NCBI GenBank assembly: GCA_963748035.1
Contig: CAVVHO010000005.1
Span: forward strand, 1,097,080 to 1,161,079
Reading direction: 5' to 3'
Length of the DNA stretch: 64,000 nucleotides
Source of the DNA: an uncultured Gemmatimonadales bacterium
Lineage (GTDB): Bacteria; Gemmatimonadota; Gemmatimonadetes; Gemmatimonadales; GWC2-71-9
Position numbers and translations under genes: made by a program. How positions within the stretch are numbered: position 1 is the first letter of the stretch; every line of letters begins with the position of its first letter. Shown in pieces: positions 1 through 64,000 of the stretch. Below the pieces are notes generated by a model. The model ran no database searches. It saw only the letters and a list, made by a program, of their open reading frames with translations, and was not told the DNA's origin.

Positions 1-523
1 CCTCGAGCTTACGACTCCGCTCCGGTCCCCGGGTATACGGAACGATGCAGAAGGTGCACTTATAATCGCAGCCGCGCTGCACGGTTACGAAGGCCGAAGC
101 CGAAGTCTCCCGAACGGCAGGCACATCCTCGTAGTGCTCCCAGGAGCGAAACTCGGTATCGCTCACCCGCTCCCCGGATCCCGCCTGGGCTACCAGAATC
201 GCCATGTTGCGATATGCATCCGGCCCGGCCACCAGGTCCACCTTGGGCACCCGTTCGAGCAGCGTCGGCCCCAGTCGCTGCGCCATGCATCCCACCACCC
301 CCAGGACAGTGCCAGCGCGCTTGTAGTGCTGCAGCTCTCCCAGGCGTCCGATCACCCGCTGCTCCGCGTTGTCGCGGACAGCGCAGGTGTTGACGAGCAT
401 GACATCCGCGCCATCGGGACACTCAACCTGGACGTACCCCTCCCGACCGAAGACTCCAAGCAGCAGCTCGGTGTCCGCGACGTTCATCTGGCAGCCGTAA
501 GTTTCGATGTAGAGACGCTTCAT
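1..523 (-). CDS. miaB: tRNA methylthiotransferase MiaB (radical SAM), N-terminal part; 3' end lies beyond window start
   Basis: Own translation from ATG at 523: MKRLYIETYGCQMNVADTELLLGVF..NTCAVRDNAEQRV..GCMAQR..QRGCDYKCTFCIVPYTRG. Three N-domain Cys plus the CxxxCxxC radical-SAM motif. Absent from the ORF track because no stop lies in the window. Confidence 0.88.
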   Translation of the reverse strand, partial: MKRLYIETYGCQMNVADTELLLGVFGREGYVQVECPDGADVMLVNTCAVRDNAEQRVIGRLGELQHYKRAGTVLGVVGCMAQRLGPTLLERVPKVDLVAGPDAYRNMAILVAQAGSGERVSDTEFRSWEHYEDVPAVRETSASAFVTVQRGCDYKCTFCIVPYTRGPERSRKLE

Positions 524-531
524 CGGAGTTG

Positions 532-1704
532 TTACTTGGCTCCACCGTACGGACGGATCGAGAGCCCGAAAGCTATCGTGAGGGCTCGCTCCTTGTAAGG
601 CGATCCCTCGCTTCGCCACGCATGTTCGATTGACACATCTACGCCCGCCCGGTCCGCGGCGAAGCGGGTGCCGGTACCAGCGCTCAGCGCGAATTCATGC
701 GGGTGTTGCCCGGCGACTACCGGGAACGGCAGATCTGTGTACCGAATGCCGAGGCGAATCGGGAGCACGCCGGGCCGCCGTGTGCTGCGGACCATCTCAC
801 CACCAAGCGATAGATCGAGCGTGTTGTGCGATCCCACCGCCCCTTGCGCCAGCAGGTCGCTGTTGGCGCCGGACCAGGTCCGGTAGTTCCCGGCGAGCGC
901 CAGGATCATCCGCGGCCCCGCGCGCACTCGGGCCCCGGCTGCGAAGCTGTAGGGCAGGTCCACCGTGTAGGCCTTGGCGGAATCCCGATCCACCGTTGCC
1001 TTCCCGTCGCTCCGCACCATCGCCGCGAGCTGGATACCGGGCGTGAGCTGGTGCGTCAGGCCAACCGAGACGCCAACGCCCTGATAGGACAGCTCGGCGG
1101 ATTGGGTGAACGAGAGAAAAGTCGAATCACTGAAGCTGCGGTGCGCCGAGAGCCGACTGGAACCCGTAATCCAGAACACGGCCAGACCGAGCGAGGTGCG
1201 TTCCGAGACTGCGTACCCGGCCGCCAACCGAATCTCGTTGAGGCCGCCGAGCGAGGTGAGGGTGTCGTTGATCCCGACCGGCTGACCGCGGAGCACGATC
1301 GTGTCAACGGTAGCCAGTTTGAAGTCACGGTCGGCGTAGCTCCCAAAGGAGACGCCAAGCCCGAGCCTGGTCCCAGGTACTGGCCCGCCTACGTACAGCA
1401 GTGGGAACCTGGTGTCCCGCAGCGACGCCGTCCCGGCGGGGGTTTCCCAATGCCGCCAGGTGGGGGAAATCACGAAGCCCGAGGACACCGCCTTGAGGTT
1501 TGGCAATGCCGCCGGGTTCAACGCGCTCTCACCATCGAACAGCGCGAAGCTGCCTCCGGTCGCGCGGGTGCGGGGCGAAAACGGCCGCCCGGGCAGACCC
1601 AGGCCCCGCACGCCGAACAACGATGACTGGGCCGGCAGCTTCGCCGGCGCGAAGAGCGGGGCCGCAAGCAGGGCGGCGAGTGCCAGGAGGCGAATCAGCC
1701 GCAC
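532..1704 (-). CDS. putative outer-membrane beta-barrel protein (signal peptide; unknown family)
   Basis: 390-aa ORF. N-terminus MRLIRLLALAALLAAPLFAPAKLPAQ is signal-peptide-like. Gly/Ser/Thr/Ala-rich alternating pattern along its length. GTG start directly abuts the stop of the upstream lipoprotein gene (1705). Confidence 0.6.
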   Translation of the reverse strand: MRLIRLLALAALLAAPLFAPAKLPAQSSLFGVRGLGLPGRPFSPRTRATGGSFALFDGESALNPAALPNLKAVSSGFVISPTWRHWETPAGTASLRDTRFPLLYVGGPVPGTRLGLGVSFGSYADRDFKLATVDTIVLRGQPVGINDTLTSLGGLNEIRLAAGYAVSERTSLGLAVFWITGSSRLSAHRSFSDSTFLSFTQSAELSYQGVGVSVGLTHQLTPGIQLAAMVRSDGKATVDRDSAKAYTVDLPYSFAAGARVRAGPRMILALAGNYRTWSGANSDLLAQGAVGSHNTLDLSLGGEMVRSTRRPGVLPIRLGIRYTDLPFPVVAGQHPHEFALSAGTGTRFAADRAGVDVSIEHAWRSEGSPYKERALTIAFGLSIRPYGGAK

Positions 1705-2928
1705 TTAGGGGGCCTCGAACGGAAATTTGAGTGCATACGTCACCCGGAGCCGTGGAGCGAATCCGGGTGTGCGAGTCGAGCCGAAGGTGGCACGGGTGAA
1801 ATTGCTGACCTCGGGGATGAGGTTCAGCATGAAAGCCGCCGGCGTGGGCTGTTCGGCCTGCCACAGGGTGGCCGCGCGCCGCACCTCGAGCCGCACCGTA
1901 TCGCTCTGTCCCAAGGCCAGCGGCGCCGTCGCGGCAAAGAAGGGATCGGGGGAGGCTGGGCTCTTCCCTCCGAAATCCGCGAGCAGGGGGCGCGCCTGCA
2001 CGAAGGCCGTGTCTCCCTTGAGTCCCGTGAACGGCGCCGTCGGCACCAGTTCGAGCGAAACTCGCACCAGCCGCGCGGAGTCGCGCATGAATGGCGACCA
2101 CGGGAACCGGATCAGGCTGCGCGCGCTGGGTGCCCCACCTATCGCGAGCAGCGACGGATCCGCCACCGGCAGCGTCTGAGAAACAAAGGTCTGGAAGCTG
2201 ATGCCCCGTGTCAGGGGGGTGCCCGGGAGGGTGGTGTCGCCGCTTGGAATTCTGACGTAAGTGATGAAGGAGGGTGCCAGAGTGCCGGTACTGCCGATCC
2301 GGGCGCCGGTGCCCTGGTCCGCGCGAATCTGGACGCCTATCGCCAGCTTGCCCGAATCCGCGGGCGCGATGGCGACCCGTCCGAGCGTCGTGTCTTTGAG
2401 GATGGTCTCCAGCCGAATTGCAGTGGTCGTGTCGTCTACCAGGAGGCTATCGATGAAATTCGCGGGGGTGAAGGCCGTCTCGGCATCCTGGAAGGTCACA
2501 CCGGAATCCACCGTGGCGGGCATGCGGTAGAGAAAGACCCGGAAGTGCTTGACGCTGGTATCGCGATAGACAACAGACACGGATAGGGAAACCGAGTCAA
2601 TCGTATAGGGGACCAGACTGTCCAGCTTCACCGTGTAGGAATCAGGACGCGCGACGAACCGGAACACGGTCCGGTCCTCACTAACCGGGAATTGATATGA
2701 AGTCCGGAGCGATGAGCCCTGGCCGGGGATCAGGTAGCCCTCAAAGCTGCTGTCCTGGTCCTGGAGTGGGTCGATCACCGTGTCCCGGATCTCGTACTTC
2801 CCCGGACAGAGATTGGGACAGTCGGCCGGGGCCGCGAGCCGCTCCTGGCAGGCCAGGAGGAACACGGTACCCAGCATCGGGACCACAGCCCCCGCGATCA
2901 CCCTGTGCAATGGGTTTGACAGTGTCAT
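1705..2928 (-). CDS. putative lipoprotein (unknown function), trimmed from the 498-aa track ORF
   Basis: Internal ATG at 2928 gives MTLSNPLHRVIAGAVVPMLGTVFLLAC.. (signal peptide plus lipobox-like LLAC). The upstream extension of the track ORF is Arg/Gly-rich junk and overlaps cdd. Confidence 0.6.
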   Translation of the reverse strand: MTLSNPLHRVIAGAVVPMLGTVFLLACQERLAAPADCPNLCPGKYEIRDTVIDPLQDQDSSFEGYLIPGQGSSLRTSYQFPVSEDRTVFRFVARPDSYTVKLDSLVPYTIDSVSLSVSVVYRDTSVKHFRVFLYRMPATVDSGVTFQDAETAFTPANFIDSLLVDDTTTAIRLETILKDTTLGRVAIAPADSGKLAIGVQIRADQGTGARIGSTGTLAPSFITYVRIPSGDTTLPGTPLTRGISFQTFVSQTLPVADPSLLAIGGAPSARSLIRFPWSPFMRDSARLVRVSLELVPTAPFTGLKGDTAFVQARPLLADFGGKSPASPDPFFAATAPLALGQSDTVRLEVRRAATLWQAEQPTPAAFMLNLIPEVSNFTRATFGSTRTPGFAPRLRVTYALKFPFEAP

Positions 2929-2966
2929 TCCTCTCGTATCGTTTCGGTCATTGCCGGTCGTGTAGC

Positions 2967-3353
2967 CTAGCGCTGCAACTCGGGGCCAAAGTGGTCTGGC
3001 AAGAGCTCTTGGACCGTCCAGCGTCGCCGCCCGCGAGGCCCAACCGATTCCACGACCAGGTCCGGCCCGAATTCCGCCAACACCTGCCGGCAGGCGCCAC
3101 AGGGCGAAACCGGCGGCTCCGCTTCCGCTACGACGACCAGCCGTGTGAAGCGCCGCACACCGGCGACTACTGCGGCCGCCACCGCCGCACGTTCGGCGCA
3201 AACCGTGAGGCCCAGGGAAGCGTTCTCCACGTTACAGCCAATGAAAACCCTGCCGCCCTCCGCCTCTAGCGCCGCCCCCACCGCAAAGTGGGAATAGGGG
3301 CAATAGGCACGCTCCATCGCGGCGCGGGCGGCATCCACCAGCGCATCAGTCAT
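2967..3353 (-). CDS. cdd: cytidine deaminase
   Basis: [45 protein letters not shown]. Contains the C/H-A-E and PCxxC zinc motifs. The ATG at 3353 overlaps the deoB stop by 8 nt. Confidence 0.9.
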
Positions 3354-4491
3354 TCCAAATCTCCGCCAGGAAAGACTGGCCCGAGGCGAGCGGTTCGACG
3401 CCGAAGAACTGGGCCAGAGTCTGACCGACATCCGCGAAGGTCGGCCGCTCACCGAGCGCGGTGGGCCGGACGCGGGGGCCGAAGGCGAGCACCGGCACCC
3501 GTTCCCGCGAATGGTCCGTGGAAGGGGTGGTCGGGTCGTTTCCGTGGTCGGCGGTAATTATAACCAGATCCTCGTTGCGGACCGGCGCGAAGACGGCCGG
3601 GAGGGCGGCGTCCAACGCGAGGAGCCCCTGATGGTATCCGGTCACATCGTTGCGATGCCCCCAGGTCTGATCGAACTCGATCACGTTGGCGAACAGAAGC
3701 CCGCGCTGCATCGTACGAAGCGCGCTCGTGATCGCCTGGTAGGTTTCCGCATTGTTGGCCGGATGCAGGCTGGTGATGCCCCGTCGCGCGAAGAGGTCGT
3801 CCACCTTCCCAACCCCCAGCCTGGGGACATGGCGCTCGGCCAGCCGATCAAGAAGCGTGGCGCCGGGCGGTTCTACGCTGAAATCCCGGCGCCGATTGGT
3901 GCGCGTCCACGATCCCGGTGCGCCGCTGAACGGCCGGGCGATGACCCGCAACACCTGGTCGGCGCCGTTCAGGAGCCCCCGCGCCGTCTCGCATGCGCGA
4001 TACAACTCGGCCAATGGGACGATGTCTTCGTGAGCCGCCAGCTGGCACACGCTATCCGCCGAGGTATAGAGGATCCACTTGCCGGTGGTGAGATGCTCAG
4101 GACCAAGCTCTTTCAGGATCTCGGTGCCGGAGGCCGTGCAGTTACCGAGAACGCCCCGACCCGTCGCGGCCGTGAGCGCTTGGATAAAAGTGGCGGGAAA
4201 CCCATTGGGGTAGGTGCGAAACGGGTGGGCGAGCGTGAGGCCGCAGAGCTCCCAGTGACCCGTCGTACTGTCCTTTCCGGCGCTCGCGGGAATCGCGGTG
4301 CCCCACGCGGCGGCCGGCTCAACCACAGGCACGACGCCCGCCAACGGCGCGCAACGACCCAGCCCCAGGCGCTCCAGGTTGGGCGCATGGAGCCCCCCGA
4401 CGGCGCGGGCAACATTCCCGAGTGTGTCGCTTCCGCCGTCGCCATAGGCGTCGGTGTCCGGGGCAGGACCAATGCCCATGCCGTCGAGCAC
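3346..4491 (-). CDS. deoB: phosphopentomutase (true start may be CTG at 4512)
   Basis: [37 protein letters not shown]. Alkaline-phosphatase-superfamily phosphopentomutase signature. The track start is GTG 4491. The in-frame upstream [10 protein letters not shown] has no ATG/GTG/TTG (see findings). Confidence 0.88.
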
Positions 4492-4513
4492 TATCAGGGC
4501 CGCGCGACGCAGG

Positions 4514-4759
4514 CTACGATTTCTCCGTCGAGACGAAGCGGAAGCGCAGCGCGGTCAGTACTTCGGTCAGGAGCTGCTGTTCCTCCGCCTCAAGATGACC
4601 GGCGGTCTTCTGTTCCAGCATGCCGAGGGTGTCGATCATGGCCCGCGCGACCTCCCGCGGAACCGTGGTGCTCGGCGTGCCCGGCGGCAACGAGCCCGCG
4701 AGCGCCTGGTCCGCCTGGTGGGCCAGCCCGAGAACAAGTGACGTGAACAGGCCACTCAT
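4514..4759 (-). CDS. DUF1844-like small protein
   Basis: 81 aa: FTSLVLGLAHQADQALAG....ARAMIDTLGMLEQKTAGHLEAEEQQLLTEVLTALRFRF. The pattern matches my memory of DUF1844. 4-nt overlap with the alr stop. Confidence 0.6.
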   Translation of the reverse strand: MSGLFTSLVLGLAHQADQALAGSLPPGTPSTTVPREVARAMIDTLGMLEQKTAGHLEAEEQQLLTEVLTALRFRFVSTEKS

Positions 4760-5814
4760 GAGTATCTCCGCACGACACGTGGTCCCATCGCCGTGAGCAG
4801 CTCATAGTTGATCGTGCCCGCTCGTTTGGCGAATTCATCCAATGAGACGAGTCCACCGAACAGGGTTGCGACGTCCCCCACCGCACAGGGGTGTTCCACC
4901 GAAAGCATCGTGAAATCCATCGTGACCCGCCCCACGATTGGGACGACCTGTCCGTTGAGCTCCACTGCGCCCTGATTGCTGAGGGAGCGAAACACCCCGT
5001 CCGCGTAGCCAATCCCGAGTGTGACGATTCGGGTGTCGCGTTGCGCGGTCCAGGTCGCGCCGTAACTCACACCGTCCCCAGGGCCGATGTCACGGTGCGC
5101 CAGCACACGTGCCCGCAGTCGCACCACCGCCTCAGCTCGGAAGCGGCCCACATCACCGCCATACAGGAAAATTCCGGGTCGAACCAGATCGCAAGCGTAG
5201 GTCGTTCCCAGCAGCGCGGCCGCACTGTTGGCGGCGTGGACCAGCGGAGGCCTGCCCGGCAGGATCTGCAGCACGGCGCTGAAGCGCTCCCACTGGCGTT
5301 CGACCGACCCAAGGTCGCTCTCGGCGGAGTGGAAGTGAGTGAACACCCCCTCCCATCCTTTCGCTCCCTTGAGCAGTTCGCACCACGCGGAGTCCGCACG
5401 CCAGGAGAACCCCGTGCGTGACATCCCGGTATCCACCTCGATGTGAAACGGATGCGGCCCCGCCGCAAGCCAGGCGCGGAGAGCGGCTTCATCGCCAATC
5501 ACTGGACGAAGGTCGTTCGCGAGGTGATCGGTGATCTGAGCGGGCGAAAGGGGGGTAAAAACCAGGATGGGTCGGCTGATCCGTGCGGCTCGGAGCGCCG
5601 CACCTTCTTCCAGAGTCGCCACGCCGAAGCCCCAGGGATCGAGCGCTTCCAGCGCGCGCACACACGCCACGGCGCCGAGACCGTAACCGTTCGCCTTAAC
5701 CATAGGCAGGAGCCGCGCGCCCGAAATCCTGGCCACGGTGCGTGCGTTGGCCACTAGGGCAGCCAGATCCACCTCGGCCCAGGCGCGCGCCGTCTCATCC
5801 GGAATTGACGTCAT
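4756..5814 (-). CDS. alr: alanine racemase
   Basis: AWAEVDLAALVANARTV..LLPMVKANGYGLGAV (PLP-Lys motif); ..VSYGATWTA..GYADG..VPIVGRVTMD. Confidence 0.9.
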   Translation of the reverse strand: MTSIPDETARAWAEVDLAALVANARTVARISGARLLPMVKANGYGLGAVACVRALEALDPWGFGVATLEEGAALRAARISRPILVFTPLSPAQITDHLANDLRPVIGDEAALRAWLAAGPHPFHIEVDTGMSRTGFSWRADSAWCELLKGAKGWEGVFTHFHSAESDLGSVERQWERFSAVLQILPGRPPLVHAANSAAALLGTTYACDLVRPGIFLYGGDVGRFRAEAVVRLRARVLAHRDIGPGDGVSYGATWTAQRDTRIVTLGIGYADGVFRSLSNQGAVELNGQVVPIVGRVTMDFTMLSVEHPCAVGDVATLFGGLVSLDEFAKRAGTINYELLTAMGPRVVRRYS

Positions 5815-5841
5815 GGTCGGGCGGCGGGTATGATAGGGATC

Positions 5842-5849
5842 GAGGAGGA
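5842..5849 (+). promoter_or_regulatory. Shine-Dalgarno-like GAGGAGGA upstream of the mazG ATG
   Basis: gaggagga ends 3 nt before the ATG at 5853. It lies in the 38-nt divergent alr/mazG spacer. Confidence 0.5.
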
Positions 5850-5852
5850 TAA

Positions 5853-6650
5853 ATGCAAGAGAAATCAGCGCTTGGACGCGCTCAGGTGATGGTCCGAGAT
5901 CTCCGCCAGCGCTGCCCTTGGGACCGGGTCCAGACGCGCGAGACCATCCGTCCGTACCTGCTTGAGGAGGTGTTCGAGCTGGACCATGCCATCGCGCAAG
6001 GTAATCCGGCCGCTATCCGCGAAGAGGTCGCGGATCTTCTGCTTCACTTGGCCTGGCAGCTGGTCTTGGCCGAGGAGGCAGGCGAGTTCACCGCCGAGGA
6101 TGTCGTGCAGGACCTCGAGCGAAAGATGCGTCGGCGACACCCCCATCTCTTCAATCTCGGGCCCGCGGAGCAGTGGGGCCGGCTGAAGCAGCGGGAAAAG
6201 ACCGGCACCGTGCTCGATGGCCTGCCCCCCGCCCTGCCCAGCCTGCTCATGGCCTACCGGCTTCAGGAGCGCGCCGCCGGAGTTGGCTTCGATTGGCCGG
6301 ACACTTCGGGTCCAGCAACCAAGGTGCGCGAGGAACTCGCGGAAGTCGAAGAGTCGCTCGCGTCCGCCCCTCCAGCACCACCCATTGCGGTGACCTCAGG
6401 CGAGCCGGTACCGCCGCATGCCGGAGACGAGGTCACCGATGAAATCGGAGACCTGCTTTTCGCGGTGGTAAACCTGGCTCGCAAGGCCCGAGTGCAACCG
6501 GCCATCGCACTCGATCGGGCCAATCGAAAATTCCAGAGTCGGTTTACGGCGCTGGAGCGCATGGCGAATGCGCGTGGCATCGAGTTGGCGACGGCAGGGC
6601 TGGACGTGCTGGATGGGCTGTGGGAGGAGGTGAAGGCGATTGCTGATTGA
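5853..6650 (+). CDS. mazG: nucleoside triphosphate pyrophosphohydrolase MazG
   Basis: LRQRCPWDRVQTRETIRPYLLEEVFELDHAI..EEVADLLLHL, plus a second MazG repeat EIGDLLFAVVNLAR. Confidence 0.9.
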   Translation: MQEKSALGRAQVMVRDLRQRCPWDRVQTRETIRPYLLEEVFELDHAIAQGNPAAIREEVADLLLHLAWQLVLAEEAGEFTAEDVVQDLERKMRRRHPHLFNLGPAEQWGRLKQREKTGTVLDGLPPALPSLLMAYRLQERAAGVGFDWPDTSGPATKVREELAEVEESLASAPPAPPIAVTSGEPVPPHAGDEVTDEIGDLLFAVVNLARKARVQPAIALDRANRKFQSRFTALERMANARGIELATAGLDVLDGLWEEVKAIAD

Positions 6651-6717
6651 CGATTGCTGATTGCCGATTGGGCAAGGACTCTCAATCGGCAATTAGCAAT
6701 CAGCAATCGCCAATTCA
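6638..6717. repeat. palindromic pair of heptanucleotide arrays: (GATTGNN)x5, 10-12 nt loop, (CAATNNN)x5
   Basis: Left arm 6638-6672: gattgct gattgac gattgct gattgcc gattggg. Right arm 6683-6717: caatcgg caattag caatcag caatcgc caattca. 6657-6670 pairs with 6683-6696 (14 bp including one G.U). The outer units pair as 5-bp blocks. The left arm includes the mazG stop codon. Confidence 0.85.
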
Positions 6718-6735
6718 CGGCTGCCGAACCCGGGC

Positions 6736-8032
<1,297 letters not shown>

Positions 8033-8056
8033 GCGCGAAGTTGGCGTGGGCGTGGG

Positions 8057-9151
8057 GTGCGACGACGTGGGGCGTTGAGTCTAGCCGGCCTGCTGATGAC
8101 CGTCAACGCGGGGTGCGGAGGATATCGCCCTGTCCCGGAATTCGATACCGGGCAACTGCAGCCGGCGGTCGCGATCCCCGGCACACCCCTCACCCGCGTG
8201 TGGCAGAGCCGCCCGGTCCGTGGCCCGAGCGCTCCGATCGCGCTCGATGGCACGACGGCCTATATCGGTGGCTCTGACCGACGTGTCGTGTCGGTGGACC
8301 TCGCCAGCGGCAAGACCCGCTGGGCCCATCGGGTCTCCGGCCCACTCGTCGGTGGGGTGCTGCGCTCCGGCGATGTCGTCTACAGCGCCACTGACAGGCC
8401 TGATGGGCGGGTGCGTGCCTTCCTCACGGTCAGCGGCAATCAGCTCTGGTCCACTGGCACCGGATACGTGGAAGCACCGATCGCGCTGGCGGCGGGGCGA
8501 TTGATCGTGCTCAATCGTCAGGGGCAGATACTGGCCCTGGATACCTCGACCGGTCGGATTCTATGGCGCCGTCCCCTTGCATCCCAGCGTATCGGCCCAC
8601 TCGTCCTCAGTGATAGCCTCGTGCTGGTCAGCTCGTTCGACAGCCTTTACCTGGTCAGGGTGAGCGACGGCAAAGTCGCGGTCCGGCAACGGGCGCCAGG
8701 GGCGGTCACCGCACCGTGGGTTCGGCTGGGAAGGAATCTGGTCGCGGGGACGGGCGACTCCACGGTGGTCGCGATCGATCCTGACAGCCTGATCCTGCGC
8801 TGGAAGGTACGGCTCGACGGCCCCCTGCTCGCCTCTCCCACCGCCCGCGCCGACACGGTGTACTGCGTCACTCAGCTTGGCTCGCTGTACCGTGTGGTCC
8901 CCGGCCCGACACCGGAACTCACCCGGCTCCGTAACGAGCGCTGGGCGGCGACTGGTGCCCCTGCGGTGTTCGGCCCTTGGGTCCTCGTCGGCAGCTCGAA
9001 CGGGAGCCTCCGCGCCTTCCGCATCTCCGATGGGGACGAGGCGTGGTCGATGCCCTTGGGCCGCCCGCTCGAGCTGGCGCCGCTCATTCTAGGGGACAGC
9101 GGGTTCATTGCCCTCGGCGGCCGGGGTGACCTTCACCGGATGCGCTTGTGA
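8057..9151 (+). CDS. PQQ-like beta-propeller lipoprotein (BamB/YfgL-like)
   Basis: GTG at 8057 gives VRRRGALSLAGLLMTVNAGCGG (lipoprotein-type signal). Repeated propeller blades: SGKTRWAHRV, SGNQLWSTGT, TGRILWRRPL, LILRWKVRL, DGDEAWSMPL. The 5' half of the 715-aa track ORF is antisense to asnS and was discarded. Confidence 0.75.
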   Translation: MRRRGALSLAGLLMTVNAGCGGYRPVPEFDTGQLQPAVAIPGTPLTRVWQSRPVRGPSAPIALDGTTAYIGGSDRRVVSVDLASGKTRWAHRVSGPLVGGVLRSGDVVYSATDRPDGRVRAFLTVSGNQLWSTGTGYVEAPIALAAGRLIVLNRQGQILALDTSTGRILWRRPLASQRIGPLVLSDSLVLVSSFDSLYLVRVSDGKVAVRQRAPGAVTAPWVRLGRNLVAGTGDSTVVAIDPDSLILRWKVRLDGPLLASPTARADTVYCVTQLGSLYRVVPGPTPELTRLRNERWAATGAPAVFGPWVLVGSSNGSLRAFRISDGDEAWSMPLGRPLELAPLILGDSGFIALGGRGDLHRMRL

Positions 9152-9657
9152 CCCACCTCCACCCGCGGGTCATCATCGGCTTCGCGACCGCCGCGCTCAT
9201 CGGGCTGACGGTCATCTTGAGTGCCACGCCACTCGCCGCTCAGCGGGCCGATTCCATCATGGTGCGGAGCTCACCGATTCTCATCAAGTACGGCAAGTGG
9301 CTGACGCTGGCTGGTGCGGTCGGGATGGGCATCAAGGCCGCGAACGCACATGACGACGCGGATCGGGCCTTCGCACGCCTGACGCAATACTGTAGTGGCA
9401 ATGCGGCCCGCTGTGACCAGCAGCCTTCGGGCAGTTACGTCGATCCGGTTGCGGAGGGGTACTACCAGAGTTCGCTCCGCCACGATCGCCGTGCCCGGCG
9501 GTGGCTTCTGGGTGGGGAGATCACCCTGGTGGGAACGGCTGGGCTCTTTGTGTGGGAACTCACCCGACCGAAGCACCCGTCCCGGAATATTCCTTTCGAA
9601 CCCACCATCACCGTCACGCCCCAAGCAACTCAGTTCGGGGTTCGTGCCGCCTTCTGA
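9148..9657 (+). CDS. hypothetical secreted/membrane protein
   Basis: 169 aa. Signal-like VIIGFATAALIGLTVILSATPLAAQ and a C-terminal hydrophobic helix LLGGEITLVGTAGLFVWEL. The start overlaps the upstream stop (GTGA). Confidence 0.55.
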   Translation: MTHLHPRVIIGFATAALIGLTVILSATPLAAQRADSIMVRSSPILIKYGKWLTLAGAVGMGIKAANAHDDADRAFARLTQYCSGNAARCDQQPSGSYVDPVAEGYYQSSLRHDRRARRWLLGGEITLVGTAGLFVWELTRPKHPSRNIPFEPTITVTPQATQFGVRAAF

Positions 9658-9728
9658 CCGGCATCTGGCTCCGTGTCTGTCGACCGCTCGTCTCGATCCG
9701 CGCCCGAGTGGTGAGCTTCGTCGGACGC

Positions 9729-11810
9729 TCAGCCCGTCCGGAACAGTTCCACGGCCCTCGGATACCGGTTCACGGCGCGTTCTTTGAGACCCAAGTGACG
9801 AGGCCGGGTGAGTAGCGGATCTTCATCGAGGATGCCGAGGGCGACCTCACGTGCCGTGGCGAGCAGATCGGTGTCGTCCGGGAGGCGGGCCAGCCGGAGC
9901 TCGAAATCGCCTGCCTGCCGCTCGCCAATCAGGTCTCCCATCTTGCGTTCCTCGAGATCCAGCTCGGCAATCCGGAACCCATCGTTCGTCGCGGCGAATT
10001 CTCGCAGGCGCGAAGGGATGGGATCATCCGCGAGCAGGATGCAGTAACTCTCGCTCTCCCCCCGTCCGATTCTTCCCCGCAGCTGGTGCAGCTGCGCCAG
10101 CCCGAACCGCTCCGGGTGCTCGATCAGCATCACGCTGGCGTTGGGGACGTCAATGCCGACCTCGATCACCGTGGTTGCGACCAGCACGTGGACCTCGCCG
10201 GCGCGGAAGCGCCGCATCCGTTCATCGCGCTCCGGCGCCTTGAGCTTCCCATGCACCAAACTGACCACCAGGTCCGGCCACAGAGCCTGGAGTTGCTCGG
10301 CCATCGTCGAAGCGGCTCGCAGATCCGCCCGCTCGGACTCTTCGATCACCGGGAGGACCACGTAGGCCTGCCGCCCGGCCACGCACTGTTCATGTACGAA
10401 TGCCAGCGCACGGTCACGCTGCGCCTGGGTGCGCACGCCGGTCTTCACCTCGCCTCGACCCGGTGGGCGCTCCCTGAGCGTCGATACATCGAGATCGCCA
10501 AATCGAGTGAGGGCGAGCGAGCGGGGAATTGGAGTGGCGGTGAGCAGGAGTACGTCGGGGGCATCGCCCTTGGCGACGAGCTGGCTCCGCTGCTCGACAC
10601 CGAAGCGATGCTGTTCATCGATCACCACCAGCCCCAGCCGACTGAACGCGACGCTGTCTTCAAGCAGGGCGTGGGTTCCGACGACCAGTCGGGCCAATCC
10701 GCCGGACAACTTCTTCCGCCGGGCGGCCTTCTCGGTGGCGGTAAGGCGTCCGACCAGGAGTTCGGGCCGGATCTCCAGCGGCTCCAGCAAGCGCCTCAGC
10801 GTAGCCTCGTGCTGTTCGGCTAGCAGCTCGGTGGGCGCCATGAGCGCGGCCTGGTAGTCGTTTTCGAGGGCCAGCAGCATCGCGAAGAGCGCGACCACCG
10901 TCTTACCTGTCCCCACATCCCCCATCAGGAGCCGATGCATTCGTTCCGGGGCGGTCATGTCGGCGGTGATCTCACGGATAGCGCGCTTCTGGTCTCCGGT
11001 GAGGGGCCAAGGCAGCGTTTCGGCGAGGCGCCGGGTGAAGGTATGCCGAACTTCGAACGGCACTCCCCCACGGCGGCGCTTGGCGAGTAGTCGAGCTCTC
11101 GCCAGCATGAGCTGCAGGTCGAGCAATTCATCAAAGGCGAGCCGGCGCCGACCCGCCTCCGCCTCCGCAACCGAGCTGGGGCGGTGAACCGCCCGGAGCG
11201 CGGCAGGCAGTGGCGGGAATCCCAAGGTGCTGGGGACCGACTCCGGCAGCGGGTCGCGGGAGAAGGCGACCATCTGATCGAGATGTTGGTCGATGAGACT
11301 GCGAATCACCTTGTGCGAGAGTCCTTCGGTCGCCCGGTATACCGGCAGAACGCGGCCCGGCGACGGTCCGTCACCCTCGCCACCCGCTTCAGCCAGGACA
11401 ATGAATTCCCGCGGATTCAGTTGCCGTCCATGGTAGAAGCGCACCGGTCCGGCCACGAGTAGCGTCTGCCCGACATCGATGGTTCGGTCGAGAAAGCCCT
11501 GCCCCGGCCAGGCGCATTCAAGCATGCCGCTCTCATCGCGCAGCACGGCGGTGAAGATGCGGAGCCCGCTGCGGGTGGGCATCAGCCGCTTGGAGACGAC
11601 CTTGCCCACGCACGCGACCTCTTCACCCACGCGCGCGCGCGCAACCGGAGTGACGCTGGACGCATCGAGGTAGCGAAAGGGGATATGCCACAGCAGGTCC
11701 TGCGCCGTCCGTACGCCCAGTCGCCCGAAGGCCTCGGCCCTGCGCTCGCCGATGCCTTTGAGGAACTTGACCTGCGTATCGGGGCGAAGCGGGGGCATAC
11801 GTACGACCAT
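9729..11810 (-). CDS. recG: ATP-dependent DNA helicase RecG
   Basis: FLKGIGERRAEAF..wedge domain..MGDVGTGKTVVA (Walker A)..VVIDEQHRFGV (DEQH)..LLLTATPIPRSL..QLHQLRGRIGRG. Confidence 0.93.
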   Translation of the reverse strand: MVVRMPPLRPDTQVKFLKGIGERRAEAFGRLGVRTAQDLLWHIPFRYLDASSVTPVARARVGEEVACVGKVVSKRLMPTRSGLRIFTAVLRDESGMLECAWPGQGFLDRTIDVGQTLLVAGPVRFYHGRQLNPREFIVLAEAGGEGDGPSPGRVLPVYRATEGLSHKVIRSLIDQHLDQMVAFSRDPLPESVPSTLGFPPLPAALRAVHRPSSVAEAEAGRRRLAFDELLDLQLMLARARLLAKRRRGGVPFEVRHTFTRRLAETLPWPLTGDQKRAIREITADMTAPERMHRLLMGDVGTGKTVVALFAMLLALENDYQAALMAPTELLAEQHEATLRRLLEPLEIRPELLVGRLTATEKAARRKKLSGGLARLVVGTHALLEDSVAFSRLGLVVIDEQHRFGVEQRSQLVAKGDAPDVLLLTATPIPRSLALTRFGDLDVSTLRERPPGRGEVKTGVRTQAQRDRALAFVHEQCVAGRQAYVVLPVIEESERADLRAASTMAEQLQALWPDLVVSLVHGKLKAPERDERMRRFRAGEVHVLVATTVIEVGIDVPNASVMLIEHPERFGLAQLHQLRGRIGRGESESYCILLADDPIPSRLREFAATNDGFRIAELDLEERKMGDLIGERQAGDFELRLARLPDDTDLLATAREVALGILDEDPLLTRPRHLGLKERAVNRYPRAVELFRTG

Positions 11811-11835
11811 CAGCCGTCAGCCGTCGGCTGGCGGC
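11811..11835. repeat. short heptad repeat cagccgt-cagccgt-cggctgg with embedded hairpin, directly upstream of the recG start
   Basis: cagccgtcagccgtcggctggcggc. cagccg/cggctg are inverted. The same 15-mer cagccgtcagccgtc recurs at 12819-12833. Confidence 0.8.
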
Positions 11836-11864
11836 ATGACGATTCTGAGCAACCAACTGCCATG

Positions 11865-12791
11865 TCAGGCATCCAACAACCGTGCCGCATAGCCAGGGGC
11901 GTCAAATGGCTGCAGATCGTCCAGCCCCTCACCCAGGCCGAGAAACCTGATGGGCAGCCCAAGTTCCTTGCGAAGCGCCACGACCGCGCCGCCGCGGGCG
12001 CTGCCGTCGAGCTTGGTCACCACGATACCCGTCGGCTGAACCGCGTGAGAGAATAGCTTGCCTTGTTGGATCGCGTTCTGACCCACGGTGCCGTCGAGCA
12101 CCAGGAGGGTCTCGTGCGGAGCCCCAGGGATCTTTCTGGTGATCACCCGAACTACCTTGCGAAGTTCCTCCATCAACCCTTCCTGGGTGTGCAACCGGCC
12201 CGCGGTATCCACAAGCACGGTGTCGGCTCCCCGAGTGGAGGCCGCTTCGATCGCATCGAAGGCGACCGCAGCCGGGTCGCCGCCAGGAGCGCCAGCGACA
12301 CAATGCATCCCGAGCCTCCCCGCCCACACCTGCAGCTGTTGAATGGCCCCAGCGCGATAAGTGTCGGCAGCGGCGAGGAGCACTTGGCGCCCCTCCAGCT
12401 GGAGCCGCCGGGCGACTTTCGCCACGGTGGTCGTCTTGCCGACGCCGTTCACACCCACAAACAGCATGACTGTCACACCCTCCGCCGCGCGCGCGAGCCT
12501 TCCGGGATCGGTTCCCGGCAGATCCAGAATCGCAACCAGCCGCTGTTCCACGGCAAGCTTGAGATCCTCCTCGGTCTTCAGCTTGCCCTTGCGGACCTCA
12601 TCTTCCACCGCTTGAACCAGATCGACGGTGGCTTGGACGCCGAAATCGGCCTCGATGAGGGTGCGCTCGAGGGATTCGAGATCCGCCGCGTTCAAGCGAC
12701 GAGACAACGCGCCCACGTCGGTCAGCGCGACCCGCTTGAGCCGTTGCCAGAGGGAGAGTCTGGGTGCGTCGCCGATGCGGCCGGAAGTCAT
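11865..12791 (-). CDS. ftsY: signal recognition particle receptor FtsY
   Basis: VMLFVGVNGVGKTTTVAKVA..DTAGRLHT..VVTKLDGSARGG. SRP-GTPase G1-G4 motifs. Confidence 0.93.
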   Translation of the reverse strand: MTSGRIGDAPRLSLWQRLKRVALTDVGALSRRLNAADLESLERTLIEADFGVQATVDLVQAVEDEVRKGKLKTEEDLKLAVEQRLVAILDLPGTDPGRLARAAEGVTVMLFVGVNGVGKTTTVAKVARRLQLEGRQVLLAAADTYRAGAIQQLQVWAGRLGMHCVAGAPGGDPAAVAFDAIEAASTRGADTVLVDTAGRLHTQEGLMEELRKVVRVITRKIPGAPHETLLVLDGTVGQNAIQQGKLFSHAVQPTGIVVTKLDGSARGGAVVALRKELGLPIRFLGLGEGLDDLQPFDAPGYAARLLDA

Positions 12792-12811
12792 GGGAGGAAC
12801 CTAGTTGGCGT

Positions 12812-12863
12812 TGGCTGTCAGCCGTCAGCCGTCTGCCGTCGGCCGTCGGCCGTCGGCCGCCGA
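12812..12863. repeat. heptanucleotide tandem array (TCRGCCG)x6-7
   Basis: tggctg tcagccg tcagccg tctgccg tcggccg tcggccg tcggccg ccg, in the 149-nt spacer upstream of ftsY. Confidence 0.9.
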
Positions 12864-12903
12864 ATACAGGGATGCGCGACGCGTCAAGGAGTCCAGTGCT
12901 TTT

Positions 12904-12943
12904 CGCTAATGGCCAATTGCTAACGGCTAACGGCCTTCCGTTA
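12904..12943. repeat. second heptad array (ggccaat tgctaac ggctaac ggccttc), approximately the reverse complement of the first array; ends in hairpin taacgg-cctt-ccgtta over the upstream gene stop
   Basis: Period-7 units at 12911-12938. The reverse complement of tcagccg is cggctga, versus cggctaa here, so minus-strand RNA could pair the two arrays using G.U. 6-bp hairpin 12928-12933 / 12938-12943. Confidence 0.7.
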
Positions 12944-14740
12944 CCGCAGCCCCAGCCTCCTCCGTGCAAGCCATTCGGTCGCAAGGGCCACTATGGCCAG
13001 CCCGAACAGCCAGACCCAGCCCCGCGTGCTCGTCACGCCCGCAAGGGAAACCGCCGGGGCCTCCCGGCTTGCGAGCGTTGCCAGTCTTGGCAGCCATTCA
13101 TCCGACCAGACCTCTACCGCCACAACTCCGCCACCGCCGCCATCCAACGTGTAGCCATAGCGCCCAGCGGGAACACTCACTATCGCGCGACCCGATCCAT
13201 CAAAACGCAGCGTGTCTCGGAGGACAGCTCCCTCACCCGTCAGGGTGATGCCGATTGGCACGGCGGCCCCGGCCCCGGCCCACTCGAACACGACTGGCCG
13301 GCCGTTAGGTACAACGGGGCGTACGGGGCGGGCCCGGGCCTGAGTGCTATCGCTGGCGCCGAGCAACCAGGAGAGCGTGGCGGCCACAAGGGCGCGATAG
13401 GCCTGCTCGCTGGCGCCGCCCCGGAACGCCCAGCGCCATAGTCCGTCCGCGGCCGTCGTCACCCGGCGGCGACCTCCGAGCACATGGCCGGTGAAAACCG
13501 GTCGGTCCGCGCCGCGTCGCGCGAGCTGCGCCGTAAGGCCGACCCAATCCCCTTGCGCCGGCTCGATCGGCGTGATCTCAATGAGCGGCGGGAAGGAGTC
13601 CACCGGCATGCCGAGGAAGGCACTGCCCAGCGGCGAGGCAGCCGGGGCCGTGACGTACCACTCCCCTGCGATCTCGGTCTCGCCACCCTCTCCGCTGGGC
13701 CAGTCCCAGACACCCCGCGCCCGCGACTCCCTGACGAAGTCCCGGGCCGCCCCCTTGATCACCAACACATCCGCACGGCGCGCCGCCTGCGCGATTGCGC
13801 CTGCGCTGACCGGCGCCAGGGTTTCCATCGATCGCCACCGACCCGCTTCAAACCTGGTGTATCCCCGGATGGGAAGGTCCGCCACGTCGCGCAGGGTTCG
13901 GAAGAGGAATCTGCCGTCCCAGTCGCTCGGACTGGCGAGCATCACGATGCCGGGCGTGGGGGTCACGGTGACCAGCCACAGTCGAACATCGTCGCGTGGC
14001 TCAGCGTCGCCGGGGTTGACCAGCGCCACCGTGAAAAGGGCATCCCCCGAGAAACCCACGCTCGGGAACGCTGCGCTGACGAGCGCCTGACCATCCTTGC
14101 CCAGCCGCACCGACCGGCGCGCCAGAACCCGATCCCCGCTTCTCACCTCCAGCCGTGCGCTGTCCGTGGTCGACCCGAACCCGCGAACCTCCAACTCGAG
14201 CCGGATCGTGTCTCCCACCGTAACTCGGGCTGGTCCGGAAACCCTGAGAATGGCGAGGTCGGTTTGAGGCGTCCGAGGAAAGGTGCGAATGCCCACCCGC
14301 CCCAGTGCCTCAGGTGTGAGGTTCGGTTGGTCGGTGATTTCGCCGTCGGTCACGACGATCGCTCGGCGGTCCGATGCCGCGGCCGCGGCCAGTGCGGGAC
14401 CGAGATCGGATCGACCGAACATCGGGAGTGAGTCTGGCGTCACGCCGGCGTCGCCGAAGAGGCGGACCTCTCCCCACGCCCTTGCCGAGTCCAGCGCCTC
14501 ACGCCAGTGCCCGCCGGCCGCTGTCATGCTGAGACTGCCGTCGAGGAGAATCAGCGGGCGTTTCGACTGGGGAGAGGGGGCAGCGCAGGTCAGATTGAGG
14601 ATGAGCAGTCCCAGTGCGGCCCAAGCGATTCCTCGGGCGGACGCCGCCACCCAAGCGCGCGAGCCCAGCCGCTCGAGACGCCAATAGGTGAACCACGCCC
14701 CAGCCGCGGCGAGCACTGCGACAATAAGCAGGCGCATCAT
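12941..14740 (-). CDS. membrane protein with N-terminal double-TM segment, VWA-like DxSxS motif and C-terminal TM anchor (Bat-like)
   Basis: MMRLLIVAVLAAAGAWF..AWAALGLLILNL; LILLDGSLSM (MIDAS-like); C-terminus GWVWLFGLAIVALATEWLARRR. ATGA overlap with hisA. Confidence 0.55.
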   Translation of the reverse strand: MMRLLIVAVLAAAGAWFTYWRLERLGSRAWVAASARGIAWAALGLLILNLTCAAPSPQSKRPLILLDGSLSMTAAGGHWREALDSARAWGEVRLFGDAGVTPDSLPMFGRSDLGPALAAAAASDRRAIVVTDGEITDQPNLTPEALGRVGIRTFPRTPQTDLAILRVSGPARVTVGDTIRLELEVRGFGSTTDSARLEVRSGDRVLARRSVRLGKDGQALVSAAFPSVGFSGDALFTVALVNPGDAEPRDDVRLWLVTVTPTPGIVMLASPSDWDGRFLFRTLRDVADLPIRGYTRFEAGRWRSMETLAPVSAGAIAQAARRADVLVIKGAARDFVRESRARGVWDWPSGEGGETEIAGEWYVTAPAASPLGSAFLGMPVDSFPPLIEITPIEPAQGDWVGLTAQLARRGADRPVFTGHVLGGRRRVTTAADGLWRWAFRGGASEQAYRALVAATLSWLLGASDSTQARARPVRPVVPNGRPVVFEWAGAGAAVPIGITLTGEGAVLRDTLRFDGSGRAIVSVPAGRYGYTLDGGGGGVVAVEVWSDEWLPRLATLASREAPAVSLAGVTSTRGWVWLFGLAIVALATEWLARRRLGLR

Positions 14741-15453
14741 TTCGCGGCTTCGAGTGCCTCTTCGAGCGTAAATTTGCCTTCGTACAGCGCCCGGCCCACG
14801 ATGGCGCCGTGGAGACGGGCTACTCCGGCGGCACGCAGATCTGCCAGCGTGGAAACCCCACCGCTGGCGATCACCTCGGCCCCCAGGTGCATGAGTCGCT
14901 TGGCACCCTCCAGATCCGGGCCAGTGAGCATGCCGTCCCGCGTGACATCGGTGTAGATCACGGTTCGCGCTCCCGCGGTCAGAATCCGCCTGCAGACATC
15001 ATCCACTACCAGGTCAGTCGTTTCTACCCAGCCGCGGATCGCCACATGATTGCCCCGGGCGTCGAGCCCGATCGCCAGCCGCTCCGCGCCCGCGAGCGCG
15101 AGTGCCTGGGGGACGAGCGCCGGCTCGATGACTGCCGCCGTTCCAAGCACTGCGCGGGCGACCCCGAGGTCGAGCACGGCTCGCAAGGCATCGATGGATC
15201 GAATGCCCCCTCCGACTTGGACGCGAGCCCCGTCGCCGACCCGCTTCGCGATTCGGCCGACGAGCTCCAGGTTTTCGCCAGTTCCGAACGCCCGGTCCAG
15301 GTCAACGACATGCAGCCATCGGGCCCCAGCGGCCACGAACCGGTCTGCCTGTGCTACGGGATCGAGATGGTAGGTTGTTTCGCGGCTGGACTCGCCTTGA
15401 CTGAGCCGGACGACACGGCCGGCTCTCAGATCGATGGCGGGAAATAATTCCAC
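14737..15453 (-). CDS. hisA: ProFAR isomerase HisA
   Basis: MELFPAIDLRAGRVVRLSQGE..HVVDLDRAFG..VQVGGGIRS..IYTDVTRDGMLTGPD..ASGGV. No other his genes adjacent. Confidence 0.9.
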   Translation of the reverse strand: MELFPAIDLRAGRVVRLSQGESSRETTYHLDPVAQADRFVAAGARWLHVVDLDRAFGTGENLELVGRIAKRVGDGARVQVGGGIRSIDALRAVLDLGVARAVLGTAAVIEPALVPQALALAGAERLAIGLDARGNHVAIRGWVETTDLVVDDVCRRILTAGARTVIYTDVTRDGMLTGPDLEGAKRLMHLGAEVIASGGVSTLADLRAAGVARLHGAIVGRALYEGKFTLEEALEAAK

Positions 15454-15476
15454 GGGCTGGCCGCCCGGGTCGGCGG

Positions 15477-16772
15477 CTAGAAGCTGACGCCGGTGACGGA
15501 CCGGCCGTCAGGGTTGGTCGCGAACTCGGTCCCTCCACCGTTCAACAGCGCGGTCAGGAAGGAGCGCTCGCGCTCAAATTCACGGAGTTGGGCCAGGGCG
15601 ACCGGATCGCCGCTCCCAGGATCGAACCCCCGCGGATCGCGTGCGACCCCGTTCACCCGAAACTCGTAGTGGAGATGCGGCCCGGTCGCGAGCCCGGTCT
15701 CACCCACATAGCCGATGACATCACCCTGCGTGACCTGCACTCCGGGCTCGATGCCATTGGCGAACGCCTGCAGGTGCCCATAGCGAGTGACGATGCCCTT
15801 CGGATGGCGAATCTCGATGAGGTTCCCGTAGCCGCCACTCCACTCGCTGCGGACGACCACTCCCGCACCTGCGGCCAGGACCGGAGTGCCGAGATCAGCC
15901 GCGTAGTCCGTCCCTTCATGCTTTCGCAACAAGCCGAGAATCGGGTGGAGTCGGGAGGAACTGAAGGAAGAGCTGATGCGTCGAAAGGGAACCGGAGCGA
16001 GCAGGAAAGCGCGTCGTAGGGCTCGTCCCTCCGCGTCATAGAAGCCGGTCGAGCTATCCGGAGCCGTCCACCGGAACGCGGTATATGGCGAGCCCCCGAT
16101 GACCAGATCGCCGGCCAACACCCGGCCGTATCTTGTCTCTCCGTACTCCGAGGTTTCGCGCTCGATCAACACGCGAAAGCTGTCGCCGGGCCGGATGTCA
16201 CGCGTAAAGTCCACCTGCCAGGCGAAGACATCGGCAATATCCCAAGCCGCCCGGACCCGGTCTTCCGAACTCAGGAGCGTATCGTTGCCCTCTGAATCGA
16301 GTGCAGCGTATAGCGAGCTGGTAATCGAGCCCTGCAGCACCACCGGCGCGGGCCACCATTGGACCGGTTCCGTCCCTGCGACCCATCCCTCCGGGGTCAG
16401 TCGGAGAATCACCCGCTGCCGTGCTCCAGCGCGGAACGAGACCTCCGTGGGGAGACTGTCCGAATCGCGGTGTTGAAAGCTGAGGACAAGACCGGGACGA
16501 AGGCGGCGGGGATCGAAGAGCGCGAGGGATGAGGTCTGACTCAACGCGAAGCCGGGATAGCCTTGCCGGAAGAACACATCGGACACCGATTCGCCGTAGC
16601 GCAGGGTGTCGACTCGCTCGTCCAACAGCCGCACGATGCGCGGCGTTACCGCCACGACTTTGGGGCCGGGCCACTGGTCGCGGGCGGCATAAACGCCTGC
16701 CGCCGCGAGAATCCCCGCGGCGGCAACGAGACCGAGTAGTGCTCGCGCACCCGCCGACCGATCAGAGCTCAT
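15477..16772 (-). CDS. M23 family (LytM-type) peptidoglycan metalloendopeptidase
   Basis: HEGTDYAADLGTPVLAAGAGVV..GNLIEIRHPKGIVTRYGHL..GETGLATGPHLHYEFRVNG (HxxxD, HxH). The ATG at 16772 gives the signal anchor MSSDRSAGARALLGLVAAAGILAAAG. The track start TTG 16787 is also possible. Confidence 0.88.
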   Translation of the reverse strand: MSSDRSAGARALLGLVAAAGILAAAGVYAARDQWPGPKVVAVTPRIVRLLDERVDTLRYGESVSDVFFRQGYPGFALSQTSSLALFDPRRLRPGLVLSFQHRDSDSLPTEVSFRAGARQRVILRLTPEGWVAGTEPVQWWPAPVVLQGSITSSLYAALDSEGNDTLLSSEDRVRAAWDIADVFAWQVDFTRDIRPGDSFRVLIERETSEYGETRYGRVLAGDLVIGGSPYTAFRWTAPDSSTGFYDAEGRALRRAFLLAPVPFRRISSSFSSSRLHPILGLLRKHEGTDYAADLGTPVLAAGAGVVVRSEWSGGYGNLIEIRHPKGIVTRYGHLQAFANGIEPGVQVTQGDVIGYVGETGLATGPHLHYEFRVNGVARDPRGFDPGSGDPVALAQLREFERERSFLTALLNGGGTEFATNPDGRSVTGVSF

Positions 16773-16783
16773 GAAGCGACCGG

Positions 16784-17953
16784 TCAATCCATCTGGCGGC
16801 GAATGAAGGTCGGGATTTCCATCTCCGGCACGTCGCCCGGCGCCCCGCTGCGCCGCGGATCGGGGCGCGCCGGCGCCTGCACCGGAGGTGCGTTGACCGG
16901 TGCCGGAGGCGGGGCCATGCGCTTGCCTGAGGGGAAATTGATGACGCCTGGCGCCGGCTTGGCAGTACCGACCGGGGCGGTCGCCGACATGTCGACCCGG
17001 TCAAAGCCGGTGGCGATGACCGTCACCCTCACCTCCCCCTGCATGGAGGGATCGGTCGCTGCCCCGAAGATGATTTCCGCCTCGTCGCCTACCGCATCAT
17101 GGATGATGTCATTGATGGTGGTCGCCTCGCCAAGCGTGAGGTCGTTGCCACCGGTGATGTTGATCAGTACGCCGCTGGCACCCGCGACGGAAACGTTATC
17201 GAGCAGCGGGCTCGAAATTGCCTGCTGCGCCGCCTCCATAGCCCGATTGTCTCCCCGGCCAATACCAGTCCCCATGAGCGCGGAACCGCCGTTCTGCATG
17301 ATCGTGCGTACGTCGGCGAAGTCCACGTTGATGATGCCGGTCTTGGTGATCAGGTCGGCGATTCCCTGCGTGGCCTGCAACAGGACCTCATCCGCCTTCT
17401 TGAGCGAATCCTGAAACGGGATGCCCTTTCCCACCACCGCAAGCAGCCGCTCGTTCGGAACGACGATCATGGTATCCACCGAGTTGCGCATCTCGGCGAT
17501 GCCCATCTCGGCCTGGCGCATCCGCTTCTTGCCCTCGAACAGGAAGGGCTTGGTCACGATACCGACCGTCAGCGCGCCCATATCGCGCGCCATTTGGGCG
17601 ATGATCGGCGCCGCGCCAGTCCCCGTGCCGCCGCCCATGCCGCAGGTCACGAAGACCATGTCGGCTCCCTGAAGGATGCCCACCACGTCCTCGCGGTTTT
17701 CCTCGATCGCCTGCCGGCCGATCTCCGGCCGGGCACCGGCACCGAGCCCGCGGGTGAGCTTTCGGCCGATCTGGATCTTGATATCGGCCCGAGAGGAGGT
17801 GAGCGCCTGACTGTCGGTGTTGACCGAGATGAACTCCACGCCCTGGAGCTGTTCCTCGATCATTCGGTTCACGGCGTTGCCACCTCCGCCTCCCACGCCG
17901 ATCACCTTCATGCGAGCGCTCTGCGCCCCGGTCTCTTCCAGCTCGAAGATCAT
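16784..17953 (-). CDS. ftsZ: cell division protein FtsZ
   Basis: [34 protein letters not shown] (tubulin signature)..NVDFADV. Confidence 0.97.
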
Positions 17954-17981
17954 GGGATGTCCTCTCCGGCCCGCCTGGGTA

Positions 17982-19235
17982 TCAAAAGAAGTCCTGCAGC
18001 CACTGCCGTACCGGCATCACCCACTTCTCGACCGCCTGCGACCGGCGCTTGCCGGATCCGAAACTCACACCTCGTACCAACTGTCTGGTGCCGTAGAGCG
18101 CCAGACCCGCCACGACCGTCGATCGGGGAGACTCCACGCTGTCGGTGAGTCCGGTGAGGCCCTGACCTGGCTTTCCGACCCGGACCGGCATCGCGAACAC
18201 CTCCCGGCCCAACTCGACGATGCCCGGAACCTGGGACCCACCCCCCGTGAGGACGACTCCGGCGGGCAATCGCTGGTGATACCCCGCCCGCGTGATCTCA
18301 TCGAGGGCGAACTCCAGCGTTTCCTGGAGTCGCATCCGCATAATGTGGGCAAGCACCTGCCGGTGGGCTGAACGGCCACCTTGTCCGGATGTTCCCGGCA
18401 GCTCAACAATGTCTGACTCGGGTACTAAGGCCTCCCAGGCTGCGCCGCTCCGTTCCTTCAGCCGCTCCGCGTCCTGCTGGGTCACCTGCAACCCGTGTAC
18501 GATATCGTTGGTTACATGGCTCCCCGAGATCAGCAGCGAGCCAGTATGCCGAATCTTTCCGCCTTGGAAGATAGCCACGTTGGTGGACCCTCCGCCCAAC
18601 TCTACCAGGGCGCAACCCAGCTCCCGCTCGTCCGCAGTGAGGACCGCGAGGCTGGCCGCCAGGGGCTCCAGCACGAATTCCGCCACGTGGTAGCCCGCGC
18701 CCTCCACGCACTTCCGCAGGTTCTGCGGCACGCTCGAGAGCACCGTCACCAGATAGACCTGCGCGTCGAGCCGCGAGCCCGTCATCCCGATCGGCTCGCT
18801 GATCCCGGGCTGCATGTCCACCAGATAGTCCTGGGGAATGGCGTGCAGCAGCTCGTGCTCCTTGCCGAGTGGCACGCTGGAGGCGACATCGTTGACGCGG
18901 GCGACGTCCCCCGTGCGGATCTCGCCTCCCGTCACCGACACGACACCGGTCGAGGTCTGCCCCGCCACGTGCTCACCGCCGATGCCACAATAGACCGTGC
19001 CAACCTCGACGCCCGCGATCCGCTCGGCATCCTTCATCGCCTTCTGGATGGCCCGGGTAGTCTCCTCGATACCCCGCACCACGCCCCGCCGGACTCCCGC
19101 GCAGCGCTCGAATCCGACGCCCAGTATGCGGGTGAGGGGCGACCGCTGGTCGCCCTGGACCTCGGCGATGACGGCGGCGACCTTGGTAGTGCCGAGATCG
19201 AGCGCCGCGATCAGCCGGGTGGGGGCGACGCTCAT
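17982..19235 (-). CDS. ftsA: cell division protein FtsA
   Basis: [45 protein letters not shown]. Actin-fold ATPase motifs. Confidence 0.95.
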
Positions 19236-19924
19236 GCGGCCTCCTGACGGACCACGATCTGCCCGGCAAAGCGCGCGTCCAACTCTGCCCAGTGGCGTCC
19301 GTTACGCTCGAGGTCCTGCTCGACCGACAGCACCGCCCGAATAACCTCCGCGCCGGCGTCAGGCCGGAACCAGTAGCGTTGTCCATCAACAGCCACGATC
19401 ACGTCGCCCCCACTCCCCCAGGCCGAAACGATGCGGGCATAGTACGTGGCATCAGTCGCCCGAATGCGAGCGAGGAATCCCGCCACGAGCGAATCGGCCT
19501 CACGCATGACCGGCAGATCGGGTCCGGAAACGGTCGGATCAAAGGGGAGCACCTCGCCCCGTTCGCCCACCATCCGTAGCCTGCCGCGCCGCATTACCAG
19601 CGCCACCGGCTCGGTTTCCCGCACACTGATCACAATCGTCCCGGGAAGCCGCCGAGTCACCTCGACCTCTTCGAGCCCACCGATGGAGTCTGTCGCGGCG
19701 CGGAGGGGGCCGAGATCGTCGAACAGACTCTGCCCGTCTTCGATCGGCAGCGCACGGGCGATTGCCTCGGCGCTCATGTTCCTCGTGCCGCGGACGTCGA
19801 TCTTCCTCACCCGGAAGAACTCCATCCCCCGTAACAGCCGCGGCACCGCAACCCACATCAGCACTGCGGCGAGAGCGCCGCCGAGGATCTTCCAGCCGGG
19901 GCGGCTCAGGCGGCTTGAAGCCAC
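19232..19924 (-). CDS. ftsQ: cell division protein FtsQ (POTRA)
   Basis: N-terminal TM WKILGGALAAVLMWVAV, then FRVRKIDVRGTRNMS (POTRA start). Sits between murC and ftsA. Confidence 0.85.
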   Translation of the reverse strand: MASSRLSRPGWKILGGALAAVLMWVAVPRLLRGMEFFRVRKIDVRGTRNMSAEAIARALPIEDGQSLFDDLGPLRAATDSIGGLEEVEVTRRLPGTIVISVRETEPVALVMRRGRLRMVGERGEVLPFDPTVSGPDLPVMREADSLVAGFLARIRATDATYYARIVSAWGSGGDVIVAVDGQRYWFRPDAGAEVIRAVLSVEQDLERNGRHWAELDARFAGQIVVRQEAA

Positions 19925-21297
19925 TGTACCAACTCCCGACCGACACGGGTAACGTCGCCGGCGCCAAGAGTAATCACGACGTCACCGGGCTGGGCAACCT
20001 CGAGAATCCGATCTCGGAGGCGGGCCTTGTCGGCTTCGAATACCACCGTGGCTCCGGCTCGCTCTGCTGCCGCCGCAACAGATCGTCCGCTTACACCGGG
20101 CATCGGCTGTTCCCGGGCGGCGTAGATCTCCGTCACGATGGCGACATCCGCAGCCGCCAGCGCCCGCCCCATGGCCTCACCATGTTCCGCCGTCCGGGAG
20201 AACAGGTGCGGCTGGAACACCGCGATGATGCGTCGTCCCGGGAAGGCCTGTCGGGCCGCGGCGAGTGTGGCGACCAACTCCGAGGGGTGATGCGCATAGT
20301 CATCCACGAAACCAATGCCCCGCACTTCGCCCAGTCTCTCGAAGCGCCGGCCGAGCCCTCGGTACCTCGCGAGTGCCTCGAGAGCGGGCTCCACTGGTCC
20401 CCCGAGAGCGAGGACGACGCCCAGCGCCCCGGTGGCGTTGCGGAGATTGTGGAGTCCCGGCACCACGAGCCGGAGCACGACACGCCGCCGATCCGGCAGG
20501 GTCAGGTTTGCCCGACTCCCATCCGGCCCCAGTTCCACGTCGCTCAATTTCAGATCATTCCCTTCAAATCCGAAGGTCCAGACGTTCTCCGCGAGCCGAG
20601 CCGCCGACTCACCTAGGCGCCGGGCCAGGCGGCGAGCCCCGGGATCATCGGCGCCAAGCAGAGCGTATTCCGCTCGTCCAGCGAATAGCGCGAATGCCTC
20701 CTCCAGCGCGTCGAGGCTGCCATAGCATTCGAGGTGATCGGCTTCGATGTTATTCACCACCGCAACACTCGGCCGGAGAGTAAGAAAGGCCTGGTCGTAT
20801 TCGTCAGCCTCAACCACAAACAGGCGATCGCCGCCGAGTTTGGCATTGCCGCCCCAATCAGCCACCCGGCCGCCGGCGAGCCCGGTGGGATCGAGGCCGG
20901 CGGCCGAAAGAGCCTCGGTCGCCATCACCGTCGTGGTGGACTTGCCGTGGGTGCCGGCGAGCGCGGCCAAGCGCGCGTCGTTGACGAGATCGGCGAGGGC
21001 CTGTTTCCGCGCGACGACCGGCACACCCAAGGCTCGGGCTCGCGCGAGTTCGGGATGATCGGCGGGGACCGCAGCGGTGACAATCAGGGCGCGCGCGCCC
21101 TCGACGTGGGCGGGATCGTGACCGGTGAAGATCTGGGCGCCGAGTGCTGCGACGTCCGCGGCACCGGAAGGATCGGGGTCGCACCCGCTGACTGCCACCC
21201 CTCGGCGGCGCGCCACGAGCGCCAGTGCGCTCATGCCAGCGCCCCCAACGCCCACGAAGTGCACTGGGCGGGGGTCGGCGGGGTCGAACAGCTCCAT
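19906..21297 (-). CDS. murC: UDP-N-acetylmuramate--L-alanine ligase
   Basis: VHFVGVGGAGMSALA..LAGTHGKSTTT..Mur ligase central and C-terminal domains. Confidence 0.95.
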   Translation of the reverse strand: MELFDPADPRPVHFVGVGGAGMSALALVARRRGVAVSGCDPDPSGAADVAALGAQIFTGHDPAHVEGARALIVTAAVPADHPELARARALGVPVVARKQALADLVNDARLAALAGTHGKSTTTVMATEALSAAGLDPTGLAGGRVADWGGNAKLGGDRLFVVEADEYDQAFLTLRPSVAVVNNIEADHLECYGSLDALEEAFALFAGRAEYALLGADDPGARRLARRLGESAARLAENVWTFGFEGNDLKLSDVELGPDGSRANLTLPDRRRVVLRLVVPGLHNLRNATGALGVVLALGGPVEPALEALARYRGLGRRFERLGEVRGIGFVDDYAHHPSELVATLAAARQAFPGRRIIAVFQPHLFSRTAEHGEAMGRALAAADVAIVTEIYAAREQPMPGVSGRSVAAAAERAGATVVFEADKARLRDRILEVAQPGDVVITLGAGDVTRVGRELVQWLQAA

Positions 21298-21339
21298 TGG
21301 TGGGCTAATCTAAACCCCCACCGTGAGTTGCGAAACCCT

Positions 21340-22491
21340 TCAGACCCCCAGAAGCGCGAGGAAATGGGCCACGATTTCGTCCGCCGCAGCCGGCCTTCCA
21401 CGACTTCGAGCCACTTCCGCCATCCCGCGCAGCCGATCGCGATCGCCGAGCAGGCTGCCGACGACTTCTCCCAGCCTCGCCGGCGACAGATCCCGCTGCA
21501 GAATCATCACCGAGGCCCCAGCGGCGGCCAACGCCTCGGCATTGAAGCGCTGATGATCCTCGGCGGCCGTGGGCAGCGGAATCAGCACTGATGGAATCCC
21601 CCACGCGCAGAGCTCTGCACCCGTCATCATCCCAGCCCGTCCAATCGCGAGGTCCGCGACCGAGTACCCATCCGCGATGGGATCAAGGAAGTCGAACACC
21701 TGGACGGTTGGCGGTCGATGGTAACGCGCGAACCGCGCGTAACTCCCCCGCCCCGTGGCCCACAAGATGGTGATCCCGACCTCCCCGGGTGCTCTCGCAT
21801 CGAGCCAGCCAGCCACGGCGTCGTTGATCGCGAGCGCGCCCTGACTTCCGCCGGTGATCAGTACAACTGCCCTGATCGCCAGCTCAGCCCCGTCCAGGCC
21901 GAAGCGGGCAAGAGCCGCGGCTCGTCGCGCTGGGTCTGGCGGGGGAATTGGATTGCCGGTATCGAAGACTTCGGTGCTTGGACCAAACTTCAGCCTGGGA
22001 CGCGCCTCCGGCAGGCCGAGGTAAACCTGGCCCACCCGGCGGGAAAACAAGCGAGTGGCCAATCCGGGAAACGCGTTCTGCTCCTGGATAGCGGTGGGAA
22101 TGCCTCGCCTTCTGGCAAACCAGACCGCCGGTGCCGAGGCATAGCCACCGGTACCAAGCACCCCAACAGGATGCTCGGCGGAGAAGACCTCGGCGAGCCG
22201 ACCGGCCAGCCTGGCGGCAGTAACGGGCCAACGCAGGTTCTTCCACCACTGACGACGGTAGAGCGGTTCTACTGGCAGGAGATGAAAACGGAAGTCGCGC
22301 CCCGGCAGTAGCGTGGCCTCAATCCCACGCTCGGCACCGACCAGCACTGGCTCGATGTCCGGACGCCGGTCGCGGAGCCGGCTCGCGATGGCGAGTGCCG
22401 GCATCAGGTGGCCGCCGGTGCCACCGCCCGCAATGAGCACGACGCGACGACGCGGCGACGCAGCGGCAGGTCGGCTCGAAACGTTCGGCAT
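21340..22491 (-). CDS. murG: undecaprenyl-PP-MurNAc-pentapeptide GlcNAc transferase
   Basis: VVLIAGGGTGGHLMPALA..ITGGSQGA..GRAGMMTGAELCAWGIPSVLIPLP. Confidence 0.95.
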   Translation of the reverse strand: MPNVSSRPAAASPRRRVVLIAGGGTGGHLMPALAIASRLRDRRPDIEPVLVGAERGIEATLLPGRDFRFHLLPVEPLYRRQWWKNLRWPVTAARLAGRLAEVFSAEHPVGVLGTGGYASAPAVWFARRRGIPTAIQEQNAFPGLATRLFSRRVGQVYLGLPEARPRLKFGPSTEVFDTGNPIPPPDPARRAAALARFGLDGAELAIRAVVLITGGSQGALAINDAVAGWLDARAPGEVGITILWATGRGSYARFARYHRPPTVQVFDFLDPIADGYSVADLAIGRAGMMTGAELCAWGIPSVLIPLPTAAEDHQRFNAEALAAAGASVMILQRDLSPARLGEVVGSLLGDRDRLRGMAEVARSRGRPAAADEIVAHFLALLGV

Positions 22492-22503
22492 CCGCGGCGC
22501 GGG

Positions 22504-23673
22504 TCAGGCGCCTGGGATCGAACTGCCGGGTCGGCGAGCCGCTGAGCTCCCGAGCCGGCGCTCTCGCATCCGCCCGATGTTGATGAGAATCCCCACGCCC
22601 AGCAGTGAGACCACCAGGCTCGAGCGGCCGGAGGAGACAAACGGCAGCGTGAGGCCCGTCGTCGGCATGAGGCTCAGGCTGACCGCCATGTGCATGAGGG
22701 CGGTTACGCCGACGGCGGCGGTGAGGCCGGTGGCGAGGTACTGTCCGAATGGGTCCGCGGCGGTGCGCGCGATTCTGAACCCGAGCCAGCAAAAGACTCC
22801 AAACAGGAGCAGCATCAGCACAATTCCCAGAAACCCCCACTCCTCCCCGATGGCGCTGAAGATGAAGTCGGAGTACGCGTACGGCAGGTAGCCGAATTTC
22901 TGCTGCCCTTGTCCGAAGCCCACGCCGAGGAGTCGCCCGGATCCGATGCCAACGAGAGATTGATGAATCTGGCTCGTGGCCTCGGCGCCATTGAGGAATT
23001 TGTCGATCCGATCAGCGCGGTATCCAGCGAGCTGAATGAGTTGCAGCCCTCCGATGACGGTACCCGTGCCCAGGAGCAAGAAGTGCCCGATCTTCGCGCC
23101 AGCGGTGAACAGCACGATGCCACCCAAGAGGGCCACGAGCACGGCCATGGACATGTTAGGCTGCAGCAGGATCAGCAACGAGGTGAAGCCAAGGATGAGG
23201 ACGAACGGGACCACGCCTTTCTTGAATTGCCGGACCTGTTCTCCCTTCTTGGTCGCAAGCATGGCGCACCAGATGATGACCGCCAGGCGCGCTAGCTCCG
23301 AAGTCTGGAAACTGACCGGGCCGATGCGGACCCATCGCCGGGCACCATTCAGTTTCGGGGCGATACTGTGCGTGAACGGCAGCACGGTCAGCAGCACCAG
23401 AAAAAGCGCGCCCAGCATGATCGGCCAGGCCAACGGGCGGAGCTTGCGATAATCGAGATGAGAAAACACGAGCATCATGAAGCCGCCGGCCAGGGCGCCC
23501 GTGAACTGAATCAGGGCGTACGCCCCCCCCACGACGCCATCCTTGGTGGGAATGAGGCTCGACGCGCCGTAGATCGTCGCGATACCAAACGCGACCAGGG
23601 TTGCCGTTACGACTGCCAGCAGCCGGGTCTCCCAGCGCAGCTCGGCGGGATGCTGAATGGGAGGCGCGGTCAT
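22504..23673 (-). CDS. ftsW: lipid II flippase / SEDS glycosyltransferase FtsW
   Basis: Polytopic. FQTSELARLAVIIW..QLIQLAGYRADRI..GQQKFGYLPYAYSDFIFSAIGEEWGF..PFVSSGRSS. Confidence 0.93.
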   Translation of the reverse strand: MTAPPIQHPAELRWETRLLAVVTATLVAFGIATIYGASSLIPTKDGVVGGAYALIQFTGALAGGFMMLVFSHLDYRKLRPLAWPIMLGALFLVLLTVLPFTHSIAPKLNGARRWVRIGPVSFQTSELARLAVIIWCAMLATKKGEQVRQFKKGVVPFVLILGFTSLLILLQPNMSMAVLVALLGGIVLFTAGAKIGHFLLLGTGTVIGGLQLIQLAGYRADRIDKFLNGAEATSQIHQSLVGIGSGRLLGVGFGQGQQKFGYLPYAYSDFIFSAIGEEWGFLGIVLMLLLFGVFCWLGFRIARTAADPFGQYLATGLTAAVGVTALMHMAVSLSLMPTTGLTLPFVSSGRSSLVVSLLGVGILINIGRMRERRLGSSAARRPGSSIPGA

Positions 23674-23680
23674 GCTTGAA

Positions 23681-25039
23681 TCAAGCGGCCTCTACCGCCG
23701 CGCGGAACTGCGACCCGCGATCTTCATAGTTCTGAAACATGTCATAGCTGGAACAGGCGGGTGAAAGGAGCACGGCATCGCCCGGCTGCGCCAACCGGCG
23801 CGCCTCGGCCAGGACCTGGCCAAAGTCGGTCCCTGCGTCCACTACCCGGAGTGCCTTTCCGAGGTCGCGAACGATCAGTTCGCGCGATTCACCATATGCG
23901 ATCACCCCGCGGCAGCGCGACCCCGCCTCGGCGAGCGCGGTGTAGGGTTCCCCTTTGTGGCGGCCGCCGAGCAGGAGTACGAACGGCCGATCCATCGCCT
24001 GCATCGCCACCAGTGTGGAGGCGACATTGGTCGCCTTGGAGTCGTTGATCCAGAGCACCCCGTTCACGGTCCGGATCGGTTCCATCCGGTGTGGCAAGGC
24101 TCGGAAGGACCGCAGCCCCTCGCGAATCCGATCCAGGGGGGCCCCCGCCCGCCTGGCAATCAACGACGCGCACAAGGCGTTCGCGACGTTGTGATCGCCG
24201 AACAGGGTGAGATCATCCCTGGCGACAAGCTGATCCCCGGCAAGCATCAATGCCCTGGCCTCGCGATCATACCACCCATCCGCCTTTCGCCGCACACTGA
24301 ATCGCAACCGTTCCCCGGCTTTCCCATCGGCCCGGCGCTCCACTTCCGGGTCATCCTCGTTGATAACCCACGAAGAGGCGGGCGTGGCATGCAGGTAAAG
24401 CCTGTCCTTATCGCCGTAGTACTCTGCGAGCGTTGCGTACCGGTCGAGGTGGTCGGGCGCGAGATTAGTCATGGCGCCGATCGTCGGAACGAGATCGTGA
24501 GTGTCATGAAGCTGGAACGAAGAGATCTCAAGGGCGATCCACTGCGGGCGCTCGCCGTCCATCGCCACCTGTGCCAGCGGGCGACCGATATTGCCGGCTT
24601 CGAGCGCCCGGAAGCCTCCAGCCTTGAGCAGGTGGCCGGCGAGTGCGGTGGTCGTCGTCTTGCCATTGGTCCCAGTGACGACCGCGAAGTTCACTCCCGG
24701 AAGCGCCGCGTATCCCACATCGACCTCGGAGACGACCGCGACGCCCGCGCCGCGCGCCGCCGCCACCGGCTGGGCATCCGGTGGCACGCCCGGAGACACA
24801 ACACACAGACCCGCGTGCGCGATACGCGCCAGATCATGCCCGCCGAGGGCGACTTCCGCGCCGGCGCGTCGCAGGGCGGCGAGCCCTTCATCACCTACCG
24901 ACTTGTCCGGCTTGGTGGCGCGGTCGGAAGCGTAGACCCGCACCCCCTCTCTCCTGAGCAACAGACCAGCGGCCACTCCGCTCCTCGCGAGTCCGATGAC
25001 CGCGGCCTCTCCGCTGGCGCGCCAGCGCGCGAAGCTCAT
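23681..25039 (-). CDS. murD: UDP-N-acetylmuramoylalanine--D-glutamate ligase
   Basis: VIGLARSGVAA..VVTGTNGKTTTTAL..NDSKATN. Confidence 0.95.
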   Translation of the reverse strand: MSFARWRASGEAAVIGLARSGVAAGLLLRREGVRVYASDRATKPDKSVGDEGLAALRRAGAEVALGGHDLARIAHAGLCVVSPGVPPDAQPVAAARGAGVAVVSEVDVGYAALPGVNFAVVTGTNGKTTTTALAGHLLKAGGFRALEAGNIGRPLAQVAMDGERPQWIALEISSFQLHDTHDLVPTIGAMTNLAPDHLDRYATLAEYYGDKDRLYLHATPASSWVINEDDPEVERRADGKAGERLRFSVRRKADGWYDREARALMLAGDQLVARDDLTLFGDHNVANALCASLIARRAGAPLDRIREGLRSFRALPHRMEPIRTVNGVLWINDSKATNVASTLVAMQAMDRPFVLLLGGRHKGEPYTALAEAGSRCRGVIAYGESRELIVRDLGKALRVVDAGTDFGQVLAEARRLAQPGDAVLLSPACSSYDMFQNYEDRGSQFRAAVEAA

Positions 25040-26163
25040 CGGAGCTTGAGGGTAGCGAGCGCAACCATCGCGCAGAAGATGCCGAGGATGTAGAACCGGG
25101 TCACGACCGTACTCTCATGCCAACCCAGTTTCTCGAAGTGGTGATGCAGCGGCGCCATTCGGAATACTCGGTGGGCGTCCGCGTATTCCTTCCCTCGGGT
25201 GCGCTTGAACCACTTGTACACCCCGGTCTGCAGCATCACCGAGACGGCCTCCGCCGCGAAGACTCCACCGATAATGAGCAGCAGAAACTCGGCCTTTAGC
25301 AGGATGGCCACAGTGCCGAAGGCACCTCCCAGCGCCAAGCTCCCGGTGTCGCCCATGAACACCTGAGCAGGGTGGGCGTTGAACCAGAGGAAACCTATGC
25401 AGCCGCCGAGCAGCGCCCCACAGAAGACCGATAGCTCGCCGGCCCCCGGCAGATAGAAGAGGTTGAGGTAGGCGGTGGCGTCCACGCGTCCCAGGATGTA
25501 AGCGAACAGCGCAAAGGCGCCGGCGGCGATCGCGGAGAGCCCGGTAGCCAGTCCATCCAGCCCGTCGGTGAGATTGACCGCGTTGCTACTCCCGGTGATC
25601 ACCGTTGTCACGAAAGCCACGTAAGCCCAGGACGCGAACTGCACGATGACGAACTTGAAGAACGGAACCGTTGTGGCCTCCGCAGGTATCGTGTCGGCCG
25701 GCACCACCGGGAAGTACAGCAACAGCGTACCCAGAATCACTCCGAAGCTCACCTGCCCCACCAGTTTCCATTTTGCGACGAGTCCCCGGGACTTTCCTTC
25801 GACGATCTTGAGGTAGTCGTCGATAAACCCGATGCCGCCCATCCAGAGCATGGACAGGAGGGCGAACAGCACGAACCGATTGGTGAGCGGCGCCCAGAGC
25901 AGCGTCGCCATCACCGTCGAAAACAGGATGATCACCCCGCCCATGGTCGGGGTTCCACGCTTCCCCTGGTGGGTGGTTGGCCCTTCCACCCGGATCACCT
26001 GCCCGATCTTCTTTGCCCGGAGCCGCCCGATGATCGCCGGCCCCACCAGGAACGCCAGCAGGATGGCGGTGACCGTGGCCGCCGCTGCGCGGAAGCTGAT
26101 GTAATTGAGAAGATTGAACAGCAGAAACTTCTTGCCCAGCGGCGAGAGCAGGTGATAGAACAC
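25036..26163 (-). CDS. mraY: phospho-N-acetylmuramoyl-pentapeptide transferase
   Basis: HQGKRGTPTMGGVII..IGFIDDYLKI..NAVNLTDGLDGLA..MGDTGSLALGG..APLHHHFE. Confidence 0.96.
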   Translation of the reverse strand: MFYHLLSPLGKKFLLFNLLNYISFRAAAATVTAILLAFLVGPAIIGRLRAKKIGQVIRVEGPTTHQGKRGTPTMGGVIILFSTVMATLLWAPLTNRFVLFALLSMLWMGGIGFIDDYLKIVEGKSRGLVAKWKLVGQVSFGVILGTLLLYFPVVPADTIPAEATTVPFFKFVIVQFASWAYVAFVTTVITGSSNAVNLTDGLDGLATGLSAIAAGAFALFAYILGRVDATAYLNLFYLPGAGELSVFCGALLGGCIGFLWFNAHPAQVFMGDTGSLALGGAFGTVAILLKAEFLLLIIGGVFAAEAVSVMLQTGVYKWFKRTRGKEYADAHRVFRMAPLHHHFEKLGWHESTVVTRFYILGIFCAMVALATLKLR

Positions 26164-26169
26164 GGGCCC

Positions 26170-27543
26170 TCAGTGTGTCGGGTGATCCTGACCGGTGAGG
26201 TAGGGAAGTATACGCTCCAACGCCGCGCCGCGGGATGCTTTCAGGAACACGAGTTCGTCGCCGTGCAGTCGCCCCTTGAGCAGCGGTCCCATTGCATCAG
26301 CATCCGGCGCCGTCAGCAGTCGATCTCCCAGCTTGGCGGCGTAGAGTTGCAGGACAGGGACAAACTCCCCCACAGCCGCGATCAGGTCGGGGGCAAGCCC
26401 CACAAGCGCGTTGGCGATGGCCGCATGATGCCGACTGGATTCGCTCCCAAGTTCGCGCATGGTGCCCGCGACGAACACGAGCCGCCGACCTCCCCGCATC
26501 GCCCGGGCGGTACCGATGGCCGCCATGAACGAGGCGGGGTTCGCATTGTATGCATCGTTGACAATCGTGAGGCCAGCCGCGTCGATGACCTCTCCCCGCC
26601 CACCGGGGATCCTCAGGCTTCGGAGGGCCTCCGCGGCACGCGCCGGATCGATACCCAACTCCTGACCGAGCGCCCAGGCCAACATCGCATTGGCGGCCTG
26701 ATGCAGGCCCAAGAGAGGCAGGCGGATCCGTTGTCCATCCACCGCAAGGGTGGCCCGACCGGTCGAGTCCACCGTCGCCGATTGCGGAACCAGGTCGGCA
26801 CGGGCCAAGCCTGCCGTGAGCACCCGCTGCGCTCGCTTGCGCGCGCCCTCGGCCAGTGCGGGTGGATCGGTGCCCACGATGGACAACGGTACCTCGTCAA
26901 GCAGATCCAGCTCTTCCTCCAGGACTCCTTCGAGCGTGCCGAACCCGTCCAAGTGGGACACAAGAACATTGGTCGTCACCGCGATGGTCGGCTCGATGAT
27001 AGACCTCGCGCGGGCCAACTCTCCTCGCACGCTGGCGCCGGCCTCGATGACGAGGGCCTCGGTGCCGAGTGGTGCCGAGAGGATCGTCTTGGGGATGCCG
27101 ACCAGGTTGTTGTCGTTGGCTGGGGTCGCGTGGACTCGATACCGGGTGGCCAGAATCGCGGCACACATCTCCTTTGTGCTGGTCTTGCCGTTGGCTCCGC
27201 CGATCGCGATCACCGGCCCCGCGATCGTCCTTCGCTTGGCTCGCGCCAGGAGGCCGTAGGCGCCAAGCGTATCGCCGACTCGATAGAGCGTGAGCCCCGG
27301 GACCTCAGGAGTCCCTGCACGCACGACCGCGCCGACCGCGCCAGCCGCCTGTGCGGCCGCGAGATGCTCGTGCCCGTCGAATCGGTCCCCCTTGAGCGCC
27401 ACGAACAGCGCATCGGGCTTGATCGTGCGGGTGTCGGTGGAGATCTCCGCATACGCATCGGGCTGCCGGCCATCACCGGAAACCTGGACTTCGGATCCAT
27501 CGCCAAGAACTTGCCGAATCGCCGCCGGAGTCCAGACGATCAC
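26170..27543 (-). CDS. murF: UDP-MurNAc-tripeptide--D-Ala-D-Ala ligase
   Basis: DTRTIKPDALFVALKGDRFDGHE..AIGGANGKTSTKEM..NDAYNANP. Confidence 0.94.
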   Translation of the reverse strand: MIVWTPAAIRQVLGDGSEVQVSGDGRQPDAYAEISTDTRTIKPDALFVALKGDRFDGHEHLAAAQAAGAVGAVVRAGTPEVPGLTLYRVGDTLGAYGLLARAKRRTIAGPVIAIGGANGKTSTKEMCAAILATRYRVHATPANDNNLVGIPKTILSAPLGTEALVIEAGASVRGELARARSIIEPTIAVTTNVLVSHLDGFGTLEGVLEEELDLLDEVPLSIVGTDPPALAEGARKRAQRVLTAGLARADLVPQSATVDSTGRATLAVDGQRIRLPLLGLHQAANAMLAWALGQELGIDPARAAEALRSLRIPGGRGEVIDAAGLTIVNDAYNANPASFMAAIGTARAMRGGRRLVFVAGTMRELGSESSRHHAAIANALVGLAPDLIAAVGEFVPVLQLYAAKLGDRLLTAPDADAMGPLLKGRLHGDELVFLKASRGAALERILPYLTGQDHPTH

Positions 27544-29006
27544 CGGGCGCCCAGCCCGATCACGATCTCACGCTCATCGAACGGCACCTTCACGGTGCCG
27601 ATGACCTGATAGGTCTCATGTCCCTTGCCCGCGAGCAGCACCGTGTCGCCCTCCCGCGCGGCCTGGAGCGCGGCCGCGATGGCTGCGTGGCGGTCGGCGT
27701 GGCGTTCATGGGGAACTTCGCCCATGCCCTGCTCCACTTCATCAATGATTCGATCCGGATCTTCGGTGCGCGGGTTGTCCGAGGTGACGATGGCCCTGTC
27801 GGCGAGCGTAGCCGCGATTCTCCCCATCACCGCGCGCTTTCCGCGGTCGCGATCGCCTCCGCACCCGAAAACCACGAGCAGACGACCGGGCGTGAGTGGG
27901 CGGAGCGCCATGAGCGCCCGTTCCAGCGCGTCGGGGGTATGGGCATAGTCACGCAGGATGACCGCTGGTCGTTCGGCAATGCGCTCCATCCGTCCCGGGA
28001 CCTGGGGGACGTTCGCCAGGCGCTCCGCGATGACTTCCAACGGAACGCCAAGCGCATTGGCCGCAGCGGCGGCGGCAAGCGCGTTCGACACGTTGAAGTC
28101 GCCTAACAGGGGCAGGTGCACGATGGCGCGCCCGGCAGGCGTGACCAGCCGAAACGTGGTCCCCGCGTTACCGAGTTGCAGCTCCTCTGCTCGCACTTCG
28201 GCGGTGCCACTCAGGCCGTACACGATCCGACGTTGACGGGCGGGGAGCACCTGCCAGGCCGAATCGTCGGCGTTGACCACCTGCACGCCGTCCGCAGCCA
28301 GTAGCCCATCCAGTTTGAGCTTGGCGGCAAGGTAGCTCTCCATCGTACCGTGATAATCCAGGTGATCCCGAGTCAGGTTGGTGAAGATCCCGGCGGCGAA
28401 GCTGAGTCCATCCAGCCGGCCCTGATCGAGGCTGTGGGACGAGGTTTCCATCGCCACATGCGTCACGCCTCGGACCACCAGCTGGGCGAGGGTCGCCTGC
28501 AGGTCGATTGGCCCCGGAGTAGTGAGAGAACCGGCCGTAGAGTCGACCGACCGACCGGCACCGTCAAAGGCGCCCAGCGTTCCGATGCTGCCGGCGGTAC
28601 CACTTCCATTAAGCAGATGCCGGGTCAGAGCGGTCGTGGTGGTCTTGCCGTTCGTCCCAGTCACGCCGACAAGCTTCAGCCTGGTGGCCGGGTCGCGGAA
28701 CCAGGCACGACCCAGCACAATGGCGGCACGGCGGCCGTCCGCCACTATCAGTTCAGGAATCCCCGAGCCCGCGGGCTGCTCCACAACTGCCGCGACGGCC
28801 CCGCGTCGGGCGGCGTCAGCCACGAAGCGGTGCCCGTCGGACTGGGAGCCGCGGACAGCGACGTAGACCATGCCGGCGGTGGTGGCGCGGCTATCCGCAG
28901 TTACCCCCGCAACCGGCAGATCCGTCGGGGGGGCCCCGACCAGCAATCCTTCCCGCCGAAGGGCCGCAGCCAACTCCACGATGGAGCGGGTTGTCATTCG
29001 GCCCAC
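27540..29006 (-). CDS. murE: UDP-MurNAc-L-Ala-D-Glu--2,6-diaminopimelate ligase
   Basis: VTADSRATTAGMVYVAVRGSQSDGHRF..VTGTNGKTTTT..DYAHTPDAL..GCGGDRDRGKR (DNPR-type: SDNPRTEDP). Confidence 0.94.
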   Translation of the reverse strand: MGRMTTRSIVELAAALRREGLLVGAPPTDLPVAGVTADSRATTAGMVYVAVRGSQSDGHRFVADAARRGAVAAVVEQPAGSGIPELIVADGRRAAIVLGRAWFRDPATRLKLVGVTGTNGKTTTTALTRHLLNGSGTAGSIGTLGAFDGAGRSVDSTAGSLTTPGPIDLQATLAQLVVRGVTHVAMETSSHSLDQGRLDGLSFAAGIFTNLTRDHLDYHGTMESYLAAKLKLDGLLAADGVQVVNADDSAWQVLPARQRRIVYGLSGTAEVRAEELQLGNAGTTFRLVTPAGRAIVHLPLLGDFNVSNALAAAAAANALGVPLEVIAERLANVPQVPGRMERIAERPAVILRDYAHTPDALERALMALRPLTPGRLLVVFGCGGDRDRGKRAVMGRIAATLADRAIVTSDNPRTEDPDRIIDEVEQGMGEVPHERHADRHAAIAAALQAAREGDTVLLAGKGHETYQVIGTVKVPFDEREIVIGLGAR

Positions 29007-30964
29007 ACTGTCACGACCGCGCCGTAGCCCACCGAATCACCCGCCGCAGGCGTGGTCCGCCGCACACGACCGCTACCGTGCACCGCCACTTCGAATCCGC
29101 GTCGGTGGAGCGCGCTGGCCGCGCGGCGGAGTGATGCTCCAGCCACGTTAGGCACCGGACGTCGACCCGGCTTGGCGGCGCTATCACCCCCAAGCGGCAG
29201 ATCAAGCACCACTCGAGTCGGCTCAGGCACTTCCGGCTGACCGCCAGCCTCGGGCTCGATAGGCTCTGCGGCAGGGCCTGCCAGGCGACTACGGTCGAGG
29301 GCGCTGCGCCTGGCCGACAACGCTTCTTCGAGCATCCCCCGGGTGAGCGGTGCCGCGGTTTCGCCACCATAAACCTTCCGGCTTCTCGGATCATCGATCT
29401 TCACCACCACGACCAACTGCGGGTCCTCCAACGGGAAGATCGAAGCGAAGGACGCGTTATAGTGGCCCGCCTGGTACGATCCCCCGTCATGCCTGATCGC
29501 CGTGCCGGTTTTGCCGACCAGCACCCAATTGGCGAGCTGAGCGGCCTCGGCCGTGCCGCCGCGCCCGACAACCCGGTGCAAGTAGGCGAGCAGCGTGTCT
29601 GCGACCTCGGGAGGGACCGCCCGTCGCACCGGTTCCGGGCGGTGCCGATAGATGACCCTGCCCTTTTCATCGCGAATCTCGCGCACCAGAGTCGGCGTGA
29701 GCAGAATCCCGCGGTTCGCGATCGTGGCGTAGGCCGCGGCGAGCTGTACCGGGGTAACCTCGAACTCATAACCCATCGCGATGCTGGGCTTGCTGAACAT
29801 GTTCCATTGGTCAGGGAGCCGCAGGCTTCCGCGCGACTCGGATGGGAACTCAACACCCGTCGGGCTCCCGAAACCGAAGTCCCGAAGGGCCTCGTACTGC
29901 TCGATCGCCGTGAGTCGATCGGAGAACTTCCCCATCGCAATGTTGCTAGAGACCTTGATCGCGTCGGCCAGCGTCAGGTTGCCATTGGTCGGGTGGGCAT
30001 CATGGATCGATCGGGTTTCGCCGCGCGAGTTGACCTGCATCTGCCACAGCCCGTTCTCGGCGTAGACCTGATCCGTCGACTTCACGCGCTTGAGGGAGAG
30101 CAGTGCACCGGCAGTGAACAGCTTCGCGGTGGATCCGGGTTCGAATGGGTCGGTGAAGAACGACGCCTTGCTCGCGACCCGCTTGCCCTCCACAGTCTGA
30201 CGTGAGGCGAGTGCAAGCAGCTCGCCGGTCCGGGGATCGAGGACCACGATATCGCCCCCAATCGCCTCGAATTCCGTCATGGCGTCCTCGAGGGCCCGCT
30301 CGGCGATCTCCTGCAGCTCCGCGTCCAAGGTGAGGAAGACGTCACGCCCCGCGGTGGGCTCCCGGCCAAGGCGGGAGGGGGACTGGTAGGTCCTTCCTCT
30401 CATGTCCTTGAGGACGACCGCCTCACCCGGAACTCCGGTGAGCAGCGAATCCAGCGCGAGCTCGACTCCGCTCGCCCCGACCCCGCTGTCCGGTATGAGC
30501 GCTCCGATTACGCCGCGCGCCAGAGGCCCCGCCGGATAGTGCCGGGAGTATTGGCCATCGAGGTACACTCCCTTGAGCGGGCGCAGGTCCTGCACCTCTA
30601 ATCCGTTGTACGGTCCGCGATACGCCGCCCATTTTCGGGTAGCCAGATCGCGCTGCACCTGGCTCAGCGACAGCCCTAACCCCCGCGCGATCGTCCTGGC
30701 GTCCCGGGCGCGCTCGCGAAGCTCGTTGGGGGCAACGCCAACTTCGAAGTACTCCTGGGTGAGTGCGAGTGCGACGCCGTTGCGATCGAAGATTCCGCCC
30801 CGGCGAGCCGGAAGCACCAGCTTTTCCCGGCGAACGCGCTCCGCCTCCGCCTGCCACTTCGCGCCTTGGACCAGCTGGAGCTGCGCGGCCCGGCCGAGCA
30901 CCGCCAGCGCACCCAGCACTAGAACGGCCTCGATGAGTCCGATGCGCGCGATCGGCTTGGCCAT
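28994..30964 (-). CDS. ftsI: peptidoglycan D,D-transpeptidase FtsI (class B PBP) with C-terminal PASTA-like domain
   Basis: N-terminal anchor; PGSTAKLF (SxxK), SSN, KTGTA motifs. C-terminus VPNVAGASLRRAASALHRRGFEVAVHGSGRVRRTTPAAGDSVGYGAVVTVW resembles PASTA. Confidence 0.92.
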   Translation of the reverse strand: MAKPIARIGLIEAVLVLGALAVLGRAAQLQLVQGAKWQAEAERVRREKLVLPARRGGIFDRNGVALALTQEYFEVGVAPNELRERARDARTIARGLGLSLSQVQRDLATRKWAAYRGPYNGLEVQDLRPLKGVYLDGQYSRHYPAGPLARGVIGALIPDSGVGASGVELALDSLLTGVPGEAVVLKDMRGRTYQSPSRLGREPTAGRDVFLTLDAELQEIAERALEDAMTEFEAIGGDIVVLDPRTGELLALASRQTVEGKRVASKASFFTDPFEPGSTAKLFTAGALLSLKRVKSTDQVYAENGLWQMQVNSRGETRSIHDAHPTNGNLTLADAIKVSSNIAMGKFSDRLTAIEQYEALRDFGFGSPTGVEFPSESRGSLRLPDQWNMFSKPSIAMGYEFEVTPVQLAAAYATIANRGILLTPTLVREIRDEKGRVIYRHRPEPVRRAVPPEVADTLLAYLHRVVGRGGTAEAAQLANWVLVGKTGTAIRHDGGSYQAGHYNASFASIFPLEDPQLVVVVKIDDPRSRKVYGGETAAPLTRGMLEEALSARRSALDRSRLAGPAAEPIEPEAGGQPEVPEPTRVVLDLPLGGDSAAKPGRRPVPNVAGASLRRAASALHRRGFEVAVHGSGRVRRTTPAAGDSVGYGAVVTVWAE

Positions 30965-30967
30965 GGA

Positions 30968-31228
30968 CTACCGGTGGAGGGAGCGCAGCTTGAGCACTTG
31001 AAACTCTCCATTCTGCGGGAAATGCAGATCCAGCTCCTTTTCGGCCCGATCGCCCAGCACTTTTCGACCGGTCGCAAGGCGAATCTGGCGCTCCAGCGCG
31101 GCGCGCTCTGCCTCCAGAGCCGCGCGCTGCTCACGCAGCTTGCCCACCCGGGTCGCAGCCAATACAGCGGAGGCCTGCCGGGCCTGAATGCCCACGGCGA
31201 CTGCCAGGAACACGAGCAGCCACAGCAT
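30968..31228 (-). CDS. ftsL: cell division protein FtsL-like (bitopic, coiled coil)
   Basis: ATG 31228, 16 nt after the rsmH stop: MLWLLVFLAVAVGIQARQ..LREQRAALEAERAALERQIRLA. Position between rsmH and ftsI. The longer 160-aa track ORF overlaps rsmH and is less likely. Confidence 0.7.
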   Translation of the reverse strand: MLWLLVFLAVAVGIQARQASAVLAATRVGKLREQRAALEAERAALERQIRLATGRKVLGDRAEKELDLHFPQNGEFQVLKLRSLHR

Positions 31229-31244
31229 TACCCAGTGGCGACCC

Positions 31245-32162
31245 CTAAACTTCGATTTTGCGGAAGATGCGGAGGGTGGCACTCCGGGCCCTCGGGTTGG
31301 TGGAGGTCTCGGTATCCCCAGGTCGAATCGCTTTCCTGGGCTCGATCCGTCCCAGCGGTCGGCCCCGGCAGGTACAGAGCGGCGCCTCGGGCGGACAGAT
31401 ACACTGGCGGGCCCAGTCCTGAAAGGTGTGCTTGACGATCCGATCCTCACCGGAATGATAACTGATCACGGCAAGCCGCCCGCCGGTCCGCAGGGCGTCC
31501 CGCATTTCGGGGAGGGCCTTCGCAAGGGCCAAGAGCTCACCGTTGAGCGCGATCCGCACGGCCTGAAACAGCCGGGCGAAGTCGCCGGGCCCGCTTTGCG
31601 GACCGCGAACCGCGCGGATGGCGTTGACCAGGTGGTCGCTGATTGCAAAGGCCTCGTTGCCGCGGCGCCGGACGATCTCTCGGGCCAGTCGCGCAGCGCG
31701 CGGCTCGTCACCATATTCGGCGAAAATCTCTCGGAGCTCCGATTCCGGAGCCCGGTTCAGCAAGTCGGCCGCAGTGGGGCCGCTCTGGCTCATTCGCATG
31801 TCGAGCGGCGCACCAAGCCGGAAGCTGAATCCGCGCTCGTCCTGATCCAGCTGATGGGACGAGACGCCGAGGTCCAGCAGAATAAACTCCGGGCTGAACT
31901 GCCGGATCGCCTCAAGCGCTTCATCGGAGGCATAGGAGGTCTGGAGATACCGCATGCCGGGCTCTCCCAGGCGCTTCCGGGCCGCGGCGAGGGCGTCAGG
32001 ATCCCGATCGATGCCGAGGACCTCTGCACCGGTTTGCCGGAACAGAGCGGCGTGGCCACCTCCACCCAAGGTTCCATCCACCACGCGTTGAGCTCCAGCG
32101 GCGGCCGCCACAAGCTCGTTGCCGAGCACAGGCGCATGGTAGGTCGAGCTGACTTCGGTCAC
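31245..32162 (-). CDS. rsmH: 16S rRNA (cytosine1402-N4)-methyltransferase RsmH
   Basis: GTG at 32162: VTEVSSTYHAPVLGNELV..VDGTLGGGGHA..LLDLGVSSHQLD..ISYHSGEDR. The track ORF extension would run through tRNA-Asp, so it was trimmed. Confidence 0.92.
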   Translation of the reverse strand: MTEVSSTYHAPVLGNELVAAAAGAQRVVDGTLGGGGHAALFRQTGAEVLGIDRDPDALAAARKRLGEPGMRYLQTSYASDEALEAIRQFSPEFILLDLGVSSHQLDQDERGFSFRLGAPLDMRMSQSGPTAADLLNRAPESELREIFAEYGDEPRAARLAREIVRRRGNEAFAISDHLVNAIRAVRGPQSGPGDFARLFQAVRIALNGELLALAKALPEMRDALRTGGRLAVISYHSGEDRIVKHTFQDWARQCICPPEAPLCTCRGRPLGRIEPRKAIRPGDTETSTNPRARSATLRIFRKIEV

Positions 32163-32236
32163 GACTGCGCTCCGCTCCTGCCTAAAGCAGCGCACCCCGC
32201 CCGCGCGCGCGGACGGGGTGCCGAAGAATCGGGTGA

Positions 32237-32311
32237 CGGGGCTGACGGGGCTCGAACCCGCGACCTCCGCAGTGACAGTGCGGCACTCTAACCAAGCTGA
32301 GCTACAGCCCC
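32237..32311 (-). tRNA. tRNA-Asp (GTC)
   Basis: Hand-folded: ggggctg ta gctc agcttggtta gagt g ccgca CTGTCAC tgcgg aggtc gcggg ttcgagc cccgt cagcccc g. Anticodon GTC, discriminator G, CCA not encoded. Confidence 0.9.
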
Positions 32312-32401
32312 CAGTAGCGGGCCGAGAATATAGGCTCCGGCCAGCGGGGATGGTAGTGGGTCGACGACCACCGCACACCGATTCTCCGTCTCACCAACCG
32401 G

Positions 32402-34150
32402 CTACTTGCAATAGACTCGCAACATCGAGCCGGTCCGCTGCTTGAGACCGGAAAGGTATCGCACCATCTGGTCCCGAGCCTGCTTCTGGGCCGCGTAGGA
32501 TTCCGCGGCCGAGAATGCCGATTCGGCCTCTCCGGTCATACTGTCGATCTGTTTGGCGAGATCACAGGATTTCTGGGATTCGGCTTGCTTGTCGCTAACC
32601 GCGATCAGGTTCACCAGCGCCAAACCGAGGAAATGGCTGGCGATGGGAGCCACCTTGCCGGTCGGGTTGGCAAGCCTGAGGATTGCGCGCGTGCTATCGG
32701 CGAGCCCCTGCCAGTTCTGCGGCGGCTGCAGCATGGGGGTGACGCCCTGGAGCATGAAGGCCGCGGCGCCATCCTTGGCTTGCGCGTCACCATAGCGGGC
32801 CACGAGGGCGACGAAAGGATCCGACCCCTTGTAGTTCTTCGCGTCCTGCAATGCCTTTGCCTGCTGCAACGCGAACCCCACGGCTGACGCGGTATCCCTG
32901 TTAACGAGTGCGCTCAAGGCAACGAGCAAGCTATCGTTGAGTCCCACTTGCGCGTAGGCGCCGACCACCTGCTTCTGCAGGGAGAGATTCTGCGGGAACT
33001 TCCGGAGCGCCGCCGAGGAAAACTTCACCAGCCGCGCCGTGTCCGGCCGCTGGCTCGCGAACACCAGGTACTTGACGTAGAAGCTGCTGTCGGCGCGCGC
33101 CGAATCCAGCGCCACGATCTGCTCGAGGTCGTCCAGCGCTCCGGAGTAGTTCTCCCGGAAGGCGCGGGCGTTGGCCCGGAGTTCGAGGAGATCCACGTTG
33201 TTCGGGTCCAGTTTCAGGCCGTCGTCGGCCACGCCCTCGGCCACCTCCGGACGGCCGTAGCTGAGGAACTTCTTGAACGCCAACTCGCGCAACGGCTGAT
33301 TCGTCGGCGCAATGAGCAGCATCTGTTTCAGCGCGTCGATCGTCCGGGTCGTGTCCCCGGCGGCCTCGTAACCCGCGGCGAGGTTGGTCCACGCCGGCAG
33401 GGTCAGCGGATCGCCCTTCACGGCGGCCTGGAAGTACGTCATCGCCTCGGCGCTATCGGCCTTCTTGCCGCGTGCCAGCGTGATGCTACCGAGGCAGAAG
33501 TTGGCCAATCCGTTGGTGGGCATCGCGGCCAGCGCCTTCTTGGCCGATGCAATCGCCTTTTCGGGCGCCAATTTCGACTGGTCTACACAAGCCTTCGCGT
33601 CAGGCCACGCTTTGACGGCCGTGGTGAAACTGTCTGCGACCTTCGCACCGAGATCGCCTGCGGCCTGCCCGGGCGCCTGCGAGAGCGTCACCACATTGCC
33701 GGCATCGTCGTTGAGACCTGCCATCCGCGACGTGATGCTGTACTTGCCTCCCGCGTCCTTCGAAATCGTCGAGACCACCAGGACCTTCGCATTCAGCGAC
33801 TGCGCCAGCGCCCGGAGTGGCAGCTGACCCAGAATTGCATCCGGTGGATAACCGAATTGCTTCAGGGCCTCATTCATCTCCGCTCGAGTCACCACCCGAA
33901 ATTGGGTATTAACCACTTTGTCCAGCCGGGAGCGAATCCCCTCACCCATGGCAACGGAGGGCGCCGAGTCCTGAGGAGTAAACGAATGGGGGTTCCCCAC
34001 CAGCAATCGCGGCGCGCTCGAGGTGGCGGTCTGGCTGGACGGTCGACGAGTCGGAATCTGGGCGGACAGTCCGGCCCAGATTCCGCTGGCAAATGACACT
34101 AGTGTGAACAGACGAGCCACGCGCATCCGCGGTCTCCTGATGAGAGTCAT
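32402..34150 (-). CDS. secreted TPR-repeat protein
   Basis: Signal-like MRVARLFTLVSFASGIWAGLSAQ. Multiple TPR-like helices (..MTYFQAAVKGDPLTLPAWTNLAAGYEAAGD..LELRANARAFRENYSGALDDLEQIVALD..). Confidence 0.65.
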   Translation of the reverse strand: MTLIRRPRMRVARLFTLVSFASGIWAGLSAQIPTRRPSSQTATSSAPRLLVGNPHSFTPQDSAPSVAMGEGIRSRLDKVVNTQFRVVTRAEMNEALKQFGYPPDAILGQLPLRALAQSLNAKVLVVSTISKDAGGKYSITSRMAGLNDDAGNVVTLSQAPGQAAGDLGAKVADSFTTAVKAWPDAKACVDQSKLAPEKAIASAKKALAAMPTNGLANFCLGSITLARGKKADSAEAMTYFQAAVKGDPLTLPAWTNLAAGYEAAGDTTRTIDALKQMLLIAPTNQPLRELAFKKFLSYGRPEVAEGVADDGLKLDPNNVDLLELRANARAFRENYSGALDDLEQIVALDSARADSSFYVKYLVFASQRPDTARLVKFSSAALRKFPQNLSLQKQVVGAYAQVGLNDSLLVALSALVNRDTASAVGFALQQAKALQDAKNYKGSDPFVALVARYGDAQAKDGAAAFMLQGVTPMLQPPQNWQGLADSTRAILRLANPTGKVAPIASHFLGLALVNLIAVSDKQAESQKSCDLAKQIDSMTGEAESAFSAAESYAAQKQARDQMVRYLSGLKQRTGSMLRVYCK

Positions 34151-34193
34151 TACCGGTGCAATGCAACAGGCGTACCGGAAATCAAGGCAGCAG

Positions 34194-34268
34194 TGGGCGA
34201 AGAGGGATTCGAACCCCCGACATCCTGCGTGTAAGGCAGGCGCTCTGAACCAGCTGAGCTATTCGCCC
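34194..34268 (-). tRNA. tRNA-Val (TAC)
   Basis: Hand-folded: gggcgaa ta gctc agctggttca gagc g cctgc CTTACAC gcagg atgtc ggggg ttcgaat ccctc ttcgccc a. Anticodon TAC, CCA not encoded. Confidence 0.9.
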
Positions 34269-34277
34269 GGAAAAGCC

Positions 34278-34301
34278 GACGCGCTCCGGCCAGAGCGCGT
34301 T
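34278..34301 (-). terminator. possible intrinsic terminator after the small membrane protein gene
   Basis: Stem acgcgct (34279-34285) / agcgcgt (34294-34300), 8-nt loop. On the minus strand it is followed by cggcTTTTcc. It abuts the tRNA-Val 5' end. Confidence 0.4.
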
Positions 34302-34329
34302 CGGACACTGCCATGGCAAGAGGCGCTCG

Positions 34330-34521
34330 CTACAGCGCGATCCCGAGCGGGAACAGCACACAGTAGCCCAAGACCAGCAGCGCTGCAGCACCCGTCGTCC
34401 CGCCGGCGTGCAGCCAGACGTATCCTACAATGAGGGAGACGACTGCTGCGGTCAAAAGCAGGACATTTCGCCGGCCAAACCGGAGCTTGGCGCCCGGTGC
34501 GGTGGAGTCGGAACTTGGCAT
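34330..34521 (-). CDS. small two-TM membrane protein (DUF3098-like)
   Basis: 63 aa: basic N-terminus KLRFGRRN, then LLLTAAVVSLIVGYVWL and AAALLVLGYCVLFPLGIAL. Confidence 0.5.
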   Translation of the reverse strand: MPSSDSTAPGAKLRFGRRNVLLLTAAVVSLIVGYVWLHAGGTTGAAALLVLGYCVLFPLGIAL

Positions 34522-34532
34522 GGGGGTTGAGC

Positions 34533-35505
34533 TTACTGTGTCGGGCCGTCCCGGTCAACGGGGCGGGGATCGGCCTCCCGTTCCGGGGTGACCTCCGGCT
34601 CCTGTTGCACCACCCAGCCGTCATCCAGCGCGGCTCGGCGAGGACGATCCCTTTGCCGACGGTACCAAAGCAGTCCACCCAGGCTGAAGGCGATGACTCC
34701 CCACATTCCCCCTGCGGCCAGCCAAGTGAGGACGCTGTACCGACGCCGCAGAGCGTGCTGCCAGGTGTCCTCAAACCGATCGGGGGAGAGTCCCGTCGCG
34801 GATTCCAGCGCGCTATCAAAAGGCTCACCCGTTCGAGAGCCGGGCCAGAAGCGGTTCAAGCCCGCCCGGTGGCGGGCGCCGGGCGATTTCGGCCACCGCC
34901 GATGCGGCAAGGGCGTATGCGAGATCGGCCGCTGCGGCGGATCCCCTGAGCATCTCGTCCAGCTCGGCAAGGGTCGGAACCCTCCCTGAAGCGACCGCCA
35001 GGTTGAGCTCCAATCCTTCCATTCGGCCCAACTCGCCCGAGCCCCATGCCGCGTAGCCCTCATCAAACCATAGGGGGAGTCGGCCGGATACCGCCACCCT
35101 GAGGATCAGATGCCCCAGCTCATGCCGCAGAGTCTGATCGAGATCCGGCAGGTCAGCGCGGAGGAGGATGGTGCGTGCGCCGGGGAAGGCCACGCCCGCT
35201 CCCCAGCCTGGCGCCCGCCCATGCGAGAGCCTGGCGAGTGCGGCGGAATCATCGGCCAAGACCAGCAGGAAGGGAGGCGGTACCCGTCGACCCAGGCCGG
35301 GCCATTCCAACGGCCGCTCGGCGCGCTCCGCCAGCGCCACCGCGACACCCTGATGGGCCGGCGACGCCACTACCGTCACCTGCCCGACCTGCACGGCGCC
35401 AGGAGGCGTCTGCCAGCCGACCAGGAACAGGGTTAGGAAGAGCCGCGCGGGGGCTCCCCACCACCGGCGGTAAGGTCCAGCATTTCCTTGCAGCGCTTGC
35501 CCCAC
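34533..35505 (-). pseudogene. putative HExxH zinc metallopeptidase (MA-clan-like) with C-terminal TM; +1 frameshift at 34825-34831 as sequenced
   Basis: Upstream frame: ..LRHELGHLILR..LWFDEGYAAWGSGE..GLEPLLARLSNG*. The +1 frame continues EPFDSALESATGLSPDRFEDTWQH..TM MWGVIAFSLGGLLWY. Junction aac-ggg-tGA-g. The start is uncertain (GTG 35505 proposed; the track uses TTG 35577). Span = 3n+1. Confidence 0.5.
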
Positions 35506-36308
35506 GGATTGAACTTGTTGGCCTTGAAGCCATCGCTCCAGGTGGTCTTGGCGGCGTCCTTGTCGCCCAAGAACCAACTGGCCCGGCCCAGCTCGTAGTA
35601 CGCCTCGATCAGATTCGGCCCGAGCTGCACGGTCTTTTGGAAGAACGTCACCGCGTCTTCGAACATCTCCCTTTCCAGATAGACCAGGCCCAGATAATAG
35701 TGTGCGTACAGCGTGGCCTTCCGATCGTTGTCGAGGCGGATGGCCTTGGAAAGGTGTTCGATGGCCTCCCCGAAGATCCGCTTCTTGAGACAGATGTAGC
35801 CCACGTTGATCCGGGCGAGCGAATTGGCGGGTTCTTTCATCAGCACCCGGCTGAACGTTGCCAGCGCATCGTCGTAGTCCTCATGCAGCATCTGCGCCCA
35901 GCCCAGCAGCGACTGCGCCTGGGTCTCCGATGGCGCGAGGGACAGGGCCTTGGTGAGCGCCTGAATCGCTCCCGCGTAGTCGCCCAGCGAAATCAGACTC
36001 CAGCCCTTCTCGATGTAGGTCGACGCGCCGATGTGGTCCTGCTGCACGACGGGCCGGGCACCGGTGAACTGCGGGGCCTGAGCCGTCTCCGCGGTAGCCG
36101 CGACCTGCTTGTACCGCTCGACCAGTTCGCGAATCTCTTCCTTGACCTGAGTCAGCTCCGTGAGCGCCACGTCCACTTGTTTGAAGAAGGTGATGATCTC
36201 CCGCTTGACCGCCTCGCGCTCGGCCGACGAGGTCGCCCGGTCGAGTCGGCCCCCGATCTCCTGATACTGCTGGCGGCATCCCGCGATCAGCGGATCCAAG
36301 TTAGTCAT
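35433..36308 (-). CDS. coiled-coil + TPR protein (last Che-cluster gene)
   Basis: ATG 36308, 5 nt after the reconstructed cheW stop: MTNLDPLIAGCRQQYQEIGG..coiled coil..TPRs (GDYAGAIQALTKALSLAP, EDYDDALATFSRVLMKEP, FGEAIEHLSKAIRLD, FEDAVTFFQKTVQLGP). The track merges it with cheW into a 452-aa ORF because of the frameshift. Confidence 0.75.
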   Translation of the reverse strand: MTNLDPLIAGCRQQYQEIGGRLDRATSSAEREAVKREIITFFKQVDVALTELTQVKEEIRELVERYKQVAATAETAQAPQFTGARPVVQQDHIGASTYIEKGWSLISLGDYAGAIQALTKALSLAPSETQAQSLLGWAQMLHEDYDDALATFSRVLMKEPANSLARINVGYICLKKRIFGEAIEHLSKAIRLDNDRKATLYAHYYLGLVYLEREMFEDAVTFFQKTVQLGPNLIEAYYELGRASWFLGDKDAAKTTWSDGFKANKFNPWGKRCKEMLDLTAGGGEPPRGSS

Positions 36309-36313
36309 CTCAC

Positions 36314-36791
36314 TCACCGCAACGCCTCCGTGAGAGCCTGCCGCTCGGCGCTGGGCAGCAGCCGGGCGGCATTGAGAATCATGATGGTGCGGCCAGACCG
36401 ACTCGATGAGCCCGCCCGCGACGTCACCCGGCAAGCCCGCAACCTCACTCGTCGCCTGCCGGATGATCCGGGTATCGACCCGCAGCACTTCCGTTACCTG
36501 GTCCACTACCACGGCCAGTGGGAGCGCCTCGGCCACCAGCACCATGGTACGAGTTTCCTCTCGGCTGGCAGCGTCCAGACCCGTCCGCCGCCGCAGATCG
36601 AGCAGGGGGACCGTTCCGCCTCCGAAGGAGAGGAGCCCCTCAACGAACCGAGGACCCTTTGGCCACGGCGCAGGCTGCTCGTGTTTGAGAATCCGTTCAA
36701 CCTGGGTGATGCTGAAAGCGAGCTCCCGATCTCCGAGTCGGAACACCACGAACTGCAGCTCATCCCCAGTGGGCACCGCGCGCCGGCTCAT
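36314..36791 (-). pseudogene. cheW: chemotaxis coupling protein CheW (copy 2), +1 frameshift near 36391-36400 as sequenced
   Basis: ELQFVVFRLGDRELAFSITQVERIL..FVEGLLSFGGGTVPLLDLRRR..VVDQVTEVLRV..AGGLIES. The canonical C-terminus GRTIMILNAARLLPSAERQALTEALR* then appears only in the +1 frame (stop 36314-36316). Span 478 nt = 3n+1. Confidence 0.85.
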
Positions 36792-37861
36792 CGCCGCGGA
36801 ATCTCCCGGAGCAGCGCACCGACCCGTTCGGCGATCGCCCCGAGGGGCAGCACCAGGTCCGCTCCACCGGTCTCGAGCGCGGCGCCAGGCATGCCATAGA
36901 CCGTCGAGGTGCTCCGATCCTGGGCGACTCCTACTCCACCGGCGTCATGTACAGCCCGCAGCCCAGCCGCGCCGTCGCGGCCGAGGCCGGTGAGCACCAC
37001 TCCCAGCGCTGACGGTCCGAAGGCGGCGGCCACTGAATGGAACAGGGGATCCGCAGCCGGGCGTACGCCCCACACCGAGGCCTCCTGATCGAGTACAAGA
37101 CGGAGACCGCCCGGCGCCATCACGACGCGCATATGATAATCTCCGGGCGCGATGTAAGCGGTGTCCGCTTGCACTGTCATGCCGTCTTCCGCCTCCACCA
37201 CACGGTGTGCGCTCAAACCGTCCAACCGATCAGCCAGACTCCTGGTAAACCCGGCCGGCATATGCTGGACGACCAGCACACCCGCCTCAAGCCCGACCGG
37301 GAGACCCGGCACCAGTTCGGCAAGTGCCCGGGGACCGCCGGTGGACGCGGCGATGGCGACACAGCGACGGGCTTCGCCTTCAGGCCGTGCGAACGAGGCG
37401 TGGCCACCGCTGGTCCGCGGCCGGGCGAGGACCGGAACTCGGCGGACATCGGCGGCGAGTGCCGCGCGAAGCGCGGCCAGCAGCCGGGGCGCGATGCGGA
37501 GCGCCGAGACCCTTCCCTCGCTGTCGTCCTTGCGGACCAGCTCGACCGCGCCCAGCTCCAGCGCCCGAATCGCGCTGGGCGAGCCCGCGCCCGCGTGAGT
37601 GCTGACGACCACAATTGGGCGCGGTGACTCCGACATGATGTAGCCAATCGCGTCGAGCCCCCCCAGCTCCGGCATCTCCAGGTCCATCGTGATCACGTCG
37701 GGCTGCAGGGCGTGCACTTGCTCCAAGGCCTGTAGACCGTTCGAAGCGGACCCTACTACACGGAATTCGCCTGACCCCGCGACCAACTCGCTCACCAACC
37801 TGCGGAAGAAGGGACTGTCGTCCACCACCAGGACACCGGGAAGCTCAGAGGACTTCTTCAC
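36788..37861 (-). CDS. cheB: chemotaxis response regulator protein-glutamate methylesterase CheB
   Basis: REC: VLVVDDSPFFRRL..DVITMDLEMPELGG. Methylesterase: AIAASTGGPRAL..VVQHMPAGFT..GMPGAA. The GTG 37861 start is proposed (VKKSSELPGVLVVDD); the track start 37951 overlaps cheD heavily. Confidence 0.92.
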   Translation of the reverse strand: MKKSSELPGVLVVDDSPFFRRLVSELVAGSGEFRVVGSASNGLQALEQVHALQPDVITMDLEMPELGGLDAIGYIMSESPRPIVVVSTHAGAGSPSAIRALELGAVELVRKDDSEGRVSALRIAPRLLAALRAALAADVRRVPVLARPRTSGGHASFARPEGEARRCVAIAASTGGPRALAELVPGLPVGLEAGVLVVQHMPAGFTRSLADRLDGLSAHRVVEAEDGMTVQADTAYIAPGDYHMRVVMAPGGLRLVLDQEASVWGVRPAADPLFHSVAAAFGPSALGVVLTGLGRDGAAGLRAVHDAGGVGVAQDRSTSTVYGMPGAALETGGADLVLPLGAIAERVGALLREIPRR

Positions 37862-38330
37862 GCTTCCCGACCGTGCGGACAACGACGCGCCCATCCTCGA
37901 CGTAGAACCAGACTGACCGGCCGCAATAGCCTCCCACCGATTCCCCCACAATGGGTATGGCCAGCTGGTGCAGGGTTTCCCGAACCGCGATGACGTTGCG
38001 GTCTCCCATCTGGATCGAGCCCGCCGGAACCAGGTTCGCGAACATGCTTGCCCCGCCGACCAACCGCGCTATCAGCCGGCGTCGATCCGCTCCCAGCGCC
38101 AGCATCGCTTCCACCAGCGCCGGACACGCTGTTTGCGGAAAGCGACCGGGGTGATCCCCGCTGCGCGTGAGCGAGCACGAGGGCAGAAGGATGTGCGCCA
38201 ATCCGCCGACGGCGCTTCGCGGATCATGGAGGGCAATAGCCACACAACTGCCCAGACCGACCGTCGAGAGCACGGCATCACCGCTGGCCGACTGCAGGTC
38301 GGCAACCCGTACCAGAATCTCCGTCGGCAT
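37845..38330 (-). CDS. cheD: chemoreceptor glutamine deamidase CheD
   Basis: LSTVGLGSCVAIALHDP..GGLAHILLP..GGASMF..IGDRNV. Confidence 0.92.
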   Translation of the reverse strand: MPTEILVRVADLQSASGDAVLSTVGLGSCVAIALHDPRSAVGGLAHILLPSCSLTRSGDHPGRFPQTACPALVEAMLALGADRRRLIARLVGGASMFANLVPAGSIQMGDRNVIAVRETLHQLAIPIVGESVGGYCGRSVWFYVEDGRVVVRTVGKREEVL

Positions 38331-39154
38331 CAGGCTGCCTTCCGGTAGATCCGCTCCCGCGGCTCGACCAGATCAAATCTGGATCGGGCCCCACCCAGGA
38401 TGGTCTCGACCTTGCCCAACACCAGGATGCCATCCGGGGCCAGGGCGTCAGCGAACAGGTGCATCAGGCGTTCTTGGGTGGGTCGGTCGAAGTAGATCAC
38501 CACGTTGCGACACAGGATCAGATCGTACTGGCCGGCGGGGGCCGATTCGCTGGTCAGATCCATCCGCCGTACTTCGACCTGGGCACGCAGCGCGGGGAGC
38601 ACCTCGACTTCACCGTTCTCCACCGGCCGGCAGAACCGGGCGAGGACCGCGGGGTCTGCCTCAGAGAAGGCACGGAGGTCATAGCGGCCGCTGCGAGCTC
38701 GATCCAGCGAGGCGCGGTCGATGTCGGTGGCGTCCACGTGGCAGCGGTCGAGCCAGGTGGGATGGCCAAGGCGTTCCAGCACCATTGCGATGAGCATCAG
38801 GATCGTGTACGGCTCCTCGCCGGACGCGCAACCGGCACTCCAGATTCTGAGCCGGCCAGCGCGGGCGGTGAGCAACTCCGGCAAGAGATGGGCACCGAGC
38901 CAGGTCCAGGTCTCCGGGTTGCGGAAGAATTTCGTGACATTGATCGTGAGGGCATCGAGCAACAATTCCATTTCTTCGGGGCGCTGATCGAGGAGCCGTA
39001 CGTACTCCTCGTAGTTGTGGACCCCACAGGCGCGCATCCGTGCCGCGATACGCCGACGGAGACAGCGGTCCTTGTAGGCCCCCATGTCGAGCCCGTTGCG
39101 CCCCGCGATTCGCTCCGCGAGGGCGATGAACGCCGGGTCCTCCGTCGGGCTCAT
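38330..39154 (-). CDS. cheR: chemotaxis protein methyltransferase CheR
   Basis: TINVTKFFRNPETW..LRIWSAGCASGEEPY..ILCRNVVIYFD. Confidence 0.93.
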   Translation of the reverse strand: MSPTEDPAFIALAERIAGRNGLDMGAYKDRCLRRRIAARMRACGVHNYEEYVRLLDQRPEEMELLLDALTINVTKFFRNPETWTWLGAHLLPELLTARAGRLRIWSAGCASGEEPYTILMLIAMVLERLGHPTWLDRCHVDATDIDRASLDRARSGRYDLRAFSEADPAVLARFCRPVENGEVEVLPALRAQVEVRRMDLTSESAPAGQYDLILCRNVVIYFDRPTQERLMHLFADALAPDGILVLGKVETILGGARSRFDLVEPRERIYRKAA

Positions 39155-40770
39155 GCGGTGGCGTCCAAGGTGTCAAGATTGGCCCGCGCAAGTTGGTGGC
39201 CGGGATTCAACTCGGTCACCCGTTTCCAGCAGGCACGCGCCCGCTCCCGATCCCGACGCTTGTAGGCGATGTTGCCCATCTTGAAATAGAGATCGTCGCC
39301 CAGGTCCGGGCTGAGCTTGGCGGCGCGCTCGTAGGCCTCGAAGGCATCGTCGTAACGACCAGCGCGGTAAAGCAGGTCACCCAGATTCTTCGAGACCTGC
39401 GCGAGGGTGGGGCTCTCCGCGAGGGCCGTCCGGAGCATCATCTCCGCACTGGCCAGATCGCCACCGAGTTCCTGCAGTACTGCGAGATTGTTGCGAAGGG
39501 GCGCGCTGTTAGGATGGGCGCCCACCCCGTTTTGCGCGATCTCCATGGACGCCATCGCATCGCCCTCGCAGGCCGTGGCCAGCGCCATGGCCCAGTACCA
39601 GGTAGGGGGCCGCGGCCGATCGCCAAAGAGCTCCCCGGCCCGTTGCAGCCGGTTTAGCGCCACCTCGGTATCGTTACGCTTGAGCGCAGCAACACCCCAA
39701 CCAATCATGATGCGGGCATCGTCGCGGGCCTTGGAGGCCGCCTCCGCGTAAGCCGCCTCGGCTTCGGGCAGCCGCCCGAGTTGCTCGAACGCGAAGGCGA
39801 GATTGTGCAACGCGCTGGCCCGCCGGCCACCTCGCTCCACCGCATGCTGCAGCACATCCACGGCCTCGAGCCAACGGGCCTGTTTCAGGGCGATCAGGCC
39901 AAGGAAGTAATGCGCCCCCGGTTCGTCCGGGCGAAGATCAGCTACCCGGCGGAACTCCCGCTGGGCTTCGTCCAGCATTCCAGTCTTGAAGAACGCGATA
40001 CCGAGGTTCTGGTGTTCGTGGACCCGGGTGTCGTTGGCGCGCGGCGTAGCGACCTTGGCGGAAGTGCCTACCCTGCGCACGTACCCCGCGCTGATCAGAC
40101 CGAACAGCGCGGCGGCCGCGTCAAACTCGACCAGCGAGCACTCGTCGATGACCTGACGCACATCCCGAGTTCCGTCGAGCAGGGGCAGGATCCTCCGCTG
40201 GGCAGCAGAGAGTCCGACATCCTCACCGGGCGCATGCCCCGGGTCCACCGAGAAGATCAGATCGAAACTGGGGATCTTCTTTTCGATCTGGCTCCACTCG
40301 TCCACCCGCCGCGCGCCTTCCAGCAACAGACTCTCGGGATTGATCGAGACCTTGTATACCTGCGGTTCTGGCTTGACACCGGGCTCGAAGTTGAATGTGC
40401 CCTGGGTCCAGGCGAACAGATGATAGACGGCCTCTTCGATTTGCAGGAACAACAGGCGCTCGAGCTGTTCCCGGCCCACGAAGCCGAGCTCGATCAGGAT
40501 GTCCCCCAACCGGCGTTCGCGGTGGACTTCTTGAAGGTGAATGCCTTCGTCGAGTTGTTCGTTGGTGATCAGCTGGTTCTTGCGGAGGAGATCGCCGATG
40601 CGGTCACGACGATTGACGATCGAGGCGTAGCATATCCTGCCTTCTTCGAAGTAGATGTAGCCGAAGTTCTGTCGGTCAGCGACCGCCAGACAGCCGGTCT
40701 TTTTCCCCAGGGCCAACAGCTGGAGTACGTCGGTGAGGCTGGCTTCCTTCAGACTGCCCTTGATCGCCAT
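39151..40770 (-). CDS. PATAN (DUF4388) domain + TPR-repeat protein
   Basis: MAIKGSLKEASLTDVLQLLALGKKTGCLAVA..YIYFEEGRICYA. Helical insertion IGDLLRKNQLITNEQLDEG..RLGDILIELGFVGREQLERLL. ..FNFEPG..LLLEGARRVDEW. The C-terminal half has at least 6 TPR-like units. Confidence 0.8.
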   Translation of the reverse strand: MAIKGSLKEASLTDVLQLLALGKKTGCLAVADRQNFGYIYFEEGRICYASIVNRRDRIGDLLRKNQLITNEQLDEGIHLQEVHRERRLGDILIELGFVGREQLERLLFLQIEEAVYHLFAWTQGTFNFEPGVKPEPQVYKVSINPESLLLEGARRVDEWSQIEKKIPSFDLIFSVDPGHAPGEDVGLSAAQRRILPLLDGTRDVRQVIDECSLVEFDAAAALFGLISAGYVRRVGTSAKVATPRANDTRVHEHQNLGIAFFKTGMLDEAQREFRRVADLRPDEPGAHYFLGLIALKQARWLEAVDVLQHAVERGGRRASALHNLAFAFEQLGRLPEAEAAYAEAASKARDDARIMIGWGVAALKRNDTEVALNRLQRAGELFGDRPRPPTWYWAMALATACEGDAMASMEIAQNGVGAHPNSAPLRNNLAVLQELGGDLASAEMMLRTALAESPTLAQVSKNLGDLLYRAGRYDDAFEAYERAAKLSPDLGDDLYFKMGNIAYKRRDRERARACWKRVTELNPGHQLARANLDTLDATA

Positions 40771-41910
40771 CTAGCGCAGCTCCTCGATCAGCCGATCAGC
40801 GATATCGGGCCAATCCCAGACCATCTTTTCGCGGCTGCGGAGGCTTCCGGTCGGGGAGACCAGTCCGCTCGTCCGCATCCCGGTCGACCGCCTCGCGGGC
40901 CCGACCGGACTCCCCTCCAAGACTTCGCGGGCGAGCCCCGGCGTCAGATGCTCCTGCTCGGTCTCCGCCGCGGCGATGACCCGCTGCACCAGTCCCTGCA
41001 ATCCGCGCACAGTCTCCACCGGGCGAGCGGCGAGGTATGCGGCAAGTTCCGGCTCCGACTCACCGATCTTTTCCTTCAGTAAGCGCGCGACGATCGCCTC
41101 GCGGACTTCACGGTCGGGCTGAGGCAGCTCCACAACCAGGCCGCCTTCCAGCCTGGTGCGGAGGCGTGATTCGATCCCCTCTATTTCCTGCGGCGGCACG
41201 GCGGAAGTGAAGACCATCTGCCGGTTGTTCTCGACCAGCAGGTTATACAGCCAGAACAACTCCTCCTGGGTCCGATCCTTTCCGCCGATCACGTGAATGT
41301 CGTCGAGCAGCAGCGCGGTGATGCGGCGATAGCGTGCCCGCCACCAGGCCACCCGGTCGCGGTCGATGGCACTAATGAGATCATCCACGAAGTCCTGGGC
41401 CCGAAGGCAAGCGACCAAGCTACCCGGCGCGGCCGCGAGGACGTTCCCGATCGCATGCAGGAGGTGGGTCTTCCCCGAGCTACCCGGCCCGAAGACCACG
41501 AGCGGGTTGTACCGGTGGCCTGGTTTCTCCAGCACCATTCGGGCTGCGTTCGTAACCATTCGATTGGACCCGGACTCGACAAATTCCTCGACCCGCCAGA
41601 GCGGCGACGGCCCCGGCAGCGGACTCAACCCTTCCCGGGCGCGGGAGACCTCGGCGCGTGCCTCCTCTACCCGGTTGGGATCGCGAAATACCGCGAGACC
41701 GGCGACCGCCGTGTCCAGTTCTTGGGCCTCCGCCGCCAGTTCCTTGAGTCTGGCGATGTCTTCCTCATAATCATGGATGGCGGCATCGGGATCGACTGGC
41801 GCCTCACCCTCAAGCAGGCGTTCCAGCCGATCCGTGTGGTACCCTTCCCCCTGCCAGCGGAGGACCGACTCCGCGACCCGGCCGCGCCACGCATCCACCT
41901 GGCGCGCCAC
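40771..41910 (-). CDS. DnaA-domain-III-like AAA+ ATPase with unique N-terminal coiled-coil region (no DnaA domain IV); 5' end may extend to CTG 42018
   Basis: YNPLVVFGPGSSGKTHLLHAIGN (Walker A), LLLDDIHVIGGKDRTQEELFWLYN (Walker B), MVFTSAV, SRLRTRLEGGLVVEL (box VII-like), VRGLQGLVQRV (sensor II-like). The frame stays open upstream to 42018 with no ATG/GTG/TTG. Confidence 0.8.
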   Translation of the reverse strand: MARQVDAWRGRVAESVLRWQGEGYHTDRLERLLEGEAPVDPDAAIHDYEEDIARLKELAAEAQELDTAVAGLAVFRDPNRVEEARAEVSRAREGLSPLPGPSPLWRVEEFVESGSNRMVTNAARMVLEKPGHRYNPLVVFGPGSSGKTHLLHAIGNVLAAAPGSLVACLRAQDFVDDLISAIDRDRVAWWRARYRRITALLLDDIHVIGGKDRTQEELFWLYNLLVENNRQMVFTSAVPPQEIEGIESRLRTRLEGGLVVELPQPDREVREAIVARLLKEKIGESEPELAAYLAARPVETVRGLQGLVQRVIAAAETEQEHLTPGLAREVLEGSPVGPARRSTGMRTSGLVSPTGSLRSREKMVWDWPDIADRLIEELR

Positions 41911-42014
41911 CGCCGAGGAAATCTCCGACAGGAAGGAGCTGAACTCGTCGGTCGTGAGGCTGGCGTGGGAGGAGGGTTCCTTCGCGGGGCGCTCGGGTTC
42001 CGCGGGGCCGTCCG

Positions 42015-42779
42015 TCAGGGTGTAGATAACGGGGGACTCGGTGTCGACAGCGCGGCAACGGGCTGCGACTTCGCCAGCACCGTCCGAGCCTCGCTCGAGG
42101 AGATGGGTGTGGCGTTCACCGCCTGGTAGGCGATGAGGCGGTTGAGAGCCCCAATGAGCTCGCGGATGCTTCCGATCGGGAGGGCGGCCACCGCTTCGAT
42201 CACGCTGGGGTCGAACTGGGCCTTCCGCTCCTGCGCCTGGCGGTTCAGGATCGCGACCCGCGTCTCGTAGTCCGGCGCGGAAATGTCGATTACCAGACCA
42301 CCCGCGAATCGCTGTATGAGTCGCTCGTCGAGCGCCTCGATCTCGTTCGGTGGTCGATCGCTCGACAACACGATCTGGCGACCGGAGGTGAGCATGGTAT
42401 TGGTGAGGCGGAGCAATTCGGCCTGCATCTCCCGCCGATGGGTCAGGAACTGCACGTCGTCCACCAGCAGAACCCCGACGTCGGTATAGCGCCGGCGATA
42501 GGCCTCTCCCTGCCCCGCGGCAATCGCCGCGTGAAACGCCTCGATGAACTCGTCAAGGGTGAGATACTCGGCGGAGATCTGCGGATTCACCTCGACGGCG
42601 TGATGACCGATGGCCATCAGCAGGTGGGTCTTGCCGAGCCCCGATCCAGCATACACGAAGAGCGGGTTGTAGACCGAACCAGGCGACTCGGCTACCGCAC
42701 GGGCCGCCGTCACGGCGAGTCGATTCGCCGAGCCGACGATGTACGAGCCGAAGCTGTAACGCGGGTTGAGCCGGGTCAT
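42015..42779 (-). CDS. DnaA-domain-III-only AAA+ ATPase (Hda-like architecture)
   Basis: LNPRYSFGSYIVGSANRLAVTAARAVAESPGSVYNPLFVYAGSGLGKTHLLMAIGH; LLVDDVQFLTHRREMQAELLRLTN; IVLSSDRPPNEI; ERLIQRFAGGLVIDISAPDYETRVAIL; IRELIGALNRLIA. No N-terminal domain I/II and no C-terminal HTH. Confidence 0.85.
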   Translation of the reverse strand: MTRLNPRYSFGSYIVGSANRLAVTAARAVAESPGSVYNPLFVYAGSGLGKTHLLMAIGHHAVEVNPQISAEYLTLDEFIEAFHAAIAAGQGEAYRRRYTDVGVLLVDDVQFLTHRREMQAELLRLTNTMLTSGRQIVLSSDRPPNEIEALDERLIQRFAGGLVIDISAPDYETRVAILNRQAQERKAQFDPSVIEAVAALPIGSIRELIGALNRLIAYQAVNATPISSSEARTVLAKSQPVAALSTPSPPLSTP

Positions 42780-43384
42780 CAGGCGGCCCCGCTCCCGGTG
42801 GCCGCCAGCCGCTTGAGGACCAGCTCGGAAATGCCCTTGAGCGTTTCGAAGACTCCCGCACCCCGCAGCGCATCGCCGGGAAAGCTCCGATAACCGCGGA
42901 AGTTGAGCGCCTCATCGAGGTCGCTCCCGCTGAGGATGAGATCGGCGGGGAGGTCCTGCTTGTTGTACTGCATCACCAAGGGAAAGCCCCGGACATCGAT
43001 ACCCTGCGCCAGCAGGTTGGCCTGCAGGTTCTGCAGACTCTCGATGTTGTCGTCCAGCCGCCGCGCCTGACTGTCAGCCACGAAGACCACTCCGTCCGCC
43101 CCTTGCAGCACCAGCTTCCGGGTGGCGTTGTAGTAGACCTGGCCCGGCACGGTATAGAGTTGAAAGCGGGTGGTGAAGCCGCTGATGACCCCGAGATCCA
43201 AGGGGAGAAAATCGAAGAAGAGGGTGCGATCTGTCTGGGTGGCGAGGCTCACCATTCGGCCGCGCCGCGATTCGGGCACCCGGCCGTAGATGTACTGCAG
43301 GTTCGAGGTCTTACCCGAGCGCCCCGGCCCATAGTATACGATCTTGCAGGTGATCTCACGCGTGGTGAAGTTGACGAGGGACAT
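42779..43384 (-). CDS. mglA: MglA-family Ras-like small GTPase
   Basis: [69 protein letters not shown]. Near-collinear with Myxococcus MglA from memory (P-loop, intrinsic Arg, catalytic Gln, NKxD). Confidence 0.93.
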
Positions 43385-43387
43385 GGT

Positions 43388-43852
43388 CTAGCGCCCGAAG
43401 AGGGACCGGAGACTGGCGTTGAGTTCCTGCTCGAAATCCGCGGCAAGGACCTCCCGTTTCTGGATGACTTCCTGCGGGGCCGCGGCCACAAGTTCCTCAA
43501 CCAGCTGATCAAAGAACACCTGCACCAGCCCAAGCTTGGTCTCACTGCCGAAGACGATCAGGGCGACCCAGCGGCCCCGCGGCGTGTCGAACCAGGCGAG
43601 CAGGTGGCTCTGCTTGGCGCCCCGATGGGCAACAACCCTGAACGGTGGCCAATCCATCTGGGCCGCGATCTCGCTGCTCGAGGCCACGATGCCGGCGCCG
43701 AGGGCGGCCGCCGCCATGAGGTCCATCGCGCCGCCAAACCCATGTTGCGCCACCACCTGCCCCGACGTGGTCATCAAGAGCGCGAGCCGAGCCGAGGATT
43801 CGGCCACGAAGGTGTGAAGCGGGCCGACGACCCACGGCTCGATGGCCCGCAT
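43388..43852 (-). CDS. Roadblock/LC7-like protein 2 with C-terminal helical extension (MglC-like?)
   Basis: ATG 43852 shares one nt with the mglB stop (TGATG): MRAIEPWVVGPLHTFVAESSARLALLMTTSGQVVAQHG..VAHRGAKQSHLLAWF..WVALIVFGSETKLGLVQVFFDQL, plus a 40-aa tail. The 298-aa track ORF upstream extension is Arg/Gly junk. Confidence 0.7.
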   Translation of the reverse strand: MRAIEPWVVGPLHTFVAESSARLALLMTTSGQVVAQHGFGGAMDLMAAAALGAGIVASSSEIAAQMDWPPFRVVAHRGAKQSHLLAWFDTPRGRWVALIVFGSETKLGLVQVFFDQLVEELVAAAPQEVIQKREVLAADFEQELNASLRSLFGR

Positions 43853-44202
43853 CAGCTTAGTCGCTCCGCCATCCGCAGCATCTCCAGTCGGAGCAGTCCG
43901 AGCGGGACATCCCGCCCGGCGACCGCCACGAGGATCACGTCCTGCCCCGCCGGCGCCACGAGCAGCGACCCGTCGGCGGCCTGCAGGTGCAGAAAGCGCG
44001 CGGTTCCGAACCCGGCCTTGGTCGAGAGCTCGACCACATTGGCCGCCAGATTCGCGGCCATGGCGGCGAGTGCCGTCCCCTTGACCCCGGACATCAGGGT
44101 CTCGGCGACGACCAGACCGTCCTGCCGATCCACGACCATCGCCCCGCGAATGCCACGCAGGCGGGTGAGCGTTTCGAGTAACGGTCCGTAGCCCGCGCTC
44201 AT
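43852..44202 (-). CDS. mglB: Roadblock/LC7 protein MglB-like (GTPase-activating partner of MglA)
   Basis: ATG 44202 (ATGA overlap with the upstream stop): MSAGYGPLLETLTRLRGIRGAMVVDRQDGLVVAE..AAMAANLAANV..FLHLQAADGSLLVAPAGQDVILVAVAGRDVPLGLLRLEM. Confidence 0.85.
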   Translation of the reverse strand: MSAGYGPLLETLTRLRGIRGAMVVDRQDGLVVAETLMSGVKGTALAAMAANLAANVVELSTKAGFGTARFLHLQAADGSLLVAPAGQDVILVAVAGRDVPLGLLRLEMLRMAERLS

Positions 44203-45029
44203 CGGACCCGCTCCAGCCAGGCGCGTGCGGCCTTCGCGGCCCGCTCCGCGAAGAACGTAAGCTGACCTGCCGGCAAGCCGGCATCCATGGCCGCGAGCAG
44301 ACTTGTATCGTTGGTGGGATTCAGCAGGCAGGCGCTGACGTCGCCGCCTTCCACGGTGAGGTGGGTCCATTCTCCCAACTCAAGGAGGCGAGCTGCCCGC
44401 CCCGCCTCCCGAGTCGCGGCCGCGAGAATGGCCGCGGCCTCGTCGCTCACATTACGACTCTCCCGGTCGGCGAGCCCGCCTCCGAGACGAAGCCCATCCT
44501 GATCCACGAGCAGCAGCCGGTCCCGGGCGCCTTCCAGCCCAGCGAAGGGATCACCGGCGTTTACCGTTGCCGCCCGCGCTTCCGCAATGTCAGGGGGGGG
44601 CGCCTCGGGCAGCGGCGTGTCCCAGATTTCCTGTCCGCCAGCCACACGTTCTACCGCGCGGCGAAGCCCGGCATCCCCTGGATCCAGCTGGGCGGCCATC
44701 CGCAGGTGATAGAGCGCGTGCTCAGGCTCCCCGGCCCGGAAATACAGGAAGCCGATGCCCTTGTGCGCCCCGAGGTGATTCGGGGCAAGCCGGAGCACCG
44801 TGTCCCACTCATCGAATGCGCTGGCGTAGTCGTAGCGATCGGTGAGGATTCTGGCGTACAGGTCGTGGGCATCCGGGAGGTGCGGATAGCGCGACAGCCC
44901 GCCGAGCGAGACCTTGAGCGCCGCGTCCAACTGGGCGCGTTGTCGCAGGGCCTCTCCCAGGCGCAGGAAGACCAGGCTCGACGGGTCGGCAGCGTATTGC
45001 GCCGATAGCGCCCGGATGTCCTCAGTCAC
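44199..45029 (-). CDS. TPR + C-terminal Roadblock/LC7-like fusion protein
   Basis: N-terminal TPRs (FLRLGEALRQRAQLDAALKV..; HLGAHKGIGFLYFRAGEPEHALYHLRMAAQLDP). C-terminus RLLLVDQDGLRLGG..SDEAAAILAAATREAGRAARLLELGEWTHLTVEGGDVSACLL..LLAAMDAGLPAGQL is Roadblock-like. Confidence 0.7.
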   Translation of the reverse strand: MTEDIRALSAQYAADPSSLVFLRLGEALRQRAQLDAALKVSLGGLSRYPHLPDAHDLYARILTDRYDYASAFDEWDTVLRLAPNHLGAHKGIGFLYFRAGEPEHALYHLRMAAQLDPGDAGLRRAVERVAGGQEIWDTPLPEAPPPDIAEARAATVNAGDPFAGLEGARDRLLLVDQDGLRLGGGLADRESRNVSDEAAAILAAATREAGRAARLLELGEWTHLTVEGGDVSACLLNPTNDTSLLAAMDAGLPAGQLTFFAERAAKAARAWLERVR

Positions 45030-46170
45030 GGGAACCCCGGACCGCCAGGTCCAACGTCAGTGCAGCCTGCCGCACGCGCTCAATGACCGTCTGGTGGGCA
45101 TCCTCCTCGGGGGCCTTGCCCGAGAGCCGCCGCCATTGCTCCCAGACCTGCGCGGCCTCGCGGAATCTCCCGACCGCGGACAGCGCCAGCCCAAACAAGC
45201 GGTGGGCGGGTCCATTCTGCGGATCCAGTTGCACCGCCTGCCACAGCGCTTCCGCCGCCTCCGCAGGATGTCCGGCGGCGAGGAGCGCACGACCGTACGC
45301 CAGATGCGCAAGCGGCTGCTGCGGGTGGCTCGCGACCGCCTGCTCCGCGGCCTGACGAGCGGAGTCCGGATCCCCAGCACCGAGCAGCTGGTCCACCTCA
45401 CCGAGAAGGATCGGCAGGTCCGCGCCCCCGATCGCCTCCATGGCGCGGCGTTGCGGATCCTCCAGCAGGACGATGCCCGCCGTGGCGAGGCCGAACAGCG
45501 TCCGGGCCACCTCAAACTCAGGGCGGCCAAGCACGACGGCCAAGTCCCTAACCGAGCGTTCACCGTCGATGACCGCGAGTACCTCCCACTCGACCGGGAG
45601 GAGGTCCAGTGGCCCGGCGGTGTCAATCACCGGCGCGAGTCGCGGTACCAGCCCGAGATGGGTGATCTTCTTTTCGATGCGGGACCACTCGTCGGTGCGG
45701 CGGGCGGCTTCCATCAGGAGAAGTCCAGTGGGAACTCGAGTCTCCGCTTCCATTGGCCAGTCGGCCTGTTTCCCGTCCTCGAAGGCGAAGTATCCCTCGG
45801 ACCACCCCACCAGCTCGAACACCACTTCCTCGATTTGCAGGCGCACGACCCGGTTGAGGTCCCGCGCCACGATGAGTCCCTGCGCCACCAGGATCTCACC
45901 CAGACGACGGGAATCCCCCGCAGCCTGCAGGGCCCGGGCGCGCATCAAGTCCTGCTCCCCAACTCGGCCTGCCCGCACAAGCAGGCGACCGAGCGGGTGG
46001 GGATTGCTGCGGATCTCGGCACCGACCACAACCCCATCTTCGAAGAACACCGTACCGGCATTCTGACGGAGATCGGATGCCACCCGCAGCGTTCCTGTCT
46101 TCCGACTCAAATCCAGCAGCTGGAAGACATCATGGATGCTGAGCTCCTTGAGCGGCCCCTCGATGGCCAT
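45022..46170 (-). CDS. PATAN (DUF4388) domain + TPR protein (paralog of 39151-40770)
   Basis: MAIEGPLKELSIHDVFQLLDLSRKTGTLRVAS..VFFEDGVVVGA..LGRLLVRAGRVGEQDL..RLGEILVAQGLIVARDLNRVV..YFAFEDG..LLMEAARRTDEWSRIEKKI. C-terminal TPRs. Confidence 0.8.
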   Translation of the reverse strand: MAIEGPLKELSIHDVFQLLDLSRKTGTLRVASDLRQNAGTVFFEDGVVVGAEIRSNPHPLGRLLVRAGRVGEQDLMRARALQAAGDSRRLGEILVAQGLIVARDLNRVVRLQIEEVVFELVGWSEGYFAFEDGKQADWPMEAETRVPTGLLLMEAARRTDEWSRIEKKITHLGLVPRLAPVIDTAGPLDLLPVEWEVLAVIDGERSVRDLAVVLGRPEFEVARTLFGLATAGIVLLEDPQRRAMEAIGGADLPILLGEVDQLLGAGDPDSARQAAEQAVASHPQQPLAHLAYGRALLAAGHPAEAAEALWQAVQLDPQNGPAHRLFGLALSAVGRFREAAQVWEQWRRLSGKAPEEDAHQTVIERVRQAALTLDLAVRGSRD

Positions 46171-46173
46171 GAC

Positions 46174-48861
46174 TCAGGCCGCTCCTGCAAAAATGTGCGC
46201 CAAGTCCCGGGCGGATCGCGCGTGGGCCCGGGCGGCTTGGGCGTACGGCCCGGACGGTTCCACCATGACGACCCGCTCCCAAGCCTGGACTGCCTCGCCA
46301 TAGCGGCGAAGCCGCGCCAGCGCGATGCCGCGATGGAACAACCCCGCATCGTGGTCCGGGTCGAACTTGAGCACCAGGTCGATCGCTTCGAGGGCGCGGT
46401 CGGCGCGGGCGTCGTCCAGAAGCGCTCGGGCGAGCAGCAGCAGCGCGTCGAGATCCCACGGCTCGAGCAACAGCAGGTCCACGACATATTCGACCGCCGC
46501 CGCGGGGGAGTCGGTGCGGCGGATCAGGTCGCCCAGCGCCAGGGCGGCATCGAGGTAGGTGGGAAGGAGGTCGAGCGCGCGTTGGTAGGCAACCCGGGCT
46601 CCGACCCAGTTCTCTCGGTACTCCTCGAGCCGACCCAGATCACGCCAGACCTGCGGCACCGCCGGGTCCAACTGCAATGCGGCGTGACACGCCTCGACCG
46701 CGCCTTCCAGGTCGCCGAGTTGCTGGGAGATCCCTGCCTCCAGCTGCAGCAGGTCGGCACGCCCCGGTTCGATGGCCCGCGCCTGACGCAGCGCGAGGCG
46801 AGCCTTGTCCGGGAGTCCCGCGGCGAGCCGTACGCGGGCCGCCGCAAGCAGCGCCTCCACATCGCCCGGAGTCAGCAGGAGCAGTTGTTCAGCCTGGTCC
46901 ACCGCATCCATGCCGCGACCAAGCGCGAGCAGCGCACGAACCTCCCCCAGGATGGCACGCGGCTGCTGCGGTAGCAGCGAGAGCGCAGTCCGGAAGCGGT
47001 CCAGTGCTTCCCCGTGCAGCCCGCGCCGGGCGAAGACCTCCCCCAGCAAAGTGGTTGCCCGGCCGGGCTCGGTCCCCAGAGCAAGCGCGCGCTCGATCTG
47101 TACCGTGGCGTGCTCCAGGAAGCCCTTCTGGATATAGTCGGTTGCCAGCGCCAGCGGGTCTTCCGCCGACTGAATCGCGCCCCGGTCCTCTGGCTGCAGC
47201 TCGTCGAAGATCCGGTCCAGCAGACGTTCGTCGAAATGGAAGTCTTCACCCACAGCGTCCGCGGTGATATCGGCGGAGATCTCGGGTGCGACGGTGATCT
47301 CGGGGTGCTCGTATTGCAGGTCGATCGTGAGCGCAAACTTCTGGGGAACGTAGAACGGTTCCAGCTCAAGAGCGCGCTTGGTGGCGCGAAGCGCACCGTC
47401 GAAATCGCCGAGGTGACTCAGCGTGAAGCTGAGGTTGTAGTGGGCGGAGGCGTTCGCCGGATCGGCCTCGACGGCACGGGAGAACGCGTGCTTCGCATCC
47501 TCGAAACGCTTGAGCTCCACCAGGACCAGGCCGACCCCATTCCAGGCCACAGCGTTCTGGGGGTGCTCGGCCAACACCTGGCGATACGCCTCCAGCGAAA
47601 GCTGTAACCGGCGCCGTTGGAACAAGGCGAGCGCCAGGTTGAGCCGGGCCGCGGTGAGGGTGGGGTTCAGCCGAAGCGCTTCCTGGAAGGAGTCCAAGGC
47701 CTGATCGCCGTCCGGCAACTGGCTCTGCAACACACCGAGGTTATTCCACCCGAGGGCGTACGCCGGGTCAGCGGCGAGGGCCTGCTCGCAGGCGCTCACG
47801 GCTTCATCCCGGCGGCCGGACTGCTGCAGACAGACACCGCGCTCATTCCACAGCTTGGGCGAGCCTGGCTCCTCGGCGAGAAGCGCATCGTAGAGTTCGA
47901 GCGCCGCGGCCAGATCGCGACGGAGCAGATGAACCTCCGCCATGGCCTGACGTACTAGTCTCGGATCTTCGCTGGCCTCGAGCGCCATGCGGTACTCCCG
48001 CAACGCCTCGACGTAGTAGCCCTTCTGTCGAAACGCGAGGCCGAGATTGTAGTGGGCGAGATTCGCGCCCTCCGCGACCGCTGGCCGCGGGGACGCGGGA
48101 CGCCCACCGGGGAGTCGTGCGAGATGGCCCAGGCCCTCGTATCGGGTCAGACTGAGATTGCTCTGTGCCCGGGCGAGTGTTGGATTGAGCTGGGTCGCAC
48201 GGGTAGACGCGGCCCGGGCCCGCTCATGCTCACCCAGATCGCCGTAGACGAAGGCGAGCAGGTAGTAGGCATCGGCATTGTCCGGGTTGCGCTGGACGGC
48301 GGATTCCAGCGCCTGCCGCGCTTGATCGGAGAGGCCGCGATTGTAGAGCGCCTCACCGTAGTGGAAGAGTGTGATCGAGCTCTGCGGATCCAGCTCCTTG
48401 GCACGCTCGAAGGCGGCGGTCGCCATCTCCAGGTTGCCGCGCCCTCGCTCGGCCAGTCCGAGCTGCAGCAGGGCTGCCACGTCGTCCGGCTTGCGGGCGA
48501 GGAGCAGCTGGAACTCGGTGACAGCTTCGTCCCACTGTCCCAGGGCAGCGCTGGTTCGCCCGAGTTCCCAGCGAGCCGCCGCATCATATGGCTCACGACG
48601 CAGGCGCTCGCGCAGCTCTGCCACCCGGCGGTCGTAGTAGCCGGTGGCGTGGTAGGCGATTTCGAGGTTTTCCTTGGCGACCTGCATGCGCGAGTCGAGT
48701 TCCAAGGCACGGAGAAACTCCTCGATCGCTTCGGGGACGAGGCCCTTCTGATAGTAGAGAACGCCGAGGTTGTTGTGCGCCCCCGCATCGGCGGAATCGA
48801 TGCGGCGGGCGAACGAGCGAAGGACCGTGAGATCGCGTTCCGAGAGGGCCGACCCGGTCAC
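46174..48861 (-). CDS. large TPR-repeat protein (about 895 aa)
   Basis: GTG 48861, 7 nt after the cheC stop. At least 20 TPR units throughout (e.g. AHNNLGVLYYQKGLVPEAIEEFLRALELD, ALLQLGLAERGRGNLEMATAAFERAKELDP, AWNGVGLVLVELKRFEDAKHAFSRAVEADP). Confidence 0.8.
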   Translation of the reverse strand: MTGSALSERDLTVLRSFARRIDSADAGAHNNLGVLYYQKGLVPEAIEEFLRALELDSRMQVAKENLEIAYHATGYYDRRVAELRERLRREPYDAAARWELGRTSAALGQWDEAVTEFQLLLARKPDDVAALLQLGLAERGRGNLEMATAAFERAKELDPQSSITLFHYGEALYNRGLSDQARQALESAVQRNPDNADAYYLLAFVYGDLGEHERARAASTRATQLNPTLARAQSNLSLTRYEGLGHLARLPGGRPASPRPAVAEGANLAHYNLGLAFRQKGYYVEALREYRMALEASEDPRLVRQAMAEVHLLRRDLAAALELYDALLAEEPGSPKLWNERGVCLQQSGRRDEAVSACEQALAADPAYALGWNNLGVLQSQLPDGDQALDSFQEALRLNPTLTAARLNLALALFQRRRLQLSLEAYRQVLAEHPQNAVAWNGVGLVLVELKRFEDAKHAFSRAVEADPANASAHYNLSFTLSHLGDFDGALRATKRALELEPFYVPQKFALTIDLQYEHPEITVAPEISADITADAVGEDFHFDERLLDRIFDELQPEDRGAIQSAEDPLALATDYIQKGFLEHATVQIERALALGTEPGRATTLLGEVFARRGLHGEALDRFRTALSLLPQQPRAILGEVRALLALGRGMDAVDQAEQLLLLTPGDVEALLAAARVRLAAGLPDKARLALRQARAIEPGRADLLQLEAGISQQLGDLEGAVEACHAALQLDPAVPQVWRDLGRLEEYRENWVGARVAYQRALDLLPTYLDAALALGDLIRRTDSPAAAVEYVVDLLLLEPWDLDALLLLARALLDDARADRALEAIDLVLKFDPDHDAGLFHRGIALARLRRYGEAVQAWERVVMVEPSGPYAQAARAHARSARDLAHIFAGAA

Positions 48862-48868
48862 GGGATCC

Positions 48869-49489
48869 TCAGATGAGCCGGATGGCGTCGAAGATTGCCC
48901 GGAGGCTCGCGAGATCGGGGAGCAGCAGGAAGTGCCCGCGCAGCTTGAGTTCCGGATCGTCGAACAGGAACCGGGTTTCCACGCAGAACACATAGTCCCG
49001 GTCGTACCCGAAGTTCATATAGATCGAGGTCAGCACCGCGCCGATCAGATCAATGGCGAGGCTTGGGACGGAGGGCACCAGCATCATCCCCATGAAATCG
49101 GAGAGCGCGTTCATGTAAGCGCTCGAAAGGATGTTGCCGACTTCCTTGAGTCCCGACTGCTCCATCTCACCGAACTCTTTGGTAGTCCCCTTCGGACGGC
49201 GCAGCAGGATGTCGCAGAGAGTGCGGGCGCAGTCCTCGGGGAACAGCACCAGCGTCCGCCCCGTGAGATCGCCCATCATGTGCATCAGCACTGCGGCGAC
49301 CACCTCGTCGGCCTTCCCGAGGATCTCCGGGACCTCCTCCAACCGGGTGATGTTCACCTCGGGGACCGAGATCATGATCCGGCGATTGGTCAGCTGCGAC
49401 AGTGCGGTCGCGGCGTGGCCGGCCCCGATGTTGGCCACCTCGCGCAGCGCGTCGCGCTGCAGCGCGTGGAGTTCCCTCACGTCGTCCAT
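48869..49489 (-). CDS. cheC: CheC-family CheY-P phosphatase
   Basis: Duplicated motif: QRDALREVANIGAGHAATALSQL and EQSGLKEVGNILSSAYMNALSDF (D/S-x3-E-x2-N). Confidence 0.88.
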   Translation of the reverse strand: MDDVRELHALQRDALREVANIGAGHAATALSQLTNRRIMISVPEVNITRLEEVPEILGKADEVVAAVLMHMMGDLTGRTLVLFPEDCARTLCDILLRRPKGTTKEFGEMEQSGLKEVGNILSSAYMNALSDFMGMMLVPSVPSLAIDLIGAVLTSIYMNFGYDRDYVFCVETRFLFDDPELKLRGHFLLLPDLASLRAIFDAIRLI

Positions 49490-49499
49490 GCGGGCCTCC

Positions 49500-51356
49500 T
49501 CAGACCAGCGCCGCGGGGTCTACAATCAATGCGGGGGCCCCGTCACCCAGGATCGTCGCCCCACTGAAGACAGGGAGCGTTCCCTTTGGAGCATCGAAGG
49601 GCTCTACCACGATCTCCTGCTGCCCCATGAGCATATCCACCACCAGGGCGGCCCGACGGTCCCCTACTTCGAGGATCACGGCCGGCTGGCGCCCCGGTGG
49701 GCGCGGCCCTTCGACTCCAAGCCGCTCACGCAGTCGCACCGTCGGCACCAGTTCCTCGCGGAGAATCAGCGCTTCATTCCCGTTGAGGGACGCCAGCCGG
49801 TCGGGCCGGAACTCGACCGTCTCTGCGATTCCCGAAAGCGGAATGGCGTACTGCTCATCGCCGACCCGCGCCAGCAGCGCCCGGATAATGGCGAGCGTCA
49901 TGGGAAGCCGCAGGGTGAAGACACTGCCTTCTCCCGCCGTCGAGGCGAGCTCGATCGAGCCTCCGAGCACCCGCAATCGGGACATGGCGGCATCCATCCC
50001 CATTCCCCGCCCGGACACATCAGTCACCCGCTTGGCCGTCGAAAAACCCGGCCGACTCAACACCCGGAGTAGCATGTCGTCCGCCAGCTCCGTCGTCCCG
50101 GCGGGGACCAGTGCATCTCGAATCGCGCGAGCCAACACCCGTTGCCGGTCTATGCCCGCGCCATCGTCACTCACCCGGATCACAACGGTGGTCCGATCGC
50201 CGGCGGCGCTCAACCGGATGACGCCTTCTTCCGGCTTCCTGGCCCGCCGCCGATCGGATGGCGGCTCGATGCCGTGATCCACGGCGTTGCGGAGGATATG
50301 CAGCAGCGGCTCACCGACTTCGTCCAGAATCGCGCGGTCGAGCTGCGTGTCCTCTCCTTCCACTTCGAACCGAACCCGCCGACCGAGTTGGCGAGCGAGA
50401 TCCCGCACCACGCGCGGAAACCGATCGAATACCTGCCAGACCGGGGTCAACCGGACCTGCATCACCTCGCCGTACAGGTCGTTCGCAATGCGGCTCATCC
50501 GCGTCGTGACCGCCTGCAATTCCGGATCGCCGCGATCGGCAAGCGTCCCCAATCGCCCCTTCGCGACCACCAGCTCACCGACCAGGTTCATGATCGCGTC
50601 GAGCCGGCGGACATCAATCCGGATCTGCCGCGCCCGGCCGCCGATCTCGCCGGCCCGCTCCGCCTGCGGTTCGCCGAATCCGACGGCCGCGACTTCGCCA
50701 ACCGCAACCAGGGCAGCCGCGACCGCGGCATCGTCCAACGGCGAGGCCAGCTGGAAACTGAACTTGCCGTCGAATCCATCCTGCTCGAGAATGCCGATCG
50801 GCGGTTGCACCGCCGTCACCCGCCCGAGCGACTCCGCCTTCCTCAGCGCCAGGACCGCGCGGGCCCCCCGCATCGCGGCGCCGGCACGGATCGTGACCTG
50901 AACCTCGCGACCCACACTGCCATCGCCGGCCTCGCTCCGCTCGGTGGGCGTCGGCACGGGCGACTGCTTGCCCCCCGAACGCGCCTCCGAGGCCTCGTCG
51001 AGCTCGTGGAGCAGCGTCGAGTAGTCGAGCCGGCTATCTCCGCCCTCATTCGCCTGAGGAGCACCACGTTCGAGGGCATCTACCACGCGGAGGAACAGGT
51101 CGATCAGCTCCCGGCCTGACGCGGGGGCTTCCCGAAGCTGGCCCAGCAGCGTCTCGCTGCGATGCGCCAGTTCCGTCAGGTTGCTGTAGCCCATCGCCGC
51201 TGCCATGCCCTTGAAGCTGTGCATGGCGCGGAACAGTACCAGGACCGGCTCCGCCGCTGCGGGGTTGCGCTCCCAGTCGAGCAACGACTGGACACAGGTC
51301 GCAAGCTGCTCCCGACTCTCGGTGGCAAAGAGGGCGGCGTACCGAGAGAGGTCCAT
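49500..51356 (-). CDS. cheA: chemotaxis histidine kinase CheA
   Basis: Hpt FRAMHSFKGMAAAMG; LLHILRNAVDHGIE (N box); VSDDGAGID; SGRGMGMD; C-terminal CheW-like domain (YAIPLSGIAETVEF..). The ATG at 51356 is 7 nt after the cheY stop. Confidence 0.95.
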   Translation of the reverse strand: MDLSRYAALFATESREQLATCVQSLLDWERNPAAAEPVLVLFRAMHSFKGMAAAMGYSNLTELAHRSETLLGQLREAPASGRELIDLFLRVVDALERGAPQANEGGDSRLDYSTLLHELDEASEARSGGKQSPVPTPTERSEAGDGSVGREVQVTIRAGAAMRGARAVLALRKAESLGRVTAVQPPIGILEQDGFDGKFSFQLASPLDDAAVAAALVAVGEVAAVGFGEPQAERAGEIGGRARQIRIDVRRLDAIMNLVGELVVAKGRLGTLADRGDPELQAVTTRMSRIANDLYGEVMQVRLTPVWQVFDRFPRVVRDLARQLGRRVRFEVEGEDTQLDRAILDEVGEPLLHILRNAVDHGIEPPSDRRRARKPEEGVIRLSAAGDRTTVVIRVSDDGAGIDRQRVLARAIRDALVPAGTTELADDMLLRVLSRPGFSTAKRVTDVSGRGMGMDAAMSRLRVLGGSIELASTAGEGSVFTLRLPMTLAIIRALLARVGDEQYAIPLSGIAETVEFRPDRLASLNGNEALILREELVPTVRLRERLGVEGPRPPGRQPAVILEVGDRRAALVVDMLMGQQEIVVEPFDAPKGTLPVFSGATILGDGAPALIVDPAALV

Positions 51357-51363
51357 CCCGGCC

Positions 51364-51726
51364 TCAGCCGAGCACGCGCTGAACCGCTTCGAGAACCCGG
51401 GAAGGCTGGAAGGGTTTGACGACAAAATCCTTGGCGCCAGCCTGTATCGCCTCCACCACCAGCGCCTGCTGACCCATCGCGCTACACATCAGAATCCGGG
51501 CTGCGGGATCGTCCTTGCAGATCTCCCGTACCGCCTCGATGCCCCCCATATCCGGCATGACAATGTCCATGGTGACCAGGTCGGGTTTGAGCTGACGGTA
51601 TTTCTCGACCGCTTCACGCCCCGTCTCCGCTTCGCCGACAACTTCGAAACCAGCCTGCGCAAGGATGTCCGAGATCATGGTGCGCATGAAGATCGCATCG
51701 TCGCAGACCAGTACCGTGTGGCTCAC
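51364..51726 (-). CDS. cheY: chemotaxis response regulator CheY
   Basis: VLVCDDAIFMR..DLVTMDIVMPDMGG..MCSAMG..FVVKPF. D-D-D-T/S-K pattern. Confidence 0.93.
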   Translation of the reverse strand: MSHTVLVCDDAIFMRTMISDILAQAGFEVVGEAETGREAVEKYRQLKPDLVTMDIVMPDMGGIEAVREICKDDPAARILMCSAMGQQALVVEAIQAGAKDFVVKPFQPSRVLEAVQRVLG

Positions 51727-51762
51727 GCAGTCCTCCGTGGTACAGTTGCGGTCAGGGTCGGG

Positions 51763-52197
51763 TCAACCCAGCACCGGTGCGAACAGCGCTTCCGTGTTCA
51801 GTACTGCGAATGCCCGACCGCCATGATGTCCCTGCGCCCGGACCAATCGCGCGTCCAGGCCCGGCGGTGCTCCCCCTTCGGTGAGGTCCTCAGACCGTAC
51901 GTCGATGAGATCCAGAACCTCATCGATGGAAAGCCCGTAGGAACGGCCTCCCTGTTCCACAACCAGAATGGACCCGGCCTCGACCCCACTATCGGTCAGT
52001 CCGACCCCGCGCCTGCCGTCTAATACCGTGAGGAGTGTACCCCGCAGGTTGATCAGACCGGCCACGATCCGATCACTGCCCGGAATCCGGGTCGGACGCT
52101 CCGCATTGGTGACTTCACGCACCACTGTGGCGGGGATGGCCCAGAGGACCGACCCCAGCCGAAACAGCACCAATCTAACAGCCCCGGAATCACCCAT
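51763..52197 (-). CDS. cheW: chemotaxis coupling protein CheW (copy 1)
   Basis: ATG 52197: MGDSGAVRLVLFRLGSVLWAIPATVVREV..IVAGLINLRGTLLTVLD..ILVVEQGGRSYGLSIDEVLDLI..AFAVLNTEALF. Overlaps the reconstructed rluD stop (ATGGGTGA). Confidence 0.9.
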   Translation of the reverse strand: MGDSGAVRLVLFRLGSVLWAIPATVVREVTNAERPTRIPGSDRIVAGLINLRGTLLTVLDGRRGVGLTDSGVEAGSILVVEQGGRSYGLSIDEVLDLIDVRSEDLTEGGAPPGLDARLVRAQGHHGGRAFAVLNTEALFAPVLG

Positions 52198-53226
52198 GTG
52201 CTTCAAAGAAACGAAGATACCGAAGCGCTTCGGCCGGAGCAACGGCGTCCTGGGGACCCACTGCGAGCTCCAGCAGAGGCTGCCAGATCGACCGGCCATT
52301 CCGCCCTGAAATCAAGCACGTCATTCGTCACCGGATGTCGGAACTGGAGCCAGGCGGCGTGCAGCGCCTGCCGAGGAGCGAGCCGTTCTAGGACCTCCGC
52401 GGGAGTGCGCTGGGGCCCGGTCATTCGGCGACTCCCGCCGCCACCATAGACAGGGTCCCCGACGATCGGGTGGCCGATGTGAGCAAGGTGCACGCGGATC
52501 TGGTGGGTACGACCGGTGTGCAGCTCGAGACGCAGCAGGTCCACCAATCCCAGTCGAGCCACCACATAGGCGTCGGTGCGCGACGGGCGGCCTGCATCGG
52601 AGACCGTCATCCGCTTGCGATCCCGTGGATGTCGGGCCAAGCGCGGCTTCGATCACCGTTGGACTCTGATCGAGATGGCCCCAGCAGAGCGCGGCGTAAC
52701 GGCGAGCGATCCGCCTCGCGGCGAGCATCGCGCCGAGTCGGCGATGCGCCTGATCGGTCTTAGCGATCACCATGAGGCCGGAGGTGTCTCGGTCCAGCCG
52801 GTGCACAATACCCGGGCGCCCCGCAGCCCCCCCGGAGAGCGTCGTGCCTCGGGCGACCAGCGCATTCACCAAGGTGTCCTGCCAGTGCCCCGGTGCGGGA
52901 TGCACCACGAGCCCTGCCGGCTTGTTGATGACCGCCAGGTGCTCGTCCTCGAAGACGATCTCGAGGTGCATTGGCGTGGGGACGAGCTGTCGGGGGGGCT
53001 CGGAATCCGGAAACGTCACGGTCACCTGCTCCCCCCGGACCAGGGTGCGGGAGGACCGCGCGACCACAGCATTCACCGAGACGCCCCCCTCGGCCACCAG
53101 CCTGGCGGCCTGAGTGCGGGACAGTTCAAGCTGATCGGCGAGGAAGCGGTCGAGCCGTTCGGTAGTAGGGGAGAGAACCGAAAAGGTCAGTACGAAGGGA
53201 GGAGTCAGGAGGTCTGGTCGCTCCAA
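52190..53226 (-). pseudogene. rluD: 23S rRNA pseudouridine synthase RluD; two +1 frameshifts (about 52634-52641 and about 52281-52287) as sequenced
   Basis: S4 domain RLDRFLADQLELSRTQAARLV; LAVINKPAGLVVHP; GIVHRLDRDTSGLMV; ..TVIEAAL | (+1) (G)RHPRDRKRMTV..LHTGRTHQIRVHLAHIGHPIVGDPVYG..AEWPVDL | (+1) QPLLELAVGPQDAVAPAEALRYLRFFEAHG*. Span 1037 nt = 3n+2. Confidence 0.85.
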
Positions 53227-53233
53227 GGACTCC

Positions 53234-53800
53234 TCATTCCTTACTTCGAACTGCGCTGGCTGGCTCGGGGGGAGTGTTTTCCGGGGGCAATGGCAGACCT
53301 AACGACGCGGCGGAACGATCCCGCCGGGCATCCTCCTGCCAGAGCGAGATGGCGAGAGCGATGGCTCCGCAGCTCACCGCCATGTCCGCCACGTTGAAAG
53401 TTGGCCAGCGCCACACACCCACGCCGAGATCCAGAAAGTCCACGACACCCAGACTGGAGCGGATGCGGTCCACCAGATTGCCGATGGCCCCGCCCGTCAC
53501 CAGGCCCAGGGCCAACTGGCGGAACCAGTCGCCAGGCTGCGCCGAACGATGATAGCGGTAGAGGAGCGCGACCGCGCCGACGGCGATAGCCATGAAGATC
53601 CAGCGCGAGAGCGGTCCCAGATCCAGACCAAACGCAGCGCCGGGGTTATAGACCAGCCGAAGCTGGAACCAGTCCCCGAACACCGACCGCCCCGCCGAAC
53701 GCAGGAGAAAGCGTTCGGCCAGGTTCTTTGTCAGGATGTCGAGGGCGAGGATCGTGAGCCCGGCGCCCCAATACAGCCGCCGTTCAGCGCCGTTTTCCAT
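53234..53800 (-). CDS. lspA: lipoprotein signal peptidase II
   Basis: ATG 53800: ..ILALDILTKNLA..LRLVYNPGAAFG..GGAIGNLVDR..VVDFLD..WPTFNVADMAV. Confidence 0.92.
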   Translation of the reverse strand: MENGAERRLYWGAGLTILALDILTKNLAERFLLRSAGRSVFGDWFQLRLVYNPGAAFGLDLGPLSRWIFMAIAVGAVALLYRYHRSAQPGDWFRQLALGLVTGGAIGNLVDRIRSSLGVVDFLDLGVGVWRWPTFNVADMAVSCGAIALAISLWQEDARRDRSAASLGLPLPPENTPPEPASAVRSKE

Positions 53801-54167
53801 TCTCTTCTTTTTCCTTGCACTCGATGCAGAGCCGGGCGTGCGGGAGCGCGTCCAAGCGCTCGAAGTTGATCTCCTTACCACAGTTGTGGCACAGGCCGAA
53901 GCGGTCCGGCGTCTTGTAGAGCCGGCGAAGTGCCTCGTTCACGTGCCACAGATAACGGCCCTCCTGCGACGCGAACAGGAACTGTTTTTCACGCTCCATG
54001 GCGTCGGTGCCCTGGTCCGCCATATGGAACGAATACGACGACAGGTCGCCGTCCGAGTTCTGCAGGGTGGCGTTGAAGGACTCGTCGTAGTAGCCCAGTT
54101 CCTTCATGACTCGGGCGCGCTCTTCCATGAGCCGTTTTTCGAAATGCGTCAGCTGCTTCTTATTCAT
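53784..54167 (-). CDS. DksA/TraR-family C4 zinc-finger protein (YlyA-like position)
   Basis: MNKKQLTHFEKRLMEERARV..CHNCGKEINFERLDALPHARLCIECK (CxxC..CxxC). Confidence 0.85.
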   Translation of the reverse strand: MNKKQLTHFEKRLMEERARVMKELGYYDESFNATLQNSDGDLSSYSFHMADQGTDAMEREKQFLFASQEGRYLWHVNEALRRLYKTPDRFGLCHNCGKEINFERLDALPHARLCIECKEKEENGKRR

Positions 54168-54204
54168 GCCTTCGTTCCCTGCCCGCACTCAAACCAGCGG
54201 GCGT

Positions 54205-57200
54205 TCAGGCGCCGGCGCGATGCCGACGCACACTGAGAGTGACCTGGAACCCTTCGACGTCCACCGGCTGTCGGAGGTCGGCCTCCGCAATCGTCCGTCC
54301 CAACTCGAGTCGCCGCGCCAGCGTCTCGGTCATGATAAATCCCCGGTGTTCCTCTGCCGCGGTCAGCACCGGCTCCGGGCCCTCGACCCCCAATTCGATC
54401 CTGTCGCTGACTTGATAGTCGGCGTCACGCCGGAGGCGCTGGATGTGGTGCACCAGCTCCCGGGCGAGGCCTTCCCGGCTCAGCATGACATCAAGAGTTG
54501 GATCAAGAGCCGCGACGTAGGGCCCATCACTGGCCACAAGCCAGGAGGTCGCCACCTCCCGCTCCACGACTACATCCTCAGAAGAATAAGCGAATTGCAT
54601 GCCGTTTTCATGCACGGAGACCACCTGCCCGGATTCCAGGGCCCGAAGCTGATCCTGGCTGAGGGTCTCGACCGCCTTGGCCGCCGCCGGGGTTTCCTTC
54701 CCATAGCGCTTGCCAAGGGAACGGAAGTTTGCCTTGCCCTTGAGGCGCACCAAGTCGGTATCCGATTCCGCTATCGAAATCAGTTTGACGTTCACCTCGC
54801 TCTGGAGGATTCCCAGAAGCCGCTCGAAGACTGGACCTCGCACACCGCCTGGGACCGCGACCTGCATCCGGGCCAGCGGCTGCCGCACCTTCAGCTTCGC
54901 CGCCTCGCGGGCCGAGCGCGCAAGCGAGGCAAGACGTCGGATCGCGTCCATGGCAATCGAAAGCTGGGCAACATCCCCTGACCCGACCGGCTCGCCTCTC
55001 CCGAGAACATCGGCGCCGGGTCGCGGCTTGGGCCACCCACCAAGGTGGACCGCAGTACCCGCCAGAGACCGATGCAGCCAGTCACTCGCAAACGGGGCTC
55101 CCGGAGCGAGGAGCCGGCTGACCACCACCAGACATTCCCAAAGCGTGGCGGTGGCATCGGCATCTGCTTCGCCATCCGGCGCCCAGAATCGGTCACGACT
55201 GATTCGTACGTACCAGTTGGAAAGATCATCAACCACAAAGTCCATGAGGGCGCGAATCCCCGCCGTGGGCTCGTAGCTTGACCAAGCCGCGGTGACGGCG
55301 CCGACAGTAGCCTCGAGACGGCCGAGGACCCATTGGTCGGACAGAGGCCGCTCGCCTCTGGGCAAGGCCCGCTGGGCGCCGCCGGCGTAGCGCCGAAAGA
55401 ACTCATAGGTGTTCTTGAGGGCCCGAAGAAAATCGCCGGTCACCTGCGGGATCTGCCGGGGGTCGAATGGCTTCTCGTTCCACACCTGGCTCGACGCCAA
55501 CAGGTACAGCCGAACGGTGTCGGCCCCGAATTCCCCCACCATCTCCCAAGGATCCACGACGTTCCCGAGCCGTTTGGACATCTTGCGGCCATCGGCGTCC
55601 TGCAGCAGCCCGTTCACAATGACGTTGCGGTACGCCGGGCTGTCGAATGCCGTAGTGGCAATCGCCAGCAGGGAATAGAACCAGCCGCGGGTCTGGTCCA
55701 CACCTTCGCAGATATAGTCGGCGGGGAAATGTGCTCGGAACTCGGCTTCGTGTTCGAACGGGTAGTGCCACTGGGCATAGGGCATCGAACCCGAATCAAA
55801 CCAGGTGTCGATCACCTCTGGCGTCCGTTTCATGGTTCCGCCGCAGCGGCAGGACCACGTGTAGCTGTCGATGTAGGGCTTGTGGGGGTCAAAATTCGCC
55901 GGCAGCACCTGGCCCCAGCGCTCCGCCAGGCGGGCATAGCTCCCGACTACTTCGACGTGCTCCGGCTCCTGGTCACAGACCCAGACTGGAAGAGGTGTCC
56001 CCCAGTAGCGATCCCTGGAGAGAGCCCAGTCGACGTTGTTTTCCAGCCAACCACCGAACCGGCCTTCGCCCACGGCGAGAGGCTGCCAGTTCACCTGCCG
56101 GTTGAACTCGACCATCCGCTCCTTCACCATCGAGGTGCGGACGAACCAGCTGTCGCGGGCGTAGTAGATGAGCTTGCTGGAACAGCGCCAGCAGAAAGGG
56201 TAGTCATGCTCATACTGCTCGGTCCGCAGCCAACGACCGTCAGCCTTGAGCTGCCGGATGATCGCCTCGTTGGTTTCGTCAGCCGTGACGAGCTTGCCTT
56301 CGATCTCGGGCCAAATGGTGCCCTGAAACGTCCCATCGGGGCCGACCGGACGCACAAGCGCGAGGTTGAACTTTTGGCCGGCGGCGTAGTCATCCGCGCC
56401 AAAGGCCGGCGCCATATGCACGATGCCCGATCCGTCCTCGGCGGTGACGAATTCACCAGGGATGACCACCGAGTGGTCCTTGTCGGCCGGCATCGCGACG
56501 ACATTGAAAGGCTTGATGTAACGCAGCCCCGCCAGCTCGCGCCCTTTTACGGCCGATTCGAGAACGACCTCGCCCCCGAGGACTTCCCGCAGTTTTTCTT
56601 CCTGGGCAATCGCCATGACGAAGATCCGGCCCGGGTGCTTCGTGCTCCGATAGAGTCCGTACTCGAGATCCGGATGAACCGCCGCGGCCACGTTCGAGGG
56701 CAGCGTCCACGGCGTGGTGGTCCAGATCACGAGCTCCCGTCCGGAATCATCCGCCAGGGGAAAAGTGACGTAGATCGACCGATCCTTGATCTTGTCGTAT
56801 CCCAGCGAAAGCTCGTGGCTCGAGAGCACGGTGCCGCAGCGGGGGCAGTACGGCAAGACTCGATGCCCGCGGGACAGCAGGTTCTTTTCAAACAGCCGAT
56901 GTAGCAGCCACCAGACCGACTCGATGTACTCGTTGGTGTAGGTGACGTAGGCGTGTTCGTAGTCCAGCCAATAGCCGATCCGGTTGGAAAGCTCTTCCCA
57001 GTCGGCCTTGTAGGTGAATACACTCTTCCGACAGAGGCGATTGAACTCCTCCACGCCAAACGCCTCGATGGCTTTCTTGCCGTTGAGATTGAGTTGCTTC
57101 TCCACCTCGATCTCCACCGGCAGCCCATGGGTGTCCCATCCCGCGATCCGCGTGACCGATTTCCCCTGCATCGTTTGGAAACGGCAGATGAGGTCCTTGA

Positions 57201-57390
57201 TGGTCCGGGCGAAGACGTGGTGGATGCCGGGTTTGCCGTTCGCGGTTGGCGGGCCCTCGAAAAACACAAACGGAGGCCCCGAGCGAGTGGCATCGAGGGT
57301 CTGTTCGAAGAGCCGCTCTTCCTTCCATCGGCCGAGCAGCTCCTGTTCCATCCGGTCGGCGCCGCCGTCCGGCCAGGGCCGATAGCTCAT
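54205..57390 (-). CDS. ileS: isoleucyl-tRNA synthetase (long, type-2-like form)
   Basis: ATG 57390 (ATGA overlap with the punA stop): ..FFEGPPTANGKPGIHHVFAR (HIGH)..GWDTHGLP..KMSKRLGN (KMSKS). The 84-aa upstream extension in the track ORF is His/Arg junk. Confidence 0.95.
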   Translation of the reverse strand: MSYRPWPDGGADRMEQELLGRWKEERLFEQTLDATRSGPPFVFFEGPPTANGKPGIHHVFARTIKDLICRFQTMQGKSVTRIAGWDTHGLPVEIEVEKQLNLNGKKAIEAFGVEEFNRLCRKSVFTYKADWEELSNRIGYWLDYEHAYVTYTNEYIESVWWLLHRLFEKNLLSRGHRVLPYCPRCGTVLSSHELSLGYDKIKDRSIYVTFPLADDSGRELVIWTTTPWTLPSNVAAAVHPDLEYGLYRSTKHPGRIFVMAIAQEEKLREVLGGEVVLESAVKGRELAGLRYIKPFNVVAMPADKDHSVVIPGEFVTAEDGSGIVHMAPAFGADDYAAGQKFNLALVRPVGPDGTFQGTIWPEIEGKLVTADETNEAIIRQLKADGRWLRTEQYEHDYPFCWRCSSKLIYYARDSWFVRTSMVKERMVEFNRQVNWQPLAVGEGRFGGWLENNVDWALSRDRYWGTPLPVWVCDQEPEHVEVVGSYARLAERWGQVLPANFDPHKPYIDSYTWSCRCGGTMKRTPEVIDTWFDSGSMPYAQWHYPFEHEAEFRAHFPADYICEGVDQTRGWFYSLLAIATTAFDSPAYRNVIVNGLLQDADGRKMSKRLGNVVDPWEMVGEFGADTVRLYLLASSQVWNEKPFDPRQIPQVTGDFLRALKNTYEFFRRYAGGAQRALPRGERPLSDQWVLGRLEATVGAVTAAWSSYEPTAGIRALMDFVVDDLSNWYVRISRDRFWAPDGEADADATATLWECLVVVSRLLAPGAPFASDWLHRSLAGTAVHLGGWPKPRPGADVLGRGEPVGSGDVAQLSIAMDAIRRLASLARSAREAAKLKVRQPLARMQVAVPGGVRGPVFERLLGILQSEVNVKLISIAESDTDLVRLKGKANFRSLGKRYGKETPAAAKAVETLSQDQLRALESGQVVSVHENGMQFAYSSEDVVVEREVATSWLVASDGPYVAALDPTLDVMLSREGLARELVHHIQRLRRDADYQVSDRIELGVEGPEPVLTAAEEHRGFIMTETLARRLELGRTIAEADLRQPVDVEGFQVTLSVRRHRAGA

Positions 57391-58220
57391 GAGGCGATCT
57401 GTTCGACCAGGCTCGAGACCAATCGGGTCAGCTTGGGTTCGGCGCCCATCGCGATCGCGATGATGTGTTCGATCTTGGCTGGGGTGAGCGCATCTGGAAG
57501 GCACTGATCGGTGATGATGGATATCCCCACCGTCTTCATTCCCTGATGGACGGCGACGATCACCTCGGGCACGGTGGACATGCCGACGATGTCCGCGCCC
57601 ATGCCCCGAAGCATCCGGTACTCGGCCCTGGTTTCGAGACACGGACCGGGAACGGCGACATACACCCCTTCACGGAGGGTGATTCCCTGCTCCAGCGCGA
57701 GCGCCCGCGCGCGGGCCCGGAGCCCGGCGTCGTAGGGATCCGACATATCCGGAAACCTGGGACCAAGCCGATCGTCGTTCCGGCCGATGAGCGGATTGTC
57801 GCCGAGAAAGTTGATATGGTCGCTGATGAGTACCAGATCCCCCGGCGCCCACAGGGGGTGCATACCACCGGAGACGTTGGTCACGACCAAGGTGTTCGCG
57901 CCGAGGGCGTGCATCACCCGGAGCGGAAAGGTGACCTCCTGCAGGGTGTAACCCTCGTAGCGGTGGAAGCGTCCCTGCATCGCGACGACCTTGCGACCCG
58001 AGAGCCGACCCAACAGCAGCCGCCCCGCATGGCTTTCGACGGTAGAAAGCGGGAATCCGGGGATTTCCTCATAGGGGATCACCGCTTCGGTGACGATCTC
58101 CTTGGCAAGACCGCCGAGGCCAGTGCCGAGGATGATCGCGATATCGGGCGTAAAAGCGCTGCGGCCGCGTACCACGGCGGCCGCCTGCTGAATCCGTTCG
58201 TAAAGATCGGGGAGGGTCAT
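57387..58220 (-). CDS. punA: purine nucleoside phosphorylase (trimeric PNP/PunA type)
   Basis: IAIILGTGLGGLA..HAGRLLLGRL..VAMQGRFHRYEGY..VTNVSGG..GMSTVPEV. Confidence 0.9.
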   Translation of the reverse strand: MTLPDLYERIQQAAAVVRGRSAFTPDIAIILGTGLGGLAKEIVTEAVIPYEEIPGFPLSTVESHAGRLLLGRLSGRKVVAMQGRFHRYEGYTLQEVTFPLRVMHALGANTLVVTNVSGGMHPLWAPGDLVLISDHINFLGDNPLIGRNDDRLGPRFPDMSDPYDAGLRARARALALEQGITLREGVYVAVPGPCLETRAEYRMLRGMGADIVGMSTVPEVIVAVHQGMKTVGISIITDQCLPDALTPAKIEHIIAIAMGAEPKLTRLVSSLVEQIAS

Positions 58221-58732
58221 GCGTGGCGCTTGAGCAGCAGCTCCGTCTGGACTTGATGGGAAAGCTGCGCGTGGGTTTGCAAGCCCTCGATCTCGCCTAA
58301 CTGGCGCTCGAGCAAGGCGCGGAAGTTGGCGAGATAGGCCGCGAACTGCCGCTGCAGCATCTCATGCCGCTCCCGCACCTGCTTTTCCTCTTCTTGAGCC
58401 TGGCCAACCAGGCGAAGCGCGTCGGTCTTGGCCTCGCGCAGGATGGCCTCGGAATCACGATCGGCCTGCTCCTGCGCGGCCACCCGCAGCTGCTGCGCCG
58501 CGAGCAGTGCTTCGTTCATTGCGCGCTCCCGCTCGCGGAAAGCCCGGAGCTGTTCCTGAAAGCCCTGCAGCCGCTCGTCCAGCTTCATCCGTTCCCGGAC
58601 CAGACGGTCGAGCTCTTCCGCGACCCTGGTCTTGAACTCTTCCACCTGCGCGGGATCGTATCCGCGAAAGATGCGCTGGAACTCCTGTGCCCGAACATCG
58701 CTCGGGGTCAGGTGAAACGCGTCGTTGCTCAT
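58217..58732 (-). CDS. divIVA: DivIVA domain protein
   Basis: LTPSDVRAQEFQRIFRGYDPAQVEEFKTRVAEELDRL, followed by a coiled coil. Confidence 0.88.
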   Translation of the reverse strand: MSNDAFHLTPSDVRAQEFQRIFRGYDPAQVEEFKTRVAEELDRLVRERMKLDERLQGFQEQLRAFRERERAMNEALLAAQQLRVAAQEQADRDSEAILREAKTDALRLVGQAQEEEKQVRERHEMLQRQFAAYLANFRALLERQLGEIEGLQTHAQLSHQVQTELLLKRHA

Positions 58733-59415
58733 GAGCCGCGCTCTCCAAACAGAAGGGTCCCCAACCGCACGATCGTGGCGCCCTCTTCTACTGCCACGAG
58801 ATAGTCTCCCGACATCCCCATCGACAACTCTGGTAACCGGATGCCCCGCCGCTCTTCGACGTCGCGGAGCTGGCGGAGTGTCCGGAAGGCGTCGCGCTGC
58901 TGATCGACATTCTCGGTCAACGCCGCCATCGTCATCAATCCGCGAATCTCGAGGCGCGAGTGCGGCTGTATCTGGTCCAGGACGACCGGCAGCTCGGCCG
59001 GAAGGACCCCGCCCTTCTGCGATTCGTCGGAGCAGTTCACCTGCACCAAGATCGGCTGCCGGCTGCCGGGGCTGGCCCGCCGAGCGAGATCCTCGGCGAG
59101 CCCGACGCTGTCCACCGAATGAATGAGCGCAAAACGACCGACAGCGTGTTTCGCCTTATTGCGCTGGAGGCTGCCGATCAAGTGCCAGTCGACCTCCACA
59201 TCGGCGAGCTGCTCCTGCTTGGCGATAGCCTCCTGCACCCGGTTTTCGCCCACCGCGGTGAGCCCCACGGCGACTGCCGCCCGAACGGCCTCAGGCGGAT
59301 GGGTCTTGGTGACTGCAACGATCGTAACCGGGTGGGTCCATTCGCTCCGCGCCTGATGCTCGGCGATCCGGGCCCGGACCTCGGCCACGCGCTCAGCCAG
59401 TCCGGGATACGGCAT
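58729..59415 (-). CDS. yggS: PLP-binding protein YggS/YlmE family
   Basis: ATG 59415: ..VTIVAVTKTHP..VGENRVQE..WHLIGSLQRNK..HSVDS..EIRGLMTMA..LSMGMSGDY..IVRLGTLLFG. Confidence 0.9.
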   Translation of the reverse strand: MPYPGLAERVAEVRARIAEHQARSEWTHPVTIVAVTKTHPPEAVRAAVAVGLTAVGENRVQEAIAKQEQLADVEVDWHLIGSLQRNKAKHAVGRFALIHSVDSVGLAEDLARRASPGSRQPILVQVNCSDESQKGGVLPAELPVVLDQIQPHSRLEIRGLMTMAALTENVDQQRDAFRTLRQLRDVEERRGIRLPELSMGMSGDYLVAVEEGATIVRLGTLLFGERGS

Positions 59416-59443
59416 GGGAGGTAAATCTAAGCAGCGGTTAGGG

Positions 59444-61835
59444 TTATTTGTAGGGGGCGGAGTCGCCCGGCGGCGAATCGCCCCGGGGCTGGACCAGCAT
59501 GGACATGAGCGCCCGTTTGAGCGCCGGGTTGGTGGAGAGCTGGGCTGCTCGGTTGAGATTGTTGATGGCGGCGTCCCGGTCGCTACGGACCTCATAGGCG
59601 TAGGCCAGCTGAGAGAACGGAAGCGACAGGTTGTTTGCCACGCCCGCCGCGGTCGGCTCAAGCTGGTTCGGCTTGTCGCGCAGGAGACCAGCGTACCGGT
59701 ACGTCCCCCAGGCGAGTCGGTCGGTAGTCGGCACGTCTAGAGACACGCCGAGGATCCTGTGATTGTCGACGTCCGCCCGCGTCGTATCCACGGCGCCGGT
59801 CTGCAGCCGCATCACGAGTCCTTGCTGCAGCAGGTAGCGTTCCAGTCCGTAGAACTCGCCACCCGTCGTCATCGACCACGCGATTGGACGGCGCCCGTGA
59901 TTGTCCTGGAGGATGCGGAGCACCGCGAAATCCCGGCTGTAGATCGGTGTCCCCTTCCTCAGCACGTGGCTGATGGGGCCGATCTGCAGGGTAAAGTCCC
60001 GGGGAAGCAGCTGGCCCTCGGCCTGGGCGATCTGCGCGTCGCTGAGGCTATGTGGCTTCCAGGTGGGCAGCACCGCGTGCGCCACCCTTCCAGATGTCAG
60101 GCGCGGCCACCTCGTCGAACGGGCGGATCGGGTTGTCTCGGAGTTGTCGCTTGTACCAGTCGGTCTCCGTCAACGCGAGACAGACCACCAGCACATCCTG
60201 GCGCACCCCGTTCACTTCCTGGGCCCACCACAGTGGGAAGGTGTCGTTGTCACCGTAGGTAAACAGAATGCCGTAAGGCGGTACCGAATTGAGCAGGTCG
60301 TAGGCAAAGTCGGCCGCCAGTGTGGCATCGGCGCCGTGCCGCCTCGTGGCGGCGCTGAAGTTGCCCACGAATGGAGCCAGCGCTACGAGCCCGAGCGGAA
60401 CCGCCGCGAGTCCTGGAGCCAACCGACGCCACCTCTCCATCGCCGAGCGGATCAAGGAGGTCAATCCCATCCCCGCCCACAGGCCCCATACCAGGAAACT
60501 CACCACAAAGAAGTAGTCGCGATCGCGGACTTCATGATCGCTGCCATCGGGGTAGTTGTCGTACGCCATGCTGAAGCCCGGCTTGAAATTCATGTAGACC
60601 ACCAGCCCTAGCCCAGTCACCAGCCACAACAGGAAGAGCAACCACCAACCCGCCCGATCGGCGCGCCGCTGCAGGAACAATCCGCGGATGCCGAGCCAGG
60701 CGAAGAACAGGGTCGGGAGTAGTCGGGCTGGCAGTTTCACGATGGCCAGGTCCATCACGGCCCGGAGGCCGTTGGCCCATTGCCAGTCGAAGTACTGGAC
60801 GTAGTTCGCCAGTTGCAGGGCGATGATCTTGACGCTTCGCCCAGGGTTGTCGAGACCGTGCGCAATGGTGGGGTCGTCAAGCGGTGTCCGGACGGGGTAT
60901 TGCTCCCGCCGGATCACCGCGAGCAGGGCCGTCCAGTTGTCAGGCTGGGCCTCGTTGATGATCGGGTGCTGGCCCGCGCGGATATAGAGGAAGAGGTAGC
61001 TGGTGACTCCGATGGCCGAGACCGCCAACGCCACCAGCGCGAATGGCAGGGCGGATGCGGTGGCCGCGAATGCCGCGGCCGCCAGAAAGCAGGCTCCACC
61101 GAGCACGACGAGTATGGTACTCCCGAGGCCGCACCCGATGAGGAGCGCCCAGCTTCCCGCGACGACCGCCACCTGAGCCCATTCCATGGAGCGTTCGCGC
61201 GGCGTCGCTGCGGGATCCTGGAGCAGGACAGCCGCGAGGAACCCGACCACGGCCGGGCCCACCAGCAAGGCCAGCAGGTGGTTCCCGATGGACAGCCCCG
61301 CCAGATACAGGATGAGGAGCAGGACGTGCGACGCGCGCACCGTCCCACGGTTCGCGCGCCAGACCAGGCAGAGCCAGGTGATCGCCGCTATGGTGAAGGT
61401 GGCGGCGGCGTACACCTCGGTCTCATTGGAGTTCTGCCAATTTGTGAATGTGAATGCCGAGATGAGCACCGCGGCAAGGCTCCCCCCGACCCGCAAGAGC
61501 CGGGCACCCGGTTCCGGCAGGTCGGCGGCGTAGCGCGCGAGGGTCTCATGGACGACGAGAAACAAGAACCCGGCGGCGCAGGCACTCAGCGTCGCGCTGA
61601 GCAGATTGGTCCGCTGAGCGTACTCAGAAAGCGGCACCAATGCACCCCACACATGCCCAATCAGCACGAACAGCGGTGTGCCAGGCGGATGCGGGATACC
61701 CAGGTTCTTCGCCGCGGCGATGAACTCTCCCGCGTCCCAGAATGTCACAGTCGGCGCGAGCGTGATGACGTATCCGGTCAGAACAAGCGCCGTGGCGAGG
61801 ACAGCCAAGAGGTAGGGAGGGCGGCGGGTGGTCAT
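59444..61835 (-). pseudogene. DUF2723-type GT-C fold membrane glycosyltransferase-like protein; +1 frameshift near 60080-60092 as sequenced
   Basis: N-terminal ORF 60048-61835 (..LAPTVTFWDAGEFIAAAKNLGIPHPPGTPLF.., at least 10 TM). C-terminal ORF 59444-60085 continues in the +1 frame (..DIWKG | AHAVLPTWKPHSLSD..). Span 2392 nt = 3n+1. Confidence 0.75.
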
Positions 61836-61843
61836 TCAGGCGG

Positions 61844-61927
61844 TGGGTGTGAGGAGTGAGAAGTAGGAAGTGAGGAGTGAGGAGTGAGGAGTGAGGAGTC
61901 AGAAAGGAAACGTGAAGAGTGGAAAGG
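61844..61927. repeat. heptanucleotide tandem array (GAGGAGT)n, 7 core units + degenerate flanks
   Basis: 61851-61899: gaggagt gagaagt aggaagt gaggagt gaggagt gaggagt gaggagt; then cagaaag gaaacgt gaagagt ggaaagg. Lies in the 143-nt folP/DUF2723 spacer. Confidence 0.92.
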
Positions 61928-61978
61928 GGATCCGCTGCCTTACACCCTCGACGTTCCACCTTACGCGTCTTGAGTCGT

Positions 61979-63151
61979 TCACCGCTCACCTCCGACCGCC
62001 GCAGCGACCGACAGCGCATCCCGGGCCATGGCCACGTTGTGCACTCGAAAGAGCCGTGCGCCCCGTTCGTAGGCAACCACGCAGGCCGCAGCTGTGGCGA
62101 CGTCGCGATCGCCGAGCTCCCGACCCGTCACGCTCCCGAGGAACCGCTTTCGAGACGGTCCGACGAGGATGGGACGTCCCAGGGAACGAAGGGCCGCCAA
62201 GCGGTCGCACAGCAGCAGATTCTGCTCCGCGGTCTTGGAGAATCCGAAACCGGGGTCGAGCACGATGCGCTCTGCCGGCACACCCGCGGTGAGGGCTCGA
62301 TCGAACGCCGCACCCAGCTCCGTCCGCACCCCGGTCACCACATCCGGGTCGTACTCGGCGTCATCCAGCCGTGCCATGGTGCTCACCGTTCCCCGGCTAT
62401 GCATCAGGATCACCCCCGCGCCGGCCTGTGCCGCCGTCCGGGCCATGGCGGGGTCCAGTCGGAATGCGGAGACGTCGTTCACGATCGCGGCTCCGGCCTC
62501 GACCGCCGCGCGCGCGACGCCAGCTTTGACGGTGTCCACTGAGATTGGGACGCCGGGGTGGCGTTTCACCAACGCTTCAAGCACCGGCATGACCCGGGAG
62601 AGTTCGTCGGGCTCCGGGACCGGCTCGCTGCCCGGCCGCGTGGATTCGCCGCCGAGGTCGAGCACGGCCGCCCCGTCCGCCACGAGCCGGTCAGCCTGGG
62701 CCACCGCGGCGTCCGGCGCCAGAAATCGGCCACCATCGCTGAAGGAATCGGGGGTGAGATTCAGAATGCCGAGGATCACGGGGCGATCGAGGCGGATGGA
62801 GCCCCGGGCGGTCACCCAGCTCGCAGGTGGTTCCGGAGTCAGCAGCAGACCGACGGCAGTCGCCACATCCGCGAGTGGCGGTGGCACCGTCCACGGTCGC
62901 GCCAGTGCCCCGAGTCTGGCTTCGGGCCCTCCCACGATGGCCCAGTCCGGACCGGTGATGACTTCAACGCCTAGCTGACCCGCGTAGTGAACCAGTGCGA
63001 GGATGGTGGAATCATCGAGGCCCGATAGCTCGATCGCCAAGGCGGCCATTCCACCAGCCGCGGCGTCGGCTCGGGCCTCGTCCACCCCCCGCGCGCGCAG
63101 CGCTTCGATAACGGCGCGCGGGGAATGGCACGGGAGACCGCGGGCGATCAC
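61979..63151 (-). CDS. folP: dihydropteroate synthase with about 120-aa N-terminal extension of unknown function
   Basis: DHPS core starts near RPVILGILNLTPDSFSDGG..DLGGESTRPG..ISVDT..IVNDVS..LVGPSRK. Preceded by MIARGLPCHSPRAVIEALRARGVDE..LVHYAGQLGVEVITGPDWAIVGG. ATGA overlap with the ftsH stop. Confidence 0.88.
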   Translation of the reverse strand: MIARGLPCHSPRAVIEALRARGVDEARADAAAGGMAALAIELSGLDDSTILALVHYAGQLGVEVITGPDWAIVGGPEARLGALARPWTVPPPLADVATAVGLLLTPEPPASWVTARGSIRLDRPVILGILNLTPDSFSDGGRFLAPDAAVAQADRLVADGAAVLDLGGESTRPGSEPVPEPDELSRVMPVLEALVKRHPGVPISVDTVKAGVARAAVEAGAAIVNDVSAFRLDPAMARTAAQAGAGVILMHSRGTVSTMARLDDAEYDPDVVTGVRTELGAAFDRALTAGVPAERIVLDPGFGFSKTAEQNLLLCDRLAALRSLGRPILVGPSRKRFLGSVTGRELGDRDVATAAACVVAYERGARLFRVHNVAMARDALSVAAAVGGER

Positions 63152-64000
63152 GCGCCCATCGGCTCCGCGGGCGGCGCCCCGAGAATGGGCTTCCGCTGCG
63201 GCGCCGCATCTGCCTTGGGCGCCTGGGCGGCGGCGGGAGAGATCGGCGTCGAGGAGGGCAGCAGCGGCTGCAGCGGCTTGCCCTGGGCGATGAGGTCAAG
63301 ATCCTCGCGGTCAATGGTTTCCCGTTCGAGCAGCTCTGCCGCGATCTTGTCCAGCAAGGTCCGGTGTTGGTTGAGGATCCGTCGAGCGTTCTCGTGGGCC
63401 TCGTCGAGGAAGAGCTTGACTTCATCGTCCACGACCTGGGCGGTGCGCTCGGAGACCTCGCGCCGCTGGCCGAATTCCCGGCCGAGGAAGATCTCCTGCT
63501 CCCGGTCGCCGATGGCCATCATCCCGATCTTCTCACTCATTCCGAACTGGGTCACCATCCGGCGCGCGATCGCCGTCGCCTGCTCGATGTCGCTGCCAGC
63601 GCCAGTCGTCACCATGTTGGGGCCGAAGACCAGCTCCTCGGCGACCCGGCCACCGAAGGCAATCGTGAGTCGGCCGATGAGGAACTGCTTGGTATGCCCG
63701 TAGCGGTCCTTCTCCGGCAGCGACATCATCAAACCCAGGGCCCGGCCACGCGGCACGATGGTCACCTTGTGGATCGGATCACTGCCTTCGGTCTTGAGCG
63801 ACACCACGGTATGCCCCGCCTCATGATAGGCGGTCAGGCGGCGCTCGTCCTCTGAAAGCACGAGGCTCTTTCGCTCGACCCCAAGCATCACCTTGTCCTT
63901 GGCGTCCTCGAAATCCTGCATATCGACCAGCGGCTTGTTGCGACGGGCGGCGAGCAACGCGGCTTCGTTGACCAGGTTGGCCAGGTCTGCCCCTGCCATC
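63148..64000 (-). CDS. ftsH: ATP-dependent zinc metalloprotease FtsH, C-terminal part (5' end beyond window)
   Basis: ..GADLANLVNEAALLAARR..TAYHEAGHTVV (HEAGH zinc site)..GGRVAEELVFG..TTGAGSDI. Confidence 0.93.
   Translation of the reverse strand, partial: MAGADLANLVNEAALLAARRNKPLVDMQDFEDAKDKVMLGVERKSLVLSEDERRLTAYHEAGHTVVSLKTEGSDPIHKVTIVPRGRALGLMMSLPEKDRYGHTKQFLIGRLTIAFGGRVAEELVFGPNMVTTGAGSDIEQATAIARRMVTQFGMSEKIGMMAIGDREQEIFLGREFGQRREVSERTAQVVDDEVKLFLDEAHENARRILNQHRTLLDKIAAELLERETIDREDLDLIAQGKPLQPLLPSSTPISPAAAQAPKADAAPQRKPILGAPPAEPMGA

Follow-up and report, generated by a model that had tools for sequence, protein, structure and literature searches.

A length-variable heptanucleotide microsatellite in the folP–GT117 spacer of a Gemmatimonadales bacterium, with an apparently coincidental likeness to a ribosome-binding site

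REP-type extragenic palindromes occur inside operons. Short tandem repeats with a 7-nt unit form another class of intergenic element. Rehm et al., 2015 (PMC4692102), who cite Mrazek 2007 and Mazel 1990, describe heptamer simple sequence repeats (SSRs) as over-represented in bacterial intergenic DNA, with GGGAATC in Xanthomonas, GGGGA(T/C)T in Nostoc and the STRR of Calothrix. In Haemophilus influenzae, the 5′-UTRs of hmw1A and hmw2A carry an (ATCTTTC)n tract, and in the RNA (AUCUUUC)n pairs with a G-rich arm and RNase III cuts (Rapun-Araiz et al., 2025; PMC12721329). In marine Beggiatoaceae, TAACTGA repeats are found upstream of starts without a Shine-Dalgarno (SD) sequence, with 169 loci in the genome (MacGregor, 2015; PMC4679880).

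Here we analyse a heptamer array in a 64-kb window, that is, the whole stretch of DNA under study. The host of the array is a soil Gemmatimonadales bacterium. The array occupies the 143-nt spacer between folP and a DUF2723/GT117-type gene (GT117 below), both on the minus strand (Table 1), and Pfam matches for the two products bear out the gene identities and strand logic proposed in an initial annotation of this DNA. The folP gene ends with a TGA at 61981-61979 and encodes an N-terminal extension of about 125 aa that is conserved, tblastn alignments of relatives beginning at residue 1; a Pfam search with its N-terminal 124 aa gave no match. GT117 starts with an ATG at 61835-61833; relatives with unrelated DNA upstream conserve MT(T)RRPPY, which backs this start. 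The homologous proteins measure about 787 aa. The N-terminal part of the product aligns with residues 26-602 of homologue P0003, and a +1 frameshift near 60078-60082 puts the remainder in another frame; the frameshift base is also present in genome L164 and missing from L163 and L162. An exact-protein look-up of the GT117 fragment returned no record, and a metagenome scan with its N-terminal 150 aa gave a best match of 82% and no conspecifics. Conspecific genomes were located by protein search and cluster listing.

Table 1. Positions of the features discussed, in window coordinates.
Feature	Position	Strand	Basis
folP, dihydropteroate synthase	61979..63151	-	Pfam Pterin_bind E 4e-79, residues 128-371
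GGAGG inside the folP 3′ end	61989..61993	-	sequence; comparison with coupled orthologues
Imperfect mRNA-strand hairpin, beginning 16 nt past the folP stop	61903..61962	-	RNA folds
Four decayed heptamers, CAGAAAG GAAACGT GAAGAGT GGAAAGG (+ strand)	61900..61927	.	heptamer-register reading
Heptanucleotide microsatellite	61851..61899	.	TRF, excess over chance, unit positions, length polymorphism (4 near-identical genomes)
58-nt G-free, C/U/A-only leader RNA stretch, predicted unpaired	61842..61899	-	base-run count, MFE and centroid folds
15 nt between array and start codon, ACACCCACCGCCUGA, without SD	61836..61850	-	sequence, three-frame translation
DUF2723/TMEM260-like/GT117-type glycosyltransferase gene, N-terminal 595 codons	60048..61835	-	Pfam PF11028 E 9e-44
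GT117 C-terminal ~200 codons, other frame	59444..60085	-	aligns with P0003 residues 604-806

On the plus strand the array reads as seven head-to-tail heptamers, GAGGAGT, GAGAAGT, AGGAAGT and (GAGGAGT)4, of which five are perfect and two are variants; the mRNA strand is accordingly (ACUCCUC)4 ACUUCCU ACUUCUC ACUCCUC. Both this array and the decayed units next to it are as the initial annotation had described them. Tandem Repeats Finder (TRF) calls a period of 7 at 61849-61899, with 7.3 copies, 86% matches and a score of 79, the maximum within the window. The double unit GAGGAGTGAGGAGT occurs six times (up to two mismatches allowed) against 0.36 expected, a count reached in none of 100 shuffles, and within the window tandem GAGGAGT is confined to this spacer. 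The spacer is also the top compositional outlier of the window, with an 80-nt GC skew of +0.90 on the plus strand (40 G, 2 C; the next peak is 0.54 and the standard deviation 0.14), and the longest C-free run on that strand is 58 nt at the array, the runner-up being 22 nt. Purines make up 84% of one strand, where GAGGAG forms a mirror repeat.

The last ACTCCTC unit on the mRNA strand ends at 61851 and is followed by the 15 nt ACACCCACCGCCTGA and then the ATG. No GGAG, GAGG or AGGA was found upstream of this ATG, which agrees with the earlier description of an SD-less start 15 nt past the tract. An in-frame TGA (61838-61836) stands immediately 5′ of the ATG and prompted us to consider an upstream ORF with reinitiation; three-frame translation of the spacer revealed no upstream ORF, and the G-free stretch has no start codon in any frame. 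Scans of the spacer found no sigma-70-like promoter on either strand and no intrinsic terminator, the hairpin being followed by UUUCCUUUCUGAC and not by a U run. Rfam families were absent from 61600-62200 at E values up to 1, and at gathering thresholds the whole window yielded two tRNAs only and no 16S rRNA. Plus-strand ORFs at or near the array (61891.., 61919.., 60780..) were rejected as coding, having no Pfam families and all being antisense to real genes.

The array was compared with its counterparts in three further genomes, L161, L163 and L164, at 95.6-98% nucleotide identity over 4.4-7 kb. Spacer lengths are 143 nt in the window, 130 nt in L161 and 121 nt in both L163 and L164, counts of CTCC/GGAG cores are 5, 2, 1 and 1 in the same order, and perfect units range from only one to five. 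The differences among the four spacers are confined to the array, with flanks and hairpin kept, as expected of the slippage-prone tract suggested in the initial annotation. More specifically, when the window is aligned with L161 over 7 kb, 13 of the 24 gap columns fall inside the roughly 50-nt array, and all indels outside it are of 1 nt. The 13-nt difference between these two spacers is not a whole number of 7-nt units, and since several assemblies carry single-base indels, part of the allele fine structure could be assembly error. Because L163 was assembled by Logan from a public sequencing run, the tract is not tied to a single assembly. That the array as such is an assembly artefact in low-complexity sequence is extremely improbable: many single-base indels and several split genes in the window and its relatives do suggest error-prone assemblies, but four assemblies made independently from different samples all have the array with the same flanks and degenerate 3′ units, and errors at other places are indels of 1 nt, unlike the multi-base differences nearing one or two units. 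The array is a fast-changing heptanucleotide microsatellite, varying in length while its flanks stay fixed. The properties by which prokaryotic SSRs are recognised are all found in it, namely a short head-to-tail unit, a copy excess over composition and a tract-confined length polymorphism.

Such instability could in principle arise from non-B DNA that affects replication or transcription: the mirror repeat might adopt H-DNA or an intrastrand triplex, or the G-rich strand might form a two-tetrad G-quadruplex, which would be weak. The purine-rich strand and its mirror repeat would suit such structures, intrastrand triplex motifs and G-rich heptamer repeats have been tied to instability and variability in other bacteria (PMC4666352, PMC4692102), and the length of the locus is indeed unstable among relatives. 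We regard this explanation as very unlikely, given that a T interrupts each seventh base, that the arms and loops do not, by inspection, match the scheme of a published triplex finder (stems of 6-15 nt, loops of 1-6 nt), and that slippage alone accounts for the instability.

Heptamer arrays are common in the order. Among arrays of at least four copies in 1.04 Mb of Gemmatimonadales DNA, 21 have period 7, 18 period 3, 13 period 9, seven period 8, five period 6 and three period 4, with none of periods 5 and 11; among the non-triplet periods, 7 is the dominant one in this sample. The unit differs at every locus surveyed, and many arrays are inverted pairs with predicted hairpins down to about -140 kcal/mol. 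GGAG or CTCC is present in 2 of 23 surveyed heptamer arrays, matching the fraction of 0.086 expected for random heptamers of the same composition, so units with these cores occur at chance frequency. Tandem GAGGAGT was found in none of 160 related loci. Orthologous spacers of L008, L017/L162 and L083 hold other heptamers, that of L017/L162 being a G4-capable (GGGGAAC)n array; units seen in more distant orthologous spacers include CCTTTCA and GTTCCCC, many relatives have no repeat, and in L005 and L082 the orthologous spacer is filled by unrelated palindromes. In L162 the called ORF was extended through its heptamer array.

We next consider the leader in which the array lies. Over the 40 nt that precede the ATG, 21 distinct close-clade spacers have mean C of 0.48 and G of 0.13 with no SD-like motif in any of them, compared with mean C of 0.29-0.31 and G of 0.27-0.30 in control leaders, none of which combines G ≤0.13 with C ≥0.45 (the sequences are related and non-independent, and the controls small and crude, with only 19 true free leaders). 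Beyond the close clade the bias weakens (C 0.41, G 0.24). Judged from the sequences, the clade seems to conserve the composition of this leader (C-rich, G-poor, SD-free) and not its sequence. The lack of an SD is not unusual in itself: in crude calls only about one-fifth to one-third of gene starts have an SD-like motif. A literature search on Gemmatimonas and Shine-Dalgarno found nothing relevant. At 59 of 107 more distant loci folP and GT117 overlap or abut, and distant relatives with this arrangement have GGAGG or GGGAGG about 6-15 nt 5′ of the downstream ATG or GTG. The GGAGG inside the folP 3′ end of the window is about 150 nt from the GT117 start owing to the spacer, and is probably a relic SD.

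Between folP and the perfect units lies the imperfect hairpin noted in the initial annotation, which we recover with 26 pairs (5 G.U) at about -21 to -22 kcal/mol. Its purine-rich 5′ arm (61962-61938), loop (61937-61928) and pyrimidine-rich 3′ arm (61927-61903) fold at -21 to -26 kcal/mol in three alleles. Both arms are composed of degenerate heptamers, the decayed units coinciding with the 3′ arm. RNAalifold keeps the hairpin in the four near-identical genomes with no compensatory pair changes, a lack of covariation signal that follows from the four alleles being too close in sequence. Fold z-scores of the 165-nt region against shuffles were 0.31 and 0.06 on the two strands (not significant), so that, for its composition, the hairpin is statistically unexceptional. 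Both the MFE and the centroid prediction leave the perfect units unpaired, pairing being limited to the decayed units, and extra units leave the predicted structure unchanged because only decayed units pair. In an in-silico series of 0 to 12 perfect units, MFE was constant from four units upward and start-site accessibility stayed between 0.30 and 0.44 with no trend, which rules out a structure-based role for unit number.

The initial annotation had proposed that the transcript (ACUCCUC)n is an anti-SD mimic pairing with SDs in cis or in trans, or that an antisense RNA with seven SD cores acts as a sponge titrating ribosomes. The unit does contain CUCCU, presumably identical to the anti-SD core of this organism's own 16S rRNA, and its complement contains GGAG. 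Orthologues in the order use canonical GGAGG-type SD sites, so the anti-SD is probably canonical, and pairing of this kind occurs in the same window, where a CUCCUC segment is predicted to pair with the SD of an rluD-like gene (53185-53255). The proposal fares poorly against the comparative data and is highly improbable: the number of cores changes from genome to genome even among the four near-identical ones, GGAG-containing heptamers are at chance level, other lineages have unrelated units or none, and no tandem copy exists at the 160 related loci. Moreover, the GGAG cores stand on the strand opposite to both flanking genes, the core is not conserved in orthologous leaders, the folds contain no stable cis SD partner for the array, neither strand has a promoter-like site and the plus-strand ORFs lack Pfam families. 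A shared origin with a GAGGAGT-like pair at 53199/53229 was also rejected, that element being the rluD-like SD and start paired with the downstream CUCCUC.

The array seems to resemble a ribosome-binding site by coincidence, which makes the feature ordinary. We consider it likely that the feature is a recently expanded heptanucleotide SSR in the folP–GT117 intra-operon spacer, its SD likeness incidental and the RNA that it adds to the leader structurally inert. Replication slippage would have expanded (ACUCCUC)n at the 3′ edge of a hairpin that is older and is built of decayed heptamer arrays. The tract would be sense-transcribed within an ftsH-folP-GT117 mRNA, as suggested by the overlapping or abutting genes of most distant relatives and by the lack of promoter-like or terminator-like sites in the spacer. 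A G-free pyrimidine repeat fits the conserved composition of the leader and would therefore be tolerated there. According to the fold models, the array would separate the folP-proximal hairpin from the SD-less ATG by some 50-60 nt of structurally inert, single-stranded pyrimidine RNA. GT117 expression would then be affected, if at all, in a quantitative way, through leader length or through binders of unstructured C/U-rich RNA, candidates being ribosomal protein S1 or a 30S standby site, or Rho loading; action through pairing with 16S rRNA or SD sites would not be involved. If the GT117 frameshift is real, selection on the leader may be relaxed in this strain, and this could itself explain the expansion.

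Rho loading can be extended into a distinct explanation in which the spacer is a rut site and serves as an intra-operon attenuator. Rut sites are C-rich, G-poor and unstructured. Ribosomes would leave at the folP stop, and Rho would load on the untranslated RNA that follows, about 95 nt rich in C and poor in G; transcription of GT117 would depend on how fast the SD-less start is engaged, and the loading site would grow or shrink with the array. The RNA has the sequence character required: it is long, untranslated, free of uORFs and predicted to be unstructured, its bias of C over G (40 C and 2 G within 80 nt) is the window maximum, and the C-rich, G-poor character is kept in 21 related spacers. 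Against this, many related spacers, at 19-60 nt, could not accommodate a full rut site, and the need for an unstructured translation-initiation region would account for such a composition just as well. We hold an attenuator to be rather unlikely.

Glycosyltransferase-type genes are often phase-variable in pathogens. GT117 belongs to a glycosyltransferase-like family (TMEM260-like/GT117) and the repeat number varies among the four near-identical genomes, so a contingency tract of the hmw type might be envisaged, in which the number of leader repeats tunes a surface-modifying glycosyltransferase, possibly via a hairpin and RNase III. As in the hmw leader (PMC12721329), purine-rich and pyrimidine-rich arms are present. 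This reading is unlikely on several grounds. In the folds and in the unit series, the repeat units do not form a long leader-hairpin arm, and the predicted structure is indifferent to units added to an unpaired tract. The one to five perfect units seen here compare with at least 11 in natural hmw (PMC12721329). The spacer has no detected promoter, the observed differences lie between genomes and not within one population, and many relatives have no repeat in the orthologous spacer. A broader proposal is decidedly improbable: that the locus-specific heptamer arrays of the order, often inverted pairs with very long hairpins, are a class not described before, and that here one of them replaced ancestral SD-mediated translational coupling with a C-rich, SD-less leader in which a strain-variable repeat number tunes a protein-O-mannosyltransferase-like enzyme. 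If true, such tuning would be SSR-based expression variation resembling that of hmw in a free-living soil phylum.

Independently of function, Gemmatimonadales heptamer arrays could act as strain-typing markers, and they may mislead gene callers, as in L162. Given a usable cultured relative, the GT117 leader would be a tractable case in which to study Rho-dependent polarity or SD-independent initiation in a high-GC phylum.

The locus can be compared with several described systems. It resembles REP palindromes in having a hairpin just past the upstream stop in a co-directional spacer, and the spacers of relatives hold unrelated palindromes; it differs in that the arms are heptamer arrays and not a dispersed consensus, and mobility or mRNA stabilisation is without support here. 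With the TAACTGA repeats (PMC4679880), for which S1 or other single-strand RNA binders have been proposed, it shares tandem heptamers a few nt 5′ of an SD-less start, whereas GAGGAGT is tandem at one locus only, as judged from the 64-kb window and the 160 related loci. With the hmw leaders (PMC12721329), it shares a pyrimidine-rich heptamer in the leader of a surface-related gene (transcription being presumed here), a neighbouring purine-rich segment that pairs with heptamers and a strain-variable repeat number. In hmw the hairpin arm is made of 10 repeats, which both expression and processing by RNase III require; here, by contrast, the perfect units are predicted unpaired, copies are far fewer and the array lies in an intra-operon spacer instead of a promoter-proximal UTR. 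Finally, like the heptamers of Xanthomonas, Nostoc and Calothrix (PMC4692102), the array has a 7-nt unit, is intergenic and is variable in length and sequence between close relatives; some of those arrays, too, are inverted pairs capable of forming stem-loops, and polymerase slippage is their proposed origin. It departs from them in its phylum, Gemmatimonadota, in that each locus has its own heptamer with no single genome-wide unit, and in that GAGGAGT is purine-rich with GG runs only and not G3-4. The array is one more member of the known heptanucleotide microsatellite class and, as found, matters little.

The spacer between folP and the downstream glycosyltransferase-like gene (GT117 gene) carries a genuine heptanucleotide simple sequence repeat (SSR), hereafter the array, whose length differs between near-identical genomes in an order rich in heptamer SSRs. 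Tandem Repeats Finder assigned it a period of 7, 7.3 copies and a score of 79, the highest in the window, and its double unit was counted well over chance expectation. The initial annotation was confirmed in every sequence detail: the array, its strand placement, and an mRNA strand reading (ACUCCUC)n that stops 15 nt ahead of an ATG lacking a Shine-Dalgarno (SD) site. This start codon is fixed by the motif MT(T)RRPPY, which is conserved in relatives with unrelated upstream DNA. No other 80-nt stretch of the window is as skewed as the array region, where the + strand has 40 G and only 2 C; its RNA has a G-free run of 58 nt, versus 22 nt for the runner-up. That DNA so skewed adopts a non-B structure of consequence is very unlikely.

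The window comes from a Gemmatimonadales bacterium, and the best 80 relatives of the GT117 protein were all from Gemmatimonadales or Gemmatimonadota MAGs. Homologues have about 787 aa, versus a split gene in the window, where a +1 frameshift near 60078-60082 leaves 595 aa (60048-61835) and about 200 aa (59444-60085). The frameshift base also occurs in L164, from another sample, and is missing from L163 and L162. Either the lineage has a genuine pseudogene or split gene here, or this is a systematic assembly error. The N terminus of folP, upstream, is extended by about 125 aa (62780-63151), a stretch with no Pfam match that folP genes across Gemmatimonadales conserve from residue 1 onward.

Features of the folP-GT117 region and its counterparts (window coordinates unless another locus is named)
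Feature	Position or spacer length	Strand	Details
ftsH	ends 63148	-	first in gene order
folP	63151..61979	-	Pterin_bind; stop 61981-61979
folP-to-GT117 spacer	143 nt	-	
Imperfect hairpin	61962-61903	mRNA (-)	starts 16 nt after folP stop
Four decayed units	after array, reaching 61927	+	
Heptamer array	61851-61899	+	GAGGAGT GAGAAGT AGGAAGT (GAGGAGT)4
DUF2723/TMEM260-like gene	61835..60048	-	GT117 is one source's name
YggS, DivIVA, PNP	downstream of GT117 gene	-	
Window array	143 nt	mRNA	CUGA (CUCCUCA)4 CUUCCUA CUUCUCA CUCCUCA; CUCC cores 5
L161 array	130 nt	mRNA	CUGAU CUCA (CUCCUCA)2 CUUCA CUUCCA CUUCUCA; CUCC cores 2
L163 array	121 nt	mRNA	CUUCUCA CUCCUCA CUUCUUA CAUCUCA CUUCUCA; CUCC cores 1
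L164 array	121 nt	mRNA	CUUCUCA CUCCUCA CUUCUUA CUUCUCA CUUCUCA; CUCC cores 1
L008 spacer			(GGUGAAA)4 facing (CCUUUCA)11
L017/L162 spacer	L017 3765-3995 = L162 2850-3040		(GGGGAAC)8 facing (GUUCCCC)8
L083 spacer			GUUCCCC units, n=3

A protein search and cluster listing yielded three contigs matching the window at 95.6-98% identity across 4.4-7 kb: L161 (ENA ERZ25039478), L164 (ENA ERZ25039602) and L163 (a Logan assembly of SRR28023191). All three hold the same spacer, with flanks and hairpin nearly identical to those of the window, and differ in the array. In a 7-kb alignment of the window with L161, 13 of 24 gap columns fall inside the array and the remaining indels are all single-base, the signature of a slippage-prone microsatellite. 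The slippage-prone tract proposed initially is thus borne out by the four spacer lengths and the gap columns, and the "seven SD-like units" are a recent state of this strain only. That the array is an assembly artefact, when ENA and Logan assemblies carry the same spacer, is hardly credible. Separately, window positions 57000-64000 show many single-base indels against L161 and L164 despite near-identity; these two contigs contain several split genes (PNP, DivIVA, tRNA synthetase), and a class II aminoacyl-tRNA synthetase near 6736-7011 in the window is present only as a 91-aa C-terminal fragment. These assemblies probably contain indel errors.

The hairpin annotated after folP was recovered in the predicted fold, with 5' arm AAGGUGGAACGUCGAGGGUGUAAGG, a 10-nt loop and 3' arm CCUUUCCACUCUUCACGUUUCCUUU on the mRNA strand (26 pairs, five of them G.U, about -21 kcal/mol). 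Both arms are in heptamer register as degenerate copies of a single unit family, so the whole spacer consists of two old heptamer arrays in inverted orientation; its 3' array has recently gained near-perfect copies, and no pairing is predicted for the perfect ones. Fold energy of the spacer was no better than that of shuffled sequences, and searches of it for Rfam matches, sigma-70-like promoters, intrinsic terminators and uORFs returned none.

We surveyed 1.04 Mb (the window plus 160 related loci) for arrays of at least four copies. Period 7 was the most frequent with 21 arrays, followed by periods 3 (18), 9 (13), 8 (7), 6 (5), 4 (3) and 10 (1), with none of period 5 or 11; heptamers are the house repeat of Gemmatimonadales. 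The unit is another sequence at every locus surveyed, and many arrays are inverted pairs predicted to fold as long hairpins (-94 kcal/mol in locus L012; -55 kcal/mol at 6625-6720 in the window). The latter pair (6637-6710) consists of (CGATTGC/TGATTGA)x5, a 12-nt loop and (CAATCRG)x5, and sits where mazG (+) and the class II aminoacyl-tRNA synthetase fragment (-) converge, between their 3' ends; the mazG stop codon falls within the array. The ftsY leader has a layout matching the folP-GT117 spacer: (GCCGTCR)x7 at 12809-12859, 17 nt ahead of an SD-less ATG preceded by UUCCUCCC, and about 45 nt away a shorter, partly complementary (GCTAACG)n array at 12905-12935.

GGAG/CTCC occurs in the tandem consensus of 2 of 23 heptamer arrays, in line with the fraction of 0.086 expected for random heptamers of the same composition, so the SD likeness of the GAGGAGT unit needs no special explanation. 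With this frequency, and with CUCC cores varying among the four near-identical genomes, the proposed anti-SD mimicry was not supported, and an SD sponge is highly improbable. Elsewhere, at the lspA/rluD-like junction (53185-53255, minus strand), a hairpin predicted at -28 kcal/mol on the mRNA strand and -33 on the other has an SD (GAGGAG) and likely TTG start in its 5' arm and CCUCCUGACUCCUCCC in its 3' arm, within the first codons of the pseudouridine synthase gene; it looks like a putative SD-sequestering stem.

The folP-to-GT117 gene order is conserved throughout Gemmatimonadales. In most distant relatives (59/107 loci) no spacer separates them: the genes overlap (ATGA) or abut, and GGAGG or GGGAGG in the folP 3' end is likely the GT117 SD. 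Within the clade sharing at least 68% identity they are parted by a 19-226-nt spacer of non-conserved sequence, its content varying by lineage. Some lineages have short C-rich stretches, and L081 has one CACUCCUCAC immediately upstream of the ATG. The spacer has been repeatedly colonised by structured repeats; the L017 hairpin spans 230 nt at a predicted -134 to -142 kcal/mol, and its G-rich arm, shared with L162, could form G-quadruplexes. In L017/L162 the GT117 ORF as extended by the gene caller includes the C-rich array and reaches 806 aa. REP- or MITE-like palindromes occur in the L005 and L082 spacers (e.g., GTCATCCCGAGCGCAGCGAGGGATC in L005).

In the 40 nt directly upstream of the GT117 ATG, 21 distinct spacers average 0.48 C and 0.13 G, and none contains an SD-like motif. 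The control leaders, drawn from the same DNA, average 0.29-0.31 C and 0.27-0.30 G, none being as C-rich and G-poor together; since these controls are crude and phylogenetically non-independent, the trend is suggestive rather than proven. It is fainter in more distant free-standing leaders. The feature shared by close-clade GT117 leaders thus appears to be composition, not sequence. In contrast to this non-conserved leader, another gene has one conserved across loci, ending in CCCAAGTAAATTCTAAGGCT-ATG or CCCACGGTAAATTAGAGGGTT-ATG (L019 4229, L054 8012, L077 3663, L057 6452, L070 6408, L078 6379).

The array would be transcribed in sense, inside an ftsH-folP-GT117 mRNA, and would add about 50-60 nt of G-free, non-folding RNA ahead of the SD-less start. 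In an in-silico series of 0-12 units, predicted start-region accessibility was unchanged and added units remained unpaired; any effect should therefore come from length or from binders of unstructured C/U-rich RNA. Candidate readers of such a leader are ribosomal protein S1 (a 30S standby site) and Rho, which may load there; a rut site or attenuator is nevertheless an unlikely role. Less likely again is SSR-tuned expression of the putative glycosyltransferase as part of a hitherto undescribed system of heptamer-array hairpins spanning the order. In our view, the leader's compositional constraint accommodates the array, which is why it is tolerated, and it probably has little or no effect on expression.

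Two known systems have a similar layout. In Beggiatoaceae, TAACTGA heptamer repeats lie directly upstream of SD-less starts, and S1, Csp or CsrA has been suggested to read them (PMC4679880); unlike TAACTGA, the folP-GT117 unit does not recur genome-wide, as judged from the 64-kb window and 160 related loci. In the H. influenzae hmw leader, a pyrimidine-rich heptamer repeat, base-paired to a G-rich arm, undergoes RNase III cleavage and modulates expression (PMC12721329), whereas the units here lie outside the predicted hairpin. The array thus lacks the defining property of each, and an hmw-like contingency tract, for all the likeness in layout, has a chance between those of attenuation and of tuned expression. 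According to PMC4692102, heptameric SSRs are over-represented in bacteria, strongly so in Xanthomonas and Nostoc intergenic DNA; they differ widely among close relatives and are at times inverted pairs, and polymerase slippage has been proposed to explain them. It is to this class of intergenic heptameric SSRs that the folP-GT117 array belongs.
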